From sequence record OR083247.1: DNA of 64,000 bases; one strand, given 5' to 3'. The notes under the pieces are model-generated. The model did not search any database, was not told where the DNA came from, and saw only the letters and a list, made by a program, of their open reading frames with translations. This document shows positions 1 to 64,000 of the stretch, in pieces. Made by a program: the position numbers and the translations under genes. How positions within the stretch are numbered: position 1 is the stretch's first letter; each line of letters starts with the position of its first letter. The stretch comes from Escherichia phage Bf23.

Positions 1-55
1 CGAACCCCCAACTTCTGGTTGGCAACCAAAAATTATACCCTTTAACTACGAACGC
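1..55 (-). tRNA. tRNA-Gly(GCC), 3' part cut by window edge
   Basis: Minus-strand fold: acceptor GCGTTCG, D-arm GTTA/AAGGGTA/TAAT, anticodon stem TTTGG/CCAGA (one G-U), loop TTGCCAA; T-loop runs off the window start. Confidence 0.5.
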
Positions 56-64
56 AAAATAAGT

Positions 65-186
65 CATTCTAGGCAGGATTCGAACCTGCTATCACTTGTG
101 CGGACTTACGAGAACCATTCTTTCACTCGAATCGAACGAGCTTCTGCCCTAGCCAAGCTGGTTTCCCCATCAACCACGCTAGAATG
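65..186 (-). ncRNA. tRNA-like element, non-canonical (about 121 nt, no encoded CCA)
   Basis: T-arm GCAGG/TTCGAAT/CCTGC at 73-89; perfect 7-bp acceptor-like pairing between 66-72 and 179-185; D-arm-like TGGT..ACCA; no canonical anticodon arm found. Confidence 0.3.
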
Positions 187-307
187 TTTGATTGTTTTCA
201 GTGCAAGAGTCCGAGTCTTGGACACGACCGCTTCGCAAGTACATAGGCAGCTTATCATGAGTCAGCACTTCCGAATTGCTAGCTCCGTGTTCTGCACTGA
301 AATTTTA

Positions 308-655
308 TTAGTTTAACCGTAAAGTATTATCTACTTCACCATTAATTGTTCGGCATTCCTCTGGGATTGTCGGAGTGGCCTTGTATTCCCACCACTCAGC
401 ACCGTCATACTCCCCACGTTCTAGCCAAGTTCCATCGGCAAACCATACATTACCATAAAGTAATTGTCCACCGTATCCAGAATCATATTCAAAGTCTAGG
501 TTATTAAGAAAATCCTCAATATCTTCTTCTGTATAGCCTAAAGGTAGTACCCAAACTTTTTTATCCCCATAATACCCGAATTCTATTTTAATACACTTAA
601 CTTCAGAATTAGTATTTTTTAAGGCAAGTAACAACTCTTCTTTGGCATTACGCAT
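308..655 (-). CDS. hypothetical protein (115 aa)
   Basis: ORF on the same strand as neighbouring early genes; no recognised motif. Confidence 0.45.
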   Translation of the reverse strand: MRNAKEELLLALKNTNSEVKCIKIEFGYYGDKKVWVLPLGYTEEDIEDFLNNLDFEYDSGYGGQLLYGNVWFADGTWLERGEYDGAEWWEYKATPTIPEECRTINGEVDNTLRLN

Positions 656-680
656 AGTATATTCTCATACTGAATTATTT

Positions 681-757
681 TGGCGCGACCGATGGGATTT
701 GAACCCACATTCTCTCCCGTGACAGGGGAGTACCATTACCAAGCCAGCCCCGGTCGC
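681..757 (-). tRNA. tRNA-Asp(GTC)
   Basis: Acceptor GCGACCG/CGGTCGC, anticodon stem CTCCC/GGGAG, loop CTGTCAC, T-arm GTGGG/TTCAAAT/CCCAT, discriminator G, CCA encoded (TGG at 681-683 on plus). Confidence 0.8.
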
Positions 758-766
758 ATAATTTAT

Positions 767-952
767 TTACTCAGCTTTGAGTTTTTCAATAGCTGCATTA
801 AGTTCTTTAAGAAACTCTTTTCGTACATTAAGACGATTGAGACTTACTAGTATATCATGTTTAAGTTCTTCGATGTATTTCTTCTCAACTTCAATATTGT
901 TGATAGTGCTATCACGATGAACCTCTAGCTGTGCAATTACGTTCTTAGACAT
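767..952 (-). CDS. hypothetical small coiled-coil protein (61 aa)
   Basis: ORF track; charged heptad-like sequence. Confidence 0.35.
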   Translation of the reverse strand: MSKNVIAQLEVHRDSTINNIEVEKKYIEELKHDILVSLNRLNVRKEFLKELNAAIEKLKAE

Positions 953-1054
953 ACTTATTTCCTCAGTTATTAATGAAAATGGTATCTGTGGCTGAATTCG
1001 ATGTCAGCAATGATAGCTGGTTGGCTACCGGTTTACTTAACTCTACACAGAATT

Positions 1055-1132
1055 TGGCGGTTCCTGCTGGATTCGAACCAGCAACCCTCAACTTAACAAG
1101 ATGCCGCTCTAACCAATTAGAGCTAAGGAACC
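1055..1132 (-). tRNA. tRNA-Asn(GTT)
   Basis: Acceptor GGTTCCT/AGGAACC, D-arm GCTC..GAGC, loop TTGTTAA, T-arm GCTGG/TTCGAAT/CCAGC, discriminator G, CCA encoded; anticodon stem has mismatches (3 of 5 pairs). Confidence 0.6.
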
Positions 1133-1627
1133 ATATAAGTCAGAACTAGAGTTAATACGTTCTAGATATTTACTAAGATCTCTAGAATTTATACTAAACC
1201 ACTCATGTTCTTTTAAATCTTTGAAATACTGGTGAATTAGTTTTTCACCTTTTCGTTTGTCAAACCAAAAAGACCAATGCTCTAACTTATAATCCCTATA
1301 AGGGGAATAAGTCTGATATTGAGCTAATCTCTCTTTTGGATTTTGACTCATGCCTATTTTATACTGATTTTTCCATGCAGGATTACTAATACAGTATACA
1401 AAACCTTCAGAAATAGGAAGTTTATTTTCCTGCTTAAACTTTATAAAGGAAAGTGCAGCAAGTTTTCTCGAATACATAGTATTTGTATTCTTTTTGGTAT
1501 TACCATTGGTTCCTGAAAGATTTATATATTCTTCCATAAATCTTTGGATTAGTTCTGCAGTTATATAGAAGGGCTCATTAGTAACAACGCCTTTCTTTAC
1601 CAAACTATCAAAAACTTTTGTATGCAC
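1109..1627 (-). CDS. GIY-YIG / T5orf172-like domain protein (172 aa)
   Basis: Motif GFVYCISNP..YKIGMSQNP..RLAQYQT matches the GIY-YIG-like T5orf172 pattern; 3' end overlaps tRNA-Asn by about 24 nt. Confidence 0.55.
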   Translation of the reverse strand: MHTKVFDSLVKKGVVTNEPFYITAELIQRFMEEYINLSGTNGNTKKNTNTMYSRKLAALSFIKFKQENKLPISEGFVYCISNPAWKNQYKIGMSQNPKERLAQYQTYSPYRDYKLEHWSFWFDKRKGEKLIHQYFKDLKEHEWFSINSRDLSKYLERINSSSDLYGSLALIG

Positions 1628-1648
1628 TACGCCTTTCCTTTAGTAATT

Positions 1649-1724
1649 TGGACGACCGCATGAGATTTGAACTCACATAAAAAGGATTTGCAATCCTTCG
1701 CCTAAGCCATTCAGCCAACGGTCG
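1649..1724 (-). tRNA. tRNA-Cys(GCA)
   Basis: Anticodon stem AAGGA/TCCTT, loop TTGCAAA, T-arm GTGAG/TTCAAAT/CTCAT, acceptor 7 bp with one G-U, discriminator U73 (Cys identity element), CCA encoded. Confidence 0.8.
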
Positions 1725-1902
1725 ATTTATCTTGTTTTTCGAGATCTTCAAATTCTAAATCATTGAAGTTCCCTAGAGTACGGGAGTAGAACCCGTCTCC
1801 TGCGTCATAGCCTGATTTGCCACAATCACACATTTTAAATTCACGAAGATGTGTAAAAACATGTTCAGAACCACAACACTTAAATCTAACTAATCGTTTC
1901 AT
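1711..1902 (-). CDS. small Cys-rich protein, possible zinc ribbon (63 aa)
   Basis: CC..H..C.C spacing in the translated ORF; stop overlaps the tRNA-Cys 5' end. Confidence 0.4.
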   Translation of the reverse strand: MKRLVRFKCCGSEHVFTHLREFKMCDCGKSGYDAGDGFYSRTLGNFNDLEFEDLEKQDKSTVG

Positions 1903-1931
1903 TAGCTTCTCCAGTTCAATTTATGTAATTA

Positions 1932-2240
1932 TTATATAGAACTTTTGGAAACTAAGCAACTACATTTTTTTAAGAATTTGATGCCTTTCTTTTTCTTCTT
2001 ATATTTCCACGTTAATGGATTTTGTCGATTATGAACGCTTGAGATCTTTGTCTCGTCAAAGTTCTTCAATATCATGTAATCACAGGATAATTGTTTTAGT
2101 GGAATGTGATCCCCGTCAAAAGCGTATACATAAGGCTGTTGACTAGCACGATAATGATAGACTTTGTTAATTCTACGTTTCAGCGACTTATCCGCACAGT
2201 AAATAAAGAAGTTTTCAGGATGCACTAGCATCTCCTTCAA
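1932..2240 (-). CDS. hypothetical protein (102 aa)
   Basis: ORF track; lysine-rich C-terminus. Confidence 0.4.
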   Translation of the reverse strand: MKEMLVHPENFFIYCADKSLKRRINKVYHYRASQQPYVYAFDGDHIPLKQLSCDYMILKNFDETKISSVHNRQNPLTWKYKKKKKGIKFLKKCSCLVSKSSI

Positions 2241-2242
2241 TT

Positions 2243-2317
2243 TGGTGCACCCTGTTCGAATTGAACGAACCTCTCAAGCTCTTCAGGCAAGCGCTAATCC
2301 ATCTCAGCTAAAGGTGC
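2243..2317 (-). tRNA. tRNA-Phe(GAA)
   Basis: Acceptor GCACCTT/AGGGTGC (one G-U), D-stem GCTG/TAGC, loop CTGAAGA, T-arm GTTCG/TTCAATT/CGAAC, discriminator A73, CCA encoded; anticodon stem carries two U-U mismatches. Confidence 0.55.
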
Positions 2318-2323
2318 AAATTT

Positions 2324-2394
2324 TGGCAGGGGTAAAGGTATTCGAAACCTTTTCATGGGTTTTGTAGGCCCATTTGCAACCTATGCGTACCCCA
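2324..2394 (-). tRNA. tRNA-like gene, anticodon unassigned (short, possibly degenerate)
   Basis: CCA encoded, T-arm AAGGT/TTCGAAT/ACCTT, 6-bp acceptor GGGGTA/TACCCC; middle region only 35 nt and no canonical 7-nt anticodon loop resolved. Confidence 0.35.
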
Positions 2395-2403
2395 ATTGTT
2401 AAT

Positions 2404-2480
2404 TGGCGTCCTGTGCGGGGATCGAACCCGCAAACCCTACCTTGAAAGGGTAGTGACTTTACCCGTTTGTCTAACAGGAC
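2404..2480 (-). tRNA. tRNA-Glu(TTC)
   Basis: Perfect acceptor GTCCTGT/ACAGGAC, anticodon stem CTACC/GGTAG, loop CTTTCAA, T-arm GCGGG/TTCGATC/CCCGC, discriminator G, CCA encoded. Confidence 0.8.
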
Positions 2481-2486
2481 TTAAAT

Positions 2487-2574
2487 TGGTAGGGGAGGAT
2501 GGAGTCGAACCACCCGAGTCGCAATGACAACTAATTTACAGTCAGCTCTGCTACCACTTACAGAATACTCCCCC
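2487..2574 (-). tRNA. tRNA-Tyr(GTA), type II with long variable arm
   Basis: Anticodon loop CTGTAAA with stem GCTGA/TTAGT (two G-U), variable arm about 15 nt, T-arm GGTGG/TTCGACT/CCATC, discriminator A73, CCA encoded; 88 nt. Confidence 0.65.
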
Positions 2575-2699
2575 ATATTTGAATGAAAAGTAAGTCGGTT
2601 AAACTCAAGGTGGAATATTTCAGGATTTCCTGACTTTACCCCTCAAAGCAGCTCGCTTAGTTACTTCTCATTCAGATATGTTTTCCAAATTAGATAACT

Positions 2700-2728
2700 A
2701 TTATACCAAGTTTTAGGGCACTGAGCAA
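2700..2728 (-). promoter_or_regulatory. sigma70-type promoter reading into the tRNA cluster (-35 TTGCTC, 17-nt spacer, -10 TATAAT)
   Basis: Hexamers read on the minus strand immediately upstream of tRNA-Tyr. Confidence 0.5.
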
Positions 2729-2756
2729 GTCAGATTTTGAAGAACTTGCTCAGTGC
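2718..2756. terminator. 12-bp perfect hairpin GCACTGAGCAAG/CTTGCTCAGTGC downstream of ORF 2765-3040
   Basis: Inverted repeat with 15-nt loop; overlaps the -35 of the tRNA promoter; no strong U-tract, so could be a processing or attenuation structure. Confidence 0.4.
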
Positions 2757-2764
2757 TGTATTAG

Positions 2765-3040
2765 TTAGTCGAACTTAGGAGTGACAGCTAAGGAAAACGG
2801 AAGTTCAAAAATTTCTTCGCCCTCATTACTAACGGTAACTACACGACCTTTAAGTTCAGACATTGAAATATCAATATCAGCTTTTGCATCTGGAGCCATG
2901 CCAGCTTCAATACACTTAGCTTTAACTTCCGGTAAAAGCTCTACATTATAGAGATAGAGCCACTCAATCTCACCTTCCCAGTCTTCCCAGGATTTACAGA
3001 TTGCACTTTCAATACCAGTTGCTACAACACGATTTTGCAT
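2765..3040 (-). CDS. hypothetical protein (91 aa)
   Basis: ORF track; same-strand context. Confidence 0.5.
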   Translation of the reverse strand: MQNRVVATGIESAICKSWEDWEGEIEWLYLYNVELLPEVKAKCIEAGMAPDAKADIDISMSELKGRVVTVSNEGEEIFELPFSLAVTPKFD

Positions 3041-3130
3041 TAGTTAACTCCTTCATCAATTTATATAACTATTATATCAGAAATTTAAAGCAAAAGGCAA
3101 GTACATTTTTAAAAATTCTATTCGGAGGAG

Positions 3131-3337
3131 CTAAACTCCAGATTCTTCGGCCAAGTCTAGGCTAATAAGAGTTATAGCCATAATTGCTGCACCGTGTTCT
3201 TTTTCTCCGGTGTTTTTAGCAGAGTCTATAATATCCTTAATCTGCTCGTAATAACTTTTTACTTCTTGTTCAATGCCCGCCTCGGCTATCATGCCTTTAG
3301 TCATGAGTCGTTGCATGGTAATTTCAGGATTAGCCAT
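3131..3337 (-). CDS. hypothetical protein (68 aa)
   Basis: ORF track. Confidence 0.4.
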   Translation of the reverse strand: MANPEITMQRLMTKGMIAEAGIEQEVKSYYEQIKDIIDSAKNTGEKEHGAAIMAITLISLDLAEESGV

Positions 3338-3526
3338 GTTGTTTCTCCAGTTTCATTTTTAATAGTTTACAAATGAAGTCAATATCTTCATCTGTGCCTA
3401 AGTCTCTATCCTCAAGGGTCGCCTTGAAGTTTTTCGTCAATTCCATGAGGATGACCTCTCTAGAACGACGTGTTGGTGGCGGAGGAGATCTATACATCTT
3501 AATTCCTTAATTTGGTAGGGGTTATA

Positions 3527-4210
3527 TCATCTATTTTTCTTAATACTTTTAGGATCTTTCCCTGTTAGGGACTTATACCTTTTCCTTAATCCAGTATCAG
3601 ACAATCCTAGTTCTTTGGAGGCACGAATCCAGGAATATTTAGATACCCAGTACTCTATTTGCTCCACAGTAATATCTGGATTTATAGTTATCTCTTTAGG
3701 AGTACATGATTTACAGTGTGTTGCTCTTGAGCTAATTTCGCAGTGACAAATAGCACACGTATTTACAGTCCTTTCTGTATACCTGCCAATATTTTTGCCT
3801 GCATGAGTAGGTGTTAGTGCATGGCAATTTGGGCATAGGAGGGCTAAGTTATCCCATTCATTATTATAGTGATTTCCATCCTTATGTTCAAGTTCTAAAG
3901 GAATTGGTTTATCTAACCAACTTTCTAAGCCACAACTCTCACATTTATGTGGTTTTAGCCCCTCGTTAAGAATTTTATTCTTTAGTTTATAGGAAGAAAT
4001 AGGGCTGCCGTTATATAAATACTCTGTTGCAGACTTATATTTATTATCATACTGCCTATTCGCAGGAATAACTACTATTCCTAGTTTTCCTAAATATGCT
4101 TCCAAAGTGTTCGAGGAGCAGGATAGCATTCTTGCTATCTCTGCTTTAGATTTTCCCTGAGCTATCCACTGAGCTATTTCTTCCTTTCTATCTAGTATAT
4201 CAGTTCTCAT
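3527..4210 (-). CDS. HNH homing endonuclease (227 aa) with N-terminal HTH
   Basis: HNH core ELEHKDGNHYNNEWDNLALLCPNCHA plus additional Cys clusters; free-standing gene beside the tRNA cluster. Confidence 0.75.
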   Translation of the reverse strand: MRTDILDRKEEIAQWIAQGKSKAEIARMLSCSSNTLEAYLGKLGIVVIPANRQYDNKYKSATEYLYNGSPISSYKLKNKILNEGLKPHKCESCGLESWLDKPIPLELEHKDGNHYNNEWDNLALLCPNCHALTPTHAGKNIGRYTERTVNTCAICHCEISSRATHCKSCTPKEITINPDITVEQIEYWVSKYSWIRASKELGLSDTGLRKRYKSLTGKDPKSIKKNR

Positions 4211-4233
4211 AGTTTATGACTTTATAATTAAGT

Positions 4234-4272
4234 TGGTGGCTCCCCGAGGATTCGAACCTACATCTTCCACCA
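4234..4272 (-). ncRNA. tRNA-like minihelix (T-arm-like hairpin with encoded CCA)
   Basis: TGG, then stem TGGTGG/CCACCA enclosing a GGATTCGAACC T-loop motif; no partner acceptor strand or anticodon arm found; lies in the ORF-free 4211-4568 region. Confidence 0.3.
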
Positions 4273-4531
4273 GTTACGGCTTGATAATACCAATTATACT
4301 AGGACGGCAGTGTTACTACATAAGTGATTTCCACACCCCACTATTTATAAATTAGAGAAGAGTTTAGGGGAGAGGTTTCAGACGCCCCATTTTATACGTT
4401 CTAGCCACTAACCGGGATTGCCGCCCCCTGTGTACTAGTTTTACAACTAACCCACCGACTCTATTCAGTGCACTCCGGTTGGGATTCTGCACTCAGCGTA
4501 ATCGGCTCGCTGTTCCCTAATTTATGAATAT

Positions 4532-4560
4532 ATTATACAGAATTTATAAGCATTTAGCAA
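4532..4560 (-). promoter_or_regulatory. early promoter (-35 TTGCTA, 17-nt spacer, -10 TATAAT)
   Basis: Consensus hexamers on the minus strand inside an AT-rich block. Confidence 0.6.
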
Positions 4561-4568
4561 ATGAATTT

Positions 4569-5003
4569 TTAGAAAAATTCACTAGCGATCAAAGCAGTTG
4601 TTTTACCGTCATAACGTCCAGGAAATTCTGCCTTAATAGTTTTCATTAATAGAGCTTTGGTAATACCTGGGTTTAATTTAACCAGTTCTGCAAAATACTC
4701 ACGAATTTCAGTTTCAGTCAGTTGACTTGGCTGATACTCTTGCAGCATGGAATAAAGCAGTTGCTCATAGTCCACATCAGTAGGAACTTTCGTACCAACT
4801 TTAATGGCGCGCTGTTTTGCATTTTCTAGAGCCTTAATCTGAGCTTTCAGATAGGCTACAAACTCGATTCGAGTAACAATGTCTTTATCAATACGTTGCA
4901 GGTCGCCAATCATGGTCTGAAGATTAAGTGCCCGCTCTTTATCACCGTGAGTACGTGCTAGACTAAGCAGTCCACGAAGGGTCATTAGGATATTTTCACC
5001 CAT
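4569..5003 (-). CDS. hypothetical protein (144 aa)
   Basis: ORF track. Confidence 0.5.
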   Translation of the reverse strand: MGENILMTLRGLLSLARTHGDKERALNLQTMIGDLQRIDKDIVTRIEFVAYLKAQIKALENAKQRAIKVGTKVPTDVDYEQLLYSMLQEYQPSQLTETEIREYFAELVKLNPGITKALLMKTIKAEFPGRYDGKTTALIASEFF

Positions 5004-5169
5004 TATTTCATCCCCAATGCTTGGTTAAAAGATTGTTCTGTCATAACTGCTGAGACTTTGGCGAAATCAAACTTTTTAGGGTTCGTAGTGATCTCAGCAA
5101 CGTTGGAAGTTTTAACAGTTTTCGTAGTACGAATACCGCGAGTGTTAACACCAATGACGATCAAGTTCT

Positions 5170-5859
5170 TCATAAACTACCCCCTTTCTGTACTATTGTG
5201 GCCCCCTCTTTCAAGAGGAATTCTTCTGCCTCTTCGGGGGAAATATTAAAGTATTCAGTAGATCCAGCAAATCCACTATAACCACAATTATGACTTTTAA
5301 AATACATATGTGCCTTCTTCTCTAAAGCAAGGGTTTCTGATTTAGAAGAGCTACCATATGTATAGTGGCCATAATACTTAGCTGTGGGATCCCCGGATGC
5401 AGTAATCAAATCCCTTAACCTACGAGCAGGAGAATTAGTAATTCCTATTTTTGTACCTAATGAACTAGTTATTATATAAAGTATCCCACCATCGCTCCAT
5501 ATATTGGAGCACTCAGGGCATCTATTACCCATATTTTTTATGGCACTAAAAGTGGTAATCCATACATGCCCCTTACTACAAGTAAGTTGTAGCTTAGAGT
5601 TATTATTTATATATTTGGTAATGGTGTAATATCCTAAACTACGCAAATATTCAGATACTTGTTCTTGAGTGTACCTAACATTTCCATAGCAGTAGGGACA
5701 ACCTCTTCCGTTCCTAATATTATTTAGGGTAGCATTAAAAACATGTCCATAGGTGCAACAGAACTGCATTTTAGTCCTAGTATTAGTATACTTATCATTA
5801 GTGAATAAGCCTCTACTAACTAGGTAACTCTCTACTTCTTCTTGTGTTAATTTTTTCAT
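5170..5859 (-). CDS. T5orf172 / GIY-YIG-like domain protein with N-terminal tandem zinc-ribbon repeats (229 aa)
   Basis: Two repeats of C..GH..(N20)..CP(Y/E)C followed by GGILYIIT..KIGITNSPARRLRDL. Confidence 0.55.
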   Translation of the reverse strand: MKKLTQEEVESYLVSRGLFTNDKYTNTRTKMQFCCTYGHVFNATLNNIRNGRGCPYCYGNVRYTQEQVSEYLRSLGYYTITKYINNNSKLQLTCSKGHVWITTFSAIKNMGNRCPECSNIWSDGGILYIITSSLGTKIGITNSPARRLRDLITASGDPTAKYYGHYTYGSSSKSETLALEKKAHMYFKSHNCGYSGFAGSTEYFNISPEEAEEFLLKEGATIVQKGGSL

Positions 5860-5870
5860 TTAATAAATTT

Positions 5871-6338
5871 TTAAGTTTTAGTGACAACAGGTTTATAAAA
5901 CGTATGTCCCTTAATCTTAGTTGTTTTCTTAAACTTCTTTGTCCAGTAAGGTTTATCTTTACCACTATGGAAGTATAAAGCTCCATGTGTAGGATCTTGT
6001 GGTAAATCAACGTAGTATATCACTCTAGCTAAATTCTTGGCGGTTTGCCAAGCCTCATCGGTTTTATCAACTTTTGGCCTCTTAGATACCCAAGAGAACT
6101 GGTTAGACTGATATACTACTTTACAGTAGGAATCTGGAAATTTGCCGGAGTTTACACGGTTTTTAGTAACATGTGCAATCGCCGTCATTCCCTTTATGCC
6201 CTCACCACGACTTTCGAAATAGATATTTTTAGCAATGCAATCTATTTCTTTTGCATCGTGCGATGCCTGACTACTAAAGCTGAAGGTAAGGGCAGCTACT
6301 AAAAGCAAAGCTGCCTTCATTCGTTTTACTCCTGCCAA
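5871..6338 (-). CDS. secreted SleB/CwlJ-like cell-wall hydrolase (155 aa)
   Basis: N-terminal signal peptide (hydrophobic LLLVAALTFSFSSQA), then IYFESRGEG..G..AIAHVTKNR resembling the Hydrolase_2 core. Confidence 0.5.
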   Translation of the reverse strand: MAGVKRMKAALLLVAALTFSFSSQASHDAKEIDCIAKNIYFESRGEGIKGMTAIAHVTKNRVNSGKFPDSYCKVVYQSNQFSWVSKRPKVDKTDEAWQTAKNLARVIYYVDLPQDPTHGALYFHSGKDKPYWTKKFKKTTKIKGHTFYKPVVTKT

Positions 6339-6643
6339 TCGTATTCAATACGATTAGGGTTTTCTTTGTACCCCAAGTCAAGCAAATCATTACGCATAGT
6401 TTGCTTAGCTACGGGATTCGAGGTTACTAGTACCACTTTCTTTGGTCTCTGCCCAAATTCTAAGAGTAAACGAAGAATTTGATAACCTTCCATACCATCT
6501 ACAGCCAAATCGTTATCGAAATAAACAAAATGGCCAGTGGTATCAGTCTTATTCAGAAACTCAACAGCGGCTTCTGGGGTTCGAATGATAATGTCCATTC
6601 CGTGAAGATTACGCACATCATCAATCAAAATGTGAAAAGTCAT
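6326..6643 (-). CDS. CheY-like receiver (REC) domain-like protein (105 aa)
   Basis: HILIDDV .. FDNDL..DGMEGYQILRLL .. VVLVTSN pattern resembles receiver-domain acidic pocket, phosphoacceptor and T/S positions. Confidence 0.4.
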   Translation of the reverse strand: MTFHILIDDVRNLHGMDIIIRTPEAAVEFLNKTDTTGHFVYFDNDLAVDGMEGYQILRLLLEFGQRPKKVVLVTSNPVAKQTMRNDLLDLGYKENPNRIEYDWQE

Positions 6644-6673
6644 AATAGCCTCGTTTCATCAATTTAAAAATAT

Positions 6674-6702
6674 ATTATACAGAGAACTTAATAAATTAGC
6701 AA
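6674..6702 (-). promoter_or_regulatory. early promoter (-35 TTGCTA, 17-nt spacer, -10 TATAAT)
   Basis: Consensus hexamers upstream of the 6326-6643 gene. Confidence 0.6.
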
Positions 6703-7085
6703 ATACATTTTTAAATTGTGAAACTAGTAAACCGATAAACAGCCTAGAGGCGCCACAGGCCATATCTTACGAGCCATGTACCTTTGATCTAGGGTTTGAA
6801 TCATCAACGAATACTTTGCATCTTTTAGCTTTAGAAGTTTAGAAGTTTGAGTTCTTTAAACTTTTCAGCTTTCATACTTAAATGTTGATCTTTGAAGTTG
6901 TGTCGGTAATATCAACGACTCTTTGTTTTTACGTGTCAGATTAAATGTCTGATGTAATAAACATAATCTCCAATAGATTATACTTTATAGTATGGTTAGC
7001 GGTCTTATTTAACCTCGTATTTCAACCGCTGCTGCGAGGTAAGATGCTTGGGCTTTCGTCTACCGATTTACTAGCTTTTAAATTA

Positions 7086-7724
7086 TTACTCTACTTCAAT
7101 GAAAGTAGAGGCGTTAGACTCGGACAGAACAAAATCAACATTTGTTGCAAAGTCCTGGTATTCCTCGTCATGCTGTTTAATCAGCTTCTCCAGTTCCAGC
7201 GGATCAATCAAGAATGGAGTATTCTTGAGTTCCAACAGGTTGAGCTGCATTTTAACTTCATCTTCGGAAGTTTTCTTATCGCGGGTAGCCATGCTATCCT
7301 GCAAACGCTCATATTTAGCATCAAACTGTGCTTTCTGCGTATTAAACTTAACCGTAGCGGCATGGAACTGCTTACGCATATTAGCCAGCAACTGAGCTTT
7401 AAGCTCCATAGAACGTTTAGCTTCAATTGCTTCTGCAACAGTCATTTTACGAGAACCAATCTCAACGATTGTTTCCGCATTGCTCTTAATCAAAGCAGCT
7501 TTGATTCGGTCACGCTGGGACATCATATCCAGCAGAGACTGGAAATCTGTCTTAATACGATTAGACAGATCTTCTACTTCGATTGCAGCGCCAACTACAA
7601 CCTGGTTTTTATCCTTACCCTCACCAACAGCGATCAGAAGCTGTTGTTCAGTAGCTTTACGGATTTTAGCTTCCAGAGATTTGATGGTTGCCAGAGCACG
7701 AGTTTTAGAAATACGAGTGGTCAT
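7086..7724 (-). CDS. hypothetical coiled-coil protein (212 aa)
   Basis: Charged heptad-rich sequence; co-directional with neighbours; preferred over the overlapping plus-strand ORF 6945-7742. Confidence 0.55.
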   Translation of the reverse strand: MTTRISKTRALATIKSLEAKIRKATEQQLLIAVGEGKDKNQVVVGAAIEVEDLSNRIKTDFQSLLDMMSQRDRIKAALIKSNAETIVEIGSRKMTVAEAIEAKRSMELKAQLLANMRKQFHAATVKFNTQKAQFDAKYERLQDSMATRDKKTSEDEVKMQLNLLELKNTPFLIDPLELEKLIKQHDEEYQDFATNVDFVLSESNASTFIEVE

Positions 7725-7776
7725 TGTTTCTTCCTTATATGAAGTTTAAGATTTGAATTTATTTAAAGTTGGCCTA

Positions 7777-7959
7777 TTACAGACCCATTGCCAGTAAGGT
7801 ACGCAGAACAGTATCTTTACTGTTATCAATTTTAGGGTTAGCACGATTTAGCAGATCAAAGATTTTCTGGACACCTGATTGACGTTCAACCATACGACGG
7901 ATACCCAGATTACGAGTAGCTTTCTTACCATTTTTACGAACATTTTTAGATACTGGCAT
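7777..7959 (-). CDS. small basic protein (60 aa)
   Basis: ORF track; K/R-rich. Confidence 0.4.
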   Translation of the reverse strand: MPVSKNVRKNGKKATRNLGIRRMVERQSGVQKIFDLLNRANPKIDNSKDTVLRTLLAMGL

Positions 7960-7999
7960 ATTTGTTTTCCTTTTATTGTTTTCTCAAATTTATGAATAT

Positions 8000-8028
8000 A
8001 TTATACAGAATTTTGGAGCCGGAAGCAA
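8000..8028 (-). promoter_or_regulatory. early promoter (-35 TTGCTT, 17-nt spacer, -10 TATAAT)
   Basis: Consensus hexamers on the minus strand. Confidence 0.6.
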
Positions 8029-8029
8029 A

Positions 8030-8731
8030 TCAAATTTTCATTTTTTCGATCATAGCTGCAACACAATAGCTCTCAACTAAGGCATCAAATGCTGGGTCGT
8101 GCTTAACCGGATAGATTCCATAACGAATGGTGTCCATCTTCTCCATCTTAGCTTTTGCCCAGCTAATCCCCTCTGCTTCTAGGTCTTTGTAACTATAACC
8201 AGCCTGCATCCAGAGATTGCGGAGAGATCGAACATTACCCAAATTCCAGAATTTCCACGGAATTATTTCCTCATGGGTTCCAGCATGAAACGTATTTGCA
8301 GAATAGATAGTCATATCAAATTCTGGGCCATTACCGTAGTATAGAGCATTTTCACCTAGAGCCAACTCCATAATGTTTTTAGCCATAGAATAAGCTGCAT
8401 AGTTAGAGCCGAGCTTATTAGTACAGTGATGTTTACCGTCTTGAAAAGCAATCAGCTTTGGATTGCATTCCTTCATAGCTTCCATAATATGTAGAGCTGA
8501 TGGGCTATTTTTAGCTTGATCCATCCAGAATGCTAGGGTAGATGCCGTAACTTTAGCTCCAGAATTAAGCTGATCTTGTACATCCAAAGTAACAAACACT
8601 AGATCAGGATCTTTATCAATTCCATGCATAGCCACAAAAGCGAAAGAAGGCATTACGATATGAGTAGTACCGCAATCTCCCGGAGTTCCTAGAGATTCAA
8701 TATCTAACATACCAAATGGTTTTACTTTCAT
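8030..8731 (-). CDS. DEDDh-type 3'-5' exonuclease-like protein (233 aa)
   Basis: Exo I-like MLDIESLG, Exo II-like N..PEFD, Exo III-like HDPAFDA. Confidence 0.5.
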   Translation of the reverse strand: MKVKPFGMLDIESLGTPGDCGTTHIVMPSFAFVAMHGIDKDPDLVFVTLDVQDQLNSGAKVTASTLAFWMDQAKNSPSALHIMEAMKECNPKLIAFQDGKHHCTNKLGSNYAAYSMAKNIMELALGENALYYGNGPEFDMTIYSANTFHAGTHEEIIPWKFWNLGNVRSLRNLWMQAGYSYKDLEAEGISWAKAKMEKMDTIRYGIYPVKHDPAFDALVESYCVAAMIEKMKI

Positions 8732-8759
8732 AACTTATCCTTTATTGTGTAGAAAACTA

Positions 8760-8996
8760 TTAAAGAGCTGTCTCTTTAATAGACTCCCACTTCTTGGGGT
8801 CTTTAAAACCAGGAAGCATATCTTCACTAACATCCCAGTTTTCTTCCATAGAAAAGTCTGGCCATTCATTCCAGCTACCTTCTAGCTCTTCATAACAGGT
8901 ATCCATTACCTCATGACTAGAAAGTCGTGTATAATCTCTAGCGGACTTATGAGTGCTAGCACGGTTAAAATCATTCTTTGCTACAAAATTACGCAT
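8760..8996 (-). CDS. hypothetical acidic protein (78 aa)
   Basis: ORF track. Confidence 0.4.
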   Translation of the reverse strand: MRNFVAKNDFNRASTHKSARDYTRLSSHEVMDTCYEELEGSWNEWPDFSMEENWDVSEDMLPGFKDPKKWESIKETAL

Positions 8997-9037
8997 AGTT
9001 TCTCCGAACTAAGAGGGGCTTTCGCCCCTCTTATCTA

Positions 9038-9553
9038 TTACTTCGCTTTACGTTTACGAGCTGGTTTAGCAGATTTACGAGCAGAATCACCCGTGAACTT
9101 AATGCCTACACCGTAACACAGAGCACGAACATTATCTTTACTATACTCTACGCCAAAGATATTTGGCTTAACAGAACCAAACTGTCCACGAGTATCACGC
9201 AATACATCTGCCGTTGGTTTGCGTTTCTGGTTAACTGCTTTCTCGTAATCTTTCATGGCCATGCCATTACGAGGGAACAATTCTGCTCCAGCATTGAAAC
9301 TCAGTGTTACTGGAACAGATTTGTGACCATAACCCTGTACATAGGTCACAAGGCGGGCTACAGAACGAGTAGCATTCTTAGCCTTCGGCTTTTGACGAAT
9401 CGGAGCCGGATGATTCAGTGCCTGTGCAGCTTGAGCATCAGTAGGGTGCTTGCGCAGGTGGCGTTCCAGACGAGCTTTGCGGTTAGCCTCAGTCTGCGGG
9501 AAAGTTTTAACTGTAGTAGCTGCTTGAGTTTTTGCGTTTTTCTGCTTAGCCAT
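9038..9553 (-). CDS. hypothetical basic protein (171 aa)
   Basis: ORF track; Lys/Arg-rich termini. Confidence 0.5.
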   Translation of the reverse strand: MAKQKNAKTQAATTVKTFPQTEANRKARLERHLRKHPTDAQAAQALNHPAPIRQKPKAKNATRSVARLVTYVQGYGHKSVPVTLSFNAGAELFPRNGMAMKDYEKAVNQKRKPTADVLRDTRGQFGSVKPNIFGVEYSKDNVRALCYGVGIKFTGDSARKSAKPARKRKAK

Positions 9554-9591
9554 TATTTGTTTTCCTTTTTGTTTATCAATTTATGAAGTAT

Positions 9592-9620
9592 ATTATACGA
9601 GAATTTGAAGCGTTTAGCAA
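9592..9620 (-). promoter_or_regulatory. early promoter (-35 TTGCTA, 17-nt spacer, -10 TATAAT)
   Basis: Consensus hexamers upstream of the 9038-9553 gene. Confidence 0.6.
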
Positions 9621-9636
9621 ATGAATTTTTTAAAAA

Positions 9637-9915
9637 TTATCTGCCGACCAGCTTAGCTTGTTCTTCATCAGAAACGTATTGATATGCACCCTTGTTATAC
9701 GCCGGAGCAGTACACATTTTCTTACGCTCAATCTCTTCTTGAGCTTTTCTTTCGCGTTCAGCTAATTCTTCATCCAGATAAACTAAACGTTGTTCTGGAG
9801 GAGGTGGAAGACGTGTTTCTGGCTCACCAATATTAGCCTTTCTTATTTGACGAGGTGATTGTGCACGTTTTCTCAACGGTTTAAATCCTAATGAATTTGA
9901 GTTATAAATTCGCAT
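9637..9915 (-). CDS. hypothetical protein (92 aa)
   Basis: ORF track. Confidence 0.4.
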   Translation of the reverse strand: MRIYNSNSLGFKPLRKRAQSPRQIRKANIGEPETRLPPPPEQRLVYLDEELAERERKAQEEIERKKMCTAPAYNKGAYQYVSDEEQAKLVGR

Positions 9916-9991
9916 AAAGCCCTCCTCACTTTCAATATGAATATTATACTAAATTAGAGGGCTTTAAGCAAGAAGATTTTTAATTTATTTA

Positions 9992-10468
9992 TCACATCTC
10001 AGCAAGTTCTTGCTCAGTAATAACTGTATTACATAGTGCATCTACAGCTTCATTACCACTAATTCCTGAGTGCCCTTTTACCTTAATAAAAGTAGGATTA
10101 GTATTGTGGAAGTTAATGTATTGCTGAGTTAATTTAAATGCTTCTTGCCAAAGCTCTAGATTAAGAGGGATTTCACCATCTGCTTTCTTCCAGCCTTTCC
10201 TCTGCCAAGAAAACATCCAACTTTCCATACCATTTTTGCAATAAGCAGAATCAGTATAGATAACAATTGGTCTATTATCTTTTTTAACTGACCAACGTAG
10301 AGCCTCTACAATAGCCGTGAGTTCCATCTCATTATTTGTAGTTTTAGGACTATATCCAGATTTAGAACCTAGACGATCGTCGTTATCATCATAGACAATA
10401 AAACCCCAAGCACCTAAACCCGGATTGCCTTTACATGCACCATCTGTATATATATGAAATGTACTCAT
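9992..10468 (-). CDS. rnh: ribonuclease H
   Basis: IYTDGACKGNPG..TNNEMEL..YTDS..G..W..W..KGH clearly aligns with RNase HI. Confidence 0.85.
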   Translation of the reverse strand: MSTFHIYTDGACKGNPGLGAWGFIVYDDNDDRLGSKSGYSPKTTNNEMELTAIVEALRWSVKKDNRPIVIYTDSAYCKNGMESWMFSWQRKGWKKADGEIPLNLELWQEAFKLTQQYINFHNTNPTFIKVKGHSGISGNEAVDALCNTVITEQELAEM

Positions 10469-11010
10469 CTATTAAGTTCCTCTAATGTAGGATAATAGTT
10501 ATTATAAAATGTTTCTTCTACAGCATCTTTACCATGTAACTCATGTCGCAAGGTATTTGCTTTTAATACGGCGTTCTCTAAATCTAGATATTCGAATATT
10601 CCACCATAAATATTCTTACCCTCACAATTTATTATCTGTACTTGCCACTTTTGTAGCTGTTTATTCCAATGTACTCCTAAGTACCCTGATTTGCTAGAGG
10701 CAGTGCAGTTTCTATTATTAATTTGACTAGTAGATTCTCTTAAATTTTTCCATCTATTATCTGACCGTATACGATTTATATGATCTACTAAGTCAGGAAT
10801 ACTTCCTGTCATATACAGAAATGCCAGTCTATGGGCTAGATAATCTACCTTATCTATTTTTATAGTTATATAACCATCTTTTCTTAAATAGCCAGCAACT
10901 GCTCCGGCTTTACCTCCCCTACCTCTACTTATTTTATTAGTAAATATTCCAGTATCGGGATCATAATTTAGAAGTTCTTTTAATCTCTCTAGTGTCGGTT
11001 GTTTACTCAT
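10465..11010 (-). CDS. HNH endonuclease with AP2-like DNA-binding domain (181 aa)
   Basis: HNH-like DHINRIRSDNRWKNL and AP2-like GYLGVHWNKQLQKWQVQI; sits between rnh and the thyA side. Confidence 0.65.
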   Translation of the reverse strand: MSKQPTLERLKELLNYDPDTGIFTNKISRGRGGKAGAVAGYLRKDGYITIKIDKVDYLAHRLAFLYMTGSIPDLVDHINRIRSDNRWKNLRESTSQINNRNCTASSKSGYLGVHWNKQLQKWQVQIINCEGKNIYGGIFEYLDLENAVLKANTLRHELHGKDAVEETFYNNYYPTLEELNR

Positions 11011-11386
11011 CCAACCATCCTATGTCTATACTAAGTAATGCTTTTATTCCTGTAATACCTGTACCATAAGTATTATATCGAATAGCACTTCTGCTCTTTA
11101 CTTCAAGTATATTTTCATGCTCTGTATTTTCTAGAATTTCTGTAGATATACCTAAATATCCTGATTGATCTTCCTCGTCCCAACCCATATCTTCTAGAAG
11201 ATTTAGACGTAATTCTACCTTCTCATCTCCATTGCCTACAGAGTAGTAGTCTTCTAAAGTCCTGAATTTAGAAGTGATAGAGTCTAGTATTAATAATATC
11301 TGTTCCTTAGTAATAGTTTCTTTATCGCCATGCAAGTAATTGGAGTAATTCAGAAGGGCTTGTTCTAATTCAATTTCTTTACTCAT
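11003..11386 (-). CDS. hypothetical acidic protein (127 aa)
   Basis: ORF track; strongly D/E-rich. Confidence 0.5.
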   Translation of the reverse strand: MSKEIELEQALLNYSNYLHGDKETITKEQILLILDSITSKFRTLEDYYSVGNGDEKVELRLNLLEDMGWDEEDQSGYLGISTEILENTEHENILEVKSRSAIRYNTYGTGITGIKALLSIDIGWLDE

Positions 11387-11485
11387 TTTATTATCCTTTT
11401 GTACTTATTGAGTATATTATACTTAAAATTTCACTAAATAAGCAAATGAAATTTTAAATATAATAGCCCCGAAGGGCTATTTAAT

Positions 11486-12325
11486 TTAAGAGGACATTTT
11501 AGCTTTAAGAGCTGGATGAGGATCATACCCCTCTAAATGGAATGACCAAGCTGCTGTATTATTTTCTAATAAATCGTAAAGATCTACAAACTCTGGCATT
11601 ACTAGAGTTGGCAGAGGGCGTGGCTTGCGTTTTACCTGTTCTTCTACCTGTTCCATGTGGTCATTATAGATATGAGTATCACCGCCACTAAAGATAAGAT
11701 AACGAGGTTTTAATCCTGTCAGTTTTGCTAATATATGCGTTAATAAAGCATAACTAGCAATATTGAAAGGTAAACCGAGGAAACAATCCACAGAACGTTG
11801 TGTCCATTTAAGATCTAGGTATCCATCGTTACTTACATAGCACTGGAAGCCGTAGTGACAGGGTGGTAATGCCATTTTATCAAGTTCAGCTACGTTCCAT
11901 GCAGAAACTAGATGTCTGCGGCCATGAGGATTATTCTTGAGTCCTTCAATAAGTTCTAGAATCTGATCTCGCCCACCAAAGTTGCGCCACTGTTTACCAT
12001 ATACTGGTCCTAGATTACCCTTATCATACCCCATACTTATAGCTTGGTCTTCATAATTTGGAGTCCAGATGGTCCACTGTCCTTCGTCACGACCAAATGT
12101 GAATACACGTAGATCATGGAGATTTGTGGAACCAGACAAGAACCATAAGAGTTCTCCTACTACTGATTTCCAGGCCAGGCGTTTAGTAGTTACAGCCGGG
12201 AATCCCTCACGTAGGTCGAACTTAGCATAGGAATCAAAAATCGAAACTGTGCCCGTTCCTGTACGATCGTTACGTGGTTCACCTAGTAAAATTACATCTG
12301 TCAAAATTTTTAAGTATTGTTGCAT
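11486..12325 (-). CDS. thyA: thymidylate synthase
   Basis: Conserved PPCH..FQ and LPFNIASYALLTH..GGDTHIYNDH motifs. Confidence 0.9.
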   Translation of the reverse strand: MQQYLKILTDVILLGEPRNDRTGTGTVSIFDSYAKFDLREGFPAVTTKRLAWKSVVGELLWFLSGSTNLHDLRVFTFGRDEGQWTIWTPNYEDQAISMGYDKGNLGPVYGKQWRNFGGRDQILELIEGLKNNPHGRRHLVSAWNVAELDKMALPPCHYGFQCYVSNDGYLDLKWTQRSVDCFLGLPFNIASYALLTHILAKLTGLKPRYLIFSGGDTHIYNDHMEQVEEQVKRKPRPLPTLVMPEFVDLYDLLENNTAAWSFHLEGYDPHPALKAKMSS

Positions 12326-12858
12326 TAATAAGTAACCAATTCCTGTACAAATCGCAGGCTGTTATCACTGTTTGCGCCAGTTGCGTAAACTAAACGAGTA
12401 GATTCATAGTTGTAATCTAGAATCGTATTATCCAGATGTACATCTGCCTCTAGTTTTTGATCACTAAAGATTGTGGATACAAAAGCACTTTCAATATGTC
12501 CATGAATATACATTTCTAGAAGAAGGTTAGCCCCACCTAGAACTACTGTCTGCTGATCTTTCAGAAATGTAGGTAAAGCATCCCCAATCTTAGAAATTGG
12601 AGTGTAAATATCATGTGTAATATCGTCTGGCAGTGGACGATCAGCACGAATAAATAGGTCAGAAGCTCCAATCATACGTTCTCTAACGGCGTATGGAAGA
12701 GCTAAATAAGTACCCGCACCAATGATGATGTTATCTGGATTCAACACGTCCAGTTGAGAATAGAAAGCATCTAGTTCTTCTTTGAAGGAACCCCATGGAA
12801 GTTTACCGCGGAGGCCGAACTCCCCATTCGGCCCAACTGCATACATTGCTGTAATCAT
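12325..12858 (-). CDS. frd: dihydrofolate reductase
   Basis: DHFR-like N-terminus MITAMYAVGPNGEFGLRGKLPW, about 177 aa; coupled to thyA and nrdB by overlaps. Confidence 0.8.
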   Translation of the reverse strand: MITAMYAVGPNGEFGLRGKLPWGSFKEELDAFYSQLDVLNPDNIIIGAGTYLALPYAVRERMIGASDLFIRADRPLPDDITHDIYTPISKIGDALPTFLKDQQTVVLGGANLLLEMYIHGHIESAFVSTIFSDQKLEADVHLDNTILDYNYESTRLVYATGANSDNSLRFVQELVTY

Positions 12859-14000
12859 AAGAAATCTCCAAATTCATTACCTAGATCTTTCAGAGTATCA
12901 GCAGAGGTCTCAGTTACCTGACCTACACGGTAAGCTGCACCAATCTGGATTTCTTGCGGAGCAGGCTGTAGAGAAGTAGTATCCAACCAGTTCATGATCC
13001 ATGGAATAGGGTTTTTGGTGATTACTGGTAAGTGACTAGGCCATTCTACACCGATGTGCATAAATGCATTACGCCCCACAAAGTACAGATATTCTTCTAG
13101 AAGTTCTGCATTCAAGCCAATCAGACTACGACCTTTGAAAATGAAATGACCCCATTCAATTTCAGTTTTCAGAGTTTTCAGGAGCTGTGCTGGTGCTTTA
13201 GCCACTGCTTCATCTACCAGATCTTTGTCAAACTGCTGGAACATAATCTGGATGATTGCTTTAGACATCTGAGTGTGCAGAGCTTCATCTTTAGCGATTA
13301 ATTGCAGATTTTTAGCAATACCTTGCAGAATATCGTTCTCTGCTAATGCAAAGGTACATGCAAAGGATGCGTAAAACTGCATTGCTTCCAGACCATAGAT
13401 CGCAAAGTAAGCGTCTAATAGCTTAGCCTGAGTTTCACGTTTAACCTCAGGGAACTCAGTTTCTGGATATGTATTGTCGCCACGATGATCGCGTACTGCG
13501 ATGAAATACTGACCTAACTGGTACAGTTCATCGAATAGTTCAACAGAATCAGCGATGCGTGCGAATGCTTCTTGGTTTTTGGTTACAGAATCAATAAATT
13601 CTGCTGGATCAGTCAGAACATTACGAATAATATTGCTATAAGCACGACTATGCAGGTCTTCAAAATAGCTCCACTGTTTGAGCATACCTTCCAGTTCTGG
13701 ACGACTTACAAGCGGCATAATAGCTGCTTCAGGGGCACGACTGATAAAGGAATCAGTTTGAGTCTGCCATGCTAAGTTCAGGAGTGTGATTTCCTGGATT
13801 TCACGTGGGAGATTGGGCCATTGTTTCTTATCTGCTTCCAGACTGATTTCAGTTTCAGTCCAAAATTGAGAGCGTTGCAGAAGTGCCAGACGTTCTAGTT
13901 CTGGATGTGCTACACGTACATAATCTGCGATACCTAGAGAATCGCCCAGGAAAAGATCAGCGTTAGTATGATCCCAATTCAGGTTTAGTAAAGTAGTCAT
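12855..14000 (-). CDS. nrdB: ribonucleotide reductase small subunit (class Ia)
   Basis: 381 aa, ferritin-like, adjacent to nrdA. Confidence 0.85.
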   Translation of the reverse strand: MTTLLNLNWDHTNADLFLGDSLGIADYVRVAHPELERLALLQRSQFWTETEISLEADKKQWPNLPREIQEITLLNLAWQTQTDSFISRAPEAAIMPLVSRPELEGMLKQWSYFEDLHSRAYSNIIRNVLTDPAEFIDSVTKNQEAFARIADSVELFDELYQLGQYFIAVRDHRGDNTYPETEFPEVKRETQAKLLDAYFAIYGLEAMQFYASFACTFALAENDILQGIAKNLQLIAKDEALHTQMSKAIIQIMFQQFDKDLVDEAVAKAPAQLLKTLKTEIEWGHFIFKGRSLIGLNAELLEEYLYFVGRNAFMHIGVEWPSHLPVITKNPIPWIMNWLDTTSLQPAPQEIQIGAAYRVGQVTETSADTLKDLGNEFGDFL

Positions 14001-14031
14001 TGATTTTCCTCTTTCTCACTATTTCAGGAAT

Positions 14032-14060
14032 ATTATAGCAAATCAGGTAGCGATTAGCAA
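14032..14060 (-). promoter_or_regulatory. early promoter (-35 TTGCTA, 17-nt spacer, -10 TATAAT) upstream of nrdB
   Basis: Consensus hexamers on the minus strand. Confidence 0.6.
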
Positions 14061-14061
14061 G

Positions 14062-14100
14062 TAAAATTTCAAAGAAAAAGGAGACCCGAAGATCTCCTTG
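14062..14100 (-). terminator. rho-independent terminator after nrdA
   Basis: Hairpin AGGAGA..TCTCCT flanked by T-runs on both strands. Confidence 0.55.
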
Positions 14101-14107
14101 TTTTTTA

Positions 14108-16438
14108 TTATAACTGGCAACCACCCGAAGCACAACCCGCTGCTTCTTCACCAGCCCCACCACCATTTGCAGTGTTGAAGTTTGCGTAGTACCAAGTCTT
14201 CCAACCATATTTAACAGCAGTCATGAAATCACGAACTACTACCGGGCCAGGAATGATTTCATTCTCAAACTTGGTGTAGTCATAGTACATATTAGTACTG
14301 ATAGACTGGCTGAAGAATTTCTGCATAGTTGCTACCCATTTGATCCATTCAATACGATCTACATCATAAGCCAGTTTATAGCTCATTAACGTTTCCCAGT
14401 CGGTTGCACCTGGAGCAATTGCAATTACTTTATTCACTGCACTACCCTTGATAGATACAATCTTACGAGGTGGTTCAATAGAGTTAGTAACCCCTAACAG
14501 AACGGAAGAACTTTCTCCCGGCATCTGCGCAGTCAGAACAGAATTACGCATACCGTACTTCAGAATGTCTGCACGCAGAGATTCCCAATCCATTTCTAGA
14601 CCTACGGATACCAACTCATCAACAGTTTTCTTATACGTGTCGATTACCAGGATTCCTTTGGATGGTTTAGTACGATTAAACCATTCACATGCACCTTGCT
14701 CTTTGGCTAGACGTACAGAGGCTTTATGCAGGAAGTAGGACAATTTTTCAGCTTCACGATGAATCCAGTTACGAGCCTCAATACCTTCATAAGCCAGACC
14801 TTCTGCTGCCATTGCACCTGCTGCGTTCATAAGGCCAATACCAACGTTACGACGTTTCTTAGCTGTATATTCCATGGTCGGGAACGGATAGTCCTGAATT
14901 TCAATAATTGTATCAACGAATTTCAGGAGGATGTAGCAGGTTTTTTCCCACTCAGCCAGAGATTCCATGCGTCCAAGTACAACACCACCTAAGTTACACA
15001 GAGATACTTCACCAATATCCTCCGGCTTCATTTGATCAAGTTGTTCTTTTGTTTTATACAGTTCCGTGATATGATGGAACGGGCGTGTAGGTTGAGTAAT
15101 TTCAACACAAAGGTTTGTCATACGGATCGGATCAAGGAAGTTACCGTGACGATTAGATTCCCCGATGTGGTGAGCATACATACGTCCTGTTTCCATTCGG
15201 ATACGTAGCCAAGTATCTAGGATTTCTTTTGCAGAGACTTTAGGAGCTGCTGGAACTGTTTTTCCTTCGTGGTCGATCTTTGTAAGAGATGCCACACGTT
15301 TCTCCGCTGCCACATAGATTTCTTCAAATTTAGCCTCGTCATCACTATAAAACGCTTCATGAACTTCTGGAGCATAGAAGTATGACATTAGCGTAATATC
15401 TTCATTTTTCAGATAACGTTTTAACAAAAGATTGTTGAAGCTCAGAGAATAATCCATCTTATCGATTTTATTCTCATCTGTAGCACGTTGTTGCTTAACC
15501 TGCATCAATTGAATGATTTCAGGGTCAAAGTATGGATAAGACACTGTAGCAGAACCACCACGAGTTTGCTGAGTATTGGCCTTTACTGAGCGGTCAATGT
15601 GTCGATAATATGGCAGTTTTCCGGAATGCGGGAATGCCCCATTTCGCACCGGATCAGCAATTGATCGGCTTTCAAGATGATACCCGATTCCCGCTCTGGC
15701 TGCGACCATTTTGAAGACGATGTGCTCGGCGGTGTCGATTGAATCCAACGTGTCAGTGGAATCCACGAGGCAGCAACTAGCAAATCCACGGTCACTAGAG
15801 CGCAGACCAACCAGTGGCGGCGTAGGAACGTTGATTTTGTGGAGCGACATTGCGTTGTAGAGGTCGATTGCATCTAGAATTGTCCAGTTAGGTTGAGATA
15901 ACATCGCCATTGCCATACCCATGTAGGCAAACTGCGGAGTTTCATAAATTTCACCAGTGGCTATGTTGCGGCGGGAATACTTATCAAAGAACTGCTTCAG
16001 TCCACCACTAGTAAAAAGACGGTCACGATCATGGTCGATAACCTGATTCAGAGCTTCAAATTGCTCATCGGTAATCCATGCACTCATGTCTTCCCATGCA
16101 CCTACGCTAACCATGTGGTCATGGAAGAAGCGCAGAGAAGGTGGTTCGAAAGAATCATAAAGGCGTTTACGCATTTGCGCAAGACGTAATTCCTTTGCTG
16201 GCACATCGTATGCTGGGTTATCTTTGATAAGACTTTCAGCAGCCTTAATTAATGCGTCCATCAGAGTGTCGGAATCTACAACCCCTTTAGGCAGAGTTTT
16301 TTGAGCAGCCATAGTAATGGCTGACCAACTTACATCAACTGTTTTGCAACCATACTCTGCCCAACCATTGAGTTTTTCAGGAGCAAAGTCTTCTACAGTA
16401 CCGTCACGTTTAATTACTTTTTCAATGCGATGGCTCAT
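14108..16438 (-). CDS. nrdA: ribonucleotide reductase large subunit (class Ia)
   Basis: About 776 aa; start moved to MSHRIEKV (ATG at 16436-16438) because of an AAAGGAAAG RBS; the ORF-track start lies 35 codons upstream. Confidence 0.9.
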   Translation of the reverse strand: MSHRIEKVIKRDGTVEDFAPEKLNGWAEYGCKTVDVSWSAITMAAQKTLPKGVVDSDTLMDALIKAAESLIKDNPAYDVPAKELRLAQMRKRLYDSFEPPSLRFFHDHMVSVGAWEDMSAWITDEQFEALNQVIDHDRDRLFTSGGLKQFFDKYSRRNIATGEIYETPQFAYMGMAMAMLSQPNWTILDAIDLYNAMSLHKINVPTPPLVGLRSSDRGFASCCLVDSTDTLDSIDTAEHIVFKMVAARAGIGYHLESRSIADPVRNGAFPHSGKLPYYRHIDRSVKANTQQTRGGSATVSYPYFDPEIIQLMQVKQQRATDENKIDKMDYSLSFNNLLLKRYLKNEDITLMSYFYAPEVHEAFYSDDEAKFEEIYVAAEKRVASLTKIDHEGKTVPAAPKVSAKEILDTWLRIRMETGRMYAHHIGESNRHGNFLDPIRMTNLCVEITQPTRPFHHITELYKTKEQLDQMKPEDIGEVSLCNLGGVVLGRMESLAEWEKTCYILLKFVDTIIEIQDYPFPTMEYTAKKRRNVGIGLMNAAGAMAAEGLAYEGIEARNWIHREAEKLSYFLHKASVRLAKEQGACEWFNRTKPSKGILVIDTYKKTVDELVSVGLEMDWESLRADILKYGMRNSVLTAQMPGESSSVLLGVTNSIEPPRKIVSIKGSAVNKVIAIAPGATDWETLMSYKLAYDVDRIEWIKWVATMQKFFSQSISTNMYYDYTKFENEIIPGPVVVRDFMTAVKYGWKTWYYANFNTANGGGAGEEAAGCASGGCQL

Positions 16439-16559
16439 TTGGCTTTCCTTTTTATAGTTATCAGGATTTAAGGAATATTCTACTTTATTATCGGTCATTA
16501 GGCAAATAAAATTTTCTGATAGAAAAGGCCCGAGTATTTTCATACCCAGGCCCTGTATA

Positions 16560-16802
16560 TTACCAGTCTAGCTTTTTAGCTTGTTCAATTACTTTAGCTC
16601 TAGCTACTTCTTTTAATAGAATATCTATAGAGGTGCTCAGCTCGTTATAATTGAATGGTTTATTTGGATTTGAGGTTACAATTTTCCACGCTAGGGTTGT
16701 CTTAGGACTTTCTTCCCCTTCCTTACGTGTAATCATATTAGCAGCACTCAGTGAAGTACGATGTATTTTAGTTTTACGGCTCAGATGAACGACGTTTCCC
16801 AT
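16560..16802 (-). CDS. hypothetical protein (about 81 aa)
   Basis: Start taken at internal MGNVVHL, which overlaps the phoH stop. Confidence 0.4.
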   Translation of the reverse strand: MGNVVHLSRKTKIHRTSLSAANMITRKEGEESPKTTLAWKIVTSNPNKPFNYNELSTSIDILLKEVARAKVIEQAKKLDW

Positions 16803-16803
16803 A

Positions 16804-17556
16804 TTACACCTTCCCCATGTCTTTAAAAATATCATAGAATGCTTTAGACTCAACAGAACGAACGTTATCAATCAATTCGATCATTGAGAAGGGGGCATTT
16901 TCGTATTTCTCATAGACTTCCATAAGTAGTGCTAGACCTGAGTCACCTTTAATGTCTTTCTGAGCTATATCTCCGCAGATAATTAAACGGCAGTCTTGCC
17001 CTACACGAGTTAGGAGACAAATCATTGCCTCAACGGAAATATTCTGAGCTTCATCGACAATTACATAGGAGTTGTTGAAAGTTCTGCCACGAGCATGTTC
17101 GACAGCCAAAAATTTAATTTTCTGACGTTCGACATATCCTTTATATGCATGATCGCCGATGGCCCATTTCATACCATCAGCTATTGGCTCTAACCAAGGC
17201 TCTAGCTTTTCCGCTAGATCACCAGGAAGCATACCAAGAGACTTACCTAGAGGTTCATTAGGACGTACGAGGATCACTTGCTCAATATCTGAGTGAATGT
17301 CTACGAGTTCCTGAGCTGCAAGAACAGACGGGATAAAGGTTTTACCAGTACCTGGCTCACCAATACCCACAGTCACTGTGTTGTTCTTGATCATATTGAT
17401 ATATGATTTTTGCTCGCGGTTTTTACCTACTAGGGATTTAGCAACTGGGTTAGCGTAATCATTAGAAAAATCAGCCTGAATTACGTTATTCTCATATTTG
17501 TTGCCACGCTTTCTTGAACCATTGCGGTTCTCTCTTTTTTGACGTGCTTTTCCCAT
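16804..17556 (-). CDS. phoH: PhoH-like ATPase
   Basis: Walker A GEPGTGKT and PhoH-like core; start at MGKARQ with an AGGAG RBS 8 nt upstream. Confidence 0.85.
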   Translation of the reverse strand: MGKARQKRENRNGSRKRGNKYENNVIQADFSNDYANPVAKSLVGKNREQKSYINMIKNNTVTVGIGEPGTGKTFIPSVLAAQELVDIHSDIEQVILVRPNEPLGKSLGMLPGDLAEKLEPWLEPIADGMKWAIGDHAYKGYVERQKIKFLAVEHARGRTFNNSYVIVDEAQNISVEAMICLLTRVGQDCRLIICGDIAQKDIKGDSGLALLMEVYEKYENAPFSMIELIDNVRSVESKAFYDIFKDMGKV

Positions 17557-17629
17557 AAATAACACTCCTATAGTGTACTTCGCTAACAGAGGATCAACAA
17601 AAAGATCTTGTTTATCAACTTACAAATAT

Positions 17630-17658
17630 ATTATACCAATATATACAGTAAAAAGCAA
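17630..17658 (-). promoter_or_regulatory. early promoter (-35 TTGCTT, 17-nt spacer, -10 TATAAT) upstream of phoH
   Basis: Consensus hexamers in the divergent phoH/nrdD intergenic region. Confidence 0.6.
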
Positions 17659-17809
17659 CTACAATTTTAAATAAGCCTATGATATTGCATTTAAATAAAA
17701 AATTTGCTTGCTTTTAACGTGAGATGTGTGATACTAGATAATCATTTTATATCGCGTGCACGAGTGCGTGATTATACAATTTTTAATAGAGATTGGCAAA
17801 TAAAATTTT

Positions 17810-17823
17810 TTGACTCAGATCAT
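17810..17823 (+). promoter_or_regulatory. FNR-box-like palindrome TTGAC-N4-ATCAT upstream of nrdD
   Basis: Matches TTGAT-N4-ATCAA at 8 of 10 positions. Confidence 0.3.
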
Positions 17824-17850
17824 GTTACAGAACTTTATAGTAAAATATTG

Positions 17851-17879
17851 TTGACATCCGCCCTCGAATGAGTTATAAT
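17851..17879 (+). promoter_or_regulatory. nrdD promoter (-35 TTGACA, 17-nt spacer, -10 TATAAT)
   Basis: Perfect consensus hexamers followed by RBS GAAGGAGAG and the ATG at 17909. Confidence 0.65.
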
Positions 17880-17908
17880 AGTAGTCTTAGTTAGAGAAGG
17901 AGAGTATA

Positions 17909-19783
17909 ATGAATCGTAATGAAGAACTAAAGTATAAAGAAATGCAGGCGTTAATTAGAAACTGCAAAGAGATTATCGAAGGATCAGCAGATGAAGAGCT
18001 GCTGTTTAATAATGCCAATAAACCCTCAGAACGTTTCCCTACACAAAGGGATATGCTTGCAGGGGAATTGAGTAAATATCTGATTCTAGAAGAAATGCCA
18101 ATTCAGATTCGAAATGCTCATATGATTGGAGATATTCATTTCCATGATGCTGATTACGCTGCTTTAGGTATGACTAACTGTTGTCTAGTAGCTCTGGAAG
18201 ATATGCTAAAAAATGGTATGAAAGTTGGTAATGCTGAAATTAGTACACCAAATTCTATTACTACTGCGGCTGCTATTACAGCTCAGATTATCACACAGGT
18301 TAGCTCCCATCAGTATGGCGGTACTTCTGTAGACCGATTAGATGAAGTATTGGCTCCTTATGTTCGTAAGTCTTATGATAAGAATCATGCGTTTGCAAAA
18401 CGTTGGACTAAGGATGAAGCCAAAGCATCAGTAATGGCTACTGAGATGACTGAAAAAGAAGTCTATGATGCTTGTCAGGGTCTAGAGTATGAAATCAATA
18501 CGATGTTCAATTCTAATGGTCAGAGTCCATTTATTACCTTTGGTTTTGGTCTAGGAACTTCTTGGGAAGCACGTCTAGTACAGAAAGCAATACTGAAAGT
18601 ACGTATGGATGGCCTAGGCATCAATAAACGTACAGCTATCTTTCCGAAACTGGTGTTTGTTCTGCGTGATGGCGTAAATATGAAGCCAGGAGATGTTAAT
18701 TATGACATCAAGAAGTTAGCTATGAAATGTACTGCTGAACGTATGTATCCCGACTATATCAGCTACGATAAGGTTGTGGAAGTTACTGGTGACTATAAAG
18801 TTTCTATGGGCTGCCGTTCATTCCTGGCTGCTACAGAGGATGGTGAAACTGCCGGTCGTAATAACTTAGGTGTTGTTTCTGTAAACTTGCCTAGAATTGC
18901 TATCGAAGCTGAAGGGAATATTGATCTATTCTTTGATTTGCTTGAGCTACGTGTGGATACAGCGTTAAAAGCATTGGAGTGGAGAGTTGATCGCTTAAAA
19001 TACATTCAAGCTAAAGCTGCGCCTATCCTCTATATGTCAGGAGCCTTTGGATTACGCTTAGGGCCTGATGAATATGTATTCGATCATTTCTATAACCGTG
19101 CTTCTGTATCTCTGGGGTATATTGGTTGCCATGAAATGCTACAGTTCATGTTTGGCAAAGATGTAGATACAATGTCTGAGACCTGCATCAAGTTTGTTCA
19201 GCGTGTGCTGCAGTACATGCGGGATAGGGTCGATCAGAAGAAGGAAGAGACTAAGTTAGGTTATAGCCTGTATGCTACACCATCAGAGTCCCTATGTGAT
19301 CGCTTTTGTCGTCTAGACCGTGAATATTTCCCGGAGCATGAAGATATTCTGTCCAAAGGATACTACACTAACTCTCACCACCTTGATGTGGAACGTAAAG
19401 TTGCTCCTAACGTGAAATTTGATTATGAATCTAACTTTACTCCGATTGCTTCTGGTGGATGTATCTCTTATGTAGAACTACCAGATATGAAACGATTCCC
19501 GGATGCACTGGAATGGGTTATTAATTATGCTGCTAGTAAGGTTCATTACTTCGGTATTAATACTCCAGTGGATTCCTGTGGTAAATGTGGATTCTTAGGT
19601 GAAACAGTAGCATCCGAAGATGGATTCAAGTGCCCTATCTGTGGTAATCATGACCCTGAAACTCTTGAAGTAACTCGTCGAGTTTGTGGGTATCTTGGAA
19701 ATCCAGGTGCTCGTCCGTTTAACCCAGGAAAACAACATGAGGTTATGGGCAGGGTGAAACATCAGGATATTCGAGCTAAATAA
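17909..19783 (+). CDS. nrdD: anaerobic ribonucleoside-triphosphate reductase (class III)
   Basis: C-terminal glycyl-radical motif RVCGYLG and zinc ribbon CGKCGF..CPICG. Confidence 0.9.
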   Translation: MNRNEELKYKEMQALIRNCKEIIEGSADEELLFNNANKPSERFPTQRDMLAGELSKYLILEEMPIQIRNAHMIGDIHFHDADYAALGMTNCCLVALEDMLKNGMKVGNAEISTPNSITTAAAITAQIITQVSSHQYGGTSVDRLDEVLAPYVRKSYDKNHAFAKRWTKDEAKASVMATEMTEKEVYDACQGLEYEINTMFNSNGQSPFITFGFGLGTSWEARLVQKAILKVRMDGLGINKRTAIFPKLVFVLRDGVNMKPGDVNYDIKKLAMKCTAERMYPDYISYDKVVEVTGDYKVSMGCRSFLAATEDGETAGRNNLGVVSVNLPRIAIEAEGNIDLFFDLLELRVDTALKALEWRVDRLKYIQAKAAPILYMSGAFGLRLGPDEYVFDHFYNRASVSLGYIGCHEMLQFMFGKDVDTMSETCIKFVQRVLQYMRDRVDQKKEETKLGYSLYATPSESLCDRFCRLDREYFPEHEDILSKGYYTNSHHLDVERKVAPNVKFDYESNFTPIASGGCISYVELPDMKRFPDALEWVINYAASKVHYFGINTPVDSCGKCGFLGETVASEDGFKCPICGNHDPETLEVTRRVCGYLGNPGARPFNPGKQHEVMGRVKHQDIRAK

Positions 19784-19792
19784 GCTAAACAG

Positions 19793-19825
19793 CCAGGTTG
19801 CTAGTCGACCTGGCTTTTATTTTAT
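19793..19825 (+). terminator. rho-independent terminator after nrdD
   Basis: Hairpin CCAGGT..ACCTGG followed by a T-rich tract. Confidence 0.7.
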
Positions 19826-19854
19826 TTGCTTTCAGCTAAAAATATATGTATAAT
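19826..19854 (+). promoter_or_regulatory. T5-type early promoter (-35 TTGCTT, 17-nt spacer, -10 TATAAT, downstream ATAAATTTGAGAGG box)
   Basis: Near-identical architecture to the PN25-like promoter at 26525. Confidence 0.7.
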
Positions 19855-19882
19855 AGATTTATAAATTTGAGAGGAGAAAGAT

Positions 19883-20164
19883 ATGAGCGAATTGCTTCCG
19901 AAAGTAGATATTTCTCATCTTGGAGAGCCTAGTGAAGAACGTAAGGCTCTTGATTGGCTAGGTTACTTTGATTATCGTCGTGTTGTTGCAACATGGAATG
20001 ATAAGAAAGTTAAGAAGTTTCGGGTACATTATGTAGGTAAAGACAAGTGGCTCTGGATTGATTATGAAGAATCGAAGGGGTCTACTAAGGCTGTGAAAAT
20101 TTATTGTATGTATGGGTATTATTATGCTCACTGTGATAAGAATGAATTTACAGTACAGAACTAA
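19883..20164 (+). CDS. hypothetical protein (93 aa)
   Basis: ORF with RBS GAGGAGAAAG directly after the promoter. Confidence 0.5.
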   Translation: MSELLPKVDISHLGEPSEERKALDWLGYFDYRRVVATWNDKKVKKFRVHYVGKDKWLWIDYEESKGSTKAVKIYCMYGYYYAHCDKNEFTVQN

Positions 20165-20173
20165 GGAACAAGA

Positions 20174-20377
20174 ATGAAAAACGTAAAACATCTTAAATAT
20201 CGCTTAATCTATAATGGACGTATGGAAACTGAAGAGCTAGCTCAATTAGCTATTAACTCTAATGAGGTTATGGTGCGTGCGCTAGCAATTGAAAAGTTGC
20301 GGGCTTCTTATGAAAGTCGTATTATGGAACTAGAGGAGAAACTTTATGGCATTCTCGAAGCCGATGCTACCCGATAA
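20174..20377 (+). CDS. hypothetical protein (67 aa)
   Basis: ORF track. Confidence 0.4.
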   Translation: MKNVKHLKYRLIYNGRMETEELAQLAINSNEVMVRALAIEKLRASYESRIMELEEKLYGILEADATR

Positions 20378-20567
20378 TGGCTTAAATGCTGCGCTGGAAA
20401 ATGCATTGATGCAGCAGTGGGAGGCTGGATATAAGGATGGGGTTGAATCTTGTGCGAAAATAATGGATATAATGGCTAATTCTGTAGTTGGGAAAGCCCA
20501 TCCAGAAGTATCTGATATACTCCATAACCTTAGTAAAAACTTCAGAGAGCAGGTGAAAAATGCGTAG
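20346..20567 (+). CDS. hypothetical protein (73 aa)
   Basis: ORF track; overlaps the previous ORF in another frame. Confidence 0.4.
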   Translation: MAFSKPMLPDNGLNAALENALMQQWEAGYKDGVESCAKIMDIMANSVVGKAHPEVSDILHNLSKNFREQVKNA

Positions 20568-21396
20568 ATTAATTATTATTAGTGGTGCAGGTTTGAGTGT
20601 TGAAAGTGGTGTACGAGCCTTCCGTACTGATACTGCTAGTGGTAAAGCATTGTGGGATGATTATGACTTAGAAGAGGTATGTAATATTCATGCCTTTCGT
20701 GGTAATTTTTATCATAAAACCCACACGTTTTACAACAAACGTCGTGAAGAGTTAGAAACTGTTGAACCCAATCTTGCACACCTGCGTATTGGTGAATGGT
20801 ATAAGAAATATCCGGGTCAAGTAGTAAACTTAACTACCAACGTTGATGACCTTATTGAGCGTGCTGGCGTTCCACATAGTGACATTCTGCACATTCATGG
20901 GTATTTAAAAGAGATTGTTGTAGCTGATAGCTACAATAGTAGCAATAAACGAGTTATTGATGTTGGGTATAACTCTATTGACCCAGATGATTATAAATGG
21001 GTTAAACCTAATGTAGTCTTCTTCGGAGAACATGCTCCAGCATATGCAGAAATGTACAATGTTTTTGATGGTATTACCAGTCAAGATATGATCATTGTGG
21101 TTGGTTGCTCTAACCAAGTAATTAACTTCTACTGGGAATTATTCCCTGTTCTTAATCTGACTGCTGCAAAACTTATGGTAGTTAACTACTACGATAGTGC
21201 CTTAGCGGCGGAACCAGGCTATCAAGGTATGACTCGTAGTGATATGTACCAACTGGAAGATCGTGGTATTCCTTACTGGAGTAAAGGTGCGGTAGATGCT
21301 TTCAGTGACCCTGGTTTTATTGCTCGTGTGGAAGCTCATCTAGAGGGTAGGCCTTATGTGCCGGAGAGAAGGGGAAACAGATATGTCCATAGTTAA
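20560..21396 (+). CDS. Sir2-like (sirtuin-family) NAD-binding protein (278 aa)
   Basis: N-terminal GAGLSVESGVRAFR matches the sirtuin NAD-binding signature GAGIS.ESGI..FR. Confidence 0.65.
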   Translation: MRRLIIISGAGLSVESGVRAFRTDTASGKALWDDYDLEEVCNIHAFRGNFYHKTHTFYNKRREELETVEPNLAHLRIGEWYKKYPGQVVNLTTNVDDLIERAGVPHSDILHIHGYLKEIVVADSYNSSNKRVIDVGYNSIDPDDYKWVKPNVVFFGEHAPAYAEMYNVFDGITSQDMIIVVGCSNQVINFYWELFPVLNLTAAKLMVVNYYDSALAAEPGYQGMTRSDMYQLEDRGIPYWSKGAVDAFSDPGFIARVEAHLEGRPYVPERRGNRYVHS

Positions 21397-21565
21397 ATCT
21401 GTATATACACATCCCGATGATATATTTGTATGGGCGGATGGTAGTTGGTGCTATCGATGTGAGCTATGGGAAATGGACTATAAATCCGATGACTATGGTG
21501 TCATATATGTTGATACAGTTGAGTATGATACGTTCTTAGAAAGGGACAAAAATGAAAATAAGTAA
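21356..21565 (+). CDS. hypothetical protein (69 aa)
   Basis: ORF track. Confidence 0.35.
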   Translation: MCRREGETDMSIVKSVYTHPDDIFVWADGSWCYRCELWEMDYKSDDYGVIYVDTVEYDTFLERDKNENK

Positions 21566-22058
21566 TACTCCAATTATTTTTCTAGATATTGATGGGGTGC
21601 TCAACTCGAGCATCTCCCATCACCATGCACCTGATGATGAAAAGATTTTCTTTGGAAGTGACTGGGTCTTTAAACCGCTTCTCAAGGCTTTTCAGGACTT
21701 TATTCGTCCTTCTCCAATAATGATTGTTGGGGTATCTTCATGGTTCTCTGTTAGGAATGAGGTGGAGAACGTTCAGATTATGACCGGATTAGATCTTATC
21801 GATCGTTTTCTTGGTACAACGGATTTTACTGGTGGTGGATTATCTAGAGGTAATTCTGTTCTTCGCTTCGTTGAAAAGCATAAGCTCAAACATTGGTGTG
21901 TGCTGGATGACGCTGGTGCTATGATGTACCAGTATCCAACGGTTATAGTCAACGGTAGAACTGGAATAAATCTTCAAGATTTAAGAGCTGTTAGCTATAT
22001 GCTAGAATTTAGCCCAGATCTTGAAATGTGTAAATCCTTACAACAATTTAAGGTGTAA
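21552..22058 (+). CDS. HAD-superfamily hydrolase-like protein (168 aa)
   Basis: HAD motif I IIFLDIDGVLNS and a later VLDDAG aspartate pair. Confidence 0.5.
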   Translation: MKISNTPIIFLDIDGVLNSSISHHHAPDDEKIFFGSDWVFKPLLKAFQDFIRPSPIMIVGVSSWFSVRNEVENVQIMTGLDLIDRFLGTTDFTGGGLSRGNSVLRFVEKHKLKHWCVLDDAGAMMYQYPTVIVNGRTGINLQDLRAVSYMLEFSPDLEMCKSLQQFKV

Positions 22059-22060
22059 AT

Positions 22061-22489
22061 ATGTTCAATAATGTATTCTCTAAAGAAGCTAACCCAATTT
22101 TGGTTAATTTTTGGCGTACTCTTCCAGCCAACCTGTACAATGAGGCTATTAATGCTCTGAAAATATGGTGTGAGAATAATGAAATCTCCTTTGCTTTTAA
22201 GGGTGAGATTGAAGAAGCTCCCTGTATTGGTTTAATTGTGCAGGTAGAGGATGGTTTGGAAGAGATTGTCGGCTGGAAAGAGTTGGATGAAATGGGGTTG
22301 GTTTTTGCATTAAACTATAAGCTATTTATGCCCAATAAACACCGTATTGTTGTTAACTATAAAACCAGTGAATCTCCGGGCTTTCAAGTTAATGAACATT
22401 ACGGTTGGTCTTACTCACCGGAAGAAGTAAATGATGGTATCCAAAAACTTCGTCGTTTTGGTTATCAAATTCCGGGTTTAACCGCCTAA
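22061..22489 (+). CDS. hypothetical protein, paralogue A of a tandem pair (142 aa)
   Basis: Shares PCIGL, ELDEMGLVFALNYKLFMP and C-terminal YQIPGL with the next ORF. Confidence 0.5.
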   Translation: MFNNVFSKEANPILVNFWRTLPANLYNEAINALKIWCENNEISFAFKGEIEEAPCIGLIVQVEDGLEEIVGWKELDEMGLVFALNYKLFMPNKHRIVVNYKTSESPGFQVNEHYGWSYSPEEVNDGIQKLRRFGYQIPGLTA

Positions 22490-22498
22490 GGGGGCACA

Positions 22499-22891
22499 AT
22501 GGAACAAGTATATTGGCGTCAGATTGATCCTAGTTTGGTGAAGCGTGCGGAGAAGCTGCTACAACGTTGGTTGGGGGTAAGACAAGCCTCCTTCACTTTT
22601 CCGGAGCAGCAAATAGACGATCCCTGTATTGGTGTTTTCCTATCAGGCTACGCTAGGGAATGGGAATTGGATTGGAATGAGTTGTCTGCTATGGGTTTAA
22701 TTGTTGCACTAAATTTCTCTTTGTTCCATCCACGTGGTTTGGCCCTATGTCGTGTGCCTGATGACGGTTGTTCGCCCCATCTTTTACAGGTGGAAGATGA
22801 TATTTGGGAGTACACTCCAGATATTCTCAAAGAAGCTAAAGAACAGTTAAACCATGTTGGGATCTATGTTCCAGGCTTGAATGATGAATGA
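22499..22891 (+). CDS. hypothetical protein, paralogue B of a tandem pair (130 aa)
   Basis: PCIGV, ELSAMGLIVALNFSLFHP and C-terminal IYVPGL mirror the previous ORF. Confidence 0.5.
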   Translation: MEQVYWRQIDPSLVKRAEKLLQRWLGVRQASFTFPEQQIDDPCIGVFLSGYAREWELDWNELSAMGLIVALNFSLFHPRGLALCRVPDDGCSPHLLQVEDDIWEYTPDILKEAKEQLNHVGIYVPGLNDE

Positions 22892-22982
22892 TTTTTATTA
22901 GCTGAACTCTGATTACCGAGTCATTTTGGCTCGGTTTTCTCTGTGCTTAAAGACACTGATAGCACCTTTGGGAAAAATTTAC

Positions 22983-23011
22983 TTGCATGATGCCCAAAAT
23001 CTTGATATAAT
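22983..23011 (+). promoter_or_regulatory. T5-type promoter (-35 TTGCAT, 17-nt spacer, -10 TATAAT) with no ORF directly downstream
   Basis: Hexamers plus downstream ATTTATATTGAATTGAGAG box; next CDS begins at 23509. Confidence 0.6.
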
Positions 23012-23508
23012 ATTTATATTGAATTGAGAGACATTAGTAAAAATTGATTTTGCTAATTTTTCTTGTTTACAATCCGCGATACGGAACAGTTAGGCTGCCC
23101 CATTAAGGGTTGTTTTAACTATTACTAGTGTTTATATTGCATTAGTTAATCTTCAATTAAGTGATCTGTGTACCCTGAATTCGGAAAGGTAAATCCAAAC
23201 CGTGCATATTTAGCTCGTTATATAGGCAGAGTTTTATATGGGGGTGCGAACGAAAAGAGCAGCGAATGGCGGCACGTACAGTAGTCACCTACCAATAGGA
23301 TAGTGAGGACAAATAGAATCGGCTTAGCGGCCAATGACCTAGGTTCTATTCTGTATATGAGCGAAGAGAGCACAGCACTGAGATATGATAACTTATTCAT
23401 ATTGTTTGATGATAATTGATGTTTACGTAAATAGTAGTAATAGTTGTTCTATTCTTTCTGAATAGTCCTAAAGAAAAGATTTCGATTAACCAACATAGGA
23501 GTATTGTT

Positions 23509-26298
23509 GTGTTTTCTATCCTCCAAGGTCACGCCGGGTTTTCTCGTGATTTAGCAACAGGTATTTGGCGAGAAATCAAAGCGGAAGATTATACCTTTGC
23601 CAAGCGATTCTCGAAAGAGCATCCAGAAGGTAAACCAGCTTCTATGCCCTTCAAATTTGATGTAATAGAAGAGCACGACCCACAAAGCCTTGCCGAAATG
23701 TTACCCCTTATGAGACGTTTAACGTCTGATCCTCATATCGTTGCGGTACGAGGTCGATGTCTTGCACCTAAAAATAATGTGCGGCGTAAGAAAGGTAACT
23801 TTAATGTATCTAATCCTAGTAATATTATTGCTATGGACGTGGATGGTATCCTAGATACCGGTGGGTACGACAAATTTAATCTTGTTGGTATGGCTCGCCA
23901 CATTATTAAGATGTTGAATAGTATTAGTGAGGATATGTTCCCTCTTGATGCAGGCTTTATAGCTCATGCATCGTCTTCGGCTGGGCTAAAACCAGGTATC
24001 CGAATGCACTTAATGCTAGAATCTAATGTCAAGGTAACTCAGGGTCAGCTAAAGTTCTTATTTACATCTATCAACGATAGTAGTAAGCAAAAATTTGGTT
24101 TTGATATTGCCGACCTAGCTTATTATTCATCTGTCCAGCTCCACTATTTTGCCGACCCCTTATTTAGCGATGGTATTGTTGATCCGTTTAAAGCGGAGAG
24201 TAAGCCACGTCTGGTGTATGTTAAAGGTTCGAAAGTAAATTTGCCCAATAATCTGGTTGACTATGAAACAACTAGAGGGGAGTTTAAGGAAGAGTTTTAT
24301 TCCTTACTTGATCAAATTAAAGGCAAAAAGATTGCTTCTGATAAAGTAGAAGAAACCATCAGCGAGTTAGAAGAGGCTGATGATGGGGTGTATTTGCGTA
24401 TTATCCCCAAACTATACCATAGAGCATTAGAGGATGGGGTTGATTTTGCATGGCTAGAACGTGAGATTAAACCAGCTTTATCTGAATATATTGCAACTAA
24501 AGATAACAGTCGTAATATTCAAGATTACTTTAATAACGGTCGTAAGCAGGCTCTCAAAGCGTTTGTTAATAATTCTAAACGTGAGATTCCATTAAATCTG
24601 AAAGGTGTTCCACTTAAGAAATTAGAAGTGGATTCTCCACCAGAAGTTCCATACCTGAAGATTAACATTGTGCCCCCCAAAGGCCATATAACATTTGTTA
24701 AGGCAAGTCTTGGTACTGGTAAAACTACGGCAGTAACTAAATGGCTGGACGCAGGTGTTCTTCCGGGCAACTTTTTAGCAGTTACAAATACTAGAGCACT
24801 GGTATCTTCAAATGCCAAGAAATTTAGTGCAGGACAATACGATAAGTCTGTAGATATGCTCAACTTTAAACGTGGAGCTATTGATCGTATGTCCACAACT
24901 ATTCACTCTTTGCATAAGTTCAAAAGTTTTATTGGGCAAATAGACACCATTTTTATTGATGAATGTGACGCTGTAATGAATGACCTATTATTCGCCCCTG
25001 TTGTTAAACAACGTCGCGAGTGTATTCAAGTTCTACGTGACATCCTCATGACAGCTAAGACTGTAATCTTATCCGATGGTGATATTAGCGCTGAGACGAT
25101 TGAAGCATATGGTTCTCTAATTGATTTTGATAAACCAGTAGCATTTTATAATCATCACCGTAAAATGCTGTCAAAAGCACACGCTTATGAGTTCCCTGAT
25201 GAATCCAGTATTTGGGTTGCACTTCAGACTTCTCTAGAGATGGGTGAGAAATCTATTCTAGTATCTGATTGTGGTCCTGATGAGCTGAATGAGAAGGGTA
25301 TGGCACTACGTCGTAATACTGGTGCGTTAGTTAAGGAAATCCATTCAAACTCTACGTCAGATGTGGATATTCGACGTATTCTGGATTATACAACTAATGA
25401 GCTAATTGATCAACAAATTGATTGCTTATTATGTAGCCCATCCGTAACGAGTGGTGTTGACTTTAACTACTTTGATAACGTATTTGTTATTACTAGAACC
25501 AGTAATCAAGCGCCAAACATGCGTTTCCAAGCAATCAGGCGCGACCGTGGTGCTCAGAATATCTATTATTTTATTGATAAATCCACTAGTGGGTTCTCCG
25601 CAGGTTCTGAACAATATAATATTGATGAAGGTTGGCTGGAGTTAGCACAGCAATTATACGCACGTCGCAGGGAACTGGAATCCAGGAACTATACTAGTAC
25701 TTTACGTTATTACTTGCTTGATCAAGGTGCAACTATTGATATTTTCAGCGAAAGCTGGGGAACTATTGAAGGTGCTGGTAAAGAGTACACAGAAGAGCGA
25801 ATCAAAGCTATTCTGCATTCAACTCCAGATTATTGTGCTCCACGTCATGCGGATGCGTATGAAGCTAAACTACTTCTTGTTCGCTATTATCATCTTGAGT
25901 CTATTAAAGATGTAACAGTTGAGCATGTTGAACAATATATCAAAGATAAACCGAATGATCGAGCTGCATTCTTCCATAAGATGCACGAGATGTTTTGGGA
26001 AGATATTAAGAAGTGTTCAAACGTCACTATCAAACCATTCATAGAAGCTCTGAAAGGTAAGAAGAAAGATTTCTTCCTTAAAACAGGTCAGAGTGCTAAT
26101 GCAAAATATGCTAGAATGTATCTTGGTATGATGGGCATTGGTAAAGATATGAACACGGAGAATATTGTAGACTGGTATAGAACCTATTGTAAAATCGAGT
26201 GTATGCCAATTCCTTATAAGTTCATGACTGACGAGGAAAAACATATGCATGATGAAGCAATGTCAGAGCTAGGTGCTAGAAATGACAGTGAAGAATAA
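23509..26298 (+). CDS. Walker-type ATPase/helicase, putative replication-origin-binding protein (929 aa), GTG start
   Basis: Walker A SLGTGKTT, Walker B FIDECDAV; AGGAG RBS 8 nt upstream of GTG. Confidence 0.65.
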   Translation: MFSILQGHAGFSRDLATGIWREIKAEDYTFAKRFSKEHPEGKPASMPFKFDVIEEHDPQSLAEMLPLMRRLTSDPHIVAVRGRCLAPKNNVRRKKGNFNVSNPSNIIAMDVDGILDTGGYDKFNLVGMARHIIKMLNSISEDMFPLDAGFIAHASSSAGLKPGIRMHLMLESNVKVTQGQLKFLFTSINDSSKQKFGFDIADLAYYSSVQLHYFADPLFSDGIVDPFKAESKPRLVYVKGSKVNLPNNLVDYETTRGEFKEEFYSLLDQIKGKKIASDKVEETISELEEADDGVYLRIIPKLYHRALEDGVDFAWLEREIKPALSEYIATKDNSRNIQDYFNNGRKQALKAFVNNSKREIPLNLKGVPLKKLEVDSPPEVPYLKINIVPPKGHITFVKASLGTGKTTAVTKWLDAGVLPGNFLAVTNTRALVSSNAKKFSAGQYDKSVDMLNFKRGAIDRMSTTIHSLHKFKSFIGQIDTIFIDECDAVMNDLLFAPVVKQRRECIQVLRDILMTAKTVILSDGDISAETIEAYGSLIDFDKPVAFYNHHRKMLSKAHAYEFPDESSIWVALQTSLEMGEKSILVSDCGPDELNEKGMALRRNTGALVKEIHSNSTSDVDIRRILDYTTNELIDQQIDCLLCSPSVTSGVDFNYFDNVFVITRTSNQAPNMRFQAIRRDRGAQNIYYFIDKSTSGFSAGSEQYNIDEGWLELAQQLYARRRELESRNYTSTLRYYLLDQGATIDIFSESWGTIEGAGKEYTEERIKAILHSTPDYCAPRHADAYEAKLLLVRYYHLESIKDVTVEHVEQYIKDKPNDRAAFFHKMHEMFWEDIKKCSNVTIKPFIEALKGKKKDFFLKTGQSANAKYARMYLGMMGIGKDMNTENIVDWYRTYCKIECMPIPYKFMTDEEKHMHDEAMSELGARNDSEE

Positions 26299-26515
26299 AA
26301 AATGGGAAACAAGGAAGTTTCCAGTAAAGGAACGTAAAGTTCCTGTTTATGATACTTCGGAAAAGCTATGTAGGGTGGTACCACATAGATTAGCTGGTAT
26401 CCCTAACATATCCGAGTGGTTACTTAAACAACGGAGGACTAACGTATCTCTTCGCATAGGGTTTGAGTTAGATAAAGTATATGCTGAACTTTCTTCTTTG
26501 CTCAAAGAATCATAA
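26273..26515 (+). CDS. hypothetical protein (80 aa)
   Basis: ORF track. Confidence 0.35.
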   Translation: MLEMTVKNKKWETRKFPVKERKVPVYDTSEKLCRVVPHRLAGIPNISEWLLKQRRTNVSLRIGFELDKVYAELSSLLKES

Positions 26516-26524
26516 AAAATTTAT

Positions 26525-26553
26525 TTGCTTTCAGGAAAATTTTTCTGTATAAT
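26525..26553 (+). promoter_or_regulatory. T5 PN25-type early promoter (-35 TTGCTT, 17-nt spacer, -10 TATAAT)
   Basis: The stretch TTTGCTTTCAGGAAAATTTTTCTGTATAATAGATTTATAAATTTGAGAGAGGAG is almost identical to the classical PN25 promoter as I recall it. Confidence 0.9.
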
Positions 26554-26584
26554 AGATTTATAAATTTGAGAGAGGAGTTTAAAT

Positions 26585-27289
26585 ATGGCTGGTTCTCGCA
26601 GAAAGAAACATATCCATGAAATCCCGGATGAAGTCTTTAAAAAAGTTATAGAGCATCTGGAGAACGGTGGTACTAAGAAAGCAGCATGTGAAATGCTCGG
26701 GGTATCATCCAACCCAACTATGGAAAGGATGATAGAAGAATGGCAAGATCGCCAAATTCAAGTTGCCGAGATGAAGAAAAAGAAACGTGGTACACTCATT
26801 GAAGGTATTGAGTTGGCCAACGTTATTGAACAGTATCTATCTGGCGATTCTTTTGAAGAGATTGCCGATCGTAATTACCGCTCTGTAGCAATGGTTAAAT
26901 CTGTTCTGGAACGATATGGTGCTCTACTTCGTTTGAACGATATTGTAGACCCATTGAATCCTCCAATTATCCCTGACGATGCTGTAGCAGAAGAATTTGA
27001 AGTTGGAGAACTAGTTTGGGTTCCTGGATACCAGTGTATCGGTGAAATCAAAAAAGCAATGGATAATCCTGTTGGTTGTTATCGAGTCTGGTTACTATCG
27101 GAAGGCAAACAACAGAACGTTCATTATATGAATTATGAGCTGGCTTCTGTTAAACATCTGGAAAAGTTAGGGGTTGACGTAAAATCTCTGGGGTACAAGT
27201 GGACTCGTGAAGAAGTTATTACGTTGATTAACGAAGCTGTTAAGGCTGCCCTGAAACTTGATAAAGAAAAAGGAAAACGCCGTGAGTAG
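26585..27289 (+). CDS. hypothetical protein with N-terminal HTH-like region (234 aa)
   Basis: First gene after the PN25-like promoter; KKAACEMLGVSSNPTMERMIEEW resembles a helix-turn-helix. Confidence 0.55.
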   Translation: MAGSRRKKHIHEIPDEVFKKVIEHLENGGTKKAACEMLGVSSNPTMERMIEEWQDRQIQVAEMKKKKRGTLIEGIELANVIEQYLSGDSFEEIADRNYRSVAMVKSVLERYGALLRLNDIVDPLNPPIIPDDAVAEEFEVGELVWVPGYQCIGEIKKAMDNPVGCYRVWLLSEGKQQNVHYMNYELASVKHLEKLGVDVKSLGYKWTREEVITLINEAVKAALKLDKEKGKRRE

Positions 27290-27533
27290 ACTAACCGATT
27301 TACTTAAAGATGGGGAAGTAAAAACACTATATCGTAGAAGCTGGGATAACGATAATAACGGCTTAGTGTTATTAACTTTAGATGCTGACTCAGATGTAGC
27401 TACTCAGCATACCTGGGTAGCGGGTAACTATCCCTATAGCGAGATTGTTCCATTAACAGTATGCGAAGCTATTGCGGACGATTGGGAGGTTGCCAGCATT
27501 GATGATATGCTCGCTGTTGGCCTGGTGGAGTAA
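27258..27533 (+). CDS. hypothetical protein (about 91 aa; start uncertain, possibly GTG near 27285)
   Basis: ORF overlaps the 3' end of the previous gene. Confidence 0.4.
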   Translation: MIKKKENAVSRLTDLLKDGEVKTLYRRSWDNDNNGLVLLTLDADSDVATQHTWVAGNYPYSEIVPLTVCEAIADDWEVASIDDMLAVGLVE

Positions 27534-27636
27534 CTACTTAAAAATTTCAGTTGCTTAATCCTACAATTCTTGATATAATATTCTCATAGTTTGAAAGAAC
27601 TATTCTGTTTAATTCTTAATTAAGGAAATATAAAAT

Positions 27637-28047
27637 ATGACTACTCCAACTCAGTGGACTGATGAACTGTTCGAAAAAATGTCTTCCGAATACGTTGCTC
27701 GTATGGAGCAATTCCCAGAGGATGAACGTCCGGGTGTTAGCATGGAAATTGTTAGCGAAATTGCCCAGGAAAATGGTGTAACTCCGAACGGTTTTCGTAT
27801 GAAGCTGACTAAAGCAGGTTTGTATATCAAGAAAGCTGCTGGCTCTGCTTCTAAATCTAGCGCATCTACTGGAGAAAAAGCTTCCGGTGGTTCTCGTACC
27901 TCCAAAGCTCAAGCCCATGCCGACCTTCGTTCAGCTTTCTCTGATGCTGGCTTAGCACCAGATTTTCTGGATGATGCAATTATCGACAAACTGACCGGTA
28001 AAGCGGCTGCTCATCTGGCAGAAGCAATCCGAGCTATCACTAAGTAA
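27637..28047 (+). CDS. hypothetical protein (136 aa)
   Basis: ORF with RBS AAGGAAAT; codon usage typical of the well-expressed genes here. Confidence 0.55.
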   Translation: MTTPTQWTDELFEKMSSEYVARMEQFPEDERPGVSMEIVSEIAQENGVTPNGFRMKLTKAGLYIKKAAGSASKSSASTGEKASGGSRTSKAQAHADLRSAFSDAGLAPDFLDDAIIDKLTGKAAAHLAEAIRAITK

Positions 28048-28084
28048 TATTTAGATAAATCCACCAACAAAAGGAACTATAGCT

Positions 28085-28381
28085 ATGACTAAAGCTGAAA
28101 TTATTGCACAGTGCGAAAAATTTGGTGAGTTTTATCTTCATTACGAGAAACTTCGTCAGAAAGGAACCACGTACCTTCAGGGTACAATGGAATTTGATCC
28201 GGCCCAAGATAAATATCTGGCTGAGCGTATTAAACGTGAACGTATTCGTAAAGCGAAAGATGATGAAATCCTTGTCTTCTCTCGTACTAATGATAGCTTC
28301 CGTTTTATTCCTGTCGAGAAAGTTCGTCGTGTGACTAGCCTCCAATCAGAGTTAGATCGTGCTTCTCCAGTAGGCCGATAA
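28085..28381 (+). CDS. hypothetical protein (98 aa)
   Basis: ORF track. Confidence 0.5.
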   Translation: MTKAEIIAQCEKFGEFYLHYEKLRQKGTTYLQGTMEFDPAQDKYLAERIKRERIRKAKDDEILVFSRTNDSFRFIPVEKVRRVTSLQSELDRASPVGR

Positions 28382-28391
28382 GAAAACAATT

Positions 28392-28413
28392 AGCCCCTAT
28401 ATGGGGCTTTTTG
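28392..28413 (+). terminator. rho-independent terminator
   Basis: Hairpin AGCCCC-TATAT-GGGGCT followed by TTTTT. Confidence 0.6.
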
Positions 28414-28431
28414 TGTATTTGGGATATGTAA

Positions 28432-28740
28432 ATGAGCGAACAGGTAAATCAAAACTATGAAGGACACGTTGATGACCAGTCCATCATACTTTGGGAGAAG
28501 GAGGGGGAACAAGTAAGATTAACAGTATCTGAATTTCGTGGGAATCTATACATGGGTATTCGTTACTGGCTTCTTGATATTAATGATGAATGGTTTCCAA
28601 CGAAATCTGGCTTCTCTTTTCCTTACACCCTAGAAACAACATCACAGCTTTTCTATGCGTTTACACAGATTCTTAGCGAATCTGAGGTTTTACATGAAGT
28701 ACAGAAACGAGCTGAAGAACTCAAAGCCAAGAATGCCTAG
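28432..28740 (+). CDS. hypothetical protein (102 aa)
   Basis: ORF track. Confidence 0.5.
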   Translation: MSEQVNQNYEGHVDDQSIILWEKEGEQVRLTVSEFRGNLYMGIRYWLLDINDEWFPTKSGFSFPYTLETTSQLFYAFTQILSESEVLHEVQKRAEELKAKNA

Positions 28741-28767
28741 TTCTTGGCTTTTTCTTTATAAATGTAT

Positions 28768-28796
28768 TTGCTTTCAACTCAGTTTTGTTATATAAT
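28768..28796 (+). promoter_or_regulatory. T5-type early promoter (-35 TTGCTT, 17-nt spacer, -10 TATAAT) upstream of ligase subunit A
   Basis: Consensus hexamers plus downstream ATAAATTAATGAGAG box. Confidence 0.7.
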
Positions 28797-28827
28797 ATTT
28801 ATATAAATTAATGAGAGATATAAATAA

Positions 28828-29799
28828 ATGACCAATGTAAAAGAATTTATTAAACGCTGTCAAGAAGCATATTATCAAGGTATGTCTTTAATCTCTGATG
28901 AGGAGTATGATTGCCTAGTAAAACGCTTCCCGTTAGAGGAAGAGATCGGGCCTAAGGGTGATATTCCACATCTGTATCGTATGTATTCTTTACAGAAAGT
29001 TTACTATAACCGTGGAGATAAACCACCATTCAATCCTTTAGGTCAGGTGGAAACCGATAAGTTAGATGGTTGTGCAATTTCTCTGCTATATATTAATGGC
29101 GAATTTGTTCAAGCACTAACTCGTGGTAATGGTATTCTGGGGAATGATGTCACAAGCAACATAAGATTGCTGAACATCCCTAAAAAGATTTCCCAAAAAG
29201 TACCTACTCAAATCACTGGTGAAGTTCTAATTACAAAAGAAGTAGAAAATAAACGTAACTTTGCCTCTGGTGCTATTAACCTCAAAGATAGCGATGATTT
29301 CGTACAACGTATCGGGGAAGGTGGTTTAATCTTTGTTGCTTATGGTATCCAATGTTCTGCTGAATCTGTGGGTATTACAGAAGCATATTTAAAAGATATG
29401 CTTTGGCTAGAGAATGAGAACTTCTTAACAGTTGTTAATGTGCGTTCCTTCTTTAAATGGATTCCGACGGACGGTAAAGTTGTTCGTATTAATGACAACA
29501 ACAAATTCTTCCGTGAAGGCTGGACTAATAAATTCCCTCGTGGAGCATTCGCCATTAAAGAGGATGAAGAAGGCGAGATTACAACTCTTACTAAGGTTGA
29601 ATGGCAGGTAGGGGCTTCTGGTAAAGTAACTCCAGTTGGTTATTTCGAACCGGTAATTATTGATGATGCTACAATTGTTAAAGCGACTCTTAATAACGTT
29701 GATTATATTAACTCTCTCGATCTAGAGATCGGTTGCCAGATTCGAGTGATTCGTGCTGGTGGTGTAATCCCGTGCATAGTAGAGCGAGTATACGATTAA
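28828..29799 (+). CDS. NAD-dependent DNA ligase, N-terminal adenylation part (subunit A, 323 aa)
   Basis: KxDG adenylation motif in ETDKLDGCAISL; OB-fold-like C-terminal region. Confidence 0.8.
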   Translation: MTNVKEFIKRCQEAYYQGMSLISDEEYDCLVKRFPLEEEIGPKGDIPHLYRMYSLQKVYYNRGDKPPFNPLGQVETDKLDGCAISLLYINGEFVQALTRGNGILGNDVTSNIRLLNIPKKISQKVPTQITGEVLITKEVENKRNFASGAINLKDSDDFVQRIGEGGLIFVAYGIQCSAESVGITEAYLKDMLWLENENFLTVVNVRSFFKWIPTDGKVVRINDNNKFFREGWTNKFPRGAFAIKEDEEGEITTLTKVEWQVGASGKVTPVGYFEPVIIDDATIVKATLNNVDYINSLDLEIGCQIRVIRAGGVIPCIVERVYD

Positions 29800-29942
29800 T
29801 ACATAATCCTTTGCTACCCATCTACCATATCGGAATTATAAAGTGGTTATTGACATTTTCGCCGCTTAGGTATATACTATTATCATTCAGTTGAGGGATA
29901 GAAAGTTATGGCGAGGGTAAGCAAAGTTAGTTAAAATTGTAG

Positions 29943-29971
29943 TTGCTAAATGCTTAAATACTTGCTATAAT
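29943..29971 (+). promoter_or_regulatory. T5-type early promoter (-35 TTGCTA, 17-nt spacer, -10 TATAAT) between the two ligase parts
   Basis: Consensus hexamers plus downstream ATAAATTGATAAGGAAG. Confidence 0.7.
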
Positions 29972-29998
29972 ATTTATATAAATTGATAAGGAAGAAAT

Positions 29999-30781
29999 TT
30001 GATGAAAATCGAAATTCCAACACAATGTCCCTCTTGTGGTTCTAAGCTAGATCTTGTCAACGGACAATTATTTTGTCGTAATAAGTCCAACTGTCCAGCG
30101 CAATCAAGTAAGTTAATTGAGAACTTCTGTACAAAAATGAAGTTAAAGGGTTTTGGCCCGAAAACTATTGAGAAGCTGGAGCTGACGAAGATTTCAGAAC
30201 TATTTTACCTAACCGAAGAAGATTTGGTTAGAGCCGTGGGTAGCAAGGTTGCCGCTAAGTTAATTAGCGAATTAAATACTAAAGTTCGCGGAGACATTGA
30301 CTTTGGTTCAGTTCTCGGTTCTTTAGGAATCTCTCTAATTGGAGAGGTTGCAGCAAAGAAATTATCCCAAAATTGCACTAGCTTCCACGATGTGAAGGCT
30401 GACGGCAAGGCTGGAGAAAACTATAAAGCCTGGCTAAATTCCCCACAAGGCAAGGATGTTATCGAATTACCGTGGAAATTCACAACTGGTATTAAAGGTG
30501 CTAAAGCTGACATCATCATTACTGATGGTCTAGTAGCCCAACCAAACGGAATAACGGTATGTATTACCGGATCTTTGCAAGATTTTGCAAATAGAACGGA
30601 TGCAACAAACTATTTAGAAGGTCTAGGATATACGGTTAAGAAATCCGTTACCAAAGACGTCAAATACCTAATCTGTGAGGATGAATCGAAGCGTTCTTCC
30701 TCATCTTATAAGAAAGCCGAAACGAATGGGATAGAAATCCTGTCGATTAAAGAACTATTGGAGAAAAATAATAATGTCTAA
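29999..30781 (+). CDS. NAD-dependent DNA ligase, C-terminal part (subunit B: zinc finger, HhH, BRCT-like; 260 aa)
   Basis: Zn finger CPSCGS..C..C, helix-hairpin-helix-like GFGPKTIEKL. Confidence 0.75.
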   Translation: MMKIEIPTQCPSCGSKLDLVNGQLFCRNKSNCPAQSSKLIENFCTKMKLKGFGPKTIEKLELTKISELFYLTEEDLVRAVGSKVAAKLISELNTKVRGDIDFGSVLGSLGISLIGEVAAKKLSQNCTSFHDVKADGKAGENYKAWLNSPQGKDVIELPWKFTTGIKGAKADIIITDGLVAQPNGITVCITGSLQDFANRTDATNYLEGLGYTVKKSVTKDVKYLICEDESKRSSSSYKKAETNGIEILSIKELLEKNNNV

Positions 30782-31541
30782 ACTGAACTGGAACGTAGAA
30801 GGTGTAACCGAGTCTCTGAAAGCAAAAGCCACTGCTCTGGGTGTTGATGTAATCTCTCAAGAACAAGTAGCTGCTATCGCCGCTGAACTGGCTGCTGAAA
30901 CTGGCAAAGACGTTACCGCTCGCTCTGTTGGCTCTAAGCTGCGTAAAGAAGGTTTCGAAGTACAGAAAGCTAACGAAGTACAGAAATCCCCGTGGACTCC
31001 TGAGCAGGAAGCTGAACTGGTTGATTTCCTGAACGCTCACGCTGGTCAGTATACCTATGCTGAAATCGCTGCTGCTGTAGCTGGTGGTCAGTTCGGTGCT
31101 AAACAGGTACAGGGTAAGATCCTGAGTCTGGAAATGACCGCTTCTGTTAAACCAACTGAAAAAGCTGCTGCTGTTCGTTCCTTCACTCCGGATGAAGAAA
31201 CTGATTTTGTTAATCAGGTTGTTGCTGGTGCTACTATTGAAGCTATCGCTGCTCACTTCGGTCGTAATATCAAGCAGATCCGTGGTAAAGCTCTGAGCCT
31301 GCTTCGTGAAGGTCGTATCGCTGCTATGCCGGTACAGGAAACCTCAAGTGCTAAAACTCGTGAAGATCTGTTAGAAGGTCTGGATCTGGTTAACATGACT
31401 GTTGCTGAGATCGCTGAGAAAACTGGTAAATCTGAGCGCGGTGTTAAATCTATGCTGTCTCGTCGTGGTCTGGTTGCTAAGGACTATGATGGTGCCGCTA
31501 AGCGTGCTAAACTGGATGCAAAAGCTGCGGCTGCTGAATAA
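30774..31541 (+). CDS. abundant DNA-binding protein (T5 D5-like) with four internal HTH-like repeats (255 aa)
   Basis: Four repeats of an (I/V)AxIAxxxG(K/R)..(K/R)xxGKxLSL pattern; codon usage typical of highly expressed genes. Confidence 0.55.
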   Translation: MSKLNWNVEGVTESLKAKATALGVDVISQEQVAAIAAELAAETGKDVTARSVGSKLRKEGFEVQKANEVQKSPWTPEQEAELVDFLNAHAGQYTYAEIAAAVAGGQFGAKQVQGKILSLEMTASVKPTEKAAAVRSFTPDEETDFVNQVVAGATIEAIAAHFGRNIKQIRGKALSLLREGRIAAMPVQETSSAKTREDLLEGLDLVNMTVAEIAEKTGKSERGVKSMLSRRGLVAKDYDGAAKRAKLDAKAAAAE

Positions 31542-31558
31542 TCTGGTAAATTAAACCT

Positions 31559-31591
31559 AAGGGGAGGGGGCTATGCTCCTTCCCCTTTTTG
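31559..31591 (+). terminator. rho-independent terminator
   Basis: Hairpin AAGGGGA..TCCCCTT followed by TTTTT. Confidence 0.6.
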
Positions 31592-31623
31592 CATTTAGAA
31601 GGCACGAAAGCGTGCAAAGGAGA

Positions 31624-33096
31624 ATGACCTTGTTTAACGTGCAAGCTGTAGTGTTGAAGATGCTTCTAGCTTCCGAACAGAAGCAAATAGCATTGGAAAC
31701 ATTCTCAAAACTGCATAAAGATCATTTTAATGACGCTTTCTCCTCAATTTACCAAGCCGTCCAGAATTATTATAAAAAATATAACACAATGCCGTCCATT
31801 GACGCACTTATGCTTGAAGCTAATAGGAACGCCCGCCTTTCTCAAGCTCTAGTCGTCTTAGCTAACACTCAAATTCCAGAAGTGAGCATGGAACAGGCAC
31901 TTGAAGTCCTAGAGGCTGAATATACACAGGATTTATTCCTGAAGCTTCTAGAAACAGACGTGCTTCAAGATTTAACAATGCTGGATCAGGGAGAAATTCT
32001 CAACCGAGTTGCCTCCCTTCACTTAAAATTAGAAGAGAAAGTAACGAATACTGGAAAAGTATTCAACGCAGATAACATGCGTATTTTCCAGAGAGAAGAA
32101 GATACCAAACTGAACTTAATCGCTCTTGGTATTTGTAATGAGTTCGACGCTCAAATTGGTTTAGCTCGCACAGAAACGTTACTGCTTGGTGGTTGGCGTG
32201 GTACTGGTAAATCCATTATCTGTTCAAACATACAGGTTCAGCAATATTTGAATGGGGATATTGCTCCATACTTCTCAATTGAGATGAAAGAACATGAAGT
32301 ATTTAGACGTAATCTAGCCATGTTAGCTGGTGTATCAGCACTAGCAATGCGTAATAATACTCTAGAAGGTGCGGCTCTGTTGAGATTAGCCAGAACTAGA
32401 GCTAGGATGTTTAACGGTGGTGAAGAGCTTTTCGATAACTTCGTTAAACAGTACACAATGGCTAAGATGAGTGATTTCTACGATATGGAAAGTAAGCTAA
32501 TAGAAGGGTATGAGCTACATACTCCTATGATTATTGTTTATGATCCTGAGCTGTCTATTACAACAGTTGACGTAGAATTAAATAAATTAGTTGCTAGATA
32601 TGGGGATAAAGTTACAGTAGCTTTACTTGACTATATTAACCAAACCCGACTTCCAGATTCTAAAACCATTGATATGTATGACTGGAAAGAACAGATGGTT
32701 GTTAGCTCGTCTTTCAAATCTATCTGTCAGAAACATAACGTGGCTGGTGTAGCTCCTTACCAGATCGATCAAGATGGTAGAACACGTATGTCAAAAGGGA
32801 TTCTTGATTCCGCAGACATGGCTGCTAATCTTAACGCTGCAAAAGCTGATAATGGTCAAGGTGCTATTATGTTTGACTTCGTTAAGACTCGTTCTTCTGA
32901 TAGCGTGAAGTTTATGCCTAAAATGAACTGGGAAACCCTGCGGATGGATAACACTACCAACCTAGCAATGGAAGATATATCTCAAATGGAAGCTGAGTTC
33001 GTTATCCCTATTGAGAAGGATAAGCCGGCTCAATCTAAACGTGCTAAGAAAGACAAAGCTGAAAATTCAACAGGTGAACAGGCCAGCGATATATGA
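31624..33096 (+). CDS. RecA-fold ATPase / DnaB-like replicative helicase (about 490 aa)
   Basis: Walker A-like GGWRGTGKS; start moved to the ATG at 31624 after an AAGGAG RBS. Confidence 0.6.
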   Translation: MTLFNVQAVVLKMLLASEQKQIALETFSKLHKDHFNDAFSSIYQAVQNYYKKYNTMPSIDALMLEANRNARLSQALVVLANTQIPEVSMEQALEVLEAEYTQDLFLKLLETDVLQDLTMLDQGEILNRVASLHLKLEEKVTNTGKVFNADNMRIFQREEDTKLNLIALGICNEFDAQIGLARTETLLLGGWRGTGKSIICSNIQVQQYLNGDIAPYFSIEMKEHEVFRRNLAMLAGVSALAMRNNTLEGAALLRLARTRARMFNGGEELFDNFVKQYTMAKMSDFYDMESKLIEGYELHTPMIIVYDPELSITTVDVELNKLVARYGDKVTVALLDYINQTRLPDSKTIDMYDWKEQMVVSSSFKSICQKHNVAGVAPYQIDQDGRTRMSKGILDSADMAANLNAAKADNGQGAIMFDFVKTRSSDSVKFMPKMNWETLRMDNTTNLAMEDISQMEAEFVIPIEKDKPAQSKRAKKDKAENSTGEQASDI

Positions 33097-33983
33097 GTAG
33101 AATAACAGAACTACTTGATCTGAAAGGCATTGAATATAAAGACACAGGTGGGGACATCCTCATCTGTTGTCTCAATCCAGATCATGACGATAAACACCCA
33201 AGTTTGCGTATTGACCCTGAAACAGGTATTATGCACTGCTTGAGTTGTGGCTTCGGTAAGGGTATACCGAGCATTTACCATTATTTTAATGAGACTCAGT
33301 ACCGACAGTCCCCAAGGCTATCGCAAGTACGTAAAAAGATTTCAGAGATTAGGAATGGATCAACGAATCTTGCAATCCCTGAATCTGCTTACCTTTTCGA
33401 AGGTGATTTCCGAGGTATAAGTTCTAAGACCTTGAAGAAATATTTTGCTTTCCAACACCAAGCAGACTGGGAAGGCAGAATTGTATTCCCAATCACAGAT
33501 GCTGTTGGACGCAATATCCTATTTTTGGGTCGTTCTATAAACAGTTCTGCCCCTCCTAAATACTTAGTAAAACCAAAACAAGTTTCACCACCAATTTTTC
33601 CTGTACGATATAATACTCCAGTCCTTATTCTAGTTGAAGGCATCTTTGATATGCTAAACCTAGAGGATAATGGTATAGACTATGCTTCTTGTTGCTTTGG
33701 TACACATCAGTTTACTTCGGATAACATTGCAGATAAGTTCAGTCCTTATATTATTGCCGGCGTAAAAGTTGTTGTTATCTTACTAGATAATGATGCTTCT
33801 GGTAATAAAGCTGCACAAGCATTGGCCAAGCTAATTCGTACAAAAACGCGTTTAACACCTATAGTTGCTAACTTTCTTCTGCCTGAAGGTAAAGACCCTG
33901 GTGACTTAAATAAAGAAGAGATTGATATGTTAGCAAAACGTATTGAAATTTTAGTTGCTGAATCGCTTAAAGATTTGGTATAA
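33093..33983 (+). CDS. DnaG-like DNA primase (296 aa)
   Basis: Zinc-binding CC..H..H..C..C N-terminus and Toprim-like LVEGIFD, LLDND motifs. Confidence 0.75.
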   Translation: MSRITELLDLKGIEYKDTGGDILICCLNPDHDDKHPSLRIDPETGIMHCLSCGFGKGIPSIYHYFNETQYRQSPRLSQVRKKISEIRNGSTNLAIPESAYLFEGDFRGISSKTLKKYFAFQHQADWEGRIVFPITDAVGRNILFLGRSINSSAPPKYLVKPKQVSPPIFPVRYNTPVLILVEGIFDMLNLEDNGIDYASCCFGTHQFTSDNIADKFSPYIIAGVKVVVILLDNDASGNKAAQALAKLIRTKTRLTPIVANFLLPEGKDPGDLNKEEIDMLAKRIEILVAESLKDLV

Positions 33984-34009
33984 TAGTCCTAAATAACTGA
34001 GGAGCTACT

Positions 34010-34339
34010 ATGGAATATGTATATATTTATGAGGATGTTCCAGTATACGATAGTATAACACACGAAGAGGTTAAACTAGAGCTGTTTACAGTACTAGAGT
34101 CCCTTAATAAACGGAAGGATTTTCATTTATTTGGTGATCCTAAATTACCTGCATCTTATATTTTCTTTAAAGTAAAAGATACAGGTCAAGAGGTGTATCT
34201 AACTTATGATTGGGCTGTTGTAGAAAATACTGAGCAATCTATGAAAGTGTTAGGCGCTTTTCTGCGTATAGATGAAGAATTTCAGGCACTAGAAAAGCAG
34301 CGCAATGAAATGCGTAAATTACTACATACCTATAAATAG
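34010..34339 (+). CDS. hypothetical protein (109 aa)
   Basis: ORF with RBS GAGGAG. Confidence 0.5.
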   Translation: MEYVYIYEDVPVYDSITHEEVKLELFTVLESLNKRKDFHLFGDPKLPASYIFFKVKDTGQEVYLTYDWAVVENTEQSMKVLGAFLRIDEEFQALEKQRNEMRKLLHTYK

Positions 34340-34342
34340 TAT

Positions 34343-34371
34343 TTGCTATTATCCCAATATTTTGATATAAT
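34343..34371 (+). promoter_or_regulatory. T5-type early promoter (-35 TTGCTA, 17-nt spacer, -10 TATAAT) upstream of the DNA polymerase
   Basis: Consensus hexamers. Confidence 0.7.
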
Positions 34372-34432
34372 ATATTGGTAAGTTAGAGAAGAAACACTGA
34401 AGTTATACTTACTTACCAAGAGGAGATTAAAT

Positions 34433-37000
34433 TTGAAAATCGCAGTAGTTGATAAAGCTCTAAACAACACTCGTTATGATAAACATTTCCAGCTATACGG
34501 CGAGGAAGTTGATGTATTCCATATGTGTAACGAGAAGTTATCCGGTCGTTTGCTCAAAAAGCATATTACCATCGGGACTCCGGAAAACCCATTTGACCCA
34601 AATGATTATGATTTTGTTATACTGGTAGGTGCCGAACCTTTCCTGTACTTTGCAGGTAAGAAAGGTATTGGTGATTATACCGGTAAACGTGTAGAGTATA
34701 ATGGATATGCTAACTGGATTGCGAGTATCAGCCCAGCCCAGTTACACTTTAAACCTGAAATGAAACCAGTTTTTGATGCAACAGTAGAGAATATCCACGA
34801 TATTATCAACGGTCGTGAGAAGATTGCAAAAGCTGGTGATTACCGTCCTATTACTGACCCTGATGAGGCAGAAGAATATATCAAGATGGTGTATAATATG
34901 GTTATCGGACCTGTCGCATTCGACTCCGAAACCTCAGCACTATACTGTCGAGATGGTTATCTGCTTGGTGTTTCTATGTCTCACCAAGAGTATCAGGGTG
35001 TATATATCGATTCTGATTGTCTCACAGAGGTTGCAGTATATTATCTCCAGAAAATTCTGGATAGTGAAAACCACACTATTGTTTTTCACAACTTGAAGTT
35101 TGATATGCACTTTTATAAGTACCATCTGGGGCTTACTTTTGATAAAGCACATAAAGAACGCAGGCTCCATGATACCATGTTGCAGCACTATGTTCTAGAT
35201 GAACGTCGTGGTACTCATGGCTTGAAGTCTCTAGCAATGAAGTATACCGATATGGGTGACTATGACTTTGAACTGGATAAGTTCAAAGATGATTACTGCA
35301 AAGCACATAAAATCAAGAAAGAAGATTTCACCTATGATTTAATTCCGTTTGATATTATGTGGCCTTACGCTGCGAAAGATACAGATGCCACCATACGTTT
35401 GCACAACTTCTTCTTACCAAAGATTGAGAAGAATGAAAAACTTTGCAGTCTGTATTACGATGTTTTGATGCCTGGTTGCGTATTCTTGCAACGTGTTGAA
35501 GATCGTGGTGTACCTATTTCTATCGATCGTTTAAAAGAAGCTCAGTATCAGTTAACCCATAATCTGAATAAAGCCCGTGAGAAACTGTACACTTATCCAG
35601 AAGTTAAACAGCTAGAACAAGATCAGAATGAAGCGTTTAACCCGAACTCTGTTAAGCAACTTCGTGTTCTTCTGTTCGATTATGTTGGTTTGACTCCAAC
35701 TGGTAAGTTAACAGATACTGGGGCAGATTCTACGGATGCAGAAGCTCTGAATGAACTGGCTACGCAGCATCCGATTGCTAAAACTCTTCTAGAGATTCGT
35801 AAGCTGACTAAGCTAATCTCTACTTATGTTGAGAAGATTCTTCTGAGTATTGATGCAGATGGTTGCATTCGTACTGGTTTTCATGAACATATGACTACTT
35901 CTGGTCGTCTGAGTTCTTCTGGCAAACTGAACCTGCAACAGTTACCCCGTGATGAATCTATTATCAAAGGTTGTGTAGTAGCTCCTCCTGGGTATCGTGT
36001 AATCGCGTGGGACTTAACAACTGCGGAAGTTTATTATGCTGCTGTTCTATCTGGGGATAGAAATATGCAACAGGTATTTATCAACATGAGAAATGAACCT
36101 GATAAATACCCAGACTTCCACTCTAACATCGCACACATGGTGTTTAAGCTGCAATGCGAACCCCGTGATGTTAAGAAGTTGTTCCCAGCACTACGTCAGG
36201 CAGCTAAGGCAATTACCTTTGGTATTTTGTATGGTTCTGGCCCAGCTAAAGTAGCTCATTCTGTTAATGAGGCTCTTCTGGAACAGTCTGCTAAAACAGG
36301 CGAACCGTTTGTTGAATGTACTGTTGCGGATGCGAAGGACTATATCGAAACTTACTTCGGTCAGTTCCCACAGCTTAAGCGTTGGATTGATAAGTGCCAC
36401 GATCAGATCAAGAATCATGGATTTATCTATAGTCACTTTGGTCGTAAACGTCGTCTGCATAATATCCATTCCGAAGACCGTGGCGTTCAGGGTGAAGAAA
36501 TTCGTTCTGGATTTAACGCAATCATTCAGTCTGCTTCTTCTGATAGTCTCCTTTTAGGTGCTGTAGATGCAGATAATGAGATCATTTCTCTTGGCTTAGA
36601 ACAAGAGATGAAGATTGTTATGCTGGTTCATGACTCCGTAGTTGCTATTGTTCGCGAGGATTTGATCGACCAGTACAATGAAATCCTGATTCGTAATATT
36701 CAGAAAGACCGTGGTATCAGTATTCCTGGCTGTCCTATTGGTATTGATTCAGATTCTGAAGCTGGAGGTTCTCGTGACTATTCTTGTGGTAAGATGAAGA
36801 AACAGCACCCATCAATCGCTTGTATTGATGATGATGAATATACTCGTTATGTCAAGGGTGTATTACTTGATGCAGAGTTCGAGTATAAGAAACTAGCTGC
36901 AATGGATAAAGAGCATCCAGACCACAGCAAGTACAAGGATGATAAGTTTATTGCTGTATGTAAAGATCTGGATAACGTGAAAAGGATTCTCGGTGCTTAA
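34433..37000 (+). CDS. DNA polymerase, family A (T5 DNA polymerase-like, 855 aa), TTG start
   Basis: 3'-5' exonuclease motifs; motif A-like DL..AE, motif B KAITFGILYG, motif C LVHDS; length matches the T5 polymerase as I recall it. Confidence 0.9.
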   Translation: MKIAVVDKALNNTRYDKHFQLYGEEVDVFHMCNEKLSGRLLKKHITIGTPENPFDPNDYDFVILVGAEPFLYFAGKKGIGDYTGKRVEYNGYANWIASISPAQLHFKPEMKPVFDATVENIHDIINGREKIAKAGDYRPITDPDEAEEYIKMVYNMVIGPVAFDSETSALYCRDGYLLGVSMSHQEYQGVYIDSDCLTEVAVYYLQKILDSENHTIVFHNLKFDMHFYKYHLGLTFDKAHKERRLHDTMLQHYVLDERRGTHGLKSLAMKYTDMGDYDFELDKFKDDYCKAHKIKKEDFTYDLIPFDIMWPYAAKDTDATIRLHNFFLPKIEKNEKLCSLYYDVLMPGCVFLQRVEDRGVPISIDRLKEAQYQLTHNLNKAREKLYTYPEVKQLEQDQNEAFNPNSVKQLRVLLFDYVGLTPTGKLTDTGADSTDAEALNELATQHPIAKTLLEIRKLTKLISTYVEKILLSIDADGCIRTGFHEHMTTSGRLSSSGKLNLQQLPRDESIIKGCVVAPPGYRVIAWDLTTAEVYYAAVLSGDRNMQQVFINMRNEPDKYPDFHSNIAHMVFKLQCEPRDVKKLFPALRQAAKAITFGILYGSGPAKVAHSVNEALLEQSAKTGEPFVECTVADAKDYIETYFGQFPQLKRWIDKCHDQIKNHGFIYSHFGRKRRLHNIHSEDRGVQGEEIRSGFNAIIQSASSDSLLLGAVDADNEIISLGLEQEMKIVMLVHDSVVAIVREDLIDQYNEILIRNIQKDRGISIPGCPIGIDSDSEAGGSRDYSCGKMKKQHPSIACIDDDEYTRYVKGVLLDAEFEYKKLAAMDKEHPDHSKYKDDKFIAVCKDLDNVKRILGA

Positions 37001-37490
37001 TTTCAATCTGCCCGTCTATGCGTTACGGGCGTTTGTATCAATTGAGCAAGAAGGTGATTATTCCGTAATTACAACAAGATATAATAAATATGTGCTAGAT
37101 AACAGGAAGTTGCCTGGCACGTTTTCTCAACGTAGGCTTATTCTATTTGAGAAACGGAAAGAATTACCATACAAGCTCTATCCTATTAGGGGCAGAATAT
37201 CAATGTTGTCTCAATTAGTTGGGTCAAAGCGTAACCAATTTATAGATTCTGATGGAAATCTTATTAATTGGAAGAAAACTACGTTCTATGATGTTGTCAC
37301 CTCTAAAGTTTTACATTCAGCTAGAATTTATAATGGAAAATACCAATGCTATGTGGCTAAAGTCCCTTATCCATTTGTATTATCCTATGTTCCAGCTTAT
37401 ATAAGCTATATTCTGGTAAATAATAGCCCTGTTATTTATCAAGTCCATCAAGAGGAGCCTGAAATTCCTAGACTTAGAATAAAATTATGA
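36993..37490 (+). CDS. hypothetical protein (165 aa) with atypical codon usage
   Basis: Overlaps the polymerase stop and the helicase start; enriched in AGG/AGA/ATA/CTA codons compared with neighbours. Confidence 0.45.
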   Translation: MLNFNLPVYALRAFVSIEQEGDYSVITTRYNKYVLDNRKLPGTFSQRRLILFEKRKELPYKLYPIRGRISMLSQLVGSKRNQFIDSDGNLINWKKTTFYDVVTSKVLHSARIYNGKYQCYVAKVPYPFVLSYVPAYISYILVNNSPVIYQVHQEEPEIPRLRIKL

Positions 37491-38839
37491 AGGTTGTTAT
37501 ATCTAATAAAGCCTATTTCAAGCCCGATGATGAACTTTGGGATTATTGTAGTAAGCAAACCACTTATCACATAGAGACAATGACTAGTAAATACCCTATC
37601 ATGTATAAGAATAGTGGTGTTGTTGCCAAAGAGATTAAGTGGATTCCTATTACGCGTCTGGACTTACTAGATGCTAAAGGAGTAAAATACGAATTAGTCG
37701 ATAAACGCACATTAGCTCCGGTAGATATACCAAAACCTAAGTTCAAGCTGCGTGAAGAAGATCAGCTTCCAATATACGAAGAATGCGATGATACCTGTAT
37801 TATTAATGGTAAGCCTGGATTTGGTAAAACTATCCTAGCCCTTGCACTTGCGTATAAATTTGGCCAGAAAACTTTGGTAATCTGTACGAATACATCCATT
37901 CGTGAAATGTGGGCGGCAGAAGTTCGTAAATGGTTTGGGTTTGAACCAGGCATCATAGGTTCTGGGAAATACAATATTGATCCACCAATTGTAGTCAGTA
38001 ATATTCAAACAGTGAATAAACATGCGAATAATCTTTCTAAAGTATTCGGTACTGTTATAGTTGATGAAGTTCACCATTGTGTGGCTACAACTTTCACTAA
38101 CTTCCTAGAAATATCATGTGCTCGCTATAAAATTGGACTATCTGGTACACTAAAACGAAAAGATGGTTTACAAGTTATGTTCAAAGATTTCTTTGGATAT
38201 AAGATATTTAGCCCACCGGTTAATAATACTGTTGCACCTACAATCCATAGGTACTCCGTGCCTGTTGAGCTATCAGGAAACCAAAACGTACCGTGGGCAT
38301 TACGTGCTAACGATGTGTATAACCATCCTGAATATCGAGAGACTATTATAAACCTAGCACATTTATATGTGAATATGGGACATAAAGTACTCATTGTAAG
38401 TGATAGAACAGAGTTAATCCAAACAGTACTAGAAGCACTATCTCAGCGAGGAGTCACAACCTATGAGATTATTGGCGCAACCCACTTAGATGACCGATTA
38501 AAAATTCAGGAAGATATAGCAAAAGGTGGGCCTTGTGTGCTTGCAGCAGCTCAAAGTATCTTCTCGGAAGGTATTTCCCTTAATGAGCTATCTTGTTTAA
38601 TAATGGGAAGCCTCATTAATAATGAATCTCTCATTGAACAGCTTGCAGGCCGTGTTCAACGTATTGTTGATGGTAAACTCGACCCTATTGTTGTAGATCT
38701 AATTATGAAAGGTGGCACTGGGCTAAGACAGGCTTCTGGACGTATGGCAGTATATCGTAACAATGGGTGGAAAACTATTACTATGACTCCGGAGAAAGCA
38801 GTTCAATTAGCTAAAATTGCATTTGGCAACAGCTCATAA
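37487..38839 (+). CDS. SF2 DNA helicase (T5 D10-like, 450 aa)
   Basis: Walker A GKPGFGKT, DEAH-like VDEVHH, helicase C-terminal motifs. Confidence 0.8.
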   Translation: MKVVISNKAYFKPDDELWDYCSKQTTYHIETMTSKYPIMYKNSGVVAKEIKWIPITRLDLLDAKGVKYELVDKRTLAPVDIPKPKFKLREEDQLPIYEECDDTCIINGKPGFGKTILALALAYKFGQKTLVICTNTSIREMWAAEVRKWFGFEPGIIGSGKYNIDPPIVVSNIQTVNKHANNLSKVFGTVIVDEVHHCVATTFTNFLEISCARYKIGLSGTLKRKDGLQVMFKDFFGYKIFSPPVNNTVAPTIHRYSVPVELSGNQNVPWALRANDVYNHPEYRETIINLAHLYVNMGHKVLIVSDRTELIQTVLEALSQRGVTTYEIIGATHLDDRLKIQEDIAKGGPCVLAAAQSIFSEGISLNELSCLIMGSLINNESLIEQLAGRVQRIVDGKLDPIVVDLIMKGGTGLRQASGRMAVYRNNGWKTITMTPEKAVQLAKIAFGNSS

Positions 38840-38851
38840 ATGATGTATAAT
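38823..38851 (+). promoter_or_regulatory. promoter (-35 TTGGCA, 17-nt spacer, -10 TATAAT) followed by a hairpin terminator
   Basis: Hexamers overlap the helicase 3' end; downstream box ATAAATTTGAGAGAG then hairpin TTCGGA..TCCGAA and an A/T-run. Confidence 0.6.
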
Positions 38852-38923
38852 ATATACATAAATTTGAGAGAGAAAGTTTCGGATTGATAAGAAAGTCCGA
38901 AGCAGAAAAATAAAAATTTTAGT

Positions 38924-38952
38924 TGCTAAATTCTCTCGAAATCTAGTATAAT
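38924..38952 (+). promoter_or_regulatory. promoter (-35 TTGCTA, 18-nt spacer, -10 TATAAT)
   Basis: Consensus hexamers plus downstream ATAAATTCGAGGAG. Confidence 0.55.
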
Positions 38953-39059
38953 ATATACATAAATTCGAGGAGAAAACAAAAATTAAATTCTTCGATTATG
39001 AAAAGCTATACTTACTAGCTAGAGGAAATTCCGACCTAATTATTAAGCTCTTTAAAAGA

Positions 39060-39344
39060 ATGCTTACAGAGCCTGATGCTCACCAATTATTGGTCGGTTC
39101 CTCATTCATTTTGAATGAATCAACAATAGTTGATAATACAAATAAATTGTCTAATAGACAACTGGCAGAATATCTAGGAATTTTAAGTCTACGAAATTAT
39201 GCCGAATACAAGTTTACAAACGATCCTAGCTTGGACATACAATATGTTCCAGTATGGATACCACGTTTAGTAATCGACACTAACCCACTAATCGCAATTA
39301 ACAAATCGAAATTAATCTTTAAAGAGGAAATAAAATATGGCTAA
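39060..39344 (+). CDS. hypothetical protein (94 aa), weakly supported
   Basis: ORF track; no clear RBS, AT-rich codons. Confidence 0.3.
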   Translation: MLTEPDAHQLLVGSSFILNESTIVDNTNKLSNRQLAEYLGILSLRNYAEYKFTNDPSLDIQYVPVWIPRLVIDTNPLIAINKSKLIFKEEIKYG

Positions 39345-40110
39345 GTCTTGGGGCGAAACTACTGGCGGTTCTAACGATAAAATCGAATTCCTGAAGTTCA
39401 ACAACGGTATCACTCGTGTTCGTATCGTTTCTGGTGTTCTTCCACGTTATGTCTATTGGCTGACTAATAAAGAAGGTAGCGTAGCTCCTTTCGAATGTCT
39501 CCGTTTTAACCGCGACAAAGAGAGCTTTGTTCGTGGTAAAGCTGATCCGGTTCATGAGATGGGCTTCTTTGAGAAAGAGCTAGATAAAGATGGTAATCGC
39601 GTTCCGCTGAAACCAAAGAAAAACTATATCGCTTTTGTTATCGACCGTTCTGATAACAAACTGAAAGTAATGGAAGTCAAAGCTACTATTCTGAAAGGCA
39701 TCCAGTCTATCATGAAGCAGTTGAATCTGGCAACTCCGTTTGATATTGATATTTCTATCGAGAAAAAAGGCAAAGGTTTCGATACTGAGTATGATGTACA
39801 ACAGATTGCTGCTATGCAGTTCCAGATTAAGCTGCAAGATCCTAATAGTGCAGAATCTAAGCAATATGCTGCTGATGTAGATCTGATCGGTGAAGCTATG
39901 TGTGACGAAGATGGCGACATCATTAAGTTCGAAAAAGTTCCTTCTCTGGAACAAACCTATCCGGTTCCTACCTATGAAGAGCAGAAAGAAGCAATTCAAG
40001 CCTTCATGGAAGGTCGCGAGAATAAAGATGATGATGCCAAATCTGGTAACAGCAATGCTGGTTCCCAGAAAGGTATTGATCACGAAGCTGCAAGCGATCT
40101 GGATGACTAA
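39337..40110 (+). CDS. putative ssDNA-binding protein (acidic C-terminal tail; 257 aa)
   Basis: High-expression codon usage; acidic tail EAASDLDD typical of SSB-type proteins; replication-module context. Confidence 0.45.
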   Translation: MAKSWGETTGGSNDKIEFLKFNNGITRVRIVSGVLPRYVYWLTNKEGSVAPFECLRFNRDKESFVRGKADPVHEMGFFEKELDKDGNRVPLKPKKNYIAFVIDRSDNKLKVMEVKATILKGIQSIMKQLNLATPFDIDISIEKKGKGFDTEYDVQQIAAMQFQIKLQDPNSAESKQYAADVDLIGEAMCDEDGDIIKFEKVPSLEQTYPVPTYEEQKEAIQAFMEGRENKDDDAKSGNSNAGSQKGIDHEAASDLDD

Positions 40111-40117
40111 TAGATAG

Positions 40118-40141
40118 AGGGGCTTCGGCCCCTTTCTTTTT
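40118..40141 (+). terminator. rho-independent terminator
   Basis: Hairpin AGGGGC-TTCG-GCCCCT followed by a T-run. Confidence 0.65.
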
Positions 40142-40146
40142 AACTT

Positions 40147-41124
40147 ATGAGAATATTATTTAGTGCTGATCATCATATCAAACTAGGACAAGATAAAGTT
40201 CCAAAGGAATGGCAGAAGCGTCGCTTCCTGATGCTAGGAGAACGGTTAAATGATATATTCCATAATCATAACTGTGATCTTCATATTGCTGGTGGTGATA
40301 TACTTGATGTTGCCGACCCGTCGTCAGAAGAAATAGAACTGCTTGAACAGTTCATGTCAAGACTTGACCATCCAGGCAAAATCTTTACTGGAAATCATGA
40401 AATGTTAACTAAAACCATTTCGTGTCTGTATCATTACGCGGGGGTTATTAATAAAGTAACTAGTGGGAAGTGGGAAGTAATTACCAAACCATATCGTTCC
40501 CCTGAATTTGATATTGTTCCATATGATGAGATCCATAAATCTAAGTGGAAACCTCCTGTATCAAAACTATGTTTCACGCATGTTCGTGGTGAAATCCCTC
40601 CACATGTAAAACCAGAAATTGATCTAACTAAGTACAACTGTTATGATACTGTAATTGCTGGCGATTTACATTCTTATACTAATAGCCAGACTATCGGATC
40701 TACTAGACTTCTCTACCCAGGATCTCCATTAACTACATCGTTCCATAGAGAACGCACAAAAGGTACAAATGGTTGTTTTATCGTTGATACCGACACATTA
40801 AAAGTAGAATGGATTGAACTAGGTGATTTACCACAACTGATTCGTAAAACAATCGGAGCAGGTGAAGAGATGGAACCTAGTGATTATGATCGTGTAGTCT
40901 ACGAAGTTACTGGTGACGTTGTTCAATTAAAGTCTATTAAAGACTCTGATTTATTAGATAAGAAGATTAACCATCGAGTTACTAAAGATGCTAAGTTAAA
41001 TCTTGTTGATCTTGATATGTTGGGCGAACTTGAACTTTACTTCCGTGAAGTCGAGAAGCTATCTCAAGGCGACATTGATAGAATCTTGGCTAGAGCTGCG
41101 AAATATGTCAAAGATTACAATTAA
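40147..41124 (+). CDS. SbcD/Mre11-like nuclease (T5 D12-like, 325 aa)
   Basis: Metallophosphoesterase motifs DHH, GD..D, GNHE. Confidence 0.8.
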   Translation: MRILFSADHHIKLGQDKVPKEWQKRRFLMLGERLNDIFHNHNCDLHIAGGDILDVADPSSEEIELLEQFMSRLDHPGKIFTGNHEMLTKTISCLYHYAGVINKVTSGKWEVITKPYRSPEFDIVPYDEIHKSKWKPPVSKLCFTHVRGEIPPHVKPEIDLTKYNCYDTVIAGDLHSYTNSQTIGSTRLLYPGSPLTTSFHRERTKGTNGCFIVDTDTLKVEWIELGDLPQLIRKTIGAGEEMEPSDYDRVVYEVTGDVVQLKSIKDSDLLDKKINHRVTKDAKLNLVDLDMLGELELYFREVEKLSQGDIDRILARAAKYVKDYN

Positions 41125-42943
41125 GACACTAAAATTTAGTAACGTTATGTCTTACGGTAAGGACATCGTAATTCATTTCGATAAGAATCCAGTTACTCAA
41201 TTAATTGGTGGCAATGGGCTAGGGAAGTCCACCATCGCCACGGTTATCGAGGAATTGTTTTATAACAAGAACTCTCGAGGTATCAAGAAGGATGCTCTAT
41301 TCTCCTGGGCTTCTCCGAAGAAAGAGTATGATATGCACGCTTACTTCTCAAAAGATGAAGATGAGTATGAATTGCATAAAGTAGTTAAATCAACTGCTAA
41401 GATTACACTCATTAAGAATGGGGAAGATATTAGCGGACATACGGCAACCCAAACATATAAGATGATTGAAGAAATTATGGGTGGTGACTTTCAAACATTC
41501 ACCAAACTGATTTATCAATCAGTGGGTTCCAACCTAGATTTTCTAAAAGCAACAGATGCAACACGTAAGGCTTTTCTTGTTAATTTGTTCAATCAAGAAC
41601 AGTACAAAGAAATGTCGGAAACTATTAAGGCTGACCGTAAAGAAATAGCAAATACCTTAAATAATTTGCAGGGCCAAATGGCTGTAATTACAAAAATCCT
41701 TAATGGAAAAAATAATCTAGGAACTTTGCAGGAACCTGTAGAAGTACCGGAGTTTGATGAAGAGCCATTAGCACAAGAACTTACTGAATCGAAAATTAAG
41801 GCGGCATTAGCCAAGTCTCAAGAGGCTAATATTACTAAGTTGCGTAATTTGGACAAAGCTGTACAAGTTGCCGAACAATCTTTCGAACCTTTCAAAAATT
41901 TGCCCGCGCCCACCGACCTAAATGAAGAGATCTCGAGTGTTACGCGTGACCTAACGATTGTGACCTCACGTGCGAGCGAAGTTAAGAAACGTTATCAGAA
42001 GTTCAAGCAAGAGGCTTCAAATACTGAATGTCCTACTTGTGGTACTCATCTGGATACAACTGCTGCTCAAAAAGCAATGGATATGGCTAGAGTAGAATAT
42101 GATCCTCTGTTCAAAGAGAAGCAATCTCTTGAAGCTAAGCTAGAACAGTTGAAGAAAGAACAACTTGAGTACGTTGCGTATACTAGAGCAAAGGATGCTT
42201 TGGATAAAGCAGTGGTAGCTAGAGACGAGTTCAAAAATTCAATGAGTGATGCTTCTTTTGAAGAACTCAATGTGCAAATCCTACAGGTGCAAATCCGACA
42301 ACTAGAACAGGAAATCGCTGATGGCCGCTCTAAGGTTGCAATTGCCAAAGAGCATAATGCAAATGTCGAATTAGCCAATGCAAAATATAAAGCAAAGTTA
42401 GAGCAGATTGAGAAAGCAGAAGCAGAAATGACTGAGATTACTTCCAAACTTGATGGAGTAGCCGAAGCTGTAGCTGATCTCGATATTCTAATTGCTGCAT
42501 TGAAAAATCTGGTGGGGTATAAACTAGAGCATAGTGTGAAAGTATTTGAAGAGCTAATTAATAAATACCTTTCTATTATGACTGGCGGTAAATTCGCACT
42601 TGGATTTGAACTAGATGAAACTAAATTACAAGTAGTAATCTTCAATGATGGAAATCGTACCAGTATGGAGAACTGCTCTACTGGTCAGCAAAGTCGAATC
42701 AACCTAGCAACTCTGTTAGCGATTCGTATGCTGTTAACATCTATTAGTAAAGTTAATATTAATCTTCTATTCCTTGATGAAGTAATTAGCTTTATTGATA
42801 CGAAAGGGCTTGATACTCTCGTTGAACTATTAAATGAGGAAGAAAGTCTAAATTCTATCATTGTTTCTCATGGGCATACGCATCCATTAGCTCATAAGAT
42901 TACTGTCAAAAAAGATGCAGAAGGATTTTCCTACTTAGAATAA
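41105..42943 (+). CDS. SbcC/Rad50-like ATPase (T5 D13-like, about 612 aa)
   Basis: Walker A GGNGLGKST, long coiled-coil, Walker B LLFLDEV; start placed at MSKITIK. Confidence 0.8.
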   Translation: MSKITIKTLKFSNVMSYGKDIVIHFDKNPVTQLIGGNGLGKSTIATVIEELFYNKNSRGIKKDALFSWASPKKEYDMHAYFSKDEDEYELHKVVKSTAKITLIKNGEDISGHTATQTYKMIEEIMGGDFQTFTKLIYQSVGSNLDFLKATDATRKAFLVNLFNQEQYKEMSETIKADRKEIANTLNNLQGQMAVITKILNGKNNLGTLQEPVEVPEFDEEPLAQELTESKIKAALAKSQEANITKLRNLDKAVQVAEQSFEPFKNLPAPTDLNEEISSVTRDLTIVTSRASEVKKRYQKFKQEASNTECPTCGTHLDTTAAQKAMDMARVEYDPLFKEKQSLEAKLEQLKKEQLEYVAYTRAKDALDKAVVARDEFKNSMSDASFEELNVQILQVQIRQLEQEIADGRSKVAIAKEHNANVELANAKYKAKLEQIEKAEAEMTEITSKLDGVAEAVADLDILIAALKNLVGYKLEHSVKVFEELINKYLSIMTGGKFALGFELDETKLQVVIFNDGNRTSMENCSTGQQSRINLATLLAIRMLLTSISKVNINLLFLDEVISFIDTKGLDTLVELLNEEESLNSIIVSHGHTHPLAHKITVKKDAEGFSYLE

Positions 42944-42946
42944 AAC

Positions 42947-43429
42947 ATGGCTGTAGATAGTAGAGATAAAGGTAAACGTGGTGAATATCAGGTAAGAGAT
43001 ATTCTACGTGAGCGTACAGGTCTTGAGTGGGAACGTGTTCCTGGCTCTGGTGCTTTTGGCCAGAGCCACGGACTGAAAGGTGACATCTACCTTCCACCAC
43101 AAAGTGGACACATTAGTAAATACTGCTTCGAAGTTAAGTGGTATAAAGATGATAATATATCAAGTAATTTATTTAATGTTGGTGAATCCACTCTAGAGAA
43201 GTGGTGGCAGCAGTGCTCACGTGAAGGTGAGCAGATGAACTCCAAACCTGCATTAATATTCAAAAAAGACAGAGGACAGTGGTTAATAGCTTTGGATAGC
43301 TCAGACCCGATGGTTGACAACTTAATGAGTCGTACCCATATGGTGTTAAATAAGAAAGGCATGGAAATCGTAATCGGTTTATTTGAGCCGTGGCTACATA
43401 ATGCATCTGTTGAGGACTTAATTAAATAA
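42947..43429 (+). CDS. hypothetical protein (D14-position, 160 aa), possibly nuclease-like
   Basis: ORF between the SbcC-like gene and the flap endonuclease. Confidence 0.5.
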   Translation: MAVDSRDKGKRGEYQVRDILRERTGLEWERVPGSGAFGQSHGLKGDIYLPPQSGHISKYCFEVKWYKDDNISSNLFNVGESTLEKWWQQCSREGEQMNSKPALIFKKDRGQWLIALDSSDPMVDNLMSRTHMVLNKKGMEIVIGLFEPWLHNASVEDLIK

Positions 43430-44304
43430 TGAGTAAATCCTGGGGAAAATTTATTGAAGAAGAGGAAGCTGAAATGGCTTCCCGTCGTAACCTAATGATT
43501 GTCGATGGAACTAACTTAGGCTTTCGCTTCAAACATAACAACAGTAAAAAACCATTTGCCTCAAGTTATGTTTCCACTATCCAGTCTCTAGCAAAATCTT
43601 ATTCTGCTAGAACTACAATAGTTTTAGGGGATAAAGGGAAGTCTGCATTCCGCTTAGAGCATCTTCCTGAGTATAAGGGGAATCGAGATGAGAAATACTC
43701 GCAGCGTACGGAAGAGGAGAAAGCACTAGATGAGCAGTTCTTCGAGTATTTGAGAGATGCTTTCGAATTATGTGAAACTACATTCCCAACTTTCACTATT
43801 CGTGGTGTAGAAGCAGATGATATGGCGGCTTATATTGTTAAACTCATTGGGCATCTATATGATCATGTTTGGTTAATCTCTACAGACGGTGACTGGGATA
43901 CTTTACTAACAGATAAAGTTTCTCGTTTTTCTTTCACAACACGTCGTGAATATCATCTTCGTGATATGTATGAGCATCATAATGTTGACAATGTAGAGCA
44001 GTTTATCTCTCTAAAAGCAATTATGGGGGATCTAGGAGATAATATTCGTGGTGTTGAAGGTATTGGGGCAAAACGCGGATATAATATTATTCGTGAGTTT
44101 GGCAACGTACTGGATATTATTGATCAGCTCCCACTACCTGGAAAACAGAAATATATACAGAATTTAAATGCTTCGGAAGAATTGCTTTACCGAAACCTAA
44201 TTCTGGTTGATTTACCTACCTACTGTGTGGATGCTATTGCTGCTGTAGGTCAAGACGTATTAGATAAGTTTACAAAAGATATTTTGGAGATTGCAGGACA
44301 ATGA
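43429..44304 (+). CDS. D15: flap endonuclease / 5'-3' exonuclease (291 aa)
   Basis: Sequence MSKSWGKFIEEEEAEMASRRNLMIVDGTNLGFRFKH... matches the T5 D15 5'-exonuclease as I recall it. Confidence 0.9.
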   Translation: MSKSWGKFIEEEEAEMASRRNLMIVDGTNLGFRFKHNNSKKPFASSYVSTIQSLAKSYSARTTIVLGDKGKSAFRLEHLPEYKGNRDEKYSQRTEEEKALDEQFFEYLRDAFELCETTFPTFTIRGVEADDMAAYIVKLIGHLYDHVWLISTDGDWDTLLTDKVSRFSFTTRREYHLRDMYEHHNVDNVEQFISLKAIMGDLGDNIRGVEGIGAKRGYNIIREFGNVLDIIDQLPLPGKQKYIQNLNASEELLYRNLILVDLPTYCVDAIAAVGQDVLDKFTKDILEIAGQ

Positions 44305-44747
44305 TTAAAATTAAATTAACTCATCCAGATTGTATGCCTAAGATTGGTTCCGAAGATGCCGCAGGTATGGATCTGCGGGCATTCTTTGGTACTAACCCTG
44401 CAGCGGATTTACGTGCTATTGCACCAGGCAAATCCCTAATGATTGACACCGGTGTTGCGGTAGAAATTCCGCGAGGTTGGTTCGGTTTAGTGGTTCCGCG
44501 TAGTTCTTTAGGAAAGCGCCATTTGATGATCGCAAACACCGCAGGAGTGATCGACTCAGACTATCGTGGAACTATTAAGATGAACCTGTTCAACTACGGT
44601 TCTGAAATTCAAACTCTGGAGAATTTCGAGAGACTTTGTCAACTAGTGGTACTACCACATTACTCAACCCATAATTTTAAAATCGTTGACGAACTAGAGG
44701 AGACTATTCGTGGAGAAGGTGGATTTGGAAGCTCAGGAAGCAAGTAA
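44301..44747 (+). CDS. dut: dUTPase
   Basis: Motifs AGMDLRA, G..D.DYRG, RGEGGFGSSG. Confidence 0.85.
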   Translation: MIKIKLTHPDCMPKIGSEDAAGMDLRAFFGTNPAADLRAIAPGKSLMIDTGVAVEIPRGWFGLVVPRSSLGKRHLMIANTAGVIDSDYRGTIKMNLFNYGSEIQTLENFERLCQLVVLPHYSTHNFKIVDELEETIRGEGGFGSSGSK

Positions 44748-44973
44748 TTTTGTTGATCCTAGTATGATAGGTATTGATACTAATATGTCAACTTATCGAA
44801 CTAAAACTACAGAACCAGAAACATTTGTACTAAAAACAGACAAAGAAGGTAATGTTACTTTCTGGGATCCTGAAGGTTTTGTAGAGCTTTGTAATAATAC
44901 AGATAATGAGCAGTTAAAATTACTACTAACTATTTATAATCTTGGTATTATAGAAGGTTGTAGAAGCAAATAA
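44710..44973 (+). CDS. hypothetical protein (at most 87 aa; true start possibly the internal ATG near 44764)
   Basis: ORF overlapping the dut 3' end. Confidence 0.3.
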   Translation: MEKVDLEAQEASNFVDPSMIGIDTNMSTYRTKTTEPETFVLKTDKEGNVTFWDPEGFVELCNNTDNEQLKLLLTIYNLGIIEGCRSK

Positions 44974-44978
44974 TAGAA

Positions 44979-45016
44979 AAACCCCAGTGGACAAAATCCA
45001 CTGGGGTTTCTTTTTA
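44979..45016. terminator. bidirectional rho-independent terminator between convergent early and late units
   Basis: Hairpin AAACCCCAGTGGA..TCCACTGGGGTTT flanked by A- and T-runs. Confidence 0.7.
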
Positions 45017-45019
45017 TAT

Positions 45020-48000
45020 TTAACTATTTTTCATAGTAGTCAACAAGTGCTCTACTACAGTTTTCAAATCTTCCACATCTTTCTCAAGTTTATTAATACG
45101 TTCGGTTTTCTCCTCATCCCGTTGTGCTAATACTTTTATAGCACATAGCGCGTCTAGTAAAAGAACGTTATTATCTAGAACGATCCTTTCCTTCGTATCA
45201 GTATACCCTTGAACAACCCCATCATCATCAACAATGGGTTCCCCACATGGTTCATATGTGTGCTTGACGTATGTAGGATCTATCTCCTCAATCTGTTGAG
45301 CAATGACCCCTCTGCGAGTACGTTTTTTCTCATCATCCTTAAATACAAAAGTAACAAGATCCATAGCCTTAATATTTTCTATGGAACGAATACCATCATA
45401 TTCTTCTATGTTAGTCTTGTAGTTAATGTCAGATGTTCCACTTAATGCAAGTGTACCCGCCGCTGTAGGAAAGTTAATGATCCATTGTCCAGTATTGTTA
45501 GCATTATTACGACGTGCTACATATAATGCACCATCGGGAGATACTTCAAATAAGTTACGTGTACCAACTGTCGCATCACCTTTAGCAGTAGTAGTAATAG
45601 CAATGCCACTATATCTTGTAGTAGTTACATCTACAGAACCTTTAGACGTCCATCCCTGCTCAAACCTAGTATTTAGAGTAAAGTAAGAACTTACCCCCAA
45701 TTTAAGCTCGTTCTGAGTACGACTATAGTTGAATAGTTCAGCTCCAGCAGTGCTATCTCTATTAAGTCTAAACCCACCACCATCTGCTACAAACATGTAA
45801 GTAGAGTTATCTGCGTCAGACTCCACAAATGATAGCGTTGGATTACCAGACTTAAGAGTAAGCGGATTGGCAGCACTACATAGAATATCTCCAAGAAAAG
45901 TATTACTTCCTGTGAATCTATTATCCAGCTCTAGCATCGCAGCACTTTTCCAAGGAACATCCGTTTTTGAGGTTGTAGGCTGATTAGTTGTTAGAAATCT
46001 GCTGTAGAGTCTTCCAGCACCATCAATCCAGCTCTGCATAATGCGGTTTTCAGCATAACTAGACTGAAAACCACCACCGTTGCTAGGTGCCCAGGAAGGG
46101 TCCCCCGCGTTATCACTGATGAAACCATCTCGTGCATCCGTAGGAATTTTAGGGGCTAATGTAGCAGTAATAAGTTTTAACCATTCACCTACAGTACCCC
46201 CTTCAATACTTCTAGCAAAGAATTTTGAGTTACGTCCGGCAAATTGGGTTGCGTATGTGCCGCTAAATCCAACATGAAAACCACCATAAGTTATGCTGCT
46301 TTCAGGTGTGTTAAGATTCCCGGCAATAGCTTTAAATTTGTTTACGCCGTCTGACTGCTGAGCGTTCCAGTCCTGGTCTGAATACGTTCCCAATCCGTTT
46401 GGTGGCTGTATAATTCCGTTTGCTTGTACAACCTGGTAAGAGTCACCATACTTATTGCGGTATGTATCGCTGCAATAAAATCCTGTTGCACCCGATGTAA
46501 AATCAAGTAAATTTCCGTATATACCTAGACCACCGTCAATGCCGTCACTTGCATCTGAGATACCCCATTTATAAACAGGAGCATCACTTGCAGTTGCTGG
46601 CGACCAATCTGCTGTAGGAATGGTGATAGTAGATCCTACTGTTGCAGCAAGTCTAATTGGGAAAGCGTCACCGCGAACATAGATCGCGTTATGTGGATAG
46701 TATGCCTTGTCAGTACCACGCACGCAAAGTATAGCTACCTCACCAGAATCATAGCAATGGTAGTGCCCAAAAGCTCCCTGACCCATATCAGACCAACCAG
46801 CATCACGAATCCACATATGTATCATGTTACAGTTTGGCTCCTGTGATCCACTAAGAGATCGTGTACGCATTGATACTTCTACAAATGCATCGCCATTCCA
46901 TCCTGCCGGATGACTAATAATTACTGGGTAATACTTTTTAGCTTCAGCTCCTGCGGGGGCATTATAGTCATACCAACGAGATAATCCAGTATTAGGAATT
47001 AATAGACTATCTTTTGTTTGTTGCAATTTTGCTTTGGGAACGGATAGAAGAGCAGCCTGTACATTTGGTAAATCAATCTGGTCATTTTTATAGCTATAAC
47101 CTATTACGTATTCACCATTATACCCGTCTCCATCTTTTTGTATACGCCAGTTACCACCATCAAAAATGAAGTTGTAGTAAGGGGCATTAGCTGGGCGATC
47201 AGTTTCATTGAATTGGATCGTAGGATGCTGGCTTGTCAGAGTTAGTGGGTTACTTACATTAGATCTTAATTCAGCACTAGAACCAATAAATTTTCCATTA
47301 GTGGCTACGTTGCCATCTTCGTCCATTCCAAGATACTGATTTTTATCGCCAGTTTGTAGATGCAAGGTAGCCCATCCGCGGTTATCTCCTCGAAATTCTG
47401 GGTATAAGCGAAGCCTCGTTCTTTGTGTACCGGCACCATTATTTAGAATGCACTGTAATATACCACCAGCCACCTGATTTGCATCGGAAGATCTTACAAG
47501 ATTAAGAGCGTAGAATTGTGGAGTACTTGTCCAATCATATGACTGAAAAATCTTCCACTCGGTCCACTCCCAGCCAGTTGTCGAGGATTGCTTGATATAT
47601 TGGCGCATATAGAACGAACCATTAATGGAGTTGTAAGGAAAGTATAGCTGAGTACCTCCTTGCGGGCCATTAGCGTTATTCTGCATTACAAGAAGTGCAC
47701 CAGCACTAGTTACAGGGAAGTGGTTCGCCGACGTAGCACCAGCATTGGCACCTTGATGATAAAAACCTGCCCTAGTACCATCAAGCGTGTTAAGATCAGT
47801 ACCATTAAGATCTGCTTTTTGGTCTCTCATTGCATTAAGATTGGTTAACGCAGAATTATAGTCACGTGCACCAGTACCACCCTGCTCTATTGCTAATGGC
47901 TTCCAATTTTGATCAGCTGGACTGTAATATCCCCATCTTCCACTAGCATCAAGCTGTAAATAACACCCTGTACTTTTATCGTCAGATGAAAATATAACTG

Positions 48001-48817
48001 TTCTTTCGCTGGAGCTATGACTGAATCTCGAAACCTCATCTTTACGTGCATGACGTGTCCACTGTGGGCCTAGATTGCTTGCCCAACGATAGGTGTATAA
48101 TGAGCGACTACTCCATCCCTGAAAAATACCAGTATAAGAAGGAGAGCCATCATTAATAGATATAAAACCTGTTAAGTAGGCTTCTCCCGATGCAATAGAA
48201 GGCCACCCAGGCACACCCTCACGAATACGCATAAAACCAATATACGCAGAAGGATTACCGGAAATATCCGGGCAATCACGAACTGAATTACCAAGGCCTA
48301 TAGAAGCTTTCATACCAGAAGCTACATTTTCAGCTTTAGTAGCAGATGCCGCCGCATTAGTTTCTGAGGTCTTAGCATTGGTTTCTGATGCTTTAGCAGC
48401 ATTAGCACTGTTAGCAGCAGCAGTTTTACTATTATTAGCATTAGTTTCTGAAGTTTTAGCAGCCGTCTCACTAGCTTTTGCGTTAGTCTCAGAAGTCTTA
48501 GCAGCTTTAGCACTATTAGCAGAAGCAGTAGCAGAAGAAGCAGACTGAGTTGCAGACTGCTGGGAAGATGCCGCAGAAATTTCTGCTTCATTCTCAGAAT
48601 CTTTGGCATTTAGCTCTGACTGTTTTGCATTAATTTCAGATTGTTTAGCTGCTGCTGCAGAAGTCTTAGAGGATTCTATTGCAGTAGTTAGCTCACCAGC
48701 AGTGATAGAACTAATAGAATTAGAAAGCACAACTGTATACTTAGGATATTTACTTGCAGTTATACTATTCTGGTCCATAGTGACCATTTGCTGTAGAATT
48801 ATTTTAGTTATAGCCAT
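45020..48817 (-). CDS. ltf: L-shaped tail fibre protein (pb1-like, 1265 aa) with C-terminal intramolecular chaperone domain
   Basis: N-terminal Ala/Ser/Thr-rich repeats, long beta-rich shaft, C-terminal chaperone-like segment (DINYKTNIEEYDG..GVIAQQIEEIDPTYV). Confidence 0.8.
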   Translation of the reverse strand: MAITKIILQQMVTMDQNSITASKYPKYTVVLSNSISSITAGELTTAIESSKTSAAAAKQSEINAKQSELNAKDSENEAEISAASSQQSATQSASSATASANSAKAAKTSETNAKASETAAKTSETNANNSKTAAANSANAAKASETNAKTSETNAAASATKAENVASGMKASIGLGNSVRDCPDISGNPSAYIGFMRIREGVPGWPSIASGEAYLTGFISINDGSPSYTGIFQGWSSRSLYTYRWASNLGPQWTRHARKDEVSRFSHSSSERTVIFSSDDKSTGCYLQLDASGRWGYYSPADQNWKPLAIEQGGTGARDYNSALTNLNAMRDQKADLNGTDLNTLDGTRAGFYHQGANAGATSANHFPVTSAGALLVMQNNANGPQGGTQLYFPYNSINGSFYMRQYIKQSSTTGWEWTEWKIFQSYDWTSTPQFYALNLVRSSDANQVAGGILQCILNNGAGTQRTRLRLYPEFRGDNRGWATLHLQTGDKNQYLGMDEDGNVATNGKFIGSSAELRSNVSNPLTLTSQHPTIQFNETDRPANAPYYNFIFDGGNWRIQKDGDGYNGEYVIGYSYKNDQIDLPNVQAALLSVPKAKLQQTKDSLLIPNTGLSRWYDYNAPAGAEAKKYYPVIISHPAGWNGDAFVEVSMRTRSLSGSQEPNCNMIHMWIRDAGWSDMGQGAFGHYHCYDSGEVAILCVRGTDKAYYPHNAIYVRGDAFPIRLAATVGSTITIPTADWSPATASDAPVYKWGISDASDGIDGGLGIYGNLLDFTSGATGFYCSDTYRNKYGDSYQVVQANGIIQPPNGLGTYSDQDWNAQQSDGVNKFKAIAGNLNTPESSITYGGFHVGFSGTYATQFAGRNSKFFARSIEGGTVGEWLKLITATLAPKIPTDARDGFISDNAGDPSWAPSNGGGFQSSYAENRIMQSWIDGAGRLYSRFLTTNQPTTSKTDVPWKSAAMLELDNRFTGSNTFLGDILCSAANPLTLKSGNPTLSFVESDADNSTYMFVADGGGFRLNRDSTAGAELFNYSRTQNELKLGVSSYFTLNTRFEQGWTSKGSVDVTTTRYSGIAITTTAKGDATVGTRNLFEVSPDGALYVARRNNANNTGQWIINFPTAAGTLALSGTSDINYKTNIEEYDGIRSIENIKAMDLVTFVFKDDEKKRTRRGVIAQQIEEIDPTYVKHTYEPCGEPIVDDDGVVQGYTDTKERIVLDNNVLLLDALCAIKVLAQRDEEKTERINKLEKDVEDLKTVVEHLLTTMKNS
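48300..48720 (-). repeat. in-frame coding repeats within the ltf N-terminal region
   Basis: Repeated AK(T/A)SETNA peptide units from repeated GCAGCAGAAGCAGTAGC-type DNA. Confidence 0.6.
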
Positions 48818-49239
48818 TATTGAGTTACTCCATCACTAATATAAACCTTGCCTTCCATAATACGGAAAGAACTAGCAGCACTACCAACAGCTGTTCTAGT
48901 AATAATTACATCATAGTATCCAGCCAATCTCTGTCTAGGGTTATATCTATCTCTTTCTTTGGATGCTTTGGAAGCAATAGTAGTTACAGCACTAACAGGT
49001 AGACTTATAGAGGCTACTCCTTGTGCAGCATCAACAATAGATGTAGTAAAAGATGCTAAAGTTTCAGCCCCGTCTTCTAAGCTACTTTTAATACTTCCTC
49101 TAAGAGAAAAGCCAGTAAGATCTACCGGCTTAGATGTAGCAGGATAAACACTATCATCTACATCCATAAATTGCATAAGTAAACCATAAGGTACGTTCTC
49201 ATCTACTACTAAATCAATAACTCTATTTTCTGTACTCAT
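48817..49239 (-). CDS. tail collar protein (p132-like, 140 aa)
   Basis: Size and position between ltf and pb4. Confidence 0.5.
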
Positions 49240-49243
49240 TATT

Positions 49244-51364
49244 TTACCTTATATGGATATACCCGTTTTGCAGGTCTATCTTCATTTTGTAAGATCCCTC
49301 TGGATTAGAGGATAGTGCTGCTGCACGATCATATATAATATTTACACCAATTTGTGATAAGAAAGCATTGTTAGCAACAATTTTACTGGCAGTTACCGTA
49401 CCATTAACTATCATATCTCCATGTAAAACCATTGCAGGGCTAGTCCATGCTGAACCATTCCACTGCCTAGTAAACGCTGTTCCTGGTGCCCCACTTTTAT
49501 ACTCAGTTAATACATCATATTTAACAGGACCAGTACCAAAGTTAGATGTAAAAAACGCATTAGCCTGAGAATCGTTCCATGCCGTTAAATTAGCAATAGC
49601 AAGAGAGTACATTCCAGGACCACGTTGTCCATTATCACCTGGTCGTCCATCTGCTCCTGGTTTACCATCAGCTCCTGGTTTACCATCCGCTCCGGGTCTA
49701 CCATCAACACCTTCTGTACCACTCCATTGAACTACGTCTGACCAGCTAGTTCCAGATACTAATTGATTAGTAACAGGATCTAAAGTACCTGTAGAACAGT
49801 AAATATTTTGAGTATTAGATGTTCTATTGGGTGGAGTTTTTGACCAGCCTGAAGGCGGATATGCAGGGCTTGTAGGCTTAGCAGGTAGTGAGGTTCCTAG
49901 AGTATAGATAAATACTGTTTGCTTACCTTGTATACCTGTTGCTATATCGATGTCACCGTTAGGTGTACCAATTACAACCCCACTAGAGATTCTTAATGTA
50001 TCACCGTCATAACGAATGTACTGGGTAGCATTGCCAATATCCAGTTTTGGTTTAGCAGTAGCATTATCCATACCCATCCAGATACCAGATCTTGTATCAC
50101 CCCAAGTTTTGCCTTGAGTATAAATTGCTGGGTTATCTTGACCGGTTAAATTAGTCATGACAAAGTTAGCAGCGTTAATAGTTTTAGTTATTACACTTCC
50201 ATCAACGTTAACTATCTTTTTAATAGGGTCAAAGGATATTGGAGCTTTTCCTTCCGCATCTAGAAGACCTATATTAATAGCACCAGTAGCAGCATCTATC
50301 AGGAAAGTTTGTTTCCAAGTAGAACCATCTTTGATCTTACCTTTAATATACGCGTAGTTTACCTCAATACCAGTTTCATTTACAAAACTATTATCTAGTG
50401 GAGTATCCTCCTTTAGTATAAAAGTTTGTACAGCAGAGTCGGTAATATCCTGCTTACTTGGCCCCCAGGCAATAGACGACACTTTAAATTTATGCTCTAC
50501 TTTCCACGGGAATGATATAATTGTTGCTGATTGGGCAGCACCCACGTTAATTTTTTGTGCTTTAGTCCATCCAGTTCTTGCAAACTCTGCTGAATCTATA
50601 TAGGATAGAACAAACTCACGAACATTAGCCCCTGCACCTCTATTCCAATCCCACTGAACACGCAAATCATAGCGTTCTTTACCGTCGGCTATACGTGCTG
50701 CTTTAAACTCAATATTAGTAGGTGCGGTAGGAGGAACAAAATTATAGTTAACTTCAAAGACAGTAGGATACTCATAGTATCCAGATGAATCAATAGTAAC
50801 ACCGTCTGGTAGGCTTATTTGACCAGAAATTCTTACTTTATAGAATCCGATTGGCACGCCCCCAAACATAATAGTTGGCATTAGTGCACCAACGTAATAT
50901 TTAACCCACGGATTATTAGCATTAGAATTGTTTTTTAACTCTATAGTACAATAATCAGCTTCTCCAGTAGTATCGATAAAAACTATGGGTGCTCCAACAC
51001 CAACATCTACTGGTTCTGACTCACATCGAGCGCCAGTGATTCTGGGTGCTGATTTCATTTTAAGAGTTTGTTTGTCAGATAAATTAATACCTATCTGAGC
51101 ATTAAGTAGTTCAGAGTCTATTATAGAATCATAAAATGCACCCTGAACTTCATAAGTTGTTGTAGGTTTTAGGTTATTAATAGTTACAGAGAAGGTATCA
51201 ACTCCAGTAAAATCTCTACGAGTAACGTTGCTACCTTCTTTAAGCCAAAAAGATCTGCCTATAACGTCATAATCAGAATAGATAGAATGCTGGATATACG
51301 CCAACGTATATCCAGTTAAGACGCTATTTAGGACCATTTTAGCTGGTGCATTATTTGAAATCAT
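49244..51364 (-). CDS. baseplate/central fibre protein (pb4-like, 706 aa) with collagen-like G-X-Y stretch
   Basis: [30 protein letters not shown] segment; position in the tail module. Confidence 0.6.
49618..49712 (-). repeat. collagen-like Gly-X-Y repeat coding region inside the pb4-like gene
   Basis: Ten consecutive G-X-Y triplets in translation. Confidence 0.6.
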
Positions 51365-54214
51365 TTAAATAGTAGCCCAACCAACAGATTGCTCACCATT
51401 TTCCCCTTCTGCTCTAATCCTAAATCGTAGTTTACGATTAATTCCTAAAGCACCAGAGTTTAATAGTGCAAAATCCGCCTTATTATATGTTAATAGATAG
51501 TCATAAGTACAGGCATCCTCTATCCTAATACTACGAAGCATTCTATCCTGAGAATCATGTATTTCTAGAGTATAATAAATTTCTGGAATTATTTCTTCCT
51601 CAGGTATCTTATCCCAAGCAAGTTTCACGTCTGGTCCAACAAATTCAGTCACGTCTCCAGAAGCTGTATTAGTTACTCTAAAGTTACTAACTACACTTAA
51701 GTTTCTAGCAGAATTAAGATCCACGGAAAGAGTAACAGGAGAACTACGTCTACCATTAATATCAACGGCACGTAATTCAAAAATAGCTAAACCAGCAGGC
51801 TCACCTATAATCTCCTGAATCATCCTTTCATTAGGATTATTCTCTAATTGCTGAATTATGTAAGGATCTACATGACCTGAATGAGCTATAGAGTAATATA
51901 CTACGTTATTAGTAAAACTAGGTAGCCAAGATAGTTCCCCATTTTTACCTATAGCACCTATCGTACCACCAGGAGTTGGTGTATACTTAAAGTCTCTAGG
52001 AGGAAGAACATTATTACTAATATCTGGAATATCATTACCACTATTATCTACTTGATCAGAGTTGATAAATACATCTTCACCATACTCTTGTAGTGTTAAG
52101 TTAATCCTACCATCACGAGTATTTTCTACTTCATCTACTAGGAAGAACTTGTCTTTCCACCCATAACGCTCATAAGTAAACGCAATCGGATCATTTGGCT
52201 CTATACCAATGAATTTATAAGGTACTGAGAAGCTAAGCGTACGTGAGTATCTAGATTTTTTAAGCTCCCTATCTGCATAACTACGAGCAGTGTAGTAGTT
52301 AGTAATATTTGCAAAAGATAGCTGAAGTTTTTTATCCAAGCCCTTGTCTTGTTCTTTAAACTTAGAGTTATAGAATGTAATAGAGTTTGTTTTCCAACTT
52401 AGCGCAGGGTCTACTAGGGATGCTTGTACTGAGTTAAACTTATTTCTACCAGTAGTATCAGATAAGTCTAAGTCCCCATAAGTATCTAGAAAACTTATAT
52501 TCAAAGGAGTTGTAGAGTGCTTCTCTACAGTTATTCTATACTCACCAGATAAGTTATTTATAGCTCCTCCAAAAGAATCCAGTACTCCTTGAACATTTTT
52601 AAATACTGATTCGGAGGTATCTAATATAGTGTTTAACTGAACTACTTGGCGATGTTCAGAAATAGAATCACTCCAACCAACATATCTCCAATATGGTTGC
52701 CAGCTAATCTGATAAGATTCATCAATTATATCTAGAATTTTTGCTTCTGATATAATCTTTTGTAGGGGGAACTGATCTAGAGTTATATTAGCTCCATAAC
52801 GTTCAGAGGTTAGATAGTCCATAAGCTGCCAGATACCGTTAAGGCTAGTTTTATCAGCTTTAACAGACCCATCAGAACTATATACTTTGACTTTCTTACC
52901 TTGTACTTCAGCACTAATTTCTGGAATTTCAGTTCTATTCTCATTAATAGTAAATCTAACTACAGCGTAGGCTGTGTCTAAGAGCTTATAACGAGAATCC
53001 CAGTATTCAGGTCCATTGCCGTTTTGATTCTGTAAATAGAAACCTTTTCTTTTAGCAATATCCACTAATACTTGAGCTGCTGTCTGGTCTGGTTTGCCAT
53101 GAAAGGTCCATATTCTTATGTCACCATTACCATCATTATACTTATACTCCTGACCATGAACAGAAGGTTGAGAAGTACTTGTACCCGCAGCTAGTCTATG
53201 CATTGTATCACCCACTAGTTTCTTACGACCGAAGCAGGTTCTAGTATTGGAATCCGTTTCATCGAAACAGATCATTGGGCTGTCCCCAATATAGAAATCC
53301 AGGAATCCGTCTATTTCTCCTTCCGAAAAAGCATAGACTACATACACTATATTAGGGTTATTTAGCTCAGTATCTGCAAAAATAGGGATACCAGGAATTT
53401 TCTGAACCCCATATACAACAGGTATAAATTTAGCTGCTAAGTTAAAGTCCAGGTCCACTTCTTTAGTTACAGTCTCATAATACTTTTTAAGACTGTAACT
53501 TCTTGATAGACCAAAGAGCTTCTTCTTGGACTGAAGTTTATAGCGTTCTTCTTTTACTTGATACTTAGCTAAGATAGTGGTACTTTTATTAGAGTGGAAG
53601 AATCCATAGTCTTCTTGATATTCAGGACGTTTAGCACCATTAGAAGGTTGTAATTGTCCATTAACAACTTCAAGTCCTCGGTGGGAAGCATCATCGGTAT
53701 AACGACCATTCACCCTATCAAAGTCATAGAACTGGTTGGAACAGTTCCATGTGATAACAGAAGTTCCTATTCCTGAAGTAGTAACATTATCTTTTATTCC
53801 GCCTCCGGTAATTCTACCACGGAAGAATAATAAAGGGCCGTCTGTACTAGGATCTACTGGAAGAATATTTCCTTCTTCATCAATTATCGCTTGATGTATA
53901 GTAATAGTTCTATCTAAGAAAGATACCCCATTTTGAACTAGTTTTAATACTTCATCTTCTGCTGTACCAGTTATAGTGAAAGATAAACTACCAATAGATA
54001 ATTGACGGTTCTGCTTATGGGAGCTTATACTTTTTACTTTACCTGATCTATATAAGATTCCGCTATAAGTAACATCTCTAAAATAGTCTGTCAGGTAGAT
54101 ATAAGTAGCTGCGGAACCAGATGAACTAGGAAGCTCTAAAGCTATAAGACAAGCTGTTTTTAGCTTGTCATGAGTATTAAGATATGTTTTAGCACTATCG
54201 AGTATCTGCTTCAT
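51365..54214 (-). CDS. baseplate hub protein (pb3-like, 949 aa)
   Basis: Size and position immediately upstream of pb4. Confidence 0.65.
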   Translation of the reverse strand: MKQILDSAKTYLNTHDKLKTACLIALELPSSSGSAATYIYLTDYFRDVTYSGILYRSGKVKSISSHKQNRQLSIGSLSFTITGTAEDEVLKLVQNGVSFLDRTITIHQAIIDEEGNILPVDPSTDGPLLFFRGRITGGGIKDNVTTSGIGTSVITWNCSNQFYDFDRVNGRYTDDASHRGLEVVNGQLQPSNGAKRPEYQEDYGFFHSNKSTTILAKYQVKEERYKLQSKKKLFGLSRSYSLKKYYETVTKEVDLDFNLAAKFIPVVYGVQKIPGIPIFADTELNNPNIVYVVYAFSEGEIDGFLDFYIGDSPMICFDETDSNTRTCFGRKKLVGDTMHRLAAGTSTSQPSVHGQEYKYNDGNGDIRIWTFHGKPDQTAAQVLVDIAKRKGFYLQNQNGNGPEYWDSRYKLLDTAYAVVRFTINENRTEIPEISAEVQGKKVKVYSSDGSVKADKTSLNGIWQLMDYLTSERYGANITLDQFPLQKIISEAKILDIIDESYQISWQPYWRYVGWSDSISEHRQVVQLNTILDTSESVFKNVQGVLDSFGGAINNLSGEYRITVEKHSTTPLNISFLDTYGDLDLSDTTGRNKFNSVQASLVDPALSWKTNSITFYNSKFKEQDKGLDKKLQLSFANITNYYTARSYADRELKKSRYSRTLSFSVPYKFIGIEPNDPIAFTYERYGWKDKFFLVDEVENTRDGRINLTLQEYGEDVFINSDQVDNSGNDIPDISNNVLPPRDFKYTPTPGGTIGAIGKNGELSWLPSFTNNVVYYSIAHSGHVDPYIIQQLENNPNERMIQEIIGEPAGLAIFELRAVDINGRRSSPVTLSVDLNSARNLSVVSNFRVTNTASGDVTEFVGPDVKLAWDKIPEEEIIPEIYYTLEIHDSQDRMLRSIRIEDACTYDYLLTYNKADFALLNSGALGINRKLRFRIRAEGENGEQSVGWATI

Positions 54215-54825
54215 AGACTTTCCCTCAAGGAAAGTGAAATACCAGAATAAGTACCATTGTTATTTAGGGTAGAACCGAAGGAATCTCCGTTCATTAGCTT
54301 AGTTCTAAATAAGATACCATTAAAAACTGGTTTTTCACTACCCGTAGTAGTAATAAATAGATCAGGATATAGGGAAATATTCCATACGTTTCCTGAGCTA
54401 CTAAAATTTGTTATTTTATAAACTTTAGGATGATTAGATAACTTAAATAAATCCCCAGCTTTTGGCTGCCCAGTCAAGGTTCCATTAGTATTTAGTATAA
54501 TTTGAGAACCTTTTTGACCGGCAGGTATGGTAACACTCTTAGTATCACCACGTACTCTAAATGCTTCATACTGAGGCAGGAGTACATCTAAATAATCTCC
54601 AGTTCTTTTATATTCTAAAAGCCTAGAGTCTAGAAATGCATATTCATCCGGGAAAAGTTCCGGGTATGAGATATTAATTCCCCAGTATTGAGCAGATATT
54701 TTAACCTCTTTGACTTTACCATTAGGTAATTCATCACGAATCATAGGGTCGTTATCTACTAAATTGACGCTTTCAAAACCTAACCCTGGGTACTCTGGGT
54801 TCGTGTATGGATCTGGTAGTCTCAT
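54211..54825 (-). CDS. distal tail protein (pb9-like, 204 aa)
   Basis: Size and position; strong RBS GAGGAGAAA. Confidence 0.6.
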   Translation of the reverse strand: MRLPDPYTNPEYPGLGFESVNLVDNDPMIRDELPNGKVKEVKISAQYWGINISYPELFPDEYAFLDSRLLEYKRTGDYLDVLLPQYEAFRVRGDTKSVTIPAGQKGSQIILNTNGTLTGQPKAGDLFKLSNHPKVYKITNFSSSGNVWNISLYPDLFITTTGSEKPVFNGILFRTKLMNGDSFGSTLNNNGTYSGISLSLRESL

Positions 54826-54852
54826 AGTTAATTTCTCCTCTTTAATAACAAT

Positions 54853-54881
54853 ATTATAATAGTATTGGAAAATTTTATCAA
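54853..54881 (-). promoter_or_regulatory. sigma70-like promoter (-35 TTGATA, 17-nt spacer, -10 TATAAT) upstream of the pb9-like gene
   Basis: Hexamers read on the minus strand. Confidence 0.5.
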
Positions 54882-54889
54882 GAAATTTT

Positions 54890-54930
54890 TATTTTTCCAT
54901 AAAGAAAAGGAGGACATAAAGTCCTCCTCC
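54890..54930 (-). terminator. rho-independent terminator after the tape measure gene
   Basis: Hairpin GGAGGAC-TTTAT-GTCCTCC followed by a T-rich tract on the minus strand. Confidence 0.6.
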
Positions 54931-54934
54931 AATA

Positions 54935-57900
54935 TTAAGAATTACCAAGAGATTTCAGGGTGGTTCCATTCTCATTAAGAGCCAGTTCCACGGCATCCCT
55001 GAAAGCAGTACTATTATTCGATGCAAAATCTCTGAAGCTTGCTGCATCCATAGTGCTGATATTCAGGATAATAGGTCTACCAGAAGAGGACCTTGATCCT
55101 TCGGAAAGCTGATCATTAGGCGTAGCTTTCATAGGAACCATAGGAGTAATTACCTCGGTACCATGCTCACCCATTTGATAGCTTACTCCAGGATACATCA
55201 TACCGCCTTCCGCACGTGGAACAAAGGAGTTAGCATTACCGATACCTTTATCACCACGTAGATAGGATAATTCTCCTGAGCTAGCTTGCATAGATACATC
55301 AACGTTCTTCTGTCGTTCACCTAGAGTTAAGTACTGAGTAGTATCTGCCCCAGAATCCGCAATAGAAGACATGCCAGATGCAGAAGATGCTTGAGCAAGA
55401 GCTAACGCACCTGCTAAACCTGCCGCCACCATCAAAGGAATAGAGAACGGATATGGTACAGCTGTTGCTGCTTGCATTACTGCTACTGCTGTCTGGATGA
55501 TGATCTGTTTCTTAGCTGCATCTTGCTGAATCTTCAGCTTTTCAGCTTCTAATTTTTTCAGCTTAGCTTTAGATGCCTCAGATTTGCCATCACGCTTCTG
55601 CTCTGCTGCAATAGCCTGATCAATTGCACTAACCTGCTGACTAGTACTGTATTGAATCATAGAAGCCACAGTCTGCATACCAGAAGCAATCATAGATGTA
55701 GTATCTAAAGACCCCTGGGAGAACTGAATCATAGAGTTGGTTAAATTACCCATACTCTGAGCCACCGCGGTTGCTTCAGAATTTAATTCAGATAGCTTAG
55801 AGATCGCCTGGTCATAGGAGGCCATTCTATTCTGCATATCAGCAAAATCTTTATCCTCTCCAGATAGCCCAGTTGTAGGAGTATACGTAGCTCCCACAGA
55901 AGATCCTACTTGTTGCTGCATCTGACTTTCTCTCTGCTTTCTAAGTTGCTCTAAAGCGGCAGCAGTTTTATAAATCTCATTACGATACTTAAGCTCTTCT
56001 TCTGTATTACCCTTAGATAGCTCCAGCTGTTGCTGCAGAATGGATAATCTTTCCGTAAGAATTTGGGATTGGCCAGTAACATTTCTTTGTGTTTGGCTGA
56101 CTTCTAGTGCATCCATGAGAGCTGATACATGTGAGGCAGTTGCCTGCTTTTCTGCTTCCCATAGCTCTCTACTTATCTGTGCCTGAGCACGTCTTGACTG
56201 TTCTACCTTAGCTTGACCATCCGCTTGTTTAGAGTATAACTTCGCTTTTTCCTGCTCTAACTGCAGCTCTAGTCTTAACTGCGCCAAACGATACTGAGTA
56301 CTCGTCATAGTGCGGTCATTCAGAAGAGCTATTTCTCTGTCAACACCAAGAATCTTATCAGTATAGTCTTTAACTTTCTTCTGAGCTTCCATACCCTGAT
56401 TGGTAAGTTTAAGTTTCTCTAGCTGAATTTTTTCAATTTCTTTCTCAACAGCTTTATTCCCCTGGTTTGTTTGAAGAACACGGCGTAAAGCAGCTTCTTG
56501 CTCTTCTAACTGTTGCAACTCTAAACGTCTACCAGCTTCCTGAGCTTTTTCCTTATCCTTAGTTTGATTATATACATCAGCTATCTTCTGTTGAACTGCT
56601 AACTGATTTTTAGTCTCATTACCTGTTAATTTAACATATTCAGATAGAGCTTGAGAAGCAGTTTTCATTTCAGATAGGGTATTAAACCCTAAGTTAAGAT
56701 TTTTAACATACTCATCCGCACTCTTACCAGTTCCTGCGGAGAGAGATTCTACATTTCTAATTACCTCTTCAAAAGTTGCACTAGTTTTAGCAGCGGTATC
56801 TGTACTACTAGCTATATTTTGAAAGTCATTAGCTAAATCACTAGACGTTTTCTTAGTTTGGTTATATGCTTTTTGTTGCTCTGTCAGACCTTTTAGAGCA
56901 GCAGAATTAAAGTCATATACAGCATCTGGGTCATATATATCTTTCTGTAGGTTAATCTGTTTCTGGAACTCTGGGTTAGCTTTTGTAGCAGCAGCCCCCG
57001 CGGTTTGAAATGCAGATTTCCAGGCATTGAGGTTCTCGGTAGAATCAGTAACTTCTTTATCCAAGCGTGCTACTTGTAGACCCATAGCTGCAGTTTCTGC
57101 TACAAATTGCTTATTGGCCTCCGAAGCACCTGCTGCTGCAAGACCAACAGGAATACCTTCACCAACTTGACGTATAGCTAATTTTGTATAGAAATCTGCT
57201 TGTTCCATTCGTTTATCGAACTCAGATTTTAGCTTATTACGCTTATCAAGGGATTCCCTATACATATCTAGAGCTTTATTATATCCTTCCTCAGAAGCAG
57301 CCAAACTTAAAGCAACAGCACCAACGTTGGTAGGATCTATCTGTTTATTAGTTTTTTCTTGAGCTCTAGCTGCCTCAGCAGATACAGAAGCCTGAGATAT
57401 ATAGAATACCGTATTGATGGCATCGACTACTGGCCCTAAATACTTAGCAGCAGCTTGTTGTATTGTTCTTAGTGCAGCATCTGCGTTAGCAGCAAACTGC
57501 TCCCACGGAGTAGCACGCAGAACTTCATCTAGATATCCGAATTGTTTAGTAGATTCTGCTATAGCAGCCTTAGCGTATGCCTGCTGTTTCTGGAAAGTAG
57601 TAAGACTATTAATGTTATAAGTTATACCCGTGTTAGCAGCATTTAGCTGTTTAACATAGTCAGCATAAGCATCGTTAAGACGAATAGTAATACCAAGTTC
57701 ATCCATAAGTTCGATTTCTTGTTTAGATATACCCTTAATTACACGGTTAAGTGCATCAGTCATATCAACACCAAGAACAGCAGCTGCACGACGTGCTATC
57801 AAACCAAACTGCTCCAGTTGTTCCCTGTCAAATCCATAAGCGGAGGCAGTAGATGCTTGCCTCATAGCTTCTTCAAAAGAGATTGCATAGCCAGCTGCCT

Positions 57901-58615
57901 CTTGTAGTGATCTAGCAAGGGACTGAACAGGAGTACCTGTTATGGTGCCAACAATAGTACCAAACTGTTCTAACCTGTTTAGCTGATCACCTACTTTTAG
58001 GCTCTCAAAAGCAGTCTGTAGGACGAATACGTTAGAAGCAATAGCAGCGTATAATATTGGTAAACCACCACCAACTTTAGCCATTGCAGCAAAGTCACGA
58101 GTAGCTCCGCGTGCGGAACCGGAAGTATTACCTAAAGCTCTAGAAGCCCTACCAGCAGCACCAGCAGTGTCATTAAAACCTCTAGTTGTACCGCCTAAAA
58201 CTCTATTGGTGTCATACAATCTATCTTGAACTTTCTCTGTTGCAGCTGCAACATCATTACCCATTGCTTTAACAGATCTAGAAACTCCATCAAATCCAAT
58301 TTCTAGTTTATCTGTTACTTCAATAAGTTGGATAGCCAGGTAATCTAGCTTATCACCAATACCATCAATGGATTTAGTGATGCCAGCCATACCCCTACTA
58401 GCTTGCATTTTAGTAAGACTTTTTGCTGCCCTGTCTGCTGCCCTCTCAATGGAGTATAGAGTTTTGGGCATTTTACCTAACTGTTCATTTGTCAGTTCGG
58501 AAGCAGCAGCAGCATTTTCTAATGCATCAGATACGTTTTCAATAGACTTTGCAGTACGGGTTGCCCCCTTCTGTTTAACGTCTATCAGTAATTCTCGTAT
58601 TAGCTTATCAGTCAT
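54935..58615 (-). CDS. tail tape measure protein (pb2-like, 1226 aa)
   Basis: Very long coiled-coil-rich protein with hydrophobic Ala/Gly-rich segment. Confidence 0.85.
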   Translation of the reverse strand: MTDKLIRELLIDVKQKGATRTAKSIENVSDALENAAAASELTNEQLGKMPKTLYSIERAADRAAKSLTKMQASRGMAGITKSIDGIGDKLDYLAIQLIEVTDKLEIGFDGVSRSVKAMGNDVAAATEKVQDRLYDTNRVLGGTTRGFNDTAGAAGRASRALGNTSGSARGATRDFAAMAKVGGGLPILYAAIASNVFVLQTAFESLKVGDQLNRLEQFGTIVGTITGTPVQSLARSLQEAAGYAISFEEAMRQASTASAYGFDREQLEQFGLIARRAAAVLGVDMTDALNRVIKGISKQEIELMDELGITIRLNDAYADYVKQLNAANTGITYNINSLTTFQKQQAYAKAAIAESTKQFGYLDEVLRATPWEQFAANADAALRTIQQAAAKYLGPVVDAINTVFYISQASVSAEAARAQEKTNKQIDPTNVGAVALSLAASEEGYNKALDMYRESLDKRNKLKSEFDKRMEQADFYTKLAIRQVGEGIPVGLAAAGASEANKQFVAETAAMGLQVARLDKEVTDSTENLNAWKSAFQTAGAAATKANPEFQKQINLQKDIYDPDAVYDFNSAALKGLTEQQKAYNQTKKTSSDLANDFQNIASSTDTAAKTSATFEEVIRNVESLSAGTGKSADEYVKNLNLGFNTLSEMKTASQALSEYVKLTGNETKNQLAVQQKIADVYNQTKDKEKAQEAGRRLELQQLEEQEAALRRVLQTNQGNKAVEKEIEKIQLEKLKLTNQGMEAQKKVKDYTDKILGVDREIALLNDRTMTSTQYRLAQLRLELQLEQEKAKLYSKQADGQAKVEQSRRAQAQISRELWEAEKQATASHVSALMDALEVSQTQRNVTGQSQILTERLSILQQQLELSKGNTEEELKYRNEIYKTAAALEQLRKQRESQMQQQVGSSVGATYTPTTGLSGEDKDFADMQNRMASYDQAISKLSELNSEATAVAQSMGNLTNSMIQFSQGSLDTTSMIASGMQTVASMIQYSTSQQVSAIDQAIAAEQKRDGKSEASKAKLKKLEAEKLKIQQDAAKKQIIIQTAVAVMQAATAVPYPFSIPLMVAAGLAGALALAQASSASGMSSIADSGADTTQYLTLGERQKNVDVSMQASSGELSYLRGDKGIGNANSFVPRAEGGMMYPGVSYQMGEHGTEVITPMVPMKATPNDQLSEGSRSSSGRPIILNISTMDAASFRDFASNNSTAFRDAVELALNENGTTLKSLGNS

Positions 58616-58618
58616 AAT

Positions 58619-58663
58619 TTATTTTTCCCAATAAAAAAGGCTCTGGGCAAATCACCCAGAGCC
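58619..58663 (-). repeat. conserved 22-nt element TTATTTTTCCCAATAAAAAAGG plus GC hairpin immediately upstream of the tape measure start (copy 1)
   Basis: Identical 22-mer recurs at 63624-63645. Confidence 0.6.
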
Positions 58664-58698
58664 AAGCCTCATCGTGGAACGCCCATTGGAGGAAACTT

Positions 58699-59067
58699 TT
58701 ACCGTGCGCGAGATCTAGCATGTGGCTTAACGTTAGGAATCCTTCCGTTTTGCGGTTTATGCTTCTCAGCACGTTTACGTGCAGCATCTACAGCTTTAGC
58801 ATCAAATATATTGATAATGTGTAGAACAAATTCTTTTTCTATGGGATCAGTAATCCCATAAATATCAAATAAAACACCTAAAGCAGCCTTGTCTTTACCT
58901 ATAAAAATAGGGAAGTCACCAGGTATGAAACAGTCAACTAGACTATTATAAATATTCATACTAATAGCTACAATAGGTGGAAAGTCTTCAAGTTCAACAG
59001 GCATAGCTTTAGGATCAGGCTCTATACCCATTGATTCACAAAGTATTAAATATTGTTGTTTAGTCAT
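58699..59067 (-). CDS. tail assembly chaperone, downstream part (122 aa from first ATG; frame open further upstream)
   Basis: Frame is open from 59154 and overlaps the upstream chaperone ORF by about 25 nt in the +1 frame; no SD upstream of its ATG. Confidence 0.45.
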   Translation of the reverse strand: MTKQQYLILCESMGIEPDPKAMPVELEDFPPIVAISMNIYNSLVDCFIPGDFPIFIGKDKAALGVLFDIYGITDPIEKEFVLHIINIFDAKAVDAARKRAEKHKPQNGRIPNVKPHARSRAR

Positions 59068-59128
59068 TTTAGATGCTGAGCTTTTAATACACTTATCTGC
59101 AAAATCAGCAACAGCATCTAGTAATTCT

Positions 59129-59533
59129 TTACGCTTTTGAGCTACGAAAAGTATCTAAGTGGAACACTGTCTGGTTGATCCAAGAATCAAACGCAGCAGA
59201 GTTCTGCATAAGCATTACAGCATTATCACGACTAAATGGAACTTCAGTAGCAGGATCAGCATCTGTTTCAATCAGCATGAGTTTTTCAACGTCACCTACA
59301 GTCAAACCAGTCCAACCTTTAATCGCAGCATCAACGAAAGCTTCAATGAACTTATCATCATCCTGTACCTGAATCAAAGTACCATTAACCCACTCATCAC
59401 GCTTAGCAGAGGTGATAACTCGTTTAGAAGTAGCACGAGACATATAATTAAGCTCTAGCTTAAAGTTTGGCATACCTGGGTATGCAAGAGTGACAGTACG
59501 AGTTTCTAAAGTAATATCTTTTAAGTTAATCAT
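59129..59533 (-). CDS. tail assembly chaperone (134 aa)
   Basis: Position between tail tube/p140 and the tape measure gene. Confidence 0.5.
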   Translation of the reverse strand: MINLKDITLETRTVTLAYPGMPNFKLELNYMSRATSKRVITSAKRDEWVNGTLIQVQDDDKFIEAFVDAAIKGWTGLTVGDVEKLMLIETDADPATEVPFSRDNAVMLMQNSAAFDSWINQTVFHLDTFRSSKA

Positions 59534-60429
59534 TATTTTCTTTCTCCAAAGAAGTTTATTTCTACAGGATCTGAATCAGCAGTAGGAATTACATCATACT
59601 CTACCTGATACAAATCTGAGAATTTTAGGCGTTTTGAAATACGTGCTAAAGGAAATGTTACAGAAACATATTTATTTTTAATAATTAGTGGAGTTCTTGT
59701 TTCAGGATCTAGATTCAAGAACTTATCTCCTACCAATCTCTTAACGTAATAGAAAGCTAACGTTGCAGAAGCATTCATTTCATTGACATAAGCTCGTTTA
59801 TTAGTATAAACTTTATTTATATCAAATATACTTCTATCTTCTCTCCAAGAACATTGTTGCTGGAAGGACATAGATGCTGAAACTAATGCAGGCAATGGTG
59901 CGCTATTAGTATACACAGCTGGAGGACTATATGGGAGTACTTCACCTTGTGTAATCGTATATCCATCACGGAAAGTAGATACTTCAGAGAATTTTCCAGA
60001 CTCAATACCAACATTTAGGATCGGTATACTCTTATCTAGAGAAAAGTCAACTGTTGATACATAACAGTTTTCAAAGTAAATACAGCTATTATTACGGTTA
60101 ATAATATACATATTGAACATAATAGGTTCAATATTGGGAGTATTTCTTGGCAAAAATAAAGAATTTCCCTCACGCGTGAATCCCATCCAATCAAAGAAGT
60201 TAGATTCAATAAGCGTAGTACTGAAATTTATTGCCAATGAAATAGATGAAGGATCTTGAGCATTAATAATAGAGTCTGCATAGTTTGTACGATTATGAAT
60301 AGTACGTCTAAGAGTTTTAAACTCTTGAAAAGACGTACTAGCGTCATAGTTAGAGAGGGCATCGAAATGATACCCTCTACCGTCGTACTCAATAACTATT
60401 TTAGACTCTCGCATGAGAGAATAAAACAT
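59533..60429 (-). CDS. minor tail protein (p140-like, 298 aa)
   Basis: Size and position directly downstream of the tail tube gene. Confidence 0.5.
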   Translation of the reverse strand: MFYSLMRESKIVIEYDGRGYHFDALSNYDASTSFQEFKTLRRTIHNRTNYADSIINAQDPSSISLAINFSTTLIESNFFDWMGFTREGNSLFLPRNTPNIEPIMFNMYIINRNNSCIYFENCYVSTVDFSLDKSIPILNVGIESGKFSEVSTFRDGYTITQGEVLPYSPPAVYTNSAPLPALVSASMSFQQQCSWREDRSIFDINKVYTNKRAYVNEMNASATLAFYYVKRLVGDKFLNLDPETRTPLIIKNKYVSVTFPLARISKRLKFSDLYQVEYDVIPTADSDPVEINFFGERK

Positions 60430-60433
60430 TTAA

Positions 60434-61828
60434 TTAACCACCTGCTGTTACAGTAATAACTTTAGTGCCTTTAACACCAGAGCCATCTTTAGCCGTAGCT
60501 TCAACAGTTACCGCACCTGTTTTACTAGCATCTGCTGTTAACAGTCCTGTTGCATTGATAGTAGCTGCATCACCGGCAGTGATAGCCCAAGTAACTTCCT
60601 TATTCTTTGCGGAAGAAGGAGTAACTTCAACACTCATCTGAAGAGTAGCTGATCTATTTAATGTAGCAACATTTCCAGCAGACTTAACAGTAATTGCGGT
60701 TACAGCTTCAGAAGCACCGTCACCATTAACAATTAGATTATTAATAGTTGTTCTAGTATACTTACTAGAGAAGCCTAAGTAACCTTCGTCACCAGCATCC
60801 AGATCTGACGGAATAGCCTTAAATTCTACTGAAGTACCAAGCACATCATCAGTCTCAATAGTAGGAATATTAACGTGCGCCTGTTTAGCTACCAGAATGG
60901 CAGCAGGACGTTCCTCGTCATATTCGCCACCAAGTACTAGAGCAATTTCGAAGCGGTTAACTACCTTCAGAGTTTTGATAAGATCTTTATATAGTTCCAT
61001 AGAACCAAGAGATTTATCATTCAGGTAAGCAGTTAATGAACCAGTTAACTCAAAAGCACCAGTAAATGAGCCGATCGGAATAGTAACACGAGACATTACG
61101 TTAGGTGTTAGGTAAGTAATGTTGTTGTTAATAGTAAAAGTACCACCGGTAATCGGTATATCATAAGACTTATCGGTATCCATGTCCTTGATCTTCAAGA
61201 TCGTTAGTTTGTTCTTAATGTAAGAACCCTGGATAGTCATATAAGTTTCGTCATCAATACCTATTTGATCTGGATCAAATGGTTGCTCATCCAGTGGGAT
61301 TAGCTGGTTACCATTACCAGACCAAGTTACACGACCAATATCTTCAATATCAACGTTAACTTCTGCCTGATTAATCTGACAGGAATCGATATAACTCCAT
61401 GTTTTATCAGTCAGAATGTAAATATGTAACATTGCTAACTCATGATAGGAGTTATCTTTAAAGTTAACCATGAAGTTAGTAGCATTATTATGTGCTCCAG
61501 TAGTTCCTTCAAGATTAATAGCTCTACCACTAGAAAGTGCATGCCATAACATATAGTCAGGAACAATTTGTTTGCTAGTAGTTTTATCTTTATACGGCAG
61601 GATGTAAGTAGAGAAACTCCACTCAGCTGCGTTTAAAGAGTCGTTAAAACGTTTAGAACCACGAGTTGGACGCGGACCAGCTTCATTAACAGTAATATCT
61701 GTTGAGTTACTGTCCTGACCCCAAGAAATATCATCCTGAACTAGAATCTCTTGCGTGTTGGTCTTATTGTGACCAGTCTTAACCGTAGACACGAAGATTC
61801 GAGTATTACGTAATAGTTGTAAAGACAT
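60434..61828 (-). CDS. major tail tube protein (pb6-like, 464 aa) with C-terminal Ig-like domain
   Basis: Length matches pb6 as I recall it; C-terminal region resembles bacterial Ig-like decoration domains. Confidence 0.75.
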   Translation of the reverse strand: MSLQLLRNTRIFVSTVKTGHNKTNTQEILVQDDISWGQDSNSTDITVNEAGPRPTRGSKRFNDSLNAAEWSFSTYILPYKDKTTSKQIVPDYMLWHALSSGRAINLEGTTGAHNNATNFMVNFKDNSYHELAMLHIYILTDKTWSYIDSCQINQAEVNVDIEDIGRVTWSGNGNQLIPLDEQPFDPDQIGIDDETYMTIQGSYIKNKLTILKIKDMDTDKSYDIPITGGTFTINNNITYLTPNVMSRVTIPIGSFTGAFELTGSLTAYLNDKSLGSMELYKDLIKTLKVVNRFEIALVLGGEYDEERPAAILVAKQAHVNIPTIETDDVLGTSVEFKAIPSDLDAGDEGYLGFSSKYTRTTINNLIVNGDGASEAVTAITVKSAGNVATLNRSATLQMSVEVTPSSAKNKEVTWAITAGDAATINATGLLTADASKTGAVTVEATAKDGSGVKGTKVITVTAGG

Positions 61829-61854
61829 TTAATTATTTTCTCCTAATCTGTAAC

Positions 61855-62340
61855 TTATCTGCGAAGTGACCTACGTGGAGGCTGATACCTCACTGTTACA
61901 TTTATTTCTGCTAAACCATATGGGGCCAGTAGACCCTCATCTGTACTAACTGATGTAATGATCATATCAGTTGCCTCACATGGGAAGGTCGATCCATTAG
62001 GTTTACTAACAGTATATTCTAAATTTCCACCTGTGTCAATAACGGTTTTTATATCCGCTACGAGTTTTTCAAGTTGCTCTTGAATGTCTGTTTTCTCTTT
62101 ATCGTACACCAGGATTGGAAGTTCTAAAAACATCCACTGTTGGCCTGAAGGAAGATACTGCCCAGTTTCAGTTCCGATATGAACTGCTACATAAGGAAAC
62201 TCTCGTATTTCCTCAAATTTATAAGTTTGACGAGAAACGTTTCCATATAGGTTATTAAAATATTCGTCAGGTTGAGAACCATCCATTTGTTTAGAGATTC
62301 GGTCAACCATAGCTTGTGCAATACTTGTTCTATGGTCCAT
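61855..62340 (-). CDS. tail terminator/completion protein (161 aa)
   Basis: Position immediately upstream of the tail tube gene. Confidence 0.45.
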   Translation of the reverse strand: MDHRTSIAQAMVDRISKQMDGSQPDEYFNNLYGNVSRQTYKFEEIREFPYVAVHIGTETGQYLPSGQQWMFLELPILVYDKEKTDIQEQLEKLVADIKTVIDTGGNLEYTVSKPNGSTFPCEATDMIITSVSTDEGLLAPYGLAEINVTVRYQPPRRSLRR

Positions 62341-62343
62341 TTA

Positions 62344-63111
62344 TTAGGTTCCTTGATTAACCTTAATTTTATATCTGGAGTGAATCAGGTCTCTTGCAGC
62401 TTTTGCTATAGCCTCACCAATAAGTTTTTGTGGGTTTCTAGCGCCAGGATAAGGTCGTAGAGATAATCTTCTATATGTAGATACTGCTGGGTTGAATACA
62501 GAATATGGACGAGTCATATAATTATATGTTACGTTTAATTCAGGAGAGCCTTTACTAATTTCAGAATCACGAAGCATAACATCTTTAATTTTTAAAGAGT
62601 TTGCAAAGCGACCAGTTCTAAATTTTAACGGTGCTCCAGCTTTTTTCATATCCTTTATTAAGTATTCTTTAGCAACTATCTCTAATATAATTTTCATATT
62701 GCTGTTAGACACGAAACGTCCAGAAGCACCTGTTACTGCACCAGAATATCCATCTTCAACATCACTAGGATCACCAAAGTTTACCTGCACTCTACCAGTA
62801 GAACGTTTTTTACCTACTGAGGATTTTTTACCAGCGGTTGCTTGTATTAGGCTCTCCAGAGCACCTAAATCTCCAGAAAGATCTAAACTAGAGGATATAG
62901 CCTTTAATATAGAAGCTGTTCTAATGTTAAGGAGATCTTGTGATACAGGTTTTGAAAACTTAAAAGATACTTGAGCAACAGTACCATCTCTAGTAGGATC
63001 TTTTAATCCTGTTTCAACAGAGTATACAACAGTATTCTTATTGTTCTCAGATCGGCTTGCAGTATCTAGCTGCTCTTTAATAATTTGTCTAGCTAGATCA
63101 GAAAGAGACAT
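62344..63111 (-). CDS. head-tail joining / tail completion protein (255 aa)
   Basis: Position in the neck module. Confidence 0.4.
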   Translation of the reverse strand: MSLSDLARQIIKEQLDTASRSENNKNTVVYSVETGLKDPTRDGTVAQVSFKFSKPVSQDLLNIRTASILKAISSSLDLSGDLGALESLIQATAGKKSSVGKKRSTGRVQVNFGDPSDVEDGYSGAVTGASGRFVSNSNMKIILEIVAKEYLIKDMKKAGAPLKFRTGRFANSLKIKDVMLRDSEISKGSPELNVTYNYMTRPYSVFNPAVSTYRRLSLRPYPGARNPQKLIGEAIAKAARDLIHSRYKIKVNQGT

Positions 63112-63623
63112 TATACTCTCCTATATACTTCAATAATAGTACGAATATGCTCTGGAATACCAGATTTAGTATTATTGAATGTTACTGTTTCACCACCAAT
63201 TGTTTTAGCTTGGCGATAATCTTGTTTGTGCCAATGATCTACTAGCATACATGCTGCAAGTTTGAGATCTTCAGGCATTGGATTAAATCCACCTTGTGTA
63301 TATTCTACGTCCATATAACCTTCCGGAGGGTTAAATTTAAGAAGTATAACCCCATCAGAATACAGCTTATACTGTTCGGGATCTATCTCCTTATCATTAA
63401 TAGTCATTTTGGTTACTGAAGTAGCTGAGGGAGAACTTAAAAAGTATTTTTTTCGAGCAGGTTTTGTATTGATTAACTGGTCTACCGCATCAGCATCATC
63501 CATACCTAAAAGGCTAGTAATCAGCGCATTGGCAGCAGTAATCATCACCTCTACTCCAGATTCTAGTTCCGGTCGTTTTAACCCGCCGTATAATCTATAG
63601 TCTTCAGCTGTGATTATTTGCAT
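63111..63623 (-). CDS. head completion / adaptor protein (170 aa)
   Basis: Position in the neck module; preceded by the conserved 22-nt element. Confidence 0.45.
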   Translation of the reverse strand: MQIITAEDYRLYGGLKRPELESGVEVMITAANALITSLLGMDDADAVDQLINTKPARKKYFLSSPSATSVTKMTINDKEIDPEQYKLYSDGVILLKFNPPEGYMDVEYTQGGFNPMPEDLKLAACMLVDHWHKQDYRQAKTIGGETVTFNNTKSGIPEHIRTIIEVYRRV

Positions 63624-63668
63624 TTATTTTTCCCAATAAAAAAGGAGAGCCGAAGCTCTCCTTATCGG
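63624..63668 (-). repeat. conserved 22-nt element TTATTTTTCCCAATAAAAAAGG plus GC hairpin (copy 2); terminator of the upstream structural gene
   Basis: Identical 22-mer to 58619-58640; hairpin AAGGAGAGC-CGAA-GCTCTCCTT. Confidence 0.6.
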
Positions 63669-63682
63669 CTGAAAAGCCTGTA

Positions 63683-64000
63683 TTAAGATGCAGCGTAAGT
63701 ACCAGATACAACGCCATTATTAAAGTAACGTTGCAGGTTAACACGCTGAGTAACGTAGTATGCATCACGCTGTTTACCAGCTTGGCGCTCACGTTCAACA
63801 GTAACAGCACGCTGACGCGGCATTACGAAGTTATCTTTATAAACAATAACTGCGAACTCTGCTGAGTTAGCTTTAGCTGGGAAGAATTCAGAAACTACAA
63901 CCGGCAGACCATAAATACGACCAACCTGACCTTGCAGTTTAACAGCATCGTTACCAACCTGTGCAACATCCTGCCATTCTTCATCTTCCAGCAGATCGTA
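63683..64000 (-). CDS. virion structural protein, C-terminal fragment (possibly capsid-associated), truncated by window edge
   Basis: Minus-strand frame open from 64000 to a TAA at 63683-63685; high-expression codon usage; not in the ORF track because no start lies in the window. Confidence 0.45.
   Translation of the reverse strand, partial: YDLLEDEEWQDVAQVGNDAVKLQGQVGRIYGLPVVVSEFFPAKANSAEFAVIVYKDNFVMPRQRAVTVERERQAGKQRDAYYVTQRVNLQRYFNNGVVSGTYAAS

Follow-up and report, generated by a model that had tools for sequence, protein, structure and literature searches.

Among described systems, the closest to the locus treated here is the set of T5 tRNAs that act against AriB (PARIS), namely tRNA-Asn(GUU), tRNA-Thr(UGU) and tRNA-Lys(UUU) (Burman et al. 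2024, PMC11464382; Belukhina et al. 2025, PMC12409363). In host tRNA-Asn the AriB cut falls at 40|41, and T5 tRNA-Lys, tRNA-Thr and tRNA-Asn, all of them substituted at the cut site, jointly rescue cells and phages from PARIS (PMC12409363). The rescue by T5 tRNA-Asn was seen on over-expression and not as direct non-cleavage, and its authors propose that some over-expressed phage tRNAs may compete for the nuclease (PMC12409363). In the two PARIS papers, tRNA-Phe does not figure as a target of AriB, and the stress lies on the sequence of the cut site, not on lost pairing (PMC11464382, PMC12409363). A second system is the "anticodon-arm amputation" by P2 OLD, which cuts at 28|29 and 40|41 and also cleaves E. 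coli tRNA-Asn; the resistance of phage tRNA-Thr to this enzyme requires a changed CNG motif as well as the loss of one anticodon-stem pair (PMC12445682). The Schlafen protein RorSlfn5 cuts at 30|31. An eLife paper of 2023 on anticodon-loop mutations in phage tRNAs mentions neither stem mismatches nor tRNA-Phe, tRNA-Asn or tRNA-Trp. With respect to tRNA-Trp, mutation of the D-arm positions 9 and 24, or of the terminal anticodon-stem pairs, is known to turn the E. coli molecule into a UGA reader (PMC13092985).

The genes belong to the tRNA region of the T5-like phage BF23. Positions 1-4200 of the window, by which we mean the whole 64,000-nucleotide stretch of record OR083247.1 that was analysed, are 99.9% identical to the BF23 tRNA region in AJ604530 and 97% identical to T5. 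Three genes in this region had been singled out in a first-pass annotation for mismatched or shortened arms, and we found all of them on the minus strand at the coordinates given there. They are genuine, already catalogued tRNA genes, labelled tRNAF, tRNAW and tRNAN in the GenBank records of both BF23 (AJ604530) and T5 (AY543070). The same sequences are present in many independently sequenced phages, which disposes of a sequencing artefact. The genes and their surroundings are as follows:

1055..1132, minus strand: tRNA-Asn(GUU), 78 nt with CCA (ARAGORN, Rfam tRNA, tRNAN annotation)
2243..2317, minus strand: tRNA-Phe(GAA), 75 nt including the encoded CCA (ARAGORN, Rfam tRNA, tRNAF annotation in BF23 and T5)
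2324..2394, minus strand: 71-nt reduced tRNA, BF23 allele of T5 tRNAW (MFE fold, ARAGORN -mt, Rfam, GenBank tRNAW)
2404..2480, minus strand: tRNA-Glu(UUC), canonical, lying 9 nt upstream of the short gene (ARAGORN, Rfam, AJ604530 annotation)
2487..2574, minus strand: tRNA-Tyr(GUA), first gene in the Tyr-Glu-W-Phe run (ARAGORN)
2676..2750, minus strand: promoter P14a, upstream of this run (depositor annotation of AJ604530, carried over by coordinates)

The genes are transcribed on the minus strand in the order Tyr, Glu, W, Phe, and those for Cys, Asn and Asp follow downstream. Several tRNA-like stable RNAs (RNA1, RNA2, RNA3) are also annotated in both T5 and BF23; in RNA3 (980-1053) the acceptor stem ends in a U·U and CCA is encoded, but there is no D stem. 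In T5, tRNAQ2 is annotated as a tRNA pseudogene with two stem mismatches. A chimeric tRNA at 4234-4308 of the window is clearly broken; BLAST places the source of its 5' half at the tRNA-like 5' end of rnaX, while derivation of this half from T5 tRNA-Arg plus 3' flank failed to align and was ruled out.

The BF23 tRNA-Asn is identical to T5 tRNA-Asn and scores 55.4 bits against the Rfam tRNA model (RF00005), for which we used the curated gathering score of 29 bits as the cut-off for a canonical tRNA. Its acceptor stem, discriminator, CCA, T arm, D arm and anticodon loop are canonical. The anticodon stem departs from the usual five pairs, as it consists of three standard pairs, the U30(1101)·U40(1091) mismatch noticed in the first pass, and G27(1104)·A43(1088), which had gone unmentioned. 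Positions 36-41 read UAAGUU in BF23 versus UAAUCC in E. coli asnT. The host gene contains U36AAUC|C41 as well as the motifs C28GG30 and C40CG42, in place of which the BF23 tRNA has CAU and UUG. The host isoacceptor is a published substrate of AriB, and the phage copy is altered at 40|41 and in the UAAU motif; the BF23 gene, being the same sequence as the T5 one, has its substitutions at 39-41, around the 40|41 site (PMC11464382, PMC12409363). The likeness to the P2 OLD case is also apparent, since both CNG motifs are missing from BF23 tRNA-Asn and two stem positions are unpaired, although the published resistance concerns tRNA-Thr (PMC12445682). Among the loci compared, tRNA-Asn is nearly invariant, with 11 identical copies (including that of Pectobacterium phage My1) and three that differ by one base. 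Other T5 tRNAs relevant to PARIS are mismatched in the stem as well, namely tRNA-Thr (U28·U42) and tRNA-Lys (C27·U43). Our comparison demonstrates the sequence change at the cut site, and the published work on the identical T5 tRNA supports the view that tRNA-Asn is an altered tRNA that escapes nucleases.

For tRNA-Phe, the tandem U-U mismatch described in the first pass was reproduced by ARAGORN and by the Rfam model, which flags two neighbouring non-standard pairs while scoring the gene at 45.8 bits, within the canonical range. The anticodon stem, CUUGC/GCUUG, contains U28(2290)·U42(2276) and U29(2289)·U41(2277), leaving three standard pairs where a canonical stem has five. The anticodon loop (U33, purine at 37) and the D arm are canonical, as are the acceptor, the discriminator, the CCA, the 5-bp T stem and the UUCRANY loop; position 37 is G versus A in E. 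coli, according to an alignment with pheV. We assembled a family of 16 distinct sequences, consisting of nine T5-clade variants and seven outgroups. Across this set, 93.5% of cells are paired, both-sided changes occur in 12 of the 21 pairs, and covariation is seen at all five anticodon-stem pairs. The latter result contradicts a shifted 4-bp anticodon-arm fold proposed by RNAfold. Two programs and the family covariation give the same anticodon arms as the first pass, so a mis-registration of the original hand folding is excluded.

The distribution of the mismatches follows the clade. Pair 29-41 is standard in 7/7 outgroups and pair 28-42 in 6/7 (the remaining one has C·A), while both are U·U in 9/9 T5-clade variants. 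Within the clade, 1/10 positions vary in the anticodon stem and 0/7 in the loop, as compared with 7/14 in the acceptor and 6/10 in the T stem, where the changes are compensatory; the D arm is as invariant as the anticodon loop. Each U·U could be repaired by any of four single substitutions, and none of these was found among the nine distinct clade sequences. At the level of comparative sequence, this pattern shows the Phe mismatches to be apparently maintained by selection. We infer that nuclease escape may be their purpose, and the tandem U·U does span the 28|29 site of P2 OLD. However, E. coli pheV has no CNG motif of the kind associated with P2 OLD, and OLD is thus not an obvious selective agent for tRNA-Phe. 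In our literature search, no defence nuclease emerged whose action demonstrably requires cleavage of host tRNA-Phe, and the sole hint of a Phe-targeting nuclease is a cleavage signature of RorSlfn5 for tRNA-Phe(GAA).

The short gene was described in the first pass as having an acceptor, a T arm and CCA but too few nucleotides in between, and this description holds: positions 8-22 comprise 15 nt where a D arm with its unpaired flanks needs about 19. The acceptor is formed by six pairs (2393-2388 with 2334-2329) plus U1(2394)·U72(2328), followed by discriminator G2327 and a CCA encoded at 2326-2324. This end of the molecule and the T arm conform to a tRNA, with the U1·U72 end pair and U53-A61 as peculiarities. 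The arms are:

2376..2386, minus strand: D hairpin, GCA-UAGGU-UGC, stem of 3 bp, loop of 5 nt retaining GG (MFE fold, ARAGORN, Rfam)
2356..2372, minus strand: anticodon arm, UGGGC-CUACAAA-ACCCA, with anticodon ACA at 2365-2363
2335..2351, minus strand: T arm, AAGGU-UUCGAAU-ACCUU, in which U53-A61 replaces the usual G53-C61 (MFE fold, Rfam)

A single C precedes the D hairpin in place of U8 and N9, and the covariance-model alignment shows a 3-nt deletion with a non-standard D stem, so that the D region falls short of the canonical form (U8, stem of 3-4 bp, loop of 7-11 nt with G18G19). In the anticodon arm, the loop is canonical and the stem has four standard pairs, C31(2368)·A39(2360) being unpaired. 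ARAGORN missed the gene in bacterial mode even when relaxed (-ps80) and called it only in metazoan-mitochondrial mode; the Rfam tRNA model aligned fully (model positions 1-71) but gave 21.9 bits, short of the 29 bits of the gathering score (E = 0.007 when 86 nt were searched). The shortened D arm, and its visibility only to the mitochondrial model of ARAGORN, recall the D-arm-reduced tRNAs of metazoan mitochondria. Unlike those, the short gene is encoded by a phage whose bacterial host has a standard translation machinery; its T loop is canonical, its D loop still contains GG, and CCA is encoded. We saw no sign of kinship with the mitochondrial tRNAs.

The first-pass annotation considered this tRNA unassignable, which was wrong. 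It is annotated as tRNAW in both AJ604530 and AY543070 (Ksenzenko laboratory), and by its sequence it is the BF23 allele of T5 tRNAW, a member of the tRNA-Trp(CCA) lineage. The AJ604530 copy is identical to the short gene, and the T5 copy is the same gene in the same position, from which BF23 differs at 2/71 nucleotides (C34A, U70C). The anticodon is CCA in T5 and in all other sequences compared, with A34 (ACA) confined to BF23. The T5 type agrees with E. coli trpT at positions 2-5 and 68-73 and in the loop CUCCAAA, and the arm GGGC-CUCCAAA-ACCC is common to many phage tRNA-Trp genes. Nevertheless, tRNAW was left uncalled by the automated annotation of >100 related genomes as well as by the BF23 genome paper of 2023, which counts no tRNA-Trp. 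Our literature search found neither a published description of the structure of T5 tRNA-Trp nor results on the expression or charging of the short gene.

In INPHARED, the short gene is present at an identity of at least 93% in 117 phage records, and at an identity of at least 99% only in the two BF23 records. A scan of IMG/VR returned five contigs, and variants were therefore sampled from individual GenBank records. Among 15 phages, 5/71 columns of the short gene vary versus 61-76% in the neighbouring genes for Tyr, Glu and Phe, and each of the three stem substitutions seen keeps or makes a pair (A-U to G·U, G-C to G·U, U·U to G·U). The region is rich in endonuclease genes, and the high conservation could partly reflect recent recombinational spread of one cassette. 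The slot between Glu and Phe is occupied by the short gene in T5 and BF23 and by a 77-nt tRNA-Trp in other T5-like phages; T5 has no tRNA-Trp besides tRNAW. Unrelated phages in IMG/VR also have, within their tRNA clusters, tRNA-Trp(CCA) genes of a similar build, in which the D stem has 3 bp and the loop 5 nt (L056, of 393 kb; L076; and L082, where the loop has 7 nt). The T arm of the L056 gene is irregular.

The identity elements of E. coli TrpRS are C34, C35, A36 and G73, with supporting acceptor pairs. We take the T5-type tRNAW to retain these features, since it has the CCA anticodon, G73, and G2-G5/C68-C71 with U72. At all of these positions the T5-type allele matches E. coli trpT, while the BF23 allele carries A34. 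The T5-type molecule may be charged and used on ribosomes. C34A probably makes the BF23 copy a disabled allele, which most likely no longer serves UGG decoding. BF23 tolerates the change and can therefore do without the gene, at least under laboratory conditions.

A bolder proposal would treat the short molecule as an elongator tRNA that functions on bacterial ribosomes without a standard D arm. The phage would supply it either to decode UGA as a near-cognate codon or as a minimal tRNA-Trp that goes unrecognised by a host nuclease reading the D arm or elbow. The T5 type does resemble the UGA-reading tRNA-Trp(CCA) variants (Hirsh G24A, A9C and 4-bp anticodon-stem forms; PMC13092985) in its remodelled D arm and unpaired 31·39. 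It is, however, unpinned at the bottom of the stem and not at the top, the BF23 copy has the anticodon ACA, and the combination of CCA with an unpaired 27-43 typical of Blastocrithidia-like UGA readers is not seen, as U27-A43 is paired. The "top-unpinned" form among UGA-reading variants (PMC13092985) is instead matched by the 77-nt allele of other T5-like phages, which has U27·U43 in addition to mismatches at acceptor pairs 2-71 and 3-70. UGA is not avoided in the window, where TGA ends 14 of the 75 crude ORFs, an unremarkable share at 39% GC that lends no support to read-through. We consider this proposal clearly unlikely; if it were true, the reduced-D-arm Trp genes in the clusters of unrelated jumbo phages would point to a recurrent phage invention.

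Could the stem mismatches be tolerated quirks? U·U stacks in an A-form helix at little cost, and such pairs might have been fixed once by drift in an AT-rich, fast-evolving phage and then kept, as the anticodon arm is constrained otherwise by synthetase, modification enzymes and ribosome. Indeed, one or more non-standard anticodon-stem pairs occur in 8 of the 22 tabulated T5 tRNAs, and tRNAs with a 4-bp anticodon stem are present in 85.6% of bacterial genomes, where terminal unpairing is common (PMC13092985), so a mismatch alone is not special. The equal invariance of the D arm and anticodon loop in the Phe family is in line with this explanation, as is the fact that no nuclease is known to select tRNA-Phe. 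The Phe tandem at 28·42 and 29·41 is, however, internal, unlike the terminal unpairing common in bacteria, and 0/8 single-step repairs occurred in a clade whose acceptor and T stems changed freely. Moreover, the Asn changes fall where cuts by AriB and OLD have been mapped and within the motifs that these enzymes recognise, in a tRNA with a demonstrated anti-PARIS effect. Tolerance is a possible but unlikely explanation. That the genes are pseudogenes or decaying, with stem mismatches and D-arm truncation as damage and the RNAs uncharged, was suggested in the first pass, and we regard it as very unlikely for the three genes together. Deletion mutants show that T5 can do without its tRNA region (PMC11464382), and decayed tRNA genes are at hand in T5 tRNAQ2, with its two stem mismatches, and in the broken chimera within the window. 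For Phe and Asn the suggestion fails nonetheless: their Rfam scores are 45.8 and 55.4 bits, both have an encoded CCA, the mismatches are fixed in diverged orthologues whose stems evolve by compensation, and T5 tRNA-Asn is reported to be biologically active (PMC12409363).

The short gene offers the pseudogene explanation more, namely a position under the thresholds of both detection tools and the anticodon mutation in BF23. Decay fits this BF23-specific C34A allele, but not the family, which is the most conserved segment of its neighbourhood in 15 phages and whose stem substitutions keep pairing. The sub-threshold Rfam score is weak evidence, as the T5-type tRNA-Tyr(GUA) also falls under the gathering score and yet is functional by experiment (PMC11555353). 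A different alternative is that the 71-nt RNA is tRNA-like without decoding, serving as a processing mark for RNase P or RNase Z, as a decoy or inhibitor of a host enzyme that binds tRNA-Trp, or as another T5 stable RNA. T5 and BF23 encode several such RNAs, of which RNA3 is similar in its acceptor-end U·U, its CCA and its missing D stem; the depositors of AY543070 report that a tRNAW version with a CUA anticodon fails to suppress amber codons; the BF23 anticodon change is tolerated; and phage tRNAs as nuclease competitors have been put forward by the PARIS authors (PMC12409363). Against this, all phages other than BF23 have the CUCCAAA loop, G73 and the acceptor pairs in common with host tRNA-Trp, which is more than a mere processing signal would need, the gene alternates with a standard-length tRNA-Trp in one slot, and T5 has no other tRNA-Trp. 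A non-decoding role therefore deserves consideration, but we think it unlikely.

In summary, we favour as reasonably likely an account in which Phe and Asn are working tRNAs with nuclease-evading stems and the 71-nt gene is a conserved tRNA-Trp with a BF23 anticodon mutation. Phe and Asn have lineage-fixed non-Watson-Crick pairs in the anticodon stem (28·42 and 29·41; 27·43 and 30·40), at positions where anticodon-stem-cutting defence nucleases recognise and cut host tRNAs. The remodelled stems could keep the phage copies intact, which might allow them to replace depleted host tRNAs. The escape from nucleases suggested in the first pass stands for Asn, through the literature on the identical T5 tRNA and the P2 OLD precedent; for Phe it is our proposal, and for the short gene we found no link to a nuclease. 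Overall, this is mostly known biology.

Phage tRNAs are now seen as countermeasures to tRNA-cutting immunity, and several of the enzymes involved attack the stem of the anticodon arm and not its loop. Should the fixed U·U pairs of tRNA-Phe in the T5 clade confer resistance, they would point to an enterobacterial nuclease directed at tRNA-Phe that is still to be found, and would provide a simple sequence signature for predicting "armoured" phage tRNAs. Standard tools miss a short tRNA-Trp that is kept in >100 sequenced phages, and the published tRNA repertoires of T5-like phages are thus incomplete, BF23 having been described without Trp. Finally, if E. coli charges and uses a tRNA whose D stem has 3 bp and whose D loop has 5 nt, this would matter for basic tRNA biology.

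Over positions 1-4200 the window matches the record "Enterobacteria phage BF23 tRNA gene region" (AJ604530) at 99.9% identity and phage T5 at 97%, and all tRNA genes of the region lie on the minus strand:

681-757, minus strand, tRNA-Asp (ARAGORN)
1055-1132, minus strand, tRNA-Asn (ARAGORN)
1649-1724, minus strand, tRNA-Cys (ARAGORN)
2243-2317, minus strand, tRNA-Phe (ARAGORN)
2324-2394, minus strand, tRNAW, exactly these ends in the manual BF23 and T5 annotations
2404-2480, minus strand, tRNA-Glu (ARAGORN)
2487-2574, minus strand, tRNA-Tyr(GUA) (ARAGORN)

GenBank has carried these genes since 2004, and several "tRNA-like stable RNAs" are manually annotated there as well. The tRNA-Tyr gene (2487-2574) lies below the Rfam tRNA gathering score, its top match being tRNA-Sec (28.6 bits), although experiments have shown T5 tRNA-Tyr to be functional, as a proven suppressor of retron Eco7 (PMC11555353). 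A low Rfam score is thus a weak sign of non-function, and general models evidently fit several T5-type tRNAs poorly.

The first-pass annotation had described two adjacent U·U mismatches in the anticodon stem of tRNA-Phe(GAA), and these are real: the Rfam covariance model (45.8 bits) flags two neighbouring non-standard pairs, and the ARAGORN structure agrees on C27-G43, U28·U42, U29·U41, G30-C40 and C31-G39. Relatives were gathered from IMG/VR via the conserved D arm, and in the alignment of 16 distinct sequences 93.5% of cloverleaf cells pair, with changes on both sides in 12 of 21 pairs; shuffles and slid registers all fell far below this. Since all five anticodon-stem pairs covary in these sequences, the shifted register that RNAfold gives for the single Phe sequence is ruled out, and this comparison with orthologues upholds the register folded by hand. 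Among seven outgroup phage tRNA-Phe sequences, several pair types occur at 28-42 and 29-41; the latter is standard in all seven and the former in six, with C·A in one. Both positions are U·U in 9/9 distinct T5-clade sequences, and none of the nine carries any of the four single substitutions per mismatch that would restore pairing. Within the clade, 7 of 14 acceptor-stem and 6 of 10 T-stem positions vary, via compensatory change, compared with 1 of 10 in the anticodon stem and 0 of 7 in its loop. Because the other stems vary by compensation and no restoring substitution is seen, the tandem U·U is derived, fixed and maintained, in a gene under tRNA constraints rather than damaged. Position 37 is G in phage tRNA-Phe and A in E. 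coli pheV. In some T5-clade tRNA-Phe genes (contigs L004, Sepoy; L006, IrmaTschudi; L029; L041) the T loop is AUCGUUA or AUCAUUA, with A54/U58 instead of the usual U54/A58, suggesting a covarying exchange within the reverse-Hoogsteen pair of the T loop; the genes of Sepoy and IrmaTschudi are missed by ARAGORN.

The tRNA-Asn(GUU) gene scores 55.4 bits with the Rfam tRNA model, with two separate non-standard pairs flagged. Its stem, on which ARAGORN agrees, reads G27·A43, C28-G42, A29-U41, U30·U40 and C31-G39, so that the U30·U40 mismatch reported earlier stands, but not as the only one, G27·A43 having been overlooked. The sequence is the same in BF23, T5 and Pectobacterium phage My1, and nearly invariant in the loci read (11 identical, three with a one-base difference). 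The 3' strand of the stem is U36AAGUU41, versus U36AAUCC41 in E. coli asnT, and where asnT has C28GG30 and C40CG42 the phage gene has CAU and UUG, with two pairs lost.

These changes fall where defence nucleases cut. AriB, the PARIS effector, recognises a UAAU motif and cleaves host tRNA-Lys and tRNA-Thr, and with lower efficiency tRNA-Asn, at 40|41, and a change of U39 abolishes tRNA-Lys cleavage; T5 tRNA-Lys, tRNA-Thr and tRNA-Asn all carry substitutions at or near the cut site, and their co-expression saves cells and phages from PARIS (PMC12409363; PMC11464382). BF23 tRNA-Asn is identical to the T5 molecule used there, and its motif reads UAAG. A second Toprim nuclease, P2 OLD, whose substrates include E. 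coli tRNA-Asn, cuts at 28|29 and 40|41 in paired CNG motifs, and a phage tRNA-Thr resists it only with a changed motif plus one lost stem pair (PMC12445682); in BF23 tRNA-Asn the CNG motifs are gone and two pairs are lost. T5 also activates a Schlafen nuclease, whose cut site is 30|31 (PMC13056530). Comparable mismatches occur in T5 tRNA-Thr (U28·U42, kept even where acceptor and T arms differ widely) and tRNA-Lys (C27·U43). Anticodon-stem remodelling as nuclease escape is thus established for this phage's tRNA set. Of the two explanations first proposed, pseudogenes or nuclease-escape tRNAs, the former is rejected for both genes, the Phe U·U being fixed amid compensatory stems and tRNA-Asn being identical to an active T5 tRNA. 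Escape is supported for tRNA-Asn by the published experiments with the identical molecule; for tRNA-Phe it is a plausible inference by the same logic, the literature having yielded no nuclease with demonstrated depletion of the host's tRNA-Phe; for the 71-nt gene no supporting evidence emerged.

Several neighbouring features were also observed. RNA3 (980-1053, minus strand), annotated as "tRNA-like RNA", follows tRNA-Asn downstream after 2 nt. Its acceptor-like stem of 6 bp ends in a U·U pair and ACCA is encoded; the anticodon-like hairpin has a loop of 6 nt, the T-like arm one of 8 nt, and there is no D stem. Its folding z-score is -3.15, and it is a second degenerate tRNA-like gene, unflagged in the earlier reading. 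RNA2 (62-186, minus strand), a tRNA-like RNA of 125 nt, combines an acceptor-like stem of 8 bp, a D-like arm and a T arm of canonical form (GCAGG-UUCGAAU-CCUGC) with a structured insert of ~65 nt in the place of the anticodon arm. The annotated BF23 ORFs trn 2.8 (1110-1628, minus strand) and trn 2.7* (1712-1903, minus strand) extend ~24 and ~14 nt into the 5' parts of tRNA-Asn and tRNA-Cys, so coding sequence enters tRNA genes. The window start removes the 5' 55 nt of tRNA-Gly(GCC) (1-55, minus strand), present in BF23 and absent from T5. A chimeric, broken tRNA lies at 4234-4308 (minus strand): window 4100-4269 matches AJ604530 9739-9910, including the 3' part of tRNA-Ile2(CAU), and 4247-4586 matches 14163-14502, the tRNA-like 5' end of rnaX. 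The matches share 23 bp of T-arm sequence (junction repeat 4247-4269), which implies a ~4.25 kb deletion between two T-arm repeats relative to the 2004 record, taking out tRNA-Ser3, tRNA-Arg, several ORFs and most of rnaX; the loss of tRNA-Arg is consistent with the 2023 BF23 paper, which counted none.

The 71-nt gene at 2324-2394 has, as first described, an acceptor stem, T arm and CCA but an undersized D region. It folds with a 6-bp acceptor stem and, beyond it, a U1·U72 end, discriminator G, encoded CCA, T arm AAGGU-UUCGAAU-ACCUU and anticodon arm UGGGC-CUACAAA-ACCCA; the D region is 15 nt only (positions 8-22), folding as GCA-UAGGU-UGC. Far from unassignable, it is the annotated tRNAW. About 310 other T5-like records carry a 77-nt tRNA-Trp(CCA) in the same Glu-to-Phe slot, and in T5 the short gene is the only tRNA-Trp. 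With E. coli trpT it has positions 2-5, positions 68-73 and the CUCCAAA loop in common, and its anticodon arm, C31·A39 included, is frequent in phage tRNA-Trp genes. Trp(CCA)-like genes reduced to a D stem of 3 bp with a 5-nt loop (spanning 7 nt in L082) occur in tRNA clusters of unrelated phages (among them L076 and the jumbo phages L056, 393 kb, and L082, 363 kb); like the 71-nt gene, which ARAGORN calls in metazoan-mitochondrial mode only, they are called in mitochondrial mode only. At L082:8518-8700 a canonical tRNA-Trp(CCA) adjoins one with a 3-bp D stem, so both forms can coexist in one genome. The 77-nt genes of T5-like and related phages (L003:329-405, L029, L076) themselves have a conserved frayed acceptor end, A1-U72 being followed by mismatches at 2-71 and 3-70 (U·U/U·U; My1 U·U/C·U; L076 U·C/U·U), covarying pairs 4-69 to 7-66, and U27·U43 (My1 C27·U43). 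That of L033, an IMG/VR copy of a 108,640-bp T5-like genome, has the loop CUCUAAA and anticodon CUA, which makes it a possible natural amber suppressor of tRNA-Trp origin.

By BLAST the 71-nt gene is present in 117 phage records at at least 93% identity, annotated in almost none, and at at least 99% in the two BF23 records only. Among the 15 phages read, 5 of its 71 columns vary, against 61-76% in the flanking Tyr, Glu and Phe genes. The substitutions are:

position 1, U to G, creating G1·U72
position 22, A to G, turning A-U into G·U
position 70, C to U, turning G-C into G·U
one junction nucleotide
position 34, A in BF23

It is the best-conserved element of its neighbourhood, outdoing the flanking genes, which argues against neutral decay. 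The conservation might in part reflect a recent spread of one cassette, the region being recombination-prone with many homing endonucleases. Against function stand the missing U8 and G53-C61 and the depositors' note that a CUA version of tRNAW gives no amber suppression, the latter carrying little weight, as many good T5 tRNAs bear the same note; the full-model Rfam score is 21.9 bits (gathering score 29). The most economical reading of these sequences is a conserved tRNA-Trp of reduced structure whose anticodon is mutated in BF23 alone. BF23 differs from T5 tRNAW at two positions (A34 vs C34, C70 vs U70); its anticodon ACA is predicted to read UGU, and A34 should, by the tRNA identity rules, impair TrpRS recognition, so this copy is probably inactive for UGG. 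The pseudogene reading applies at most to this anticodon-mutant copy.

E. coli tRNA-Trp CCA reads UGA after D-arm mutations (Hirsh G24A, A9C) or when a terminal anticodon-stem pair is unpaired (PMC13092985). The same elements are altered in the short allele (remodelled D arm, C31·A39), and the 77-nt T5-like allele is unpaired at U27·U43; a link to UGA read-through is speculative. Crude ORFs of the window show no UGA avoidance, UGA terminating 14 of 75.

The escape principle was already published in 2024-2025. What is new here is that the tandem U·U of tRNA-Phe is fixed in the T5 clade and under selection, and that an overlooked miniature tRNA-Trp is widely conserved, with analogues in unrelated phages.

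What the first reader, a model, noticed from the sequence alone, without database searches (positions are those of the whole stretch)
4211..4568. ORF-free 360-bp segment behind an early promoter containing a tRNA-like minihelix with CCA
Between the HNH endonuclease gene and ORF 4569-5003 there is no ORF of 60 aa or more on either strand, yet a consensus promoter (4532-4560, minus) reads into it. At 4234-4272 a hairpin carries a tRNA T-loop motif and an encoded CCA. The segment is GC-richer and more structured than typical intergenic DNA here, consistent with one or more small stable RNAs.
Basis: seen in the sequence. Interest (0 to 1): 0.5.

Follow-up and report, generated by a model that had tools for sequence, protein, structure and literature searches.

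The report
Truncated phage RNAX gene, fusion scar
The ORF-free segment is the first third of an already annotated T5-family stable RNA gene (RNAX), and its "tRNA-like minihelix with CCA" is the scar of a 4.3-kb deletion that fused RNAX's internal tRNA-like element to the tail of a real tRNA-Ile gene, so the finding is largely explained and ordinary.

Summary
There is no ORF of 60 aa or more, there is a 10/12 sigma-70 promoter, and there is a hairpin with a T-loop and an encoded CCA.

The window is a BF23-type T5-like phage. The promoter is the annotated early promoter P16-17. Window 4518-4247 (minus strand) is 100% identical to nt 1-272 of the 784-nt BF23 gene rnaX ("stable RNA with unknown functions"). 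Window 4261-4234 is 100% identical to the last 28 nt of tRNA-Ile2(CAU), which sits just upstream of the HNH gene hegA.

The two matches overlap in a shared 15-nt T-arm sequence, GTAGGTTCGAATCCT. The 4,277 bp that separate these two sites in the older BF23 record are missing: the rest of RNAX, tRNA-Arg, five ORFs including the anti-retron Rad homologue, tRNA-Ser3 and most of tRNA-Ile2. A ~4-kb deletion at this place is already published for the complete BF23 genome.

Both parent elements fold as cloverleaves. The chimera does not, and it gives no Rfam tRNA hit. The minihelix is no better than shuffles (z -0.63).

In relatives, RNAX's tRNA-like element and a 13-bp helix at the 5' end of the RNA show compensatory changes. 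RNAX is therefore probably a real structured RNA, but here it is a dispensable remnant.

The parts
4506..4580 (-). Early promoter P16-17. The -35 hexamer TTGCTA is at 4560-4555 and the -10 hexamer TATAAT at 4537-4532. By spacing, the transcription start is predicted near 4525.
   Evidence: The promoter scan gives 10/12 matches. These 75 nt are 100% identical to the feature 'promoter P16-17' of BF23 record AJ604530. The same feature is annotated in T5 and phage 5.
4247..4518 (-). Remnant of the rnaX gene, nt 1-272 of the 784-nt BF23 RNAX ('stable RNA with unknown functions').
   Evidence: 100% identity over 272 nt to AJ604530 rnaX. No other part of rnaX occurs anywhere in the 64-kb window.
4513..4525 (-). 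P1 5' strand, AUAAAUUAGGGAA, at the predicted 5' end of the transcript.
   Evidence: It pairs with 4347-4359 in both the MFE and the centroid fold. The helix is kept in 13 distinct variants: 88.5% of cells are paired and 3 pairs change on both sides. The enclosed interior varies from 6 to 199 nt.
4347..4359 (-). P1 3' strand, UUCUCUAAUUUAU.
4360..4512 (-). Optional interior module of the RNAX 5' domain. It holds the P2 hairpin (4494-4512), the variable P3 hairpin (4467-4493), a GUAA-tetraloop hairpin (4435-4450) and further hairpins. T5 and AKFV33-type phages lack this module.
   Evidence: Alignments. The P3 slot holds three unrelated sequences (27, 39-41 and 42 nt) that each fold with their ends paired. 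No conserved ORF is present.
4309..4346 (-). Conserved linker block, AAAUAGUGGGGUGUGGAAAUCACUUAUGUAGUAACACU, immediately upstream of the tRNA-like element.
   Evidence: It is nearly invariant across Tequintavirus, Epseptimavirus and Sugarlandvirus.
4234..4308 (-). Chimeric tRNA-like element. The 5' acceptor strand, D-arm, degenerate anticodon region and 5' T-stem come from RNAX. The 3' T-stem, acceptor 3' strand GGGAGCC, discriminator A and encoded CCA come from tRNA-Ile2(CAU).
   Evidence: It does not fold as a cloverleaf: MFE -14.2 kcal/mol, z +1.25. It gives no Rfam tRNA hit at E<=10.
4247..4261 (-). Crossover zone. These 15 nt, GTAGGTTCGAATCCT, are shared by the RNAX tRNA-like element and tRNA-Ile2, and mark the junction of the 4,277-bp deletion.
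   Evidence: The two BLAST segments overlap here. The 15-mer occurs only at positions 328 and 4605 of the BF23 tRNA-region locus. Feature mapping agrees.
4234..4272 (-).
   Evidence: Fold: -11.6 kcal/mol, z -0.63. One arm comes from each parent.
3527..4210 (-). hegA, the HNH endonuclease F-TflIV. After the deletion it lies directly downstream of the RNAX remnant.
   Evidence: 99.85% identity to BF23 hegA. Pfam gives GerE/HTH hits and a weak HNH_3 hit. Annotation.
4569..5003 (-). Upstream neighbour, a 144-aa ORF (T5.081 / ORF076 homologue). Its 3' end overlaps the P16-17 promoter feature.
   Evidence: Pfam gives only a sub-threshold YqeY match.

Best explanation
The segment is promoter P16-17 plus the first 272 nt of the T5-family stable-RNA gene rnaX. 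It was truncated by a 4,277-bp deletion whose crossover lies in a 15-nt sequence, GTAGGTTCGAATCCT. That sequence is shared by the T-arm of RNAX's embedded tRNA-like element and the T-arm of tRNA-Ile2(CAU), the tRNA just upstream of the HNH gene hegA.

The deletion removed RNAX nt 273-784, tRNA-Arg(UCU), ORFs trn1.1 to trn2.1 (including the TOPRIM/Rad anti-retron homologue), tRNA-Ser3 and tRNA-Ile2 nt 1-50. It left a hybrid tRNA-like sequence that ends in tRNA-Ile2's GGGAGCC-A-CCA.

The identities, the breakpoints, the loss of the cloverleaf and the conserved P1 helix and tRNA-like structure in relatives are shown by tool results. The following points are inferred:
- Host RNA polymerase starts at about 4525.
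- The transcript begins with a 13-bp helix at its 5' end (P1) that encloses a 153-nt hairpin module.
- The transcript now runs through the defective hybrid into hegA, so the remnant serves mainly as a structured 5' leader and scar rather than as an independent tRNA-like RNA.
- The hybrid is probably a poor substrate for tRNA end-processing enzymes.
- The deletion arose by recombination between the two tRNA-related repeats, possibly stimulated by the adjacent nicking endonuclease.
For: 1. Window 4586-4247 is 100% identical to BF23 AJ604530 locus positions 3-342. Window 4269-2400 is 99.7% identical to positions 4595-6466. The shared 15-mer occurs only at positions 328 and 4605.
2. Feature mapping gives rnaX nt 1-272 at 4518-4247, tRNA-Ile2 nt 51-78 at 4261-4234 and hegA at 4210-3527. 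tRNA-Arg, trn1.1, trn2.1 and tRNA-Ser3 match nowhere in the window.
3. rnaX is annotated as 'stable RNA with unknown functions' behind promoter P16-17 in T5, phage 5 and BF23.
4. None of 50,697 phage records spans the junction. Query positions 1-257 match RNAX and 240-601 match tRNA-Ile2 plus hegA.
5. The intact BF23 tRNA-like element scores 39.6 bits against Rfam tRNA, whose gathering score is 29. The window chimera scores nothing at E<=10.
6. Both parents fold as cloverleaves, at -21.9 (z -2.26) and -25.5 (z -2.08) kcal/mol. The chimera does not, at -14.2 (z +1.25).
7. PMC10644984 reports that the complete BF23 genome has a ~4-kb deletion relative to T5. It removes ORF071-075, including Rad, lies next to HegA, and leaves no tRNA-Arg.
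8. The T5 st0 deletion removes the whole region, so it is dispensable.
9. Among the phage's tRNAs, the tRNA-like element is most similar to tRNA-Ile2.
Against: - No transcript data were available, so the start site, read-through into hegA and processing of the remnant are all inferred.
- The annotated RNAX 5' end (4518) lies 7 nt downstream of the start predicted from promoter spacing (4525). If 4518 is the true start, P1 would shrink to 6 bp.
- The origin of the window could not be checked directly, because OR083247 is not in the searchable collection.
- The published paper states that its assembly aligns perfectly with NC_042564, which contains the 4.3 kb missing here.
- The P1-closed 5' module is intact and could still act on its own.
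Confidence: 0.88

Rival explanations
1. The 5' domain that survives (the P1 helix enclosing the 153-nt hairpin module, 4347-4525) is an autonomous, functional small structured RNA. It is still made from the strong early promoter and is released by cleavage upstream of the hybrid tRNA-like element.
For: - P1 is kept in 13 distinct variants and shows compensatory changes. It includes a matched 2-bp expansion in TrudiGerster, and it tolerates interiors of 6-199 nt.
- The P3 slot holds unrelated sequences that all fold as hairpins.
- P1 appears in both the MFE and the centroid fold.
- No conserved ORF is present.
Against: - T5 and AKFV33-type phages lack the whole interior module, so it is optional.
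- The folding z-score is only -1.44.
- Rfam gives no family match.
- The T5 st0 deletion removes the region without loss of viability.
- The natural downstream processing signal, the tRNA-like cloverleaf, is broken here.
Confidence: 0.25
2. Positions 4234-4272 encode a genuine tRNA-like minihelix with a functional encoded CCA, for example a substrate for RNase P or the CCA-adding enzyme, or a primer-like or tag-like small RNA.
For: The hairpin contains a canonical GGUUCGAAUCC T-loop and ends in ACCA. The MFE of the whole RNA also draws it.
Against: - The two arms come from two different genes joined by a deletion.
- No relative carries this combination.
- The CCA is paired inside the stem rather than single-stranded.
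- The z-score is -0.63.
- When the 75-nt hybrid is folded alone, the hairpin is not formed.
- There is no Rfam or ARAGORN hit.
Confidence: 0.05
3. The junction is an assembly artefact. Reads were mis-joined at the 15-nt repeat, and the real genome still carries the 4.3-kb interval.
For: The junction falls exactly in a repeat. The older BF23 record contains the interval. The BF23 genome paper says its assembly aligns perfectly with that record.
Against: - A 15-nt repeat is far shorter than sequencing reads.
- The same paper explicitly describes a ~4-kb deletion here and the absence of tRNA-Arg.
- None of the deleted genes occurs elsewhere in the 64-kb window.
- Deletions in this region are classical for T5, as in st0.
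Confidence: 0.03
4. The segment encodes a small protein, the 42-aa GTG-initiated ORF at 4492-4364 on the minus strand.
For: The ORF exists in BF23-type and phage 5-type sequences. Some automated annotations place 'hypothetical protein' features here.
Against: - The start is lost in HdH2-type phages.
- The sequence is replaced in Epseptimavirus.
- The ORF is absent from T5 and AKFV33-type phages.
- Indels between variants follow hairpin boundaries rather than codons.
Confidence: 0.02

Closest known systems
rnaX (RNAX) of phages T5, BF23 and Salmonella phage 5 (GenBank AY543070, AJ604530, AJ604531)
   Same: It has the same promoter (P16-17) and the same position after the YqeY-like ORF. It is 100% identical to BF23 rnaX over nt 1-272.
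   Different: Only the first 35% of the gene is present. The 3' 512 nt and the tRNA-Arg that normally ends the unit are deleted, and the embedded tRNA-like element is now a hybrid.
T5/BF23 tRNA-Ile2(CAU), the tRNA immediately upstream of hegA
   Same: The last 28 nt, including the 3' T-stem, acceptor 3' strand, discriminator and encoded CCA, are 100% identical. The spacing to the hegA start codon is the same.
   Different: The first 50 nt (acceptor 5' strand, D-arm, CAU anticodon arm) are gone. The RNAX-derived 5' acceptor strand pairs at only 5 of 7 positions with the Ile2 3' strand, as read from the sequence. No cloverleaf forms.
Deletions of the T5 dispensable tRNA region, such as T5 st0 (AY692264) and the ~4-kb BF23 deletion of PMC10644984
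   Same: It lies inside the same dispensable early region, with its junction at a short direct repeat. It matches the published BF23 description: ORF071-075 lost, HegA adjacent, no tRNA-Arg.
   Different: The end points differ from st0. Here the repeat is a 15-nt tRNA T-arm sequence shared by a tRNA gene and a tRNA-like element. The sections of the paper I read did not describe this detail.
Other T5 tRNA-like stable RNAs (RNA2, RNA3) and, from general knowledge, the phage T4 stable RNAs C and D in its tRNA cluster
   Same: They are non-coding RNAs of unknown function interspersed with phage tRNA genes, and some have tRNA-like folds. RNA2 and RNA3 are present in this window.
   Different: RNAX is much longer (650-1,130 nt across relatives) and modular. 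There is no sequence similarity to RNA2 or RNA3. The comparison with T4 rests on memory and was not tested.
Large phage-associated structured RNAs found next to tRNA genes (GOLLD, ROOL) and tRNA-mimicking ncRNAs (tmRNA, YrlA)
   Same: Intact RNAX is a long non-coding RNA in a phage. It lies adjacent to tRNA genes and embeds a tRNA-like domain under structural selection.
   Different: No Rfam model of any of these families matches intact BF23 RNAX or the window at E<=10. ARAGORN finds no tmRNA. The resemblance is one of context only.

Membership tests
T5-family RNAX (rnaX) | Sequence homology to annotated rnaX, starting just downstream of promoter P16-17 | tested here: met
   100% identity to BF23 rnaX nt 1-272 and to the promoter feature. 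Identity is 96-98% to many Tequintavirus genomes.
T5-family RNAX (rnaX) | A full-length unit that runs from P16-17 to the 5' end of tRNA-Arg(UCU) | tested here: not met
   rnaX nt 273-784 and tRNA-Arg are absent from the whole window. Relatives have 655-1,134 nt from the -10 hexamer to tRNA-Arg.
T5-family RNAX (rnaX) | Accumulates as a stable RNA in infected cells | not testable with these tools
   Only the GenBank note 'stable RNA with unknown functions' is available. No paper on RNAX was found in the library.
tRNA (Rfam RF00005 / ARAGORN) | Cloverleaf with paired acceptor, D, anticodon and T arms that scores above the family threshold | tested here: not met
   There is no hit at 4211-4568 at E<=10 and ARAGORN finds none. 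The MFE of the 75-nt hybrid is not a cloverleaf. The intact BF23 element scores 39.6 bits, but with its anticodon arm skipped.
tRNA minihelix (acceptor stem stacked on the T-arm, with a free 3' NCCA) | A single-stranded 3' NCCA following a 7-bp acceptor stem stacked on a 5-bp T-stem | tested here: not met
   In the predicted hairpin the CCACCA is itself the 3' strand of the closing stem, and the T-stem has 3+2 pairs with a bulge. The stability is no better than shuffles (z -0.63).
tmRNA | A split tRNA-like domain plus a tag reading frame, detectable by ARAGORN or the Rfam tmRNA models | tested here: not met
   ARAGORN reports no tmRNA in the window or in relatives. No Rfam tmRNA-clan hit was found.
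GOLLD / ROOL large phage RNAs | A match to the Rfam covariance models | tested here: not met
   No such hit appears at E<=10 on intact BF23 RNAX, nor at E<=0.1 on five other relatives.
Repeat-mediated deletion of the T5 dispensable region | Colinear flanks, an interval present in close relatives but absent here, and a junction inside a short direct repeat | tested here: met
   The flanks are 100% and 99.7% identical to BF23. 4,277 bp are missing, and a 15-nt repeat lies at both end points. Close relatives span 14.5-16.6 kb for the 12-kb query.

The most novel reading that the evidence does not exclude
Intact RNAX may be an unrecognised class of long, modular, structured phage RNA. It is conserved across Demerecviridae, and it has a helix at its 5' end and an embedded tRNA mimic. 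In that mimic the acceptor, D and T arms are kept by compensatory changes, while the anticodon arm is degenerate or replaced.

RNAX sits in the same dispensable island as the anti-retron Rad and the defence-evading tRNAs. It could therefore act as a decoy or sponge for host tRNA-targeting defences or tRNA-processing enzymes. In that reading, the BF23 stock in this window is a natural partial knockout that keeps only the 5' module.
Probability: 0.15. Interest if true: 0.6.

Novelty: already known. Interest (0 to 1): 0.27.

Why it matters
For genome annotation, the hairpin with a T-loop and CCA should not be called a tRNA, a tRNA-like RNA or a new small RNA. It is the junction of a deletion between a tRNA gene and a tRNA-like element.

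The junction shows concretely how the tRNA and anti-defence region of T5-like phages is reshuffled: by recombination at the nearly universal T-arm sequence, next to a nicking HNH endonuclease.

It also shows that this BF23 lineage lost 4.3 kb that an older BF23 sequence still had. The lost DNA includes three tRNAs and the Rad anti-retron homologue. That matters for anyone using BF23 in defence-system assays.

The by-product result may matter more. RNAX has been annotated for about 20 years as a stable RNA of unknown function, and it shows covariation-supported structure. It is therefore a reasonable target for functional work.

Tried and rejected
- **tmRNA or permuted tmRNA.** I suspected this first because of the T-arm, the ...GCCACCA end and the ~300-nt length. 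I rejected it because ARAGORN and Rfam find nothing and the CCA end belongs to tRNA-Ile2.
- **tRNA with a large intron.** Rejected, because the upstream sequence is RNAX and no matching 5' acceptor strand exists.
- **Known Rfam family for the 5' domain.** Only chance-level hits appeared, Hrs13 on the wrong strand and ZFAT-AS1.
- **Small protein.** No conserved ORF is present.
- **Literature on RNAX.** The library has no paper with 'RNAX' and T5. Two broader searches gave nothing relevant.
- **Direct check of the presumed source genome OR083247.** It is not in the collection. The paper's supplements are not held.
- **RNAalifold on the 5' module**. It gave a weak consensus of -18.1 kcal/mol, partly because the alignment was cut before the P1 3' strand and the variable hairpins do not align. 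It proposed a GGGA/UCCC pairing that competes with P1. I treat this as unresolved.
- **Extra TATAAT at 4293-4298**, inside the D-arm. It has no -35 partner and was not flagged by the scan.

Full report
**The observation**

On the minus strand, window 4211-4568 lies between an HNH endonuclease gene (3527-4210) and a 144-aa ORF (4569-5003). It contains no ORF longer than 42 aa. A TTGCTA-17-TATAAT promoter (10/12 matches) sits at 4560-4532.

The statistical claims do not hold:
- The hairpin has z = -0.63, and 44 of 200 shuffles fold at least as well.
- The whole 299-nt RNA has z = +0.81.
- The segment is 0.413 GC against 0.390 for the window, and 27% of equally long windows are at least as GC-rich.
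- ARAGORN finds six tRNAs downstream of the segment but nothing in it.
- Rfam finds nothing credible, even when only 401 nt are searched at E<=10.

**Identity of the locus**

The region is conserved in about 450-550 T5-like phage genomes. In phage T5 (AY543070), Salmonella phage 5 (AJ604531) and BF23 (AJ604530), the depositors annotated the following in order:
- a promoter 'P16-17' directly after the homologue of ORF 4569-5003;
- a misc_RNA 'rnaX / RNAX, stable RNA with unknown functions', 719-785 nt long;
- tRNA-Arg(UCU), which ends the unit.

Mapping the BF23 features onto the window gives:
- promoter P16-17 at 4580-4506 (100%);
- rnaX nt 1-272 of 784 at 4518-4247 (100%);
- tRNA-Ile2 nt 51-78 at 4261-4234 (100%);
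- hegA (F-TflIV) at 4210-3527 (99.85%);
- no match anywhere in the 64 kb for the rest of rnaX, tRNA-Arg, ORF trn1.1, ORF trn2.1 or tRNA-Ser3.

**The junction**

A BLAST of the window against the BF23 tRNA region gives two colinear blocks. Window 4586-4247 matches BF23 locus positions 3-342 at 100%. Window 4269-2400 matches positions 4595-6466 at 99.7%.

The sequence GTAGGTTCGAATCCT occurs in BF23 only at positions 328 and 4605. The first is the T-arm of the tRNA-like element inside RNAX. The second is the T-arm of tRNA-Ile2. The window has a single copy, at 4261-4247. The window therefore carries a 4,277-bp deletion with its crossover in this 15-nt repeat.

None of the 50,697 phage records spans the junction. 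One half of the query matches RNAX and the other half matches tRNA-Ile2 plus hegA. The best long matches all span 14.5-16.6 kb for a 12-kb query.

The published complete BF23 genome fits this architecture. [quoted passage not shown] The deletion is flanked by HegA, and the genome lacks tRNA-Arg (PMC10644984). That record (OR083247) is not in the searchable collection, so the origin of the window is inferred, not shown.

The deleted interval lies entirely inside the region removed by the classical T5 st0 deletion. It is therefore dispensable for growth in the laboratory.

**What the 'minihelix' is**

Many genome annotations call a pseudo-tRNA, 'tRNA-OTHER' or 'tRNA-Ser' inside RNAX at the position homologous to window 4308-4237.

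The intact BF23 element (GCCGUCC ... GUAGG UUCGAAU CCUAC GGACGGU A) scores 39.6 bits against Rfam tRNA, whose gathering score is 29, with the anticodon arm skipped. It folds as a cloverleaf at -21.9 kcal/mol, z -2.26. tRNA-Ile2 also folds as a cloverleaf, at -25.5 kcal/mol, z -2.08.

The window's hybrid takes its first 48-62 nt from RNAX and its last 13-27 nt from tRNA-Ile2. Its acceptor strands, GCCGUCC and GGGAGCC, pair at only 5 of 7 positions, as read from the sequence. It does not fold as a cloverleaf (-14.2 kcal/mol, z +1.25), and it gives no tRNA hit.

The CCACCA arm is the acceptor end, discriminator and encoded CCA of tRNA-Ile2. The hairpin is therefore an accident of the fusion, and its CCA is paired rather than free.

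Among all the phage's tRNAs, the RNAX element is most similar to tRNA-Ile2: 56 of 72 positions are identical, with the best alignment score. This explains why these two sites recombined.

**Is RNAX a structured RNA?**

*The tRNA-like element.* I compared 15 distinct versions from Tequintavirus, Epseptimavirus and Sugarlandvirus:
- The acceptor, D and T helices are 90.4% paired.
- Five pairs change on both sides. Examples are 5-68 U-A / A-U, 6-67 C-G / U-A, T-stem U-A / C-G, and D-stem UA / GC.
- None of 500 shuffles reaches the observed covariation score.
- Versions with the pairing partner slid by 1-3 columns pair at only 27-49%.

The anticodon region is invariant but unpaired in Markadamsvirinae. 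In Sugarland it carries a 20-nt inserted hairpin. In Sds2-type phages the whole element is replaced by another hairpin.

*The P1 helix.* The predicted first 13 nt of the transcript, AUAAAUUAGGGAA (4525-4513), pair with UUCUCUAAUUUAU (4359-4347). P1 appears in both the MFE and the centroid fold. It is kept in 13 distinct variants: 88.5% of cells are paired and three pairs change on both sides. TrudiGerster has a matched 2-bp expansion.

The enclosed interior varies widely:
- 6-15 nt in T5 and AKFV33-type phages;
- 153 nt in BF23 and this window;
- 168-199 nt in other phages.

*The interior.* The slot after the invariant CAGCG...CGCUG hairpin holds three unrelated sequences that each fold with their ends paired. 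The last hairpin changes GAGG/CCUC to GUGG/CCAC in Sugarland. No ORF is conserved.

Comparative evidence therefore supports RNA-level structure, although single-sequence energies do not.

**Most likely mechanism in this genome**

Shown by tool results:
- the identities of all the pieces;
- the breakpoints of the deletion;
- the loss of the cloverleaf;
- the conserved structure in relatives.

Inferred:
- Transcription from P16-17 starts near 4525.
- It produces the P1-closed 5' module and the linker.
- It then reads through the defective hybrid into hegA and the downstream early genes.
- The promoters P15a and P15b, which normally precede tRNA-Ser3, tRNA-Ile2 and hegA, have been deleted.
- The remnant is thus a structured leader and a scar. 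Its tRNA-type processing is probably impaired.

The deletion probably arose by recombination between the two tRNA-related repeats. The authors of the BF23 genome suggested that the flanking nucleases were responsible. The 15-nt repeat offers a simpler, or complementary, explanation.

One caveat remains. The annotated RNAX 5' end (4518) lies 7 nt downstream of the start predicted from promoter spacing.

**Comparison with known systems, and novelty**

The element is a truncated member of the annotated rnaX family. It is not a tRNA, tmRNA, GOLLD, ROOL or any other Rfam family. The RNA gene, the promoter and the ~4-kb deletion are all already on record.

New here are:
- the exact junction;
- the recognition that the CCA hairpin is a chimera;
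- the covariation support for RNAX's tRNA mimic and for P1.

I rate the finding as already known and of low to moderate interest. The residual interest lies in intact RNAX, which is a long-annotated stable RNA of unknown function. It lies next to anti-defence genes and carries a selectively maintained tRNA mimic.

Noticed in passing
window 2324-2394 (minus strand): This stretch is 100% identical to the 'tRNA-Trp(CCA)' annotated in BF23 and T5 by the original depositors. ARAGORN does not call it, and neither does Rfam tRNA at E<=1. The BF23 genome paper accordingly lists Trp as missing.
   Followed up: partly
window 62-186 and 980-1052 (minus strand): These are homologues of the T5/BF23 misc_RNAs RNA2 (100%) and RNA3 (98.6%), both annotated as 'tRNA-like RNA with unknown functions'. 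The window start also cuts tRNA-Gly2(GCC) at 1-55.
   Followed up: no
window 7987-8013: A 27-nt stretch of the P16-17 promoter feature recurs here at 100% identity. It probably belongs to another early promoter of the same type. T5 record AY587007 annotates 'repeat c' copies near such promoters.
   Followed up: no
window 4360-4512; L006 (T5), L024, L012, L013: RNAX is strongly modular. T5 and AKFV33-type phages lack the 153-nt interior of P1. Sugarland and TrudiGerster carry an extra insert of roughly 190-290 nt between P1 and the linker block.
   Followed up: partly
L012 1360-1450 (Sugarland); L010 about 1160-1210 (Sds2): Sugarland's tRNA-like element has a 20-nt GGGGA-GCUA-UCCCC hairpin inserted in the anticodon loop of an otherwise good cloverleaf. 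Sds2-type Epseptimavirus replaces the whole element with an unrelated ~47-nt hairpin between the same flanks.
   Followed up: no
window 4569-5003 (minus strand): This 144-aa ORF is annotated in different genomes as 'tRNA amidotransferase', 'recombination-related exonuclease' or hypothetical. Pfam gives only a sub-threshold YqeY match, 20.5 bits against a cut-off of 27. The nuclease label looks unsupported.
   Followed up: partly
window 4247-4261 versus AJ604530/NC_042564: The BF23 genome paper states that its assembly aligns perfectly with NC_042564. That older BF23 record contains the 4,277 bp absent here. If the window is that genome, the deletion arose, or was selected, in a laboratory stock after the earlier sequencing.
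   Followed up: partly
L008 4555-4632 (BF23 tRNA-Ile2) and window 4234-4261: The genuine tRNA-Ile2(CAU) has an irregular T-stem, CG(U)AGG/CCUCG, with a bulged U. This gives only three contiguous pairs next to the T-loop (fold).
   Followed up: no

Follow-up and report, generated by a model that had tools for sequence, protein, structure and literature searches.

The locus considered here raises the question of what a phage does with a free-standing protein of 105 residues that looks like the receiver domain of a response regulator. The gene lies in a stretch of 64,000 nucleotides from Escherichia phage Bf23 (record OR083247.1), which was analysed as a whole and is called the window below. A preliminary description of this DNA had read the product as a CheY-type receiver that could sink or hijack the phosphorelays of the host. 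We call the gene and its product cREC, after the family to which the protein belongs, and ask how much of a receiver it is and which activity would suit it.

The gene and its surroundings in the window

An intact reading frame is present where the preliminary description had placed it; the strand, which that description omitted, is minus (Table 1). The source phage is T5-like (Tequintavirus), with positions 5800-7000 of the window being 98% identical to T5, DT57C and Gostya9. The frame corresponds to T5.084 (YP_006912), and its protein is 100% identical to Gostya9 gp122. Intact copies occur in 493 phage records, about 440 of them T5-like and about 50 from KVP40-like Vibrio phages, and comparison with 17 distinct T5-like alleles gave dN/dS values of 0.00-0.15, with dS of up to 0.63. 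Taken together, the many intact copies and the low dN/dS indicate a translated gene under strong purifying selection.

Table 1. Positions of the cREC gene, its signals, its key codons and its neighbours in the window.
Feature	Position	Strand	Description
tRNA genes	from 2574		3.7 kb downstream of cREC
Weak YqeY-like protein	4569-5003		downstream of cREC
DUF7616	5003-5173		downstream of cREC
T5orf172/GIY-YIG-type homing endonuclease	5170-5859		downstream of cREC; absent at this place in T5 and Gostya9
SleB-like cell-wall hydrolase (Pfam Hydrolase_2)	5871..6320	minus	downstream of cREC; signal peptide MKAALLLVAALTFSFSSQA
cREC gene	6326-6643	minus	105 aa; ortholog of T5.084 and Gostya9 gp122; PF20274, PHROG 1479
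cREC start and stop codons	ATG 6643-6641, TAA 6328-6326	minus	read from sequence
Y92-K93-E94-N95-P96 codons	6356..6370	minus	β5 region; N95 = CheY K109, P96 = P110
T74-S75-N76-P77 codons	6413..6424	minus	T74 = CheY T87; N76, invariant Asn at Thr+2, paired by hhalign with CheY E89 (T+2 position)
D43-N44-D45-L46 codons	6506..6517	minus	D43 = CheY D57 phospho-acceptor position; D45, invariant at acceptor+2, paired by hhalign with CheY N59 (D+2 position)
R21 codon	6581..6583	minus	family-invariant Arg at the C-terminal end of β2
D8-D9-V10-R11 codons	6611..6622	minus	acidic pair after β1 = CheY D12/D13, with family-specific Arg
Shine-Dalgarno GAGG	6649..6652 (6652-6649)	minus	5 nt 5' of the cREC ATG; read from sequence
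Sigma-70-type early promoter	6674..6702	minus	-35 TTGCTA 6702-6697, 17-nt spacer, -10 TATAAT 6679-6674
212-aa gene			upstream of cREC
Rv2179c-like 3'-5' exoribonuclease	8030-8731		1.4 kb upstream of cREC
DUF7022			upstream of cREC
SIR2 gene	20560-21396	opposite to cREC	14 kb from cREC

The promoter that the preliminary description assigned to the gene was found as described, on the same strand as the reading frame and with 10 of 12 consensus matches. By itself the motif is not beyond chance, comparable matches being common in AT-rich DNA: a 4-kb region held 7 promoter-like sites, against 11.7 ± 3.5 in shuffled sequence. Independent support comes from the T5 reference (NC_005859), whose annotation includes a promoter at the corresponding place (43067-43141).

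The gene for the SleB-like hydrolase begins 5 nt past the cREC stop codon, with its GGAG inside the 3' end of cREC. Hence the two genes form one transcription unit. A functional coupling of cREC with the hydrolase was considered and set aside, given the signal peptide on the hydrolase and an adjacency confined to two lineages. Further along the window are genes for NAD-dependent ligase subunits, recognised by homology to Gostya9.

In a published dCas13d knockdown screen covering the whole T5 genome in E. coli DH10b, T5.084 was scored 'Not Fit' (mean fitness -4.20, p 0.88) and is not among the 17 Fit genes. Dispensability in a defence-poor laboratory host, together with strong constraint in nature, fits a conditional accessory role; being dispensable there, T5.084 would be an accessory for counter-defence or repair that is needed only under certain conditions. 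The supplementary note to the screen contains one sentence that calls T5.084 Fit, contradicting the paper's own table.

Family membership and predicted fold

The protein matches PF20274, cREC_REC ('cyclic-phosphate processing receiver domain'), with an E-value of 9.2e-15 and 55.5 bits against a cutoff of 27; the match spans residues 4-87 and profile positions 2-86 of 88. The only other Pfam family at E ≤ 10 was PalB_C, at chance level (E 0.26). PF20274 was likewise carried by all 77 homologs found. PHROG 1479 (function unknown) matched at 1e-29, and searches of NCBIfam and PADLOC returned no matches. A profile search of 1.84 billion representative proteins gave at least 400 clusters (50% identity) at E ≤ 1e-3, nearly all of them stand-alone proteins of about 100 residues; N-terminal extensions are rare and devoid of Pfam domains, apart from one that carries an HNH endonuclease domain. 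The GenBank record of phage HMD-P5 already names the protein 'cyclic-phosphate processing receiver domain-containing protein', as do several NCBI and UniRef entries. The gene product is thus a member of an already catalogued family, identical to annotated proteins, and its function is a prediction.

Iyer, Anantharaman, Krishnan, Burroughs and Aravind (Viruses 2021; PMC7824862) delineated the cREC family from comparative genomics and saw in it a divergent form of receiver, one that never occurs in histidine-kinase systems. They noted its links to RNA ligases, to WYL domains and to NAD+/ADP-ribose enzymes, and predicted that it processes cADPR or 2',3'-cyclic phosphates. A search of the literature on cREC, PF20274, T5.084 and receiver domains in T5 turned up no experimental work, biochemical or genetic, on a cREC protein.

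The family signature consists of DDxR after β1, an arginine after β2, D-[HN]-D-L-G after β3, a glycine, and [TS]-x-N-P after β4, and its residues are all present here (D8, D9, R11, R21, D43, N44, D45, G53, T74, N76 and P77). The T5 protein shares with the family this complete signature, a full-length HMM match above the curated cutoff and the lack of a kinase partner, and it is likewise a stand-alone protein of about 100 residues in a phage accessory or early region. It differs in a conserved C-terminal extension, YKENPNRxEYD, found in the T5 clade, and in its neighbours, which are the SleB-like hydrolase and the tRNA region rather than an NAD+/ADP-ribose enzyme or an RNA ligase.

The structure predicted by AlphaFold2 from a 59-sequence alignment (pLDDT 94.4, pTM 0.87) has a CheY-like α/β core, and its closest structural neighbours are receivers, in line with the receiver-like fold proposed in the preliminary description. 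DSSP assigned β-strands to residues 4-7, 18-20, 39-42, 69-72 and 100-102 and helices to residues 23-32, 53-62 and 77-90. At the position of α1, residues 8-17 were confidently predicted as a loop without any helix; likewise, no helix follows the last strand, so that α5 is missing. Alignment of the family with canonical receivers by hhalign placed an 8-residue deletion at α1, and three cREC members end directly after helix α4, before β5. The model therefore points to a trimmed receiver fold, predicted to run β1-loop-β2-α-β3-α-β4-α-β5.

Foldseek gave no match against the PDB at E ≤ 1e-3, and the best alignments were to receivers, with TM scores of 0.55-0.59. Among the BFVD viral models, the named significant matches were mostly 'cyclic-phosphate processing receiver' proteins from a variety of phages. 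A profile search of PDB sequences also returned TAL-effector repeats (E 1e-16), a score that was rejected as an artefact: the repeat LTPEQVVAIASNxGGKQALE by chance resembles the cREC LPKKVVLVTSNPVGRENME segment, individual repeats match weakly (per-stretch E > 100), and the scores sum over many repeats.

Active-site residues compared with canonical receivers

The cREC family profile was compared by hhalign with a profile of ten canonical receivers (CheY, Spo0F, PhoB, NtrC, OmpR, NarL, FixJ, CheB, KdpE and Spo0A), whose sequences were entered by hand; in their alignment the columns without variation, D13, D57 and K109, agree with literature numbering. The two profiles aligned with a probability of 77% (E 2e-5), at 9-22% identity between cREC and the canonical receivers. 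An HMM built from the same ten receivers gave weak matches to only 3 of 210 cREC family members, and the Response_reg profile (PF00072), against which the preliminary description had proposed to check the protein, gave no match even at E ≤ 10, PF20274 matching instead.

The motifs that the preliminary description named (IDDVR, FDNDL and VTSN) are literally present, and hhalign places D8/D9, D43, G53 and T74 on CheY D12/D13, D57, G65 and T87, respectively. Conservation was counted in 179 distant cREC members, each sharing under 55% identity with the query. D8, D9, G53 and a threonine or serine at position 74 are each present in all 179, D43 in 178, D45 and N76 in 177 each and R21 in 176, while R11 is found in 169, with lysine in 8 further members. 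These residues are fixed in a family whose mean column identity is 26%. The 'later lysine' of the preliminary description does not hold up, since CheY K109 aligns with N95 and no conserved lysine is found at β5 across the 179 distant members, where positions 93-96 are mostly gaps and YKENP is not kept outside the T5 clade. Of the five catalytic residues of receivers, cREC thus keeps four and has lost the lysine.

Position 44 is histidine in 110 of the distant members and asparagine in 60. The T5-like protein carries asparagine (DNDL), whereas DHDL is commoner elsewhere; should the histidine take part in catalysis, the mode of action may differ in the T5 clade.

The protein is not a canonical CheY-type receiver, as it has no Response_reg match and lacks α1, α5 and the β5 lysine. 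What stands of that assignment is the fold and four of the five catalytic residues. In comparison with canonical receivers such as CheY and Spo0F (PF00072), cREC shares the acidic pair, the aspartate at the acceptor position, the following glycine and the threonine, and it differs in having no PF00072 match, no α1, no α5, no lysine and no kinase context.

In receivers, the D+2 and T+2 positions tune hydrolysis of the phosphoryl group. HAD phosphatases, whose active sites resemble that of CheY, use a DxD motif as a nucleophile and acid/base pair, the aspartate at nucleophile+2 being the acid/base. Relative to response regulators, cREC would keep the predicted Mg2+-binding pair D8/D9, the nucleophile-position D43 and T74, and would have gained the invariant R11, R21, D45 (at Asp+2, as in the HAD DxD geometry) and N76 (at Thr+2). 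With two fixed arginines, fixed D+2 and T+2 positions and the lysine lost, the pattern of R11, R21, D45 and N76 reads more like the active site of an enzyme than like that of a switch, as far as residues alone can suggest. The HAD phosphatases serve here as a mechanistic analogue only: cREC shares with them the aspartate nucleophile with its invariant Asp+2 (D43-x-D45), the Mg2+-binding acidic cluster and a Thr/Ser, but they belong to a different fold family with no sequence match to cREC, and the DxD likeness is at the level of sequence.

These observations bear directly on the role proposed in the preliminary description, in which a single-domain receiver is phosphorylated by histidine kinases of the host or by acetyl phosphate and thereby depletes or redirects two-component signalling. 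The receiver-like fold and the four retained catalytic residues would suit such a sink, and an invariant aspartate at D+2 could give fast dephosphorylation. However, helix α1 is the main kinase/Hpt docking surface of receivers, and this helix is missing in cREC along with α5 and the lysine; nor is there a Response_reg match. No histidine-kinase-like (EnvZ-like) or canonical receiver protein was found in 876 neighbour ORFs within 5 kb of 50 related loci, and neither type is among the most frequent Pfam families of the 252 neighbours described below. The authors of the family, too, place cREC outside kinase systems (PMC7824862). Moreover, the active-site residues are near-identical in phages of Enterobacteria, Vibrio, Aeromonas and uncultured hosts, which a universal small substrate fits better than host-specific kinases. 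As cREC lacks the docking helix and the lysine as well as any link to kinases, we regard a phosphorelay sink as highly improbable, and the proposal finds no support here.

Neighbourhoods of the family and the proposed activity

As the reading that we favour, though with some reservation and at less than even confidence, cREC would be a catalytic receiver-fold phosphoesterase acting on a phosphate of RNA ends or of nucleotides, its catalysis, substrate and role all being deduced. It would be a small metal-dependent enzyme working via, or next to, an aspartyl-phosphate at D43, with a catalytic rather than a signalling function. The leading candidate substrate would be a 2',3'-cyclic or 3'-phosphate on tRNA or other RNA produced by host ribonuclease defences, and the second an ADP-ribose-derived cyclic phosphate. 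In T5-like phages the cREC gene has an early promoter to itself and borders the region of tRNA genes.

Family loci were collected by contig look-ups and by pattern scans (three subgroup alignments) of genome and viral collections, and were condensed to 40 independent groups sharing few neighbours. Neighbour clustering at the BLAST level gave no family in more than 3 of the 40 groups, so that no single conserved operon partner can be claimed. A Pfam scan of 252 neighbours (a minimum of 115 aa, no more than 3 kb away, from a single locus in each group) found RtcB (3), Metallophos (at least 4), an AAA_33 kinase-like family (4), HNH (3), thymidylate synthase (3), DUF932 (3), PP2C (3), DUF2779 (2) and WYL (2) as recurrent families, with single cases of PNKP ligase, Thg1, queuosine salvage, HD_4, Rv2179c-like and Tad3. 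Metallophos and RtcB genes adjoin cREC in several phages; the RtcB RNA ligase lies 0-2 genes from cREC in 3 of the 40 groups, and the adjacency was confirmed in three unrelated contigs.

tRNA genes occur within 8 kb of cREC in 11 of the 40 groups, 8 of which have clusters of 3-20 tRNAs. Among 20 large viral contigs, 5 carry at least three tRNAs near cREC and 7 at least one, the upper-bound chance expectation being about 3 (Poisson p 0.18 for at least three tRNAs and 0.03 for at least one). The proximity of cREC to tRNA genes is suggestive only. Together with the RtcB contexts and the position of the gene at the edge of the T5 tRNA region, it would make the ends of tRNAs damaged by host nucleases the most plausible substrate.

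In its most specific form, the phosphoesterase reading holds that cREC heals tRNA ends cut by anticodon nucleases, by means of the receiver aspartate, the HAD-like Asp+2 and the two arginines, and passes them to RtcB; we consider this version doubtful. In some lineages the phage itself would supply the RtcB that takes the healed ends, and T5 would use that of its host. RtcB uses 2',3'-cyclic ends directly, so that a separate end-healing enzyme is not strictly needed. T5-like phages have no RNA ligase or polynucleotide kinase beside the cREC gene, and the secreted SleB-like operon partner, having no obvious link to RNA repair, counts against a substrate at RNA ends. The 2H and Metallophos phosphoesterases and the phosphatase domain of T4 Pnkp have the same role as the one proposed here, on 2',3'-cyclic or 3'-phosphate RNA ends beside RNA ligases, but their folds and catalytic residues are unrelated to those of cREC, for which the activity is a prediction.

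The same catalytic-looking active site could also belong to an anti-signalling enzyme that hydrolyses a nucleotide immune messenger and thereby shuts off a signalling-based defence; candidate messengers are cyclic ADP-ribose isomers (Thoeris/TIR), cyclic oligonucleotides (CBASS, type III CRISPR) and cCMP/cUMP (Pycsar). From the links to NAD+/ADP-ribose enzymes and WYL domains, Iyer et al. (PMC7824862) proposed processing of cADPR or cyclic nucleotides. Cellular homologs, although rare (11 loci among 185,579 species genomes with a subgroup pattern), adjoin a Cas4-like DUF2779 protein, a WYL regulator, SIR2, an IetA-like ATPase or a PP2C/kinase, and the first three of these contexts, the DUF2779 protein being a nuclease, would suit such a role. 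So would the Tad3 Thoeris inhibitor found within 3 kb at one phage locus, the SIR2 protein encoded in the window and the dispensability of T5.084 in a defence-poor host. However, the window SIR2 gene is 14 kb off on the opposite strand, the WYL and DUF2779 contexts trace to a small number of related betaproteobacterial elements, PADLOC has no model that matches cREC, and RNA-repair neighbours are at least equally frequent. We hold hydrolysis of an immune messenger to be a close rival of the RNA-end reading, but on balance unlikely.

It is also conceivable that cREC binds without catalysing, either as a nucleotide sponge or as a modulator of a host or phage protein, candidate partners being the co-transcribed SleB-like hydrolase, or RtcB in the manner of archease, which assists RtcB. 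Small stand-alone proteins of phage accessory regions are often sponges or inhibitors, and the genes for both candidate partners are found next to cREC in some lineages. Beyond the T5-like phages, the SleB-like gene adjoins cREC in a single unrelated phage contig, the SleB-like proteins sharing 32% identity. This adjacency is missing in most lineages, however, and the SleB-like protein, with its signal peptide, would be periplasmic, whereas cREC has no such peptide. Furthermore, the metal-binding acidic triad and the residues at Asp+2 and Thr+2 are conserved in spite of the low column identity of the family, as is typical of catalysis. Since conservation falls on the residues of a metal-phosphate site, a purely binding function appears quite unlikely.

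The observation in the preliminary description was largely right and its call of the fold perceptive, the object being a catalogued family member. The interest of cREC lies in the biochemistry of the family and not in this Bf23 instance; the protein is already in Pfam and is named in GenBank and UniRef. The family is widespread in large phages (T5-like, KVP40-like, Aeromonas and many uncultured phages), and T5 offers a genetically tractable model for its function. If the prediction of its activity holds, a domain otherwise known almost exclusively for switching by phosphorylation would occur as a stand-alone enzyme as well, and cREC proteins would be the first receiver-fold domains to act purely as enzymes. 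They would then constitute a new enzyme class in RNA-repair or anti-signalling counter-defence; should tRNA ends prove to be the substrate, they would represent a novel type of RNA end-healing enzyme and add a further layer to the tRNA-based counter-defence of T5.

Genes and sites flanking the cREC gene

The SleB-like gene carries an "endolysin" annotation in several records, and its product has a homolog (32% identity) on an unrelated viral contig (L093, 7420-7836), where the homolog directly adjoins the gene for the cyclic-phosphate processing receiver (cREC). Between the SleB-like gene and DUF7616 lies the homing-endonuclease-like gene. On record comparison, T5 and Gostya9 have no gene at this place; in Salmonella phage HMD-P5 a gene is present there. 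The 227-aa protein, whose gene has the YqeY-like gene on one side and the tRNA genes on the other, probably represents a further mobile endonuclease.

Features of the cREC neighbourhood in the window and of the HNH-linked cREC forms
Feature	Record	Coordinates	Strand	Characteristics
227-aa protein	window	3527-4210	(-)	GerE/HTH motif N-terminal; visible HNH motif ELEHKDGNHYNNEWDNLALLCPNCH
Second promoter-like site	window	4532-4560	(-)	TTGCTA-N17-TATAAT, identical to the cREC promoter; motif scan
Homing-endonuclease-like gene, 229 aa	window	5170-5859	(-)	T5orf172/MUG113 GIY-YIG-type domain, CapR and DUF4379 zinc-finger domains
SleB-like Hydrolase_2 protein	window	5871-6320	(-)	Clear Sec-type signal peptide
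cREC part of 273-aa HNH_3 protein	phage JLBYU43, NC_105512	39673-39969		
cREC part of 273-aa HNH_3 protein	phage Kenya-K38, OQ291035	39565-39861		

The second promoter-like site is situated just downstream of the YqeY-like gene and points toward the tRNA region. The cREC promoter itself lies in the roughly 440 bp of intergenic DNA that precede the cREC gene (6644-7085), in which an ORF search found nothing convincing and an Rfam search gave no match at the gathering score. This stretch also contains a GGCGCC site, at about 6752-6757, resembling the GCGC nick-site consensus given in the T5 record. A 265-aa ORF at 6945-7742 (+) is almost certainly spurious, being antisense to a gene annotated in T5-like records, 7086-7724 (-), and having a low-complexity translation rich in Leu and Phe.

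Duplicated, HNH-linked and cellular forms of cREC

Two cREC genes stand in tandem on L087 (IMGVR_UViG_3300040801_002623, 7995-8634). One copy is intact (MWLLIDDVRDL...DHDLG...VTANP) and the other is degenerate, without the DD and DxD motifs, and may therefore represent an inactivated paralog. The domain is C-terminal to an HNH_3 endonuclease domain in some T5-like phages, in a protein of 273 aa as annotated (P0078); this arrangement may be a genuine fusion or may result from read-through in the annotation, and the record label is "HNH endonuclease" only. On betaproteobacterial contigs (L007, L012, L013 and L020), cREC recurs in a cellular cassette together with the Cas4-like nuclease DUF2779 and a WYL regulator, with SIR2, an IetA-like AAA ATPase and PP2C/kinase nearby in places. 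PADLOC matched no system to this cassette.

Fitness calls for T5.084

The CRISPRi-ART supplement is at odds with itself on T5.084, the T5 ortholog of the cREC gene, and on T5.090: one sentence of the supplementary note names both as "Fit", whereas the supplementary table (file 16) lists both as "Not Fit", and neither is among the supplement's own 17 Fit genes (PMC11879866).

Match of TAL-effector repeats to the cREC profile

When PDB was searched with the cREC alignment A2 as profile, TAL-effector repeat proteins scored with an E-value of 1e-16, the repeat LTPEQVVAIASNxGGKQALE matching the cREC LPKKVVLVTSNPVGRENME segment. A relationship between the two was rejected as a repeat artefact, since weak matches of the individual repeats add up over all repeats to this E-value. 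The artefact is of note for automated annotation.
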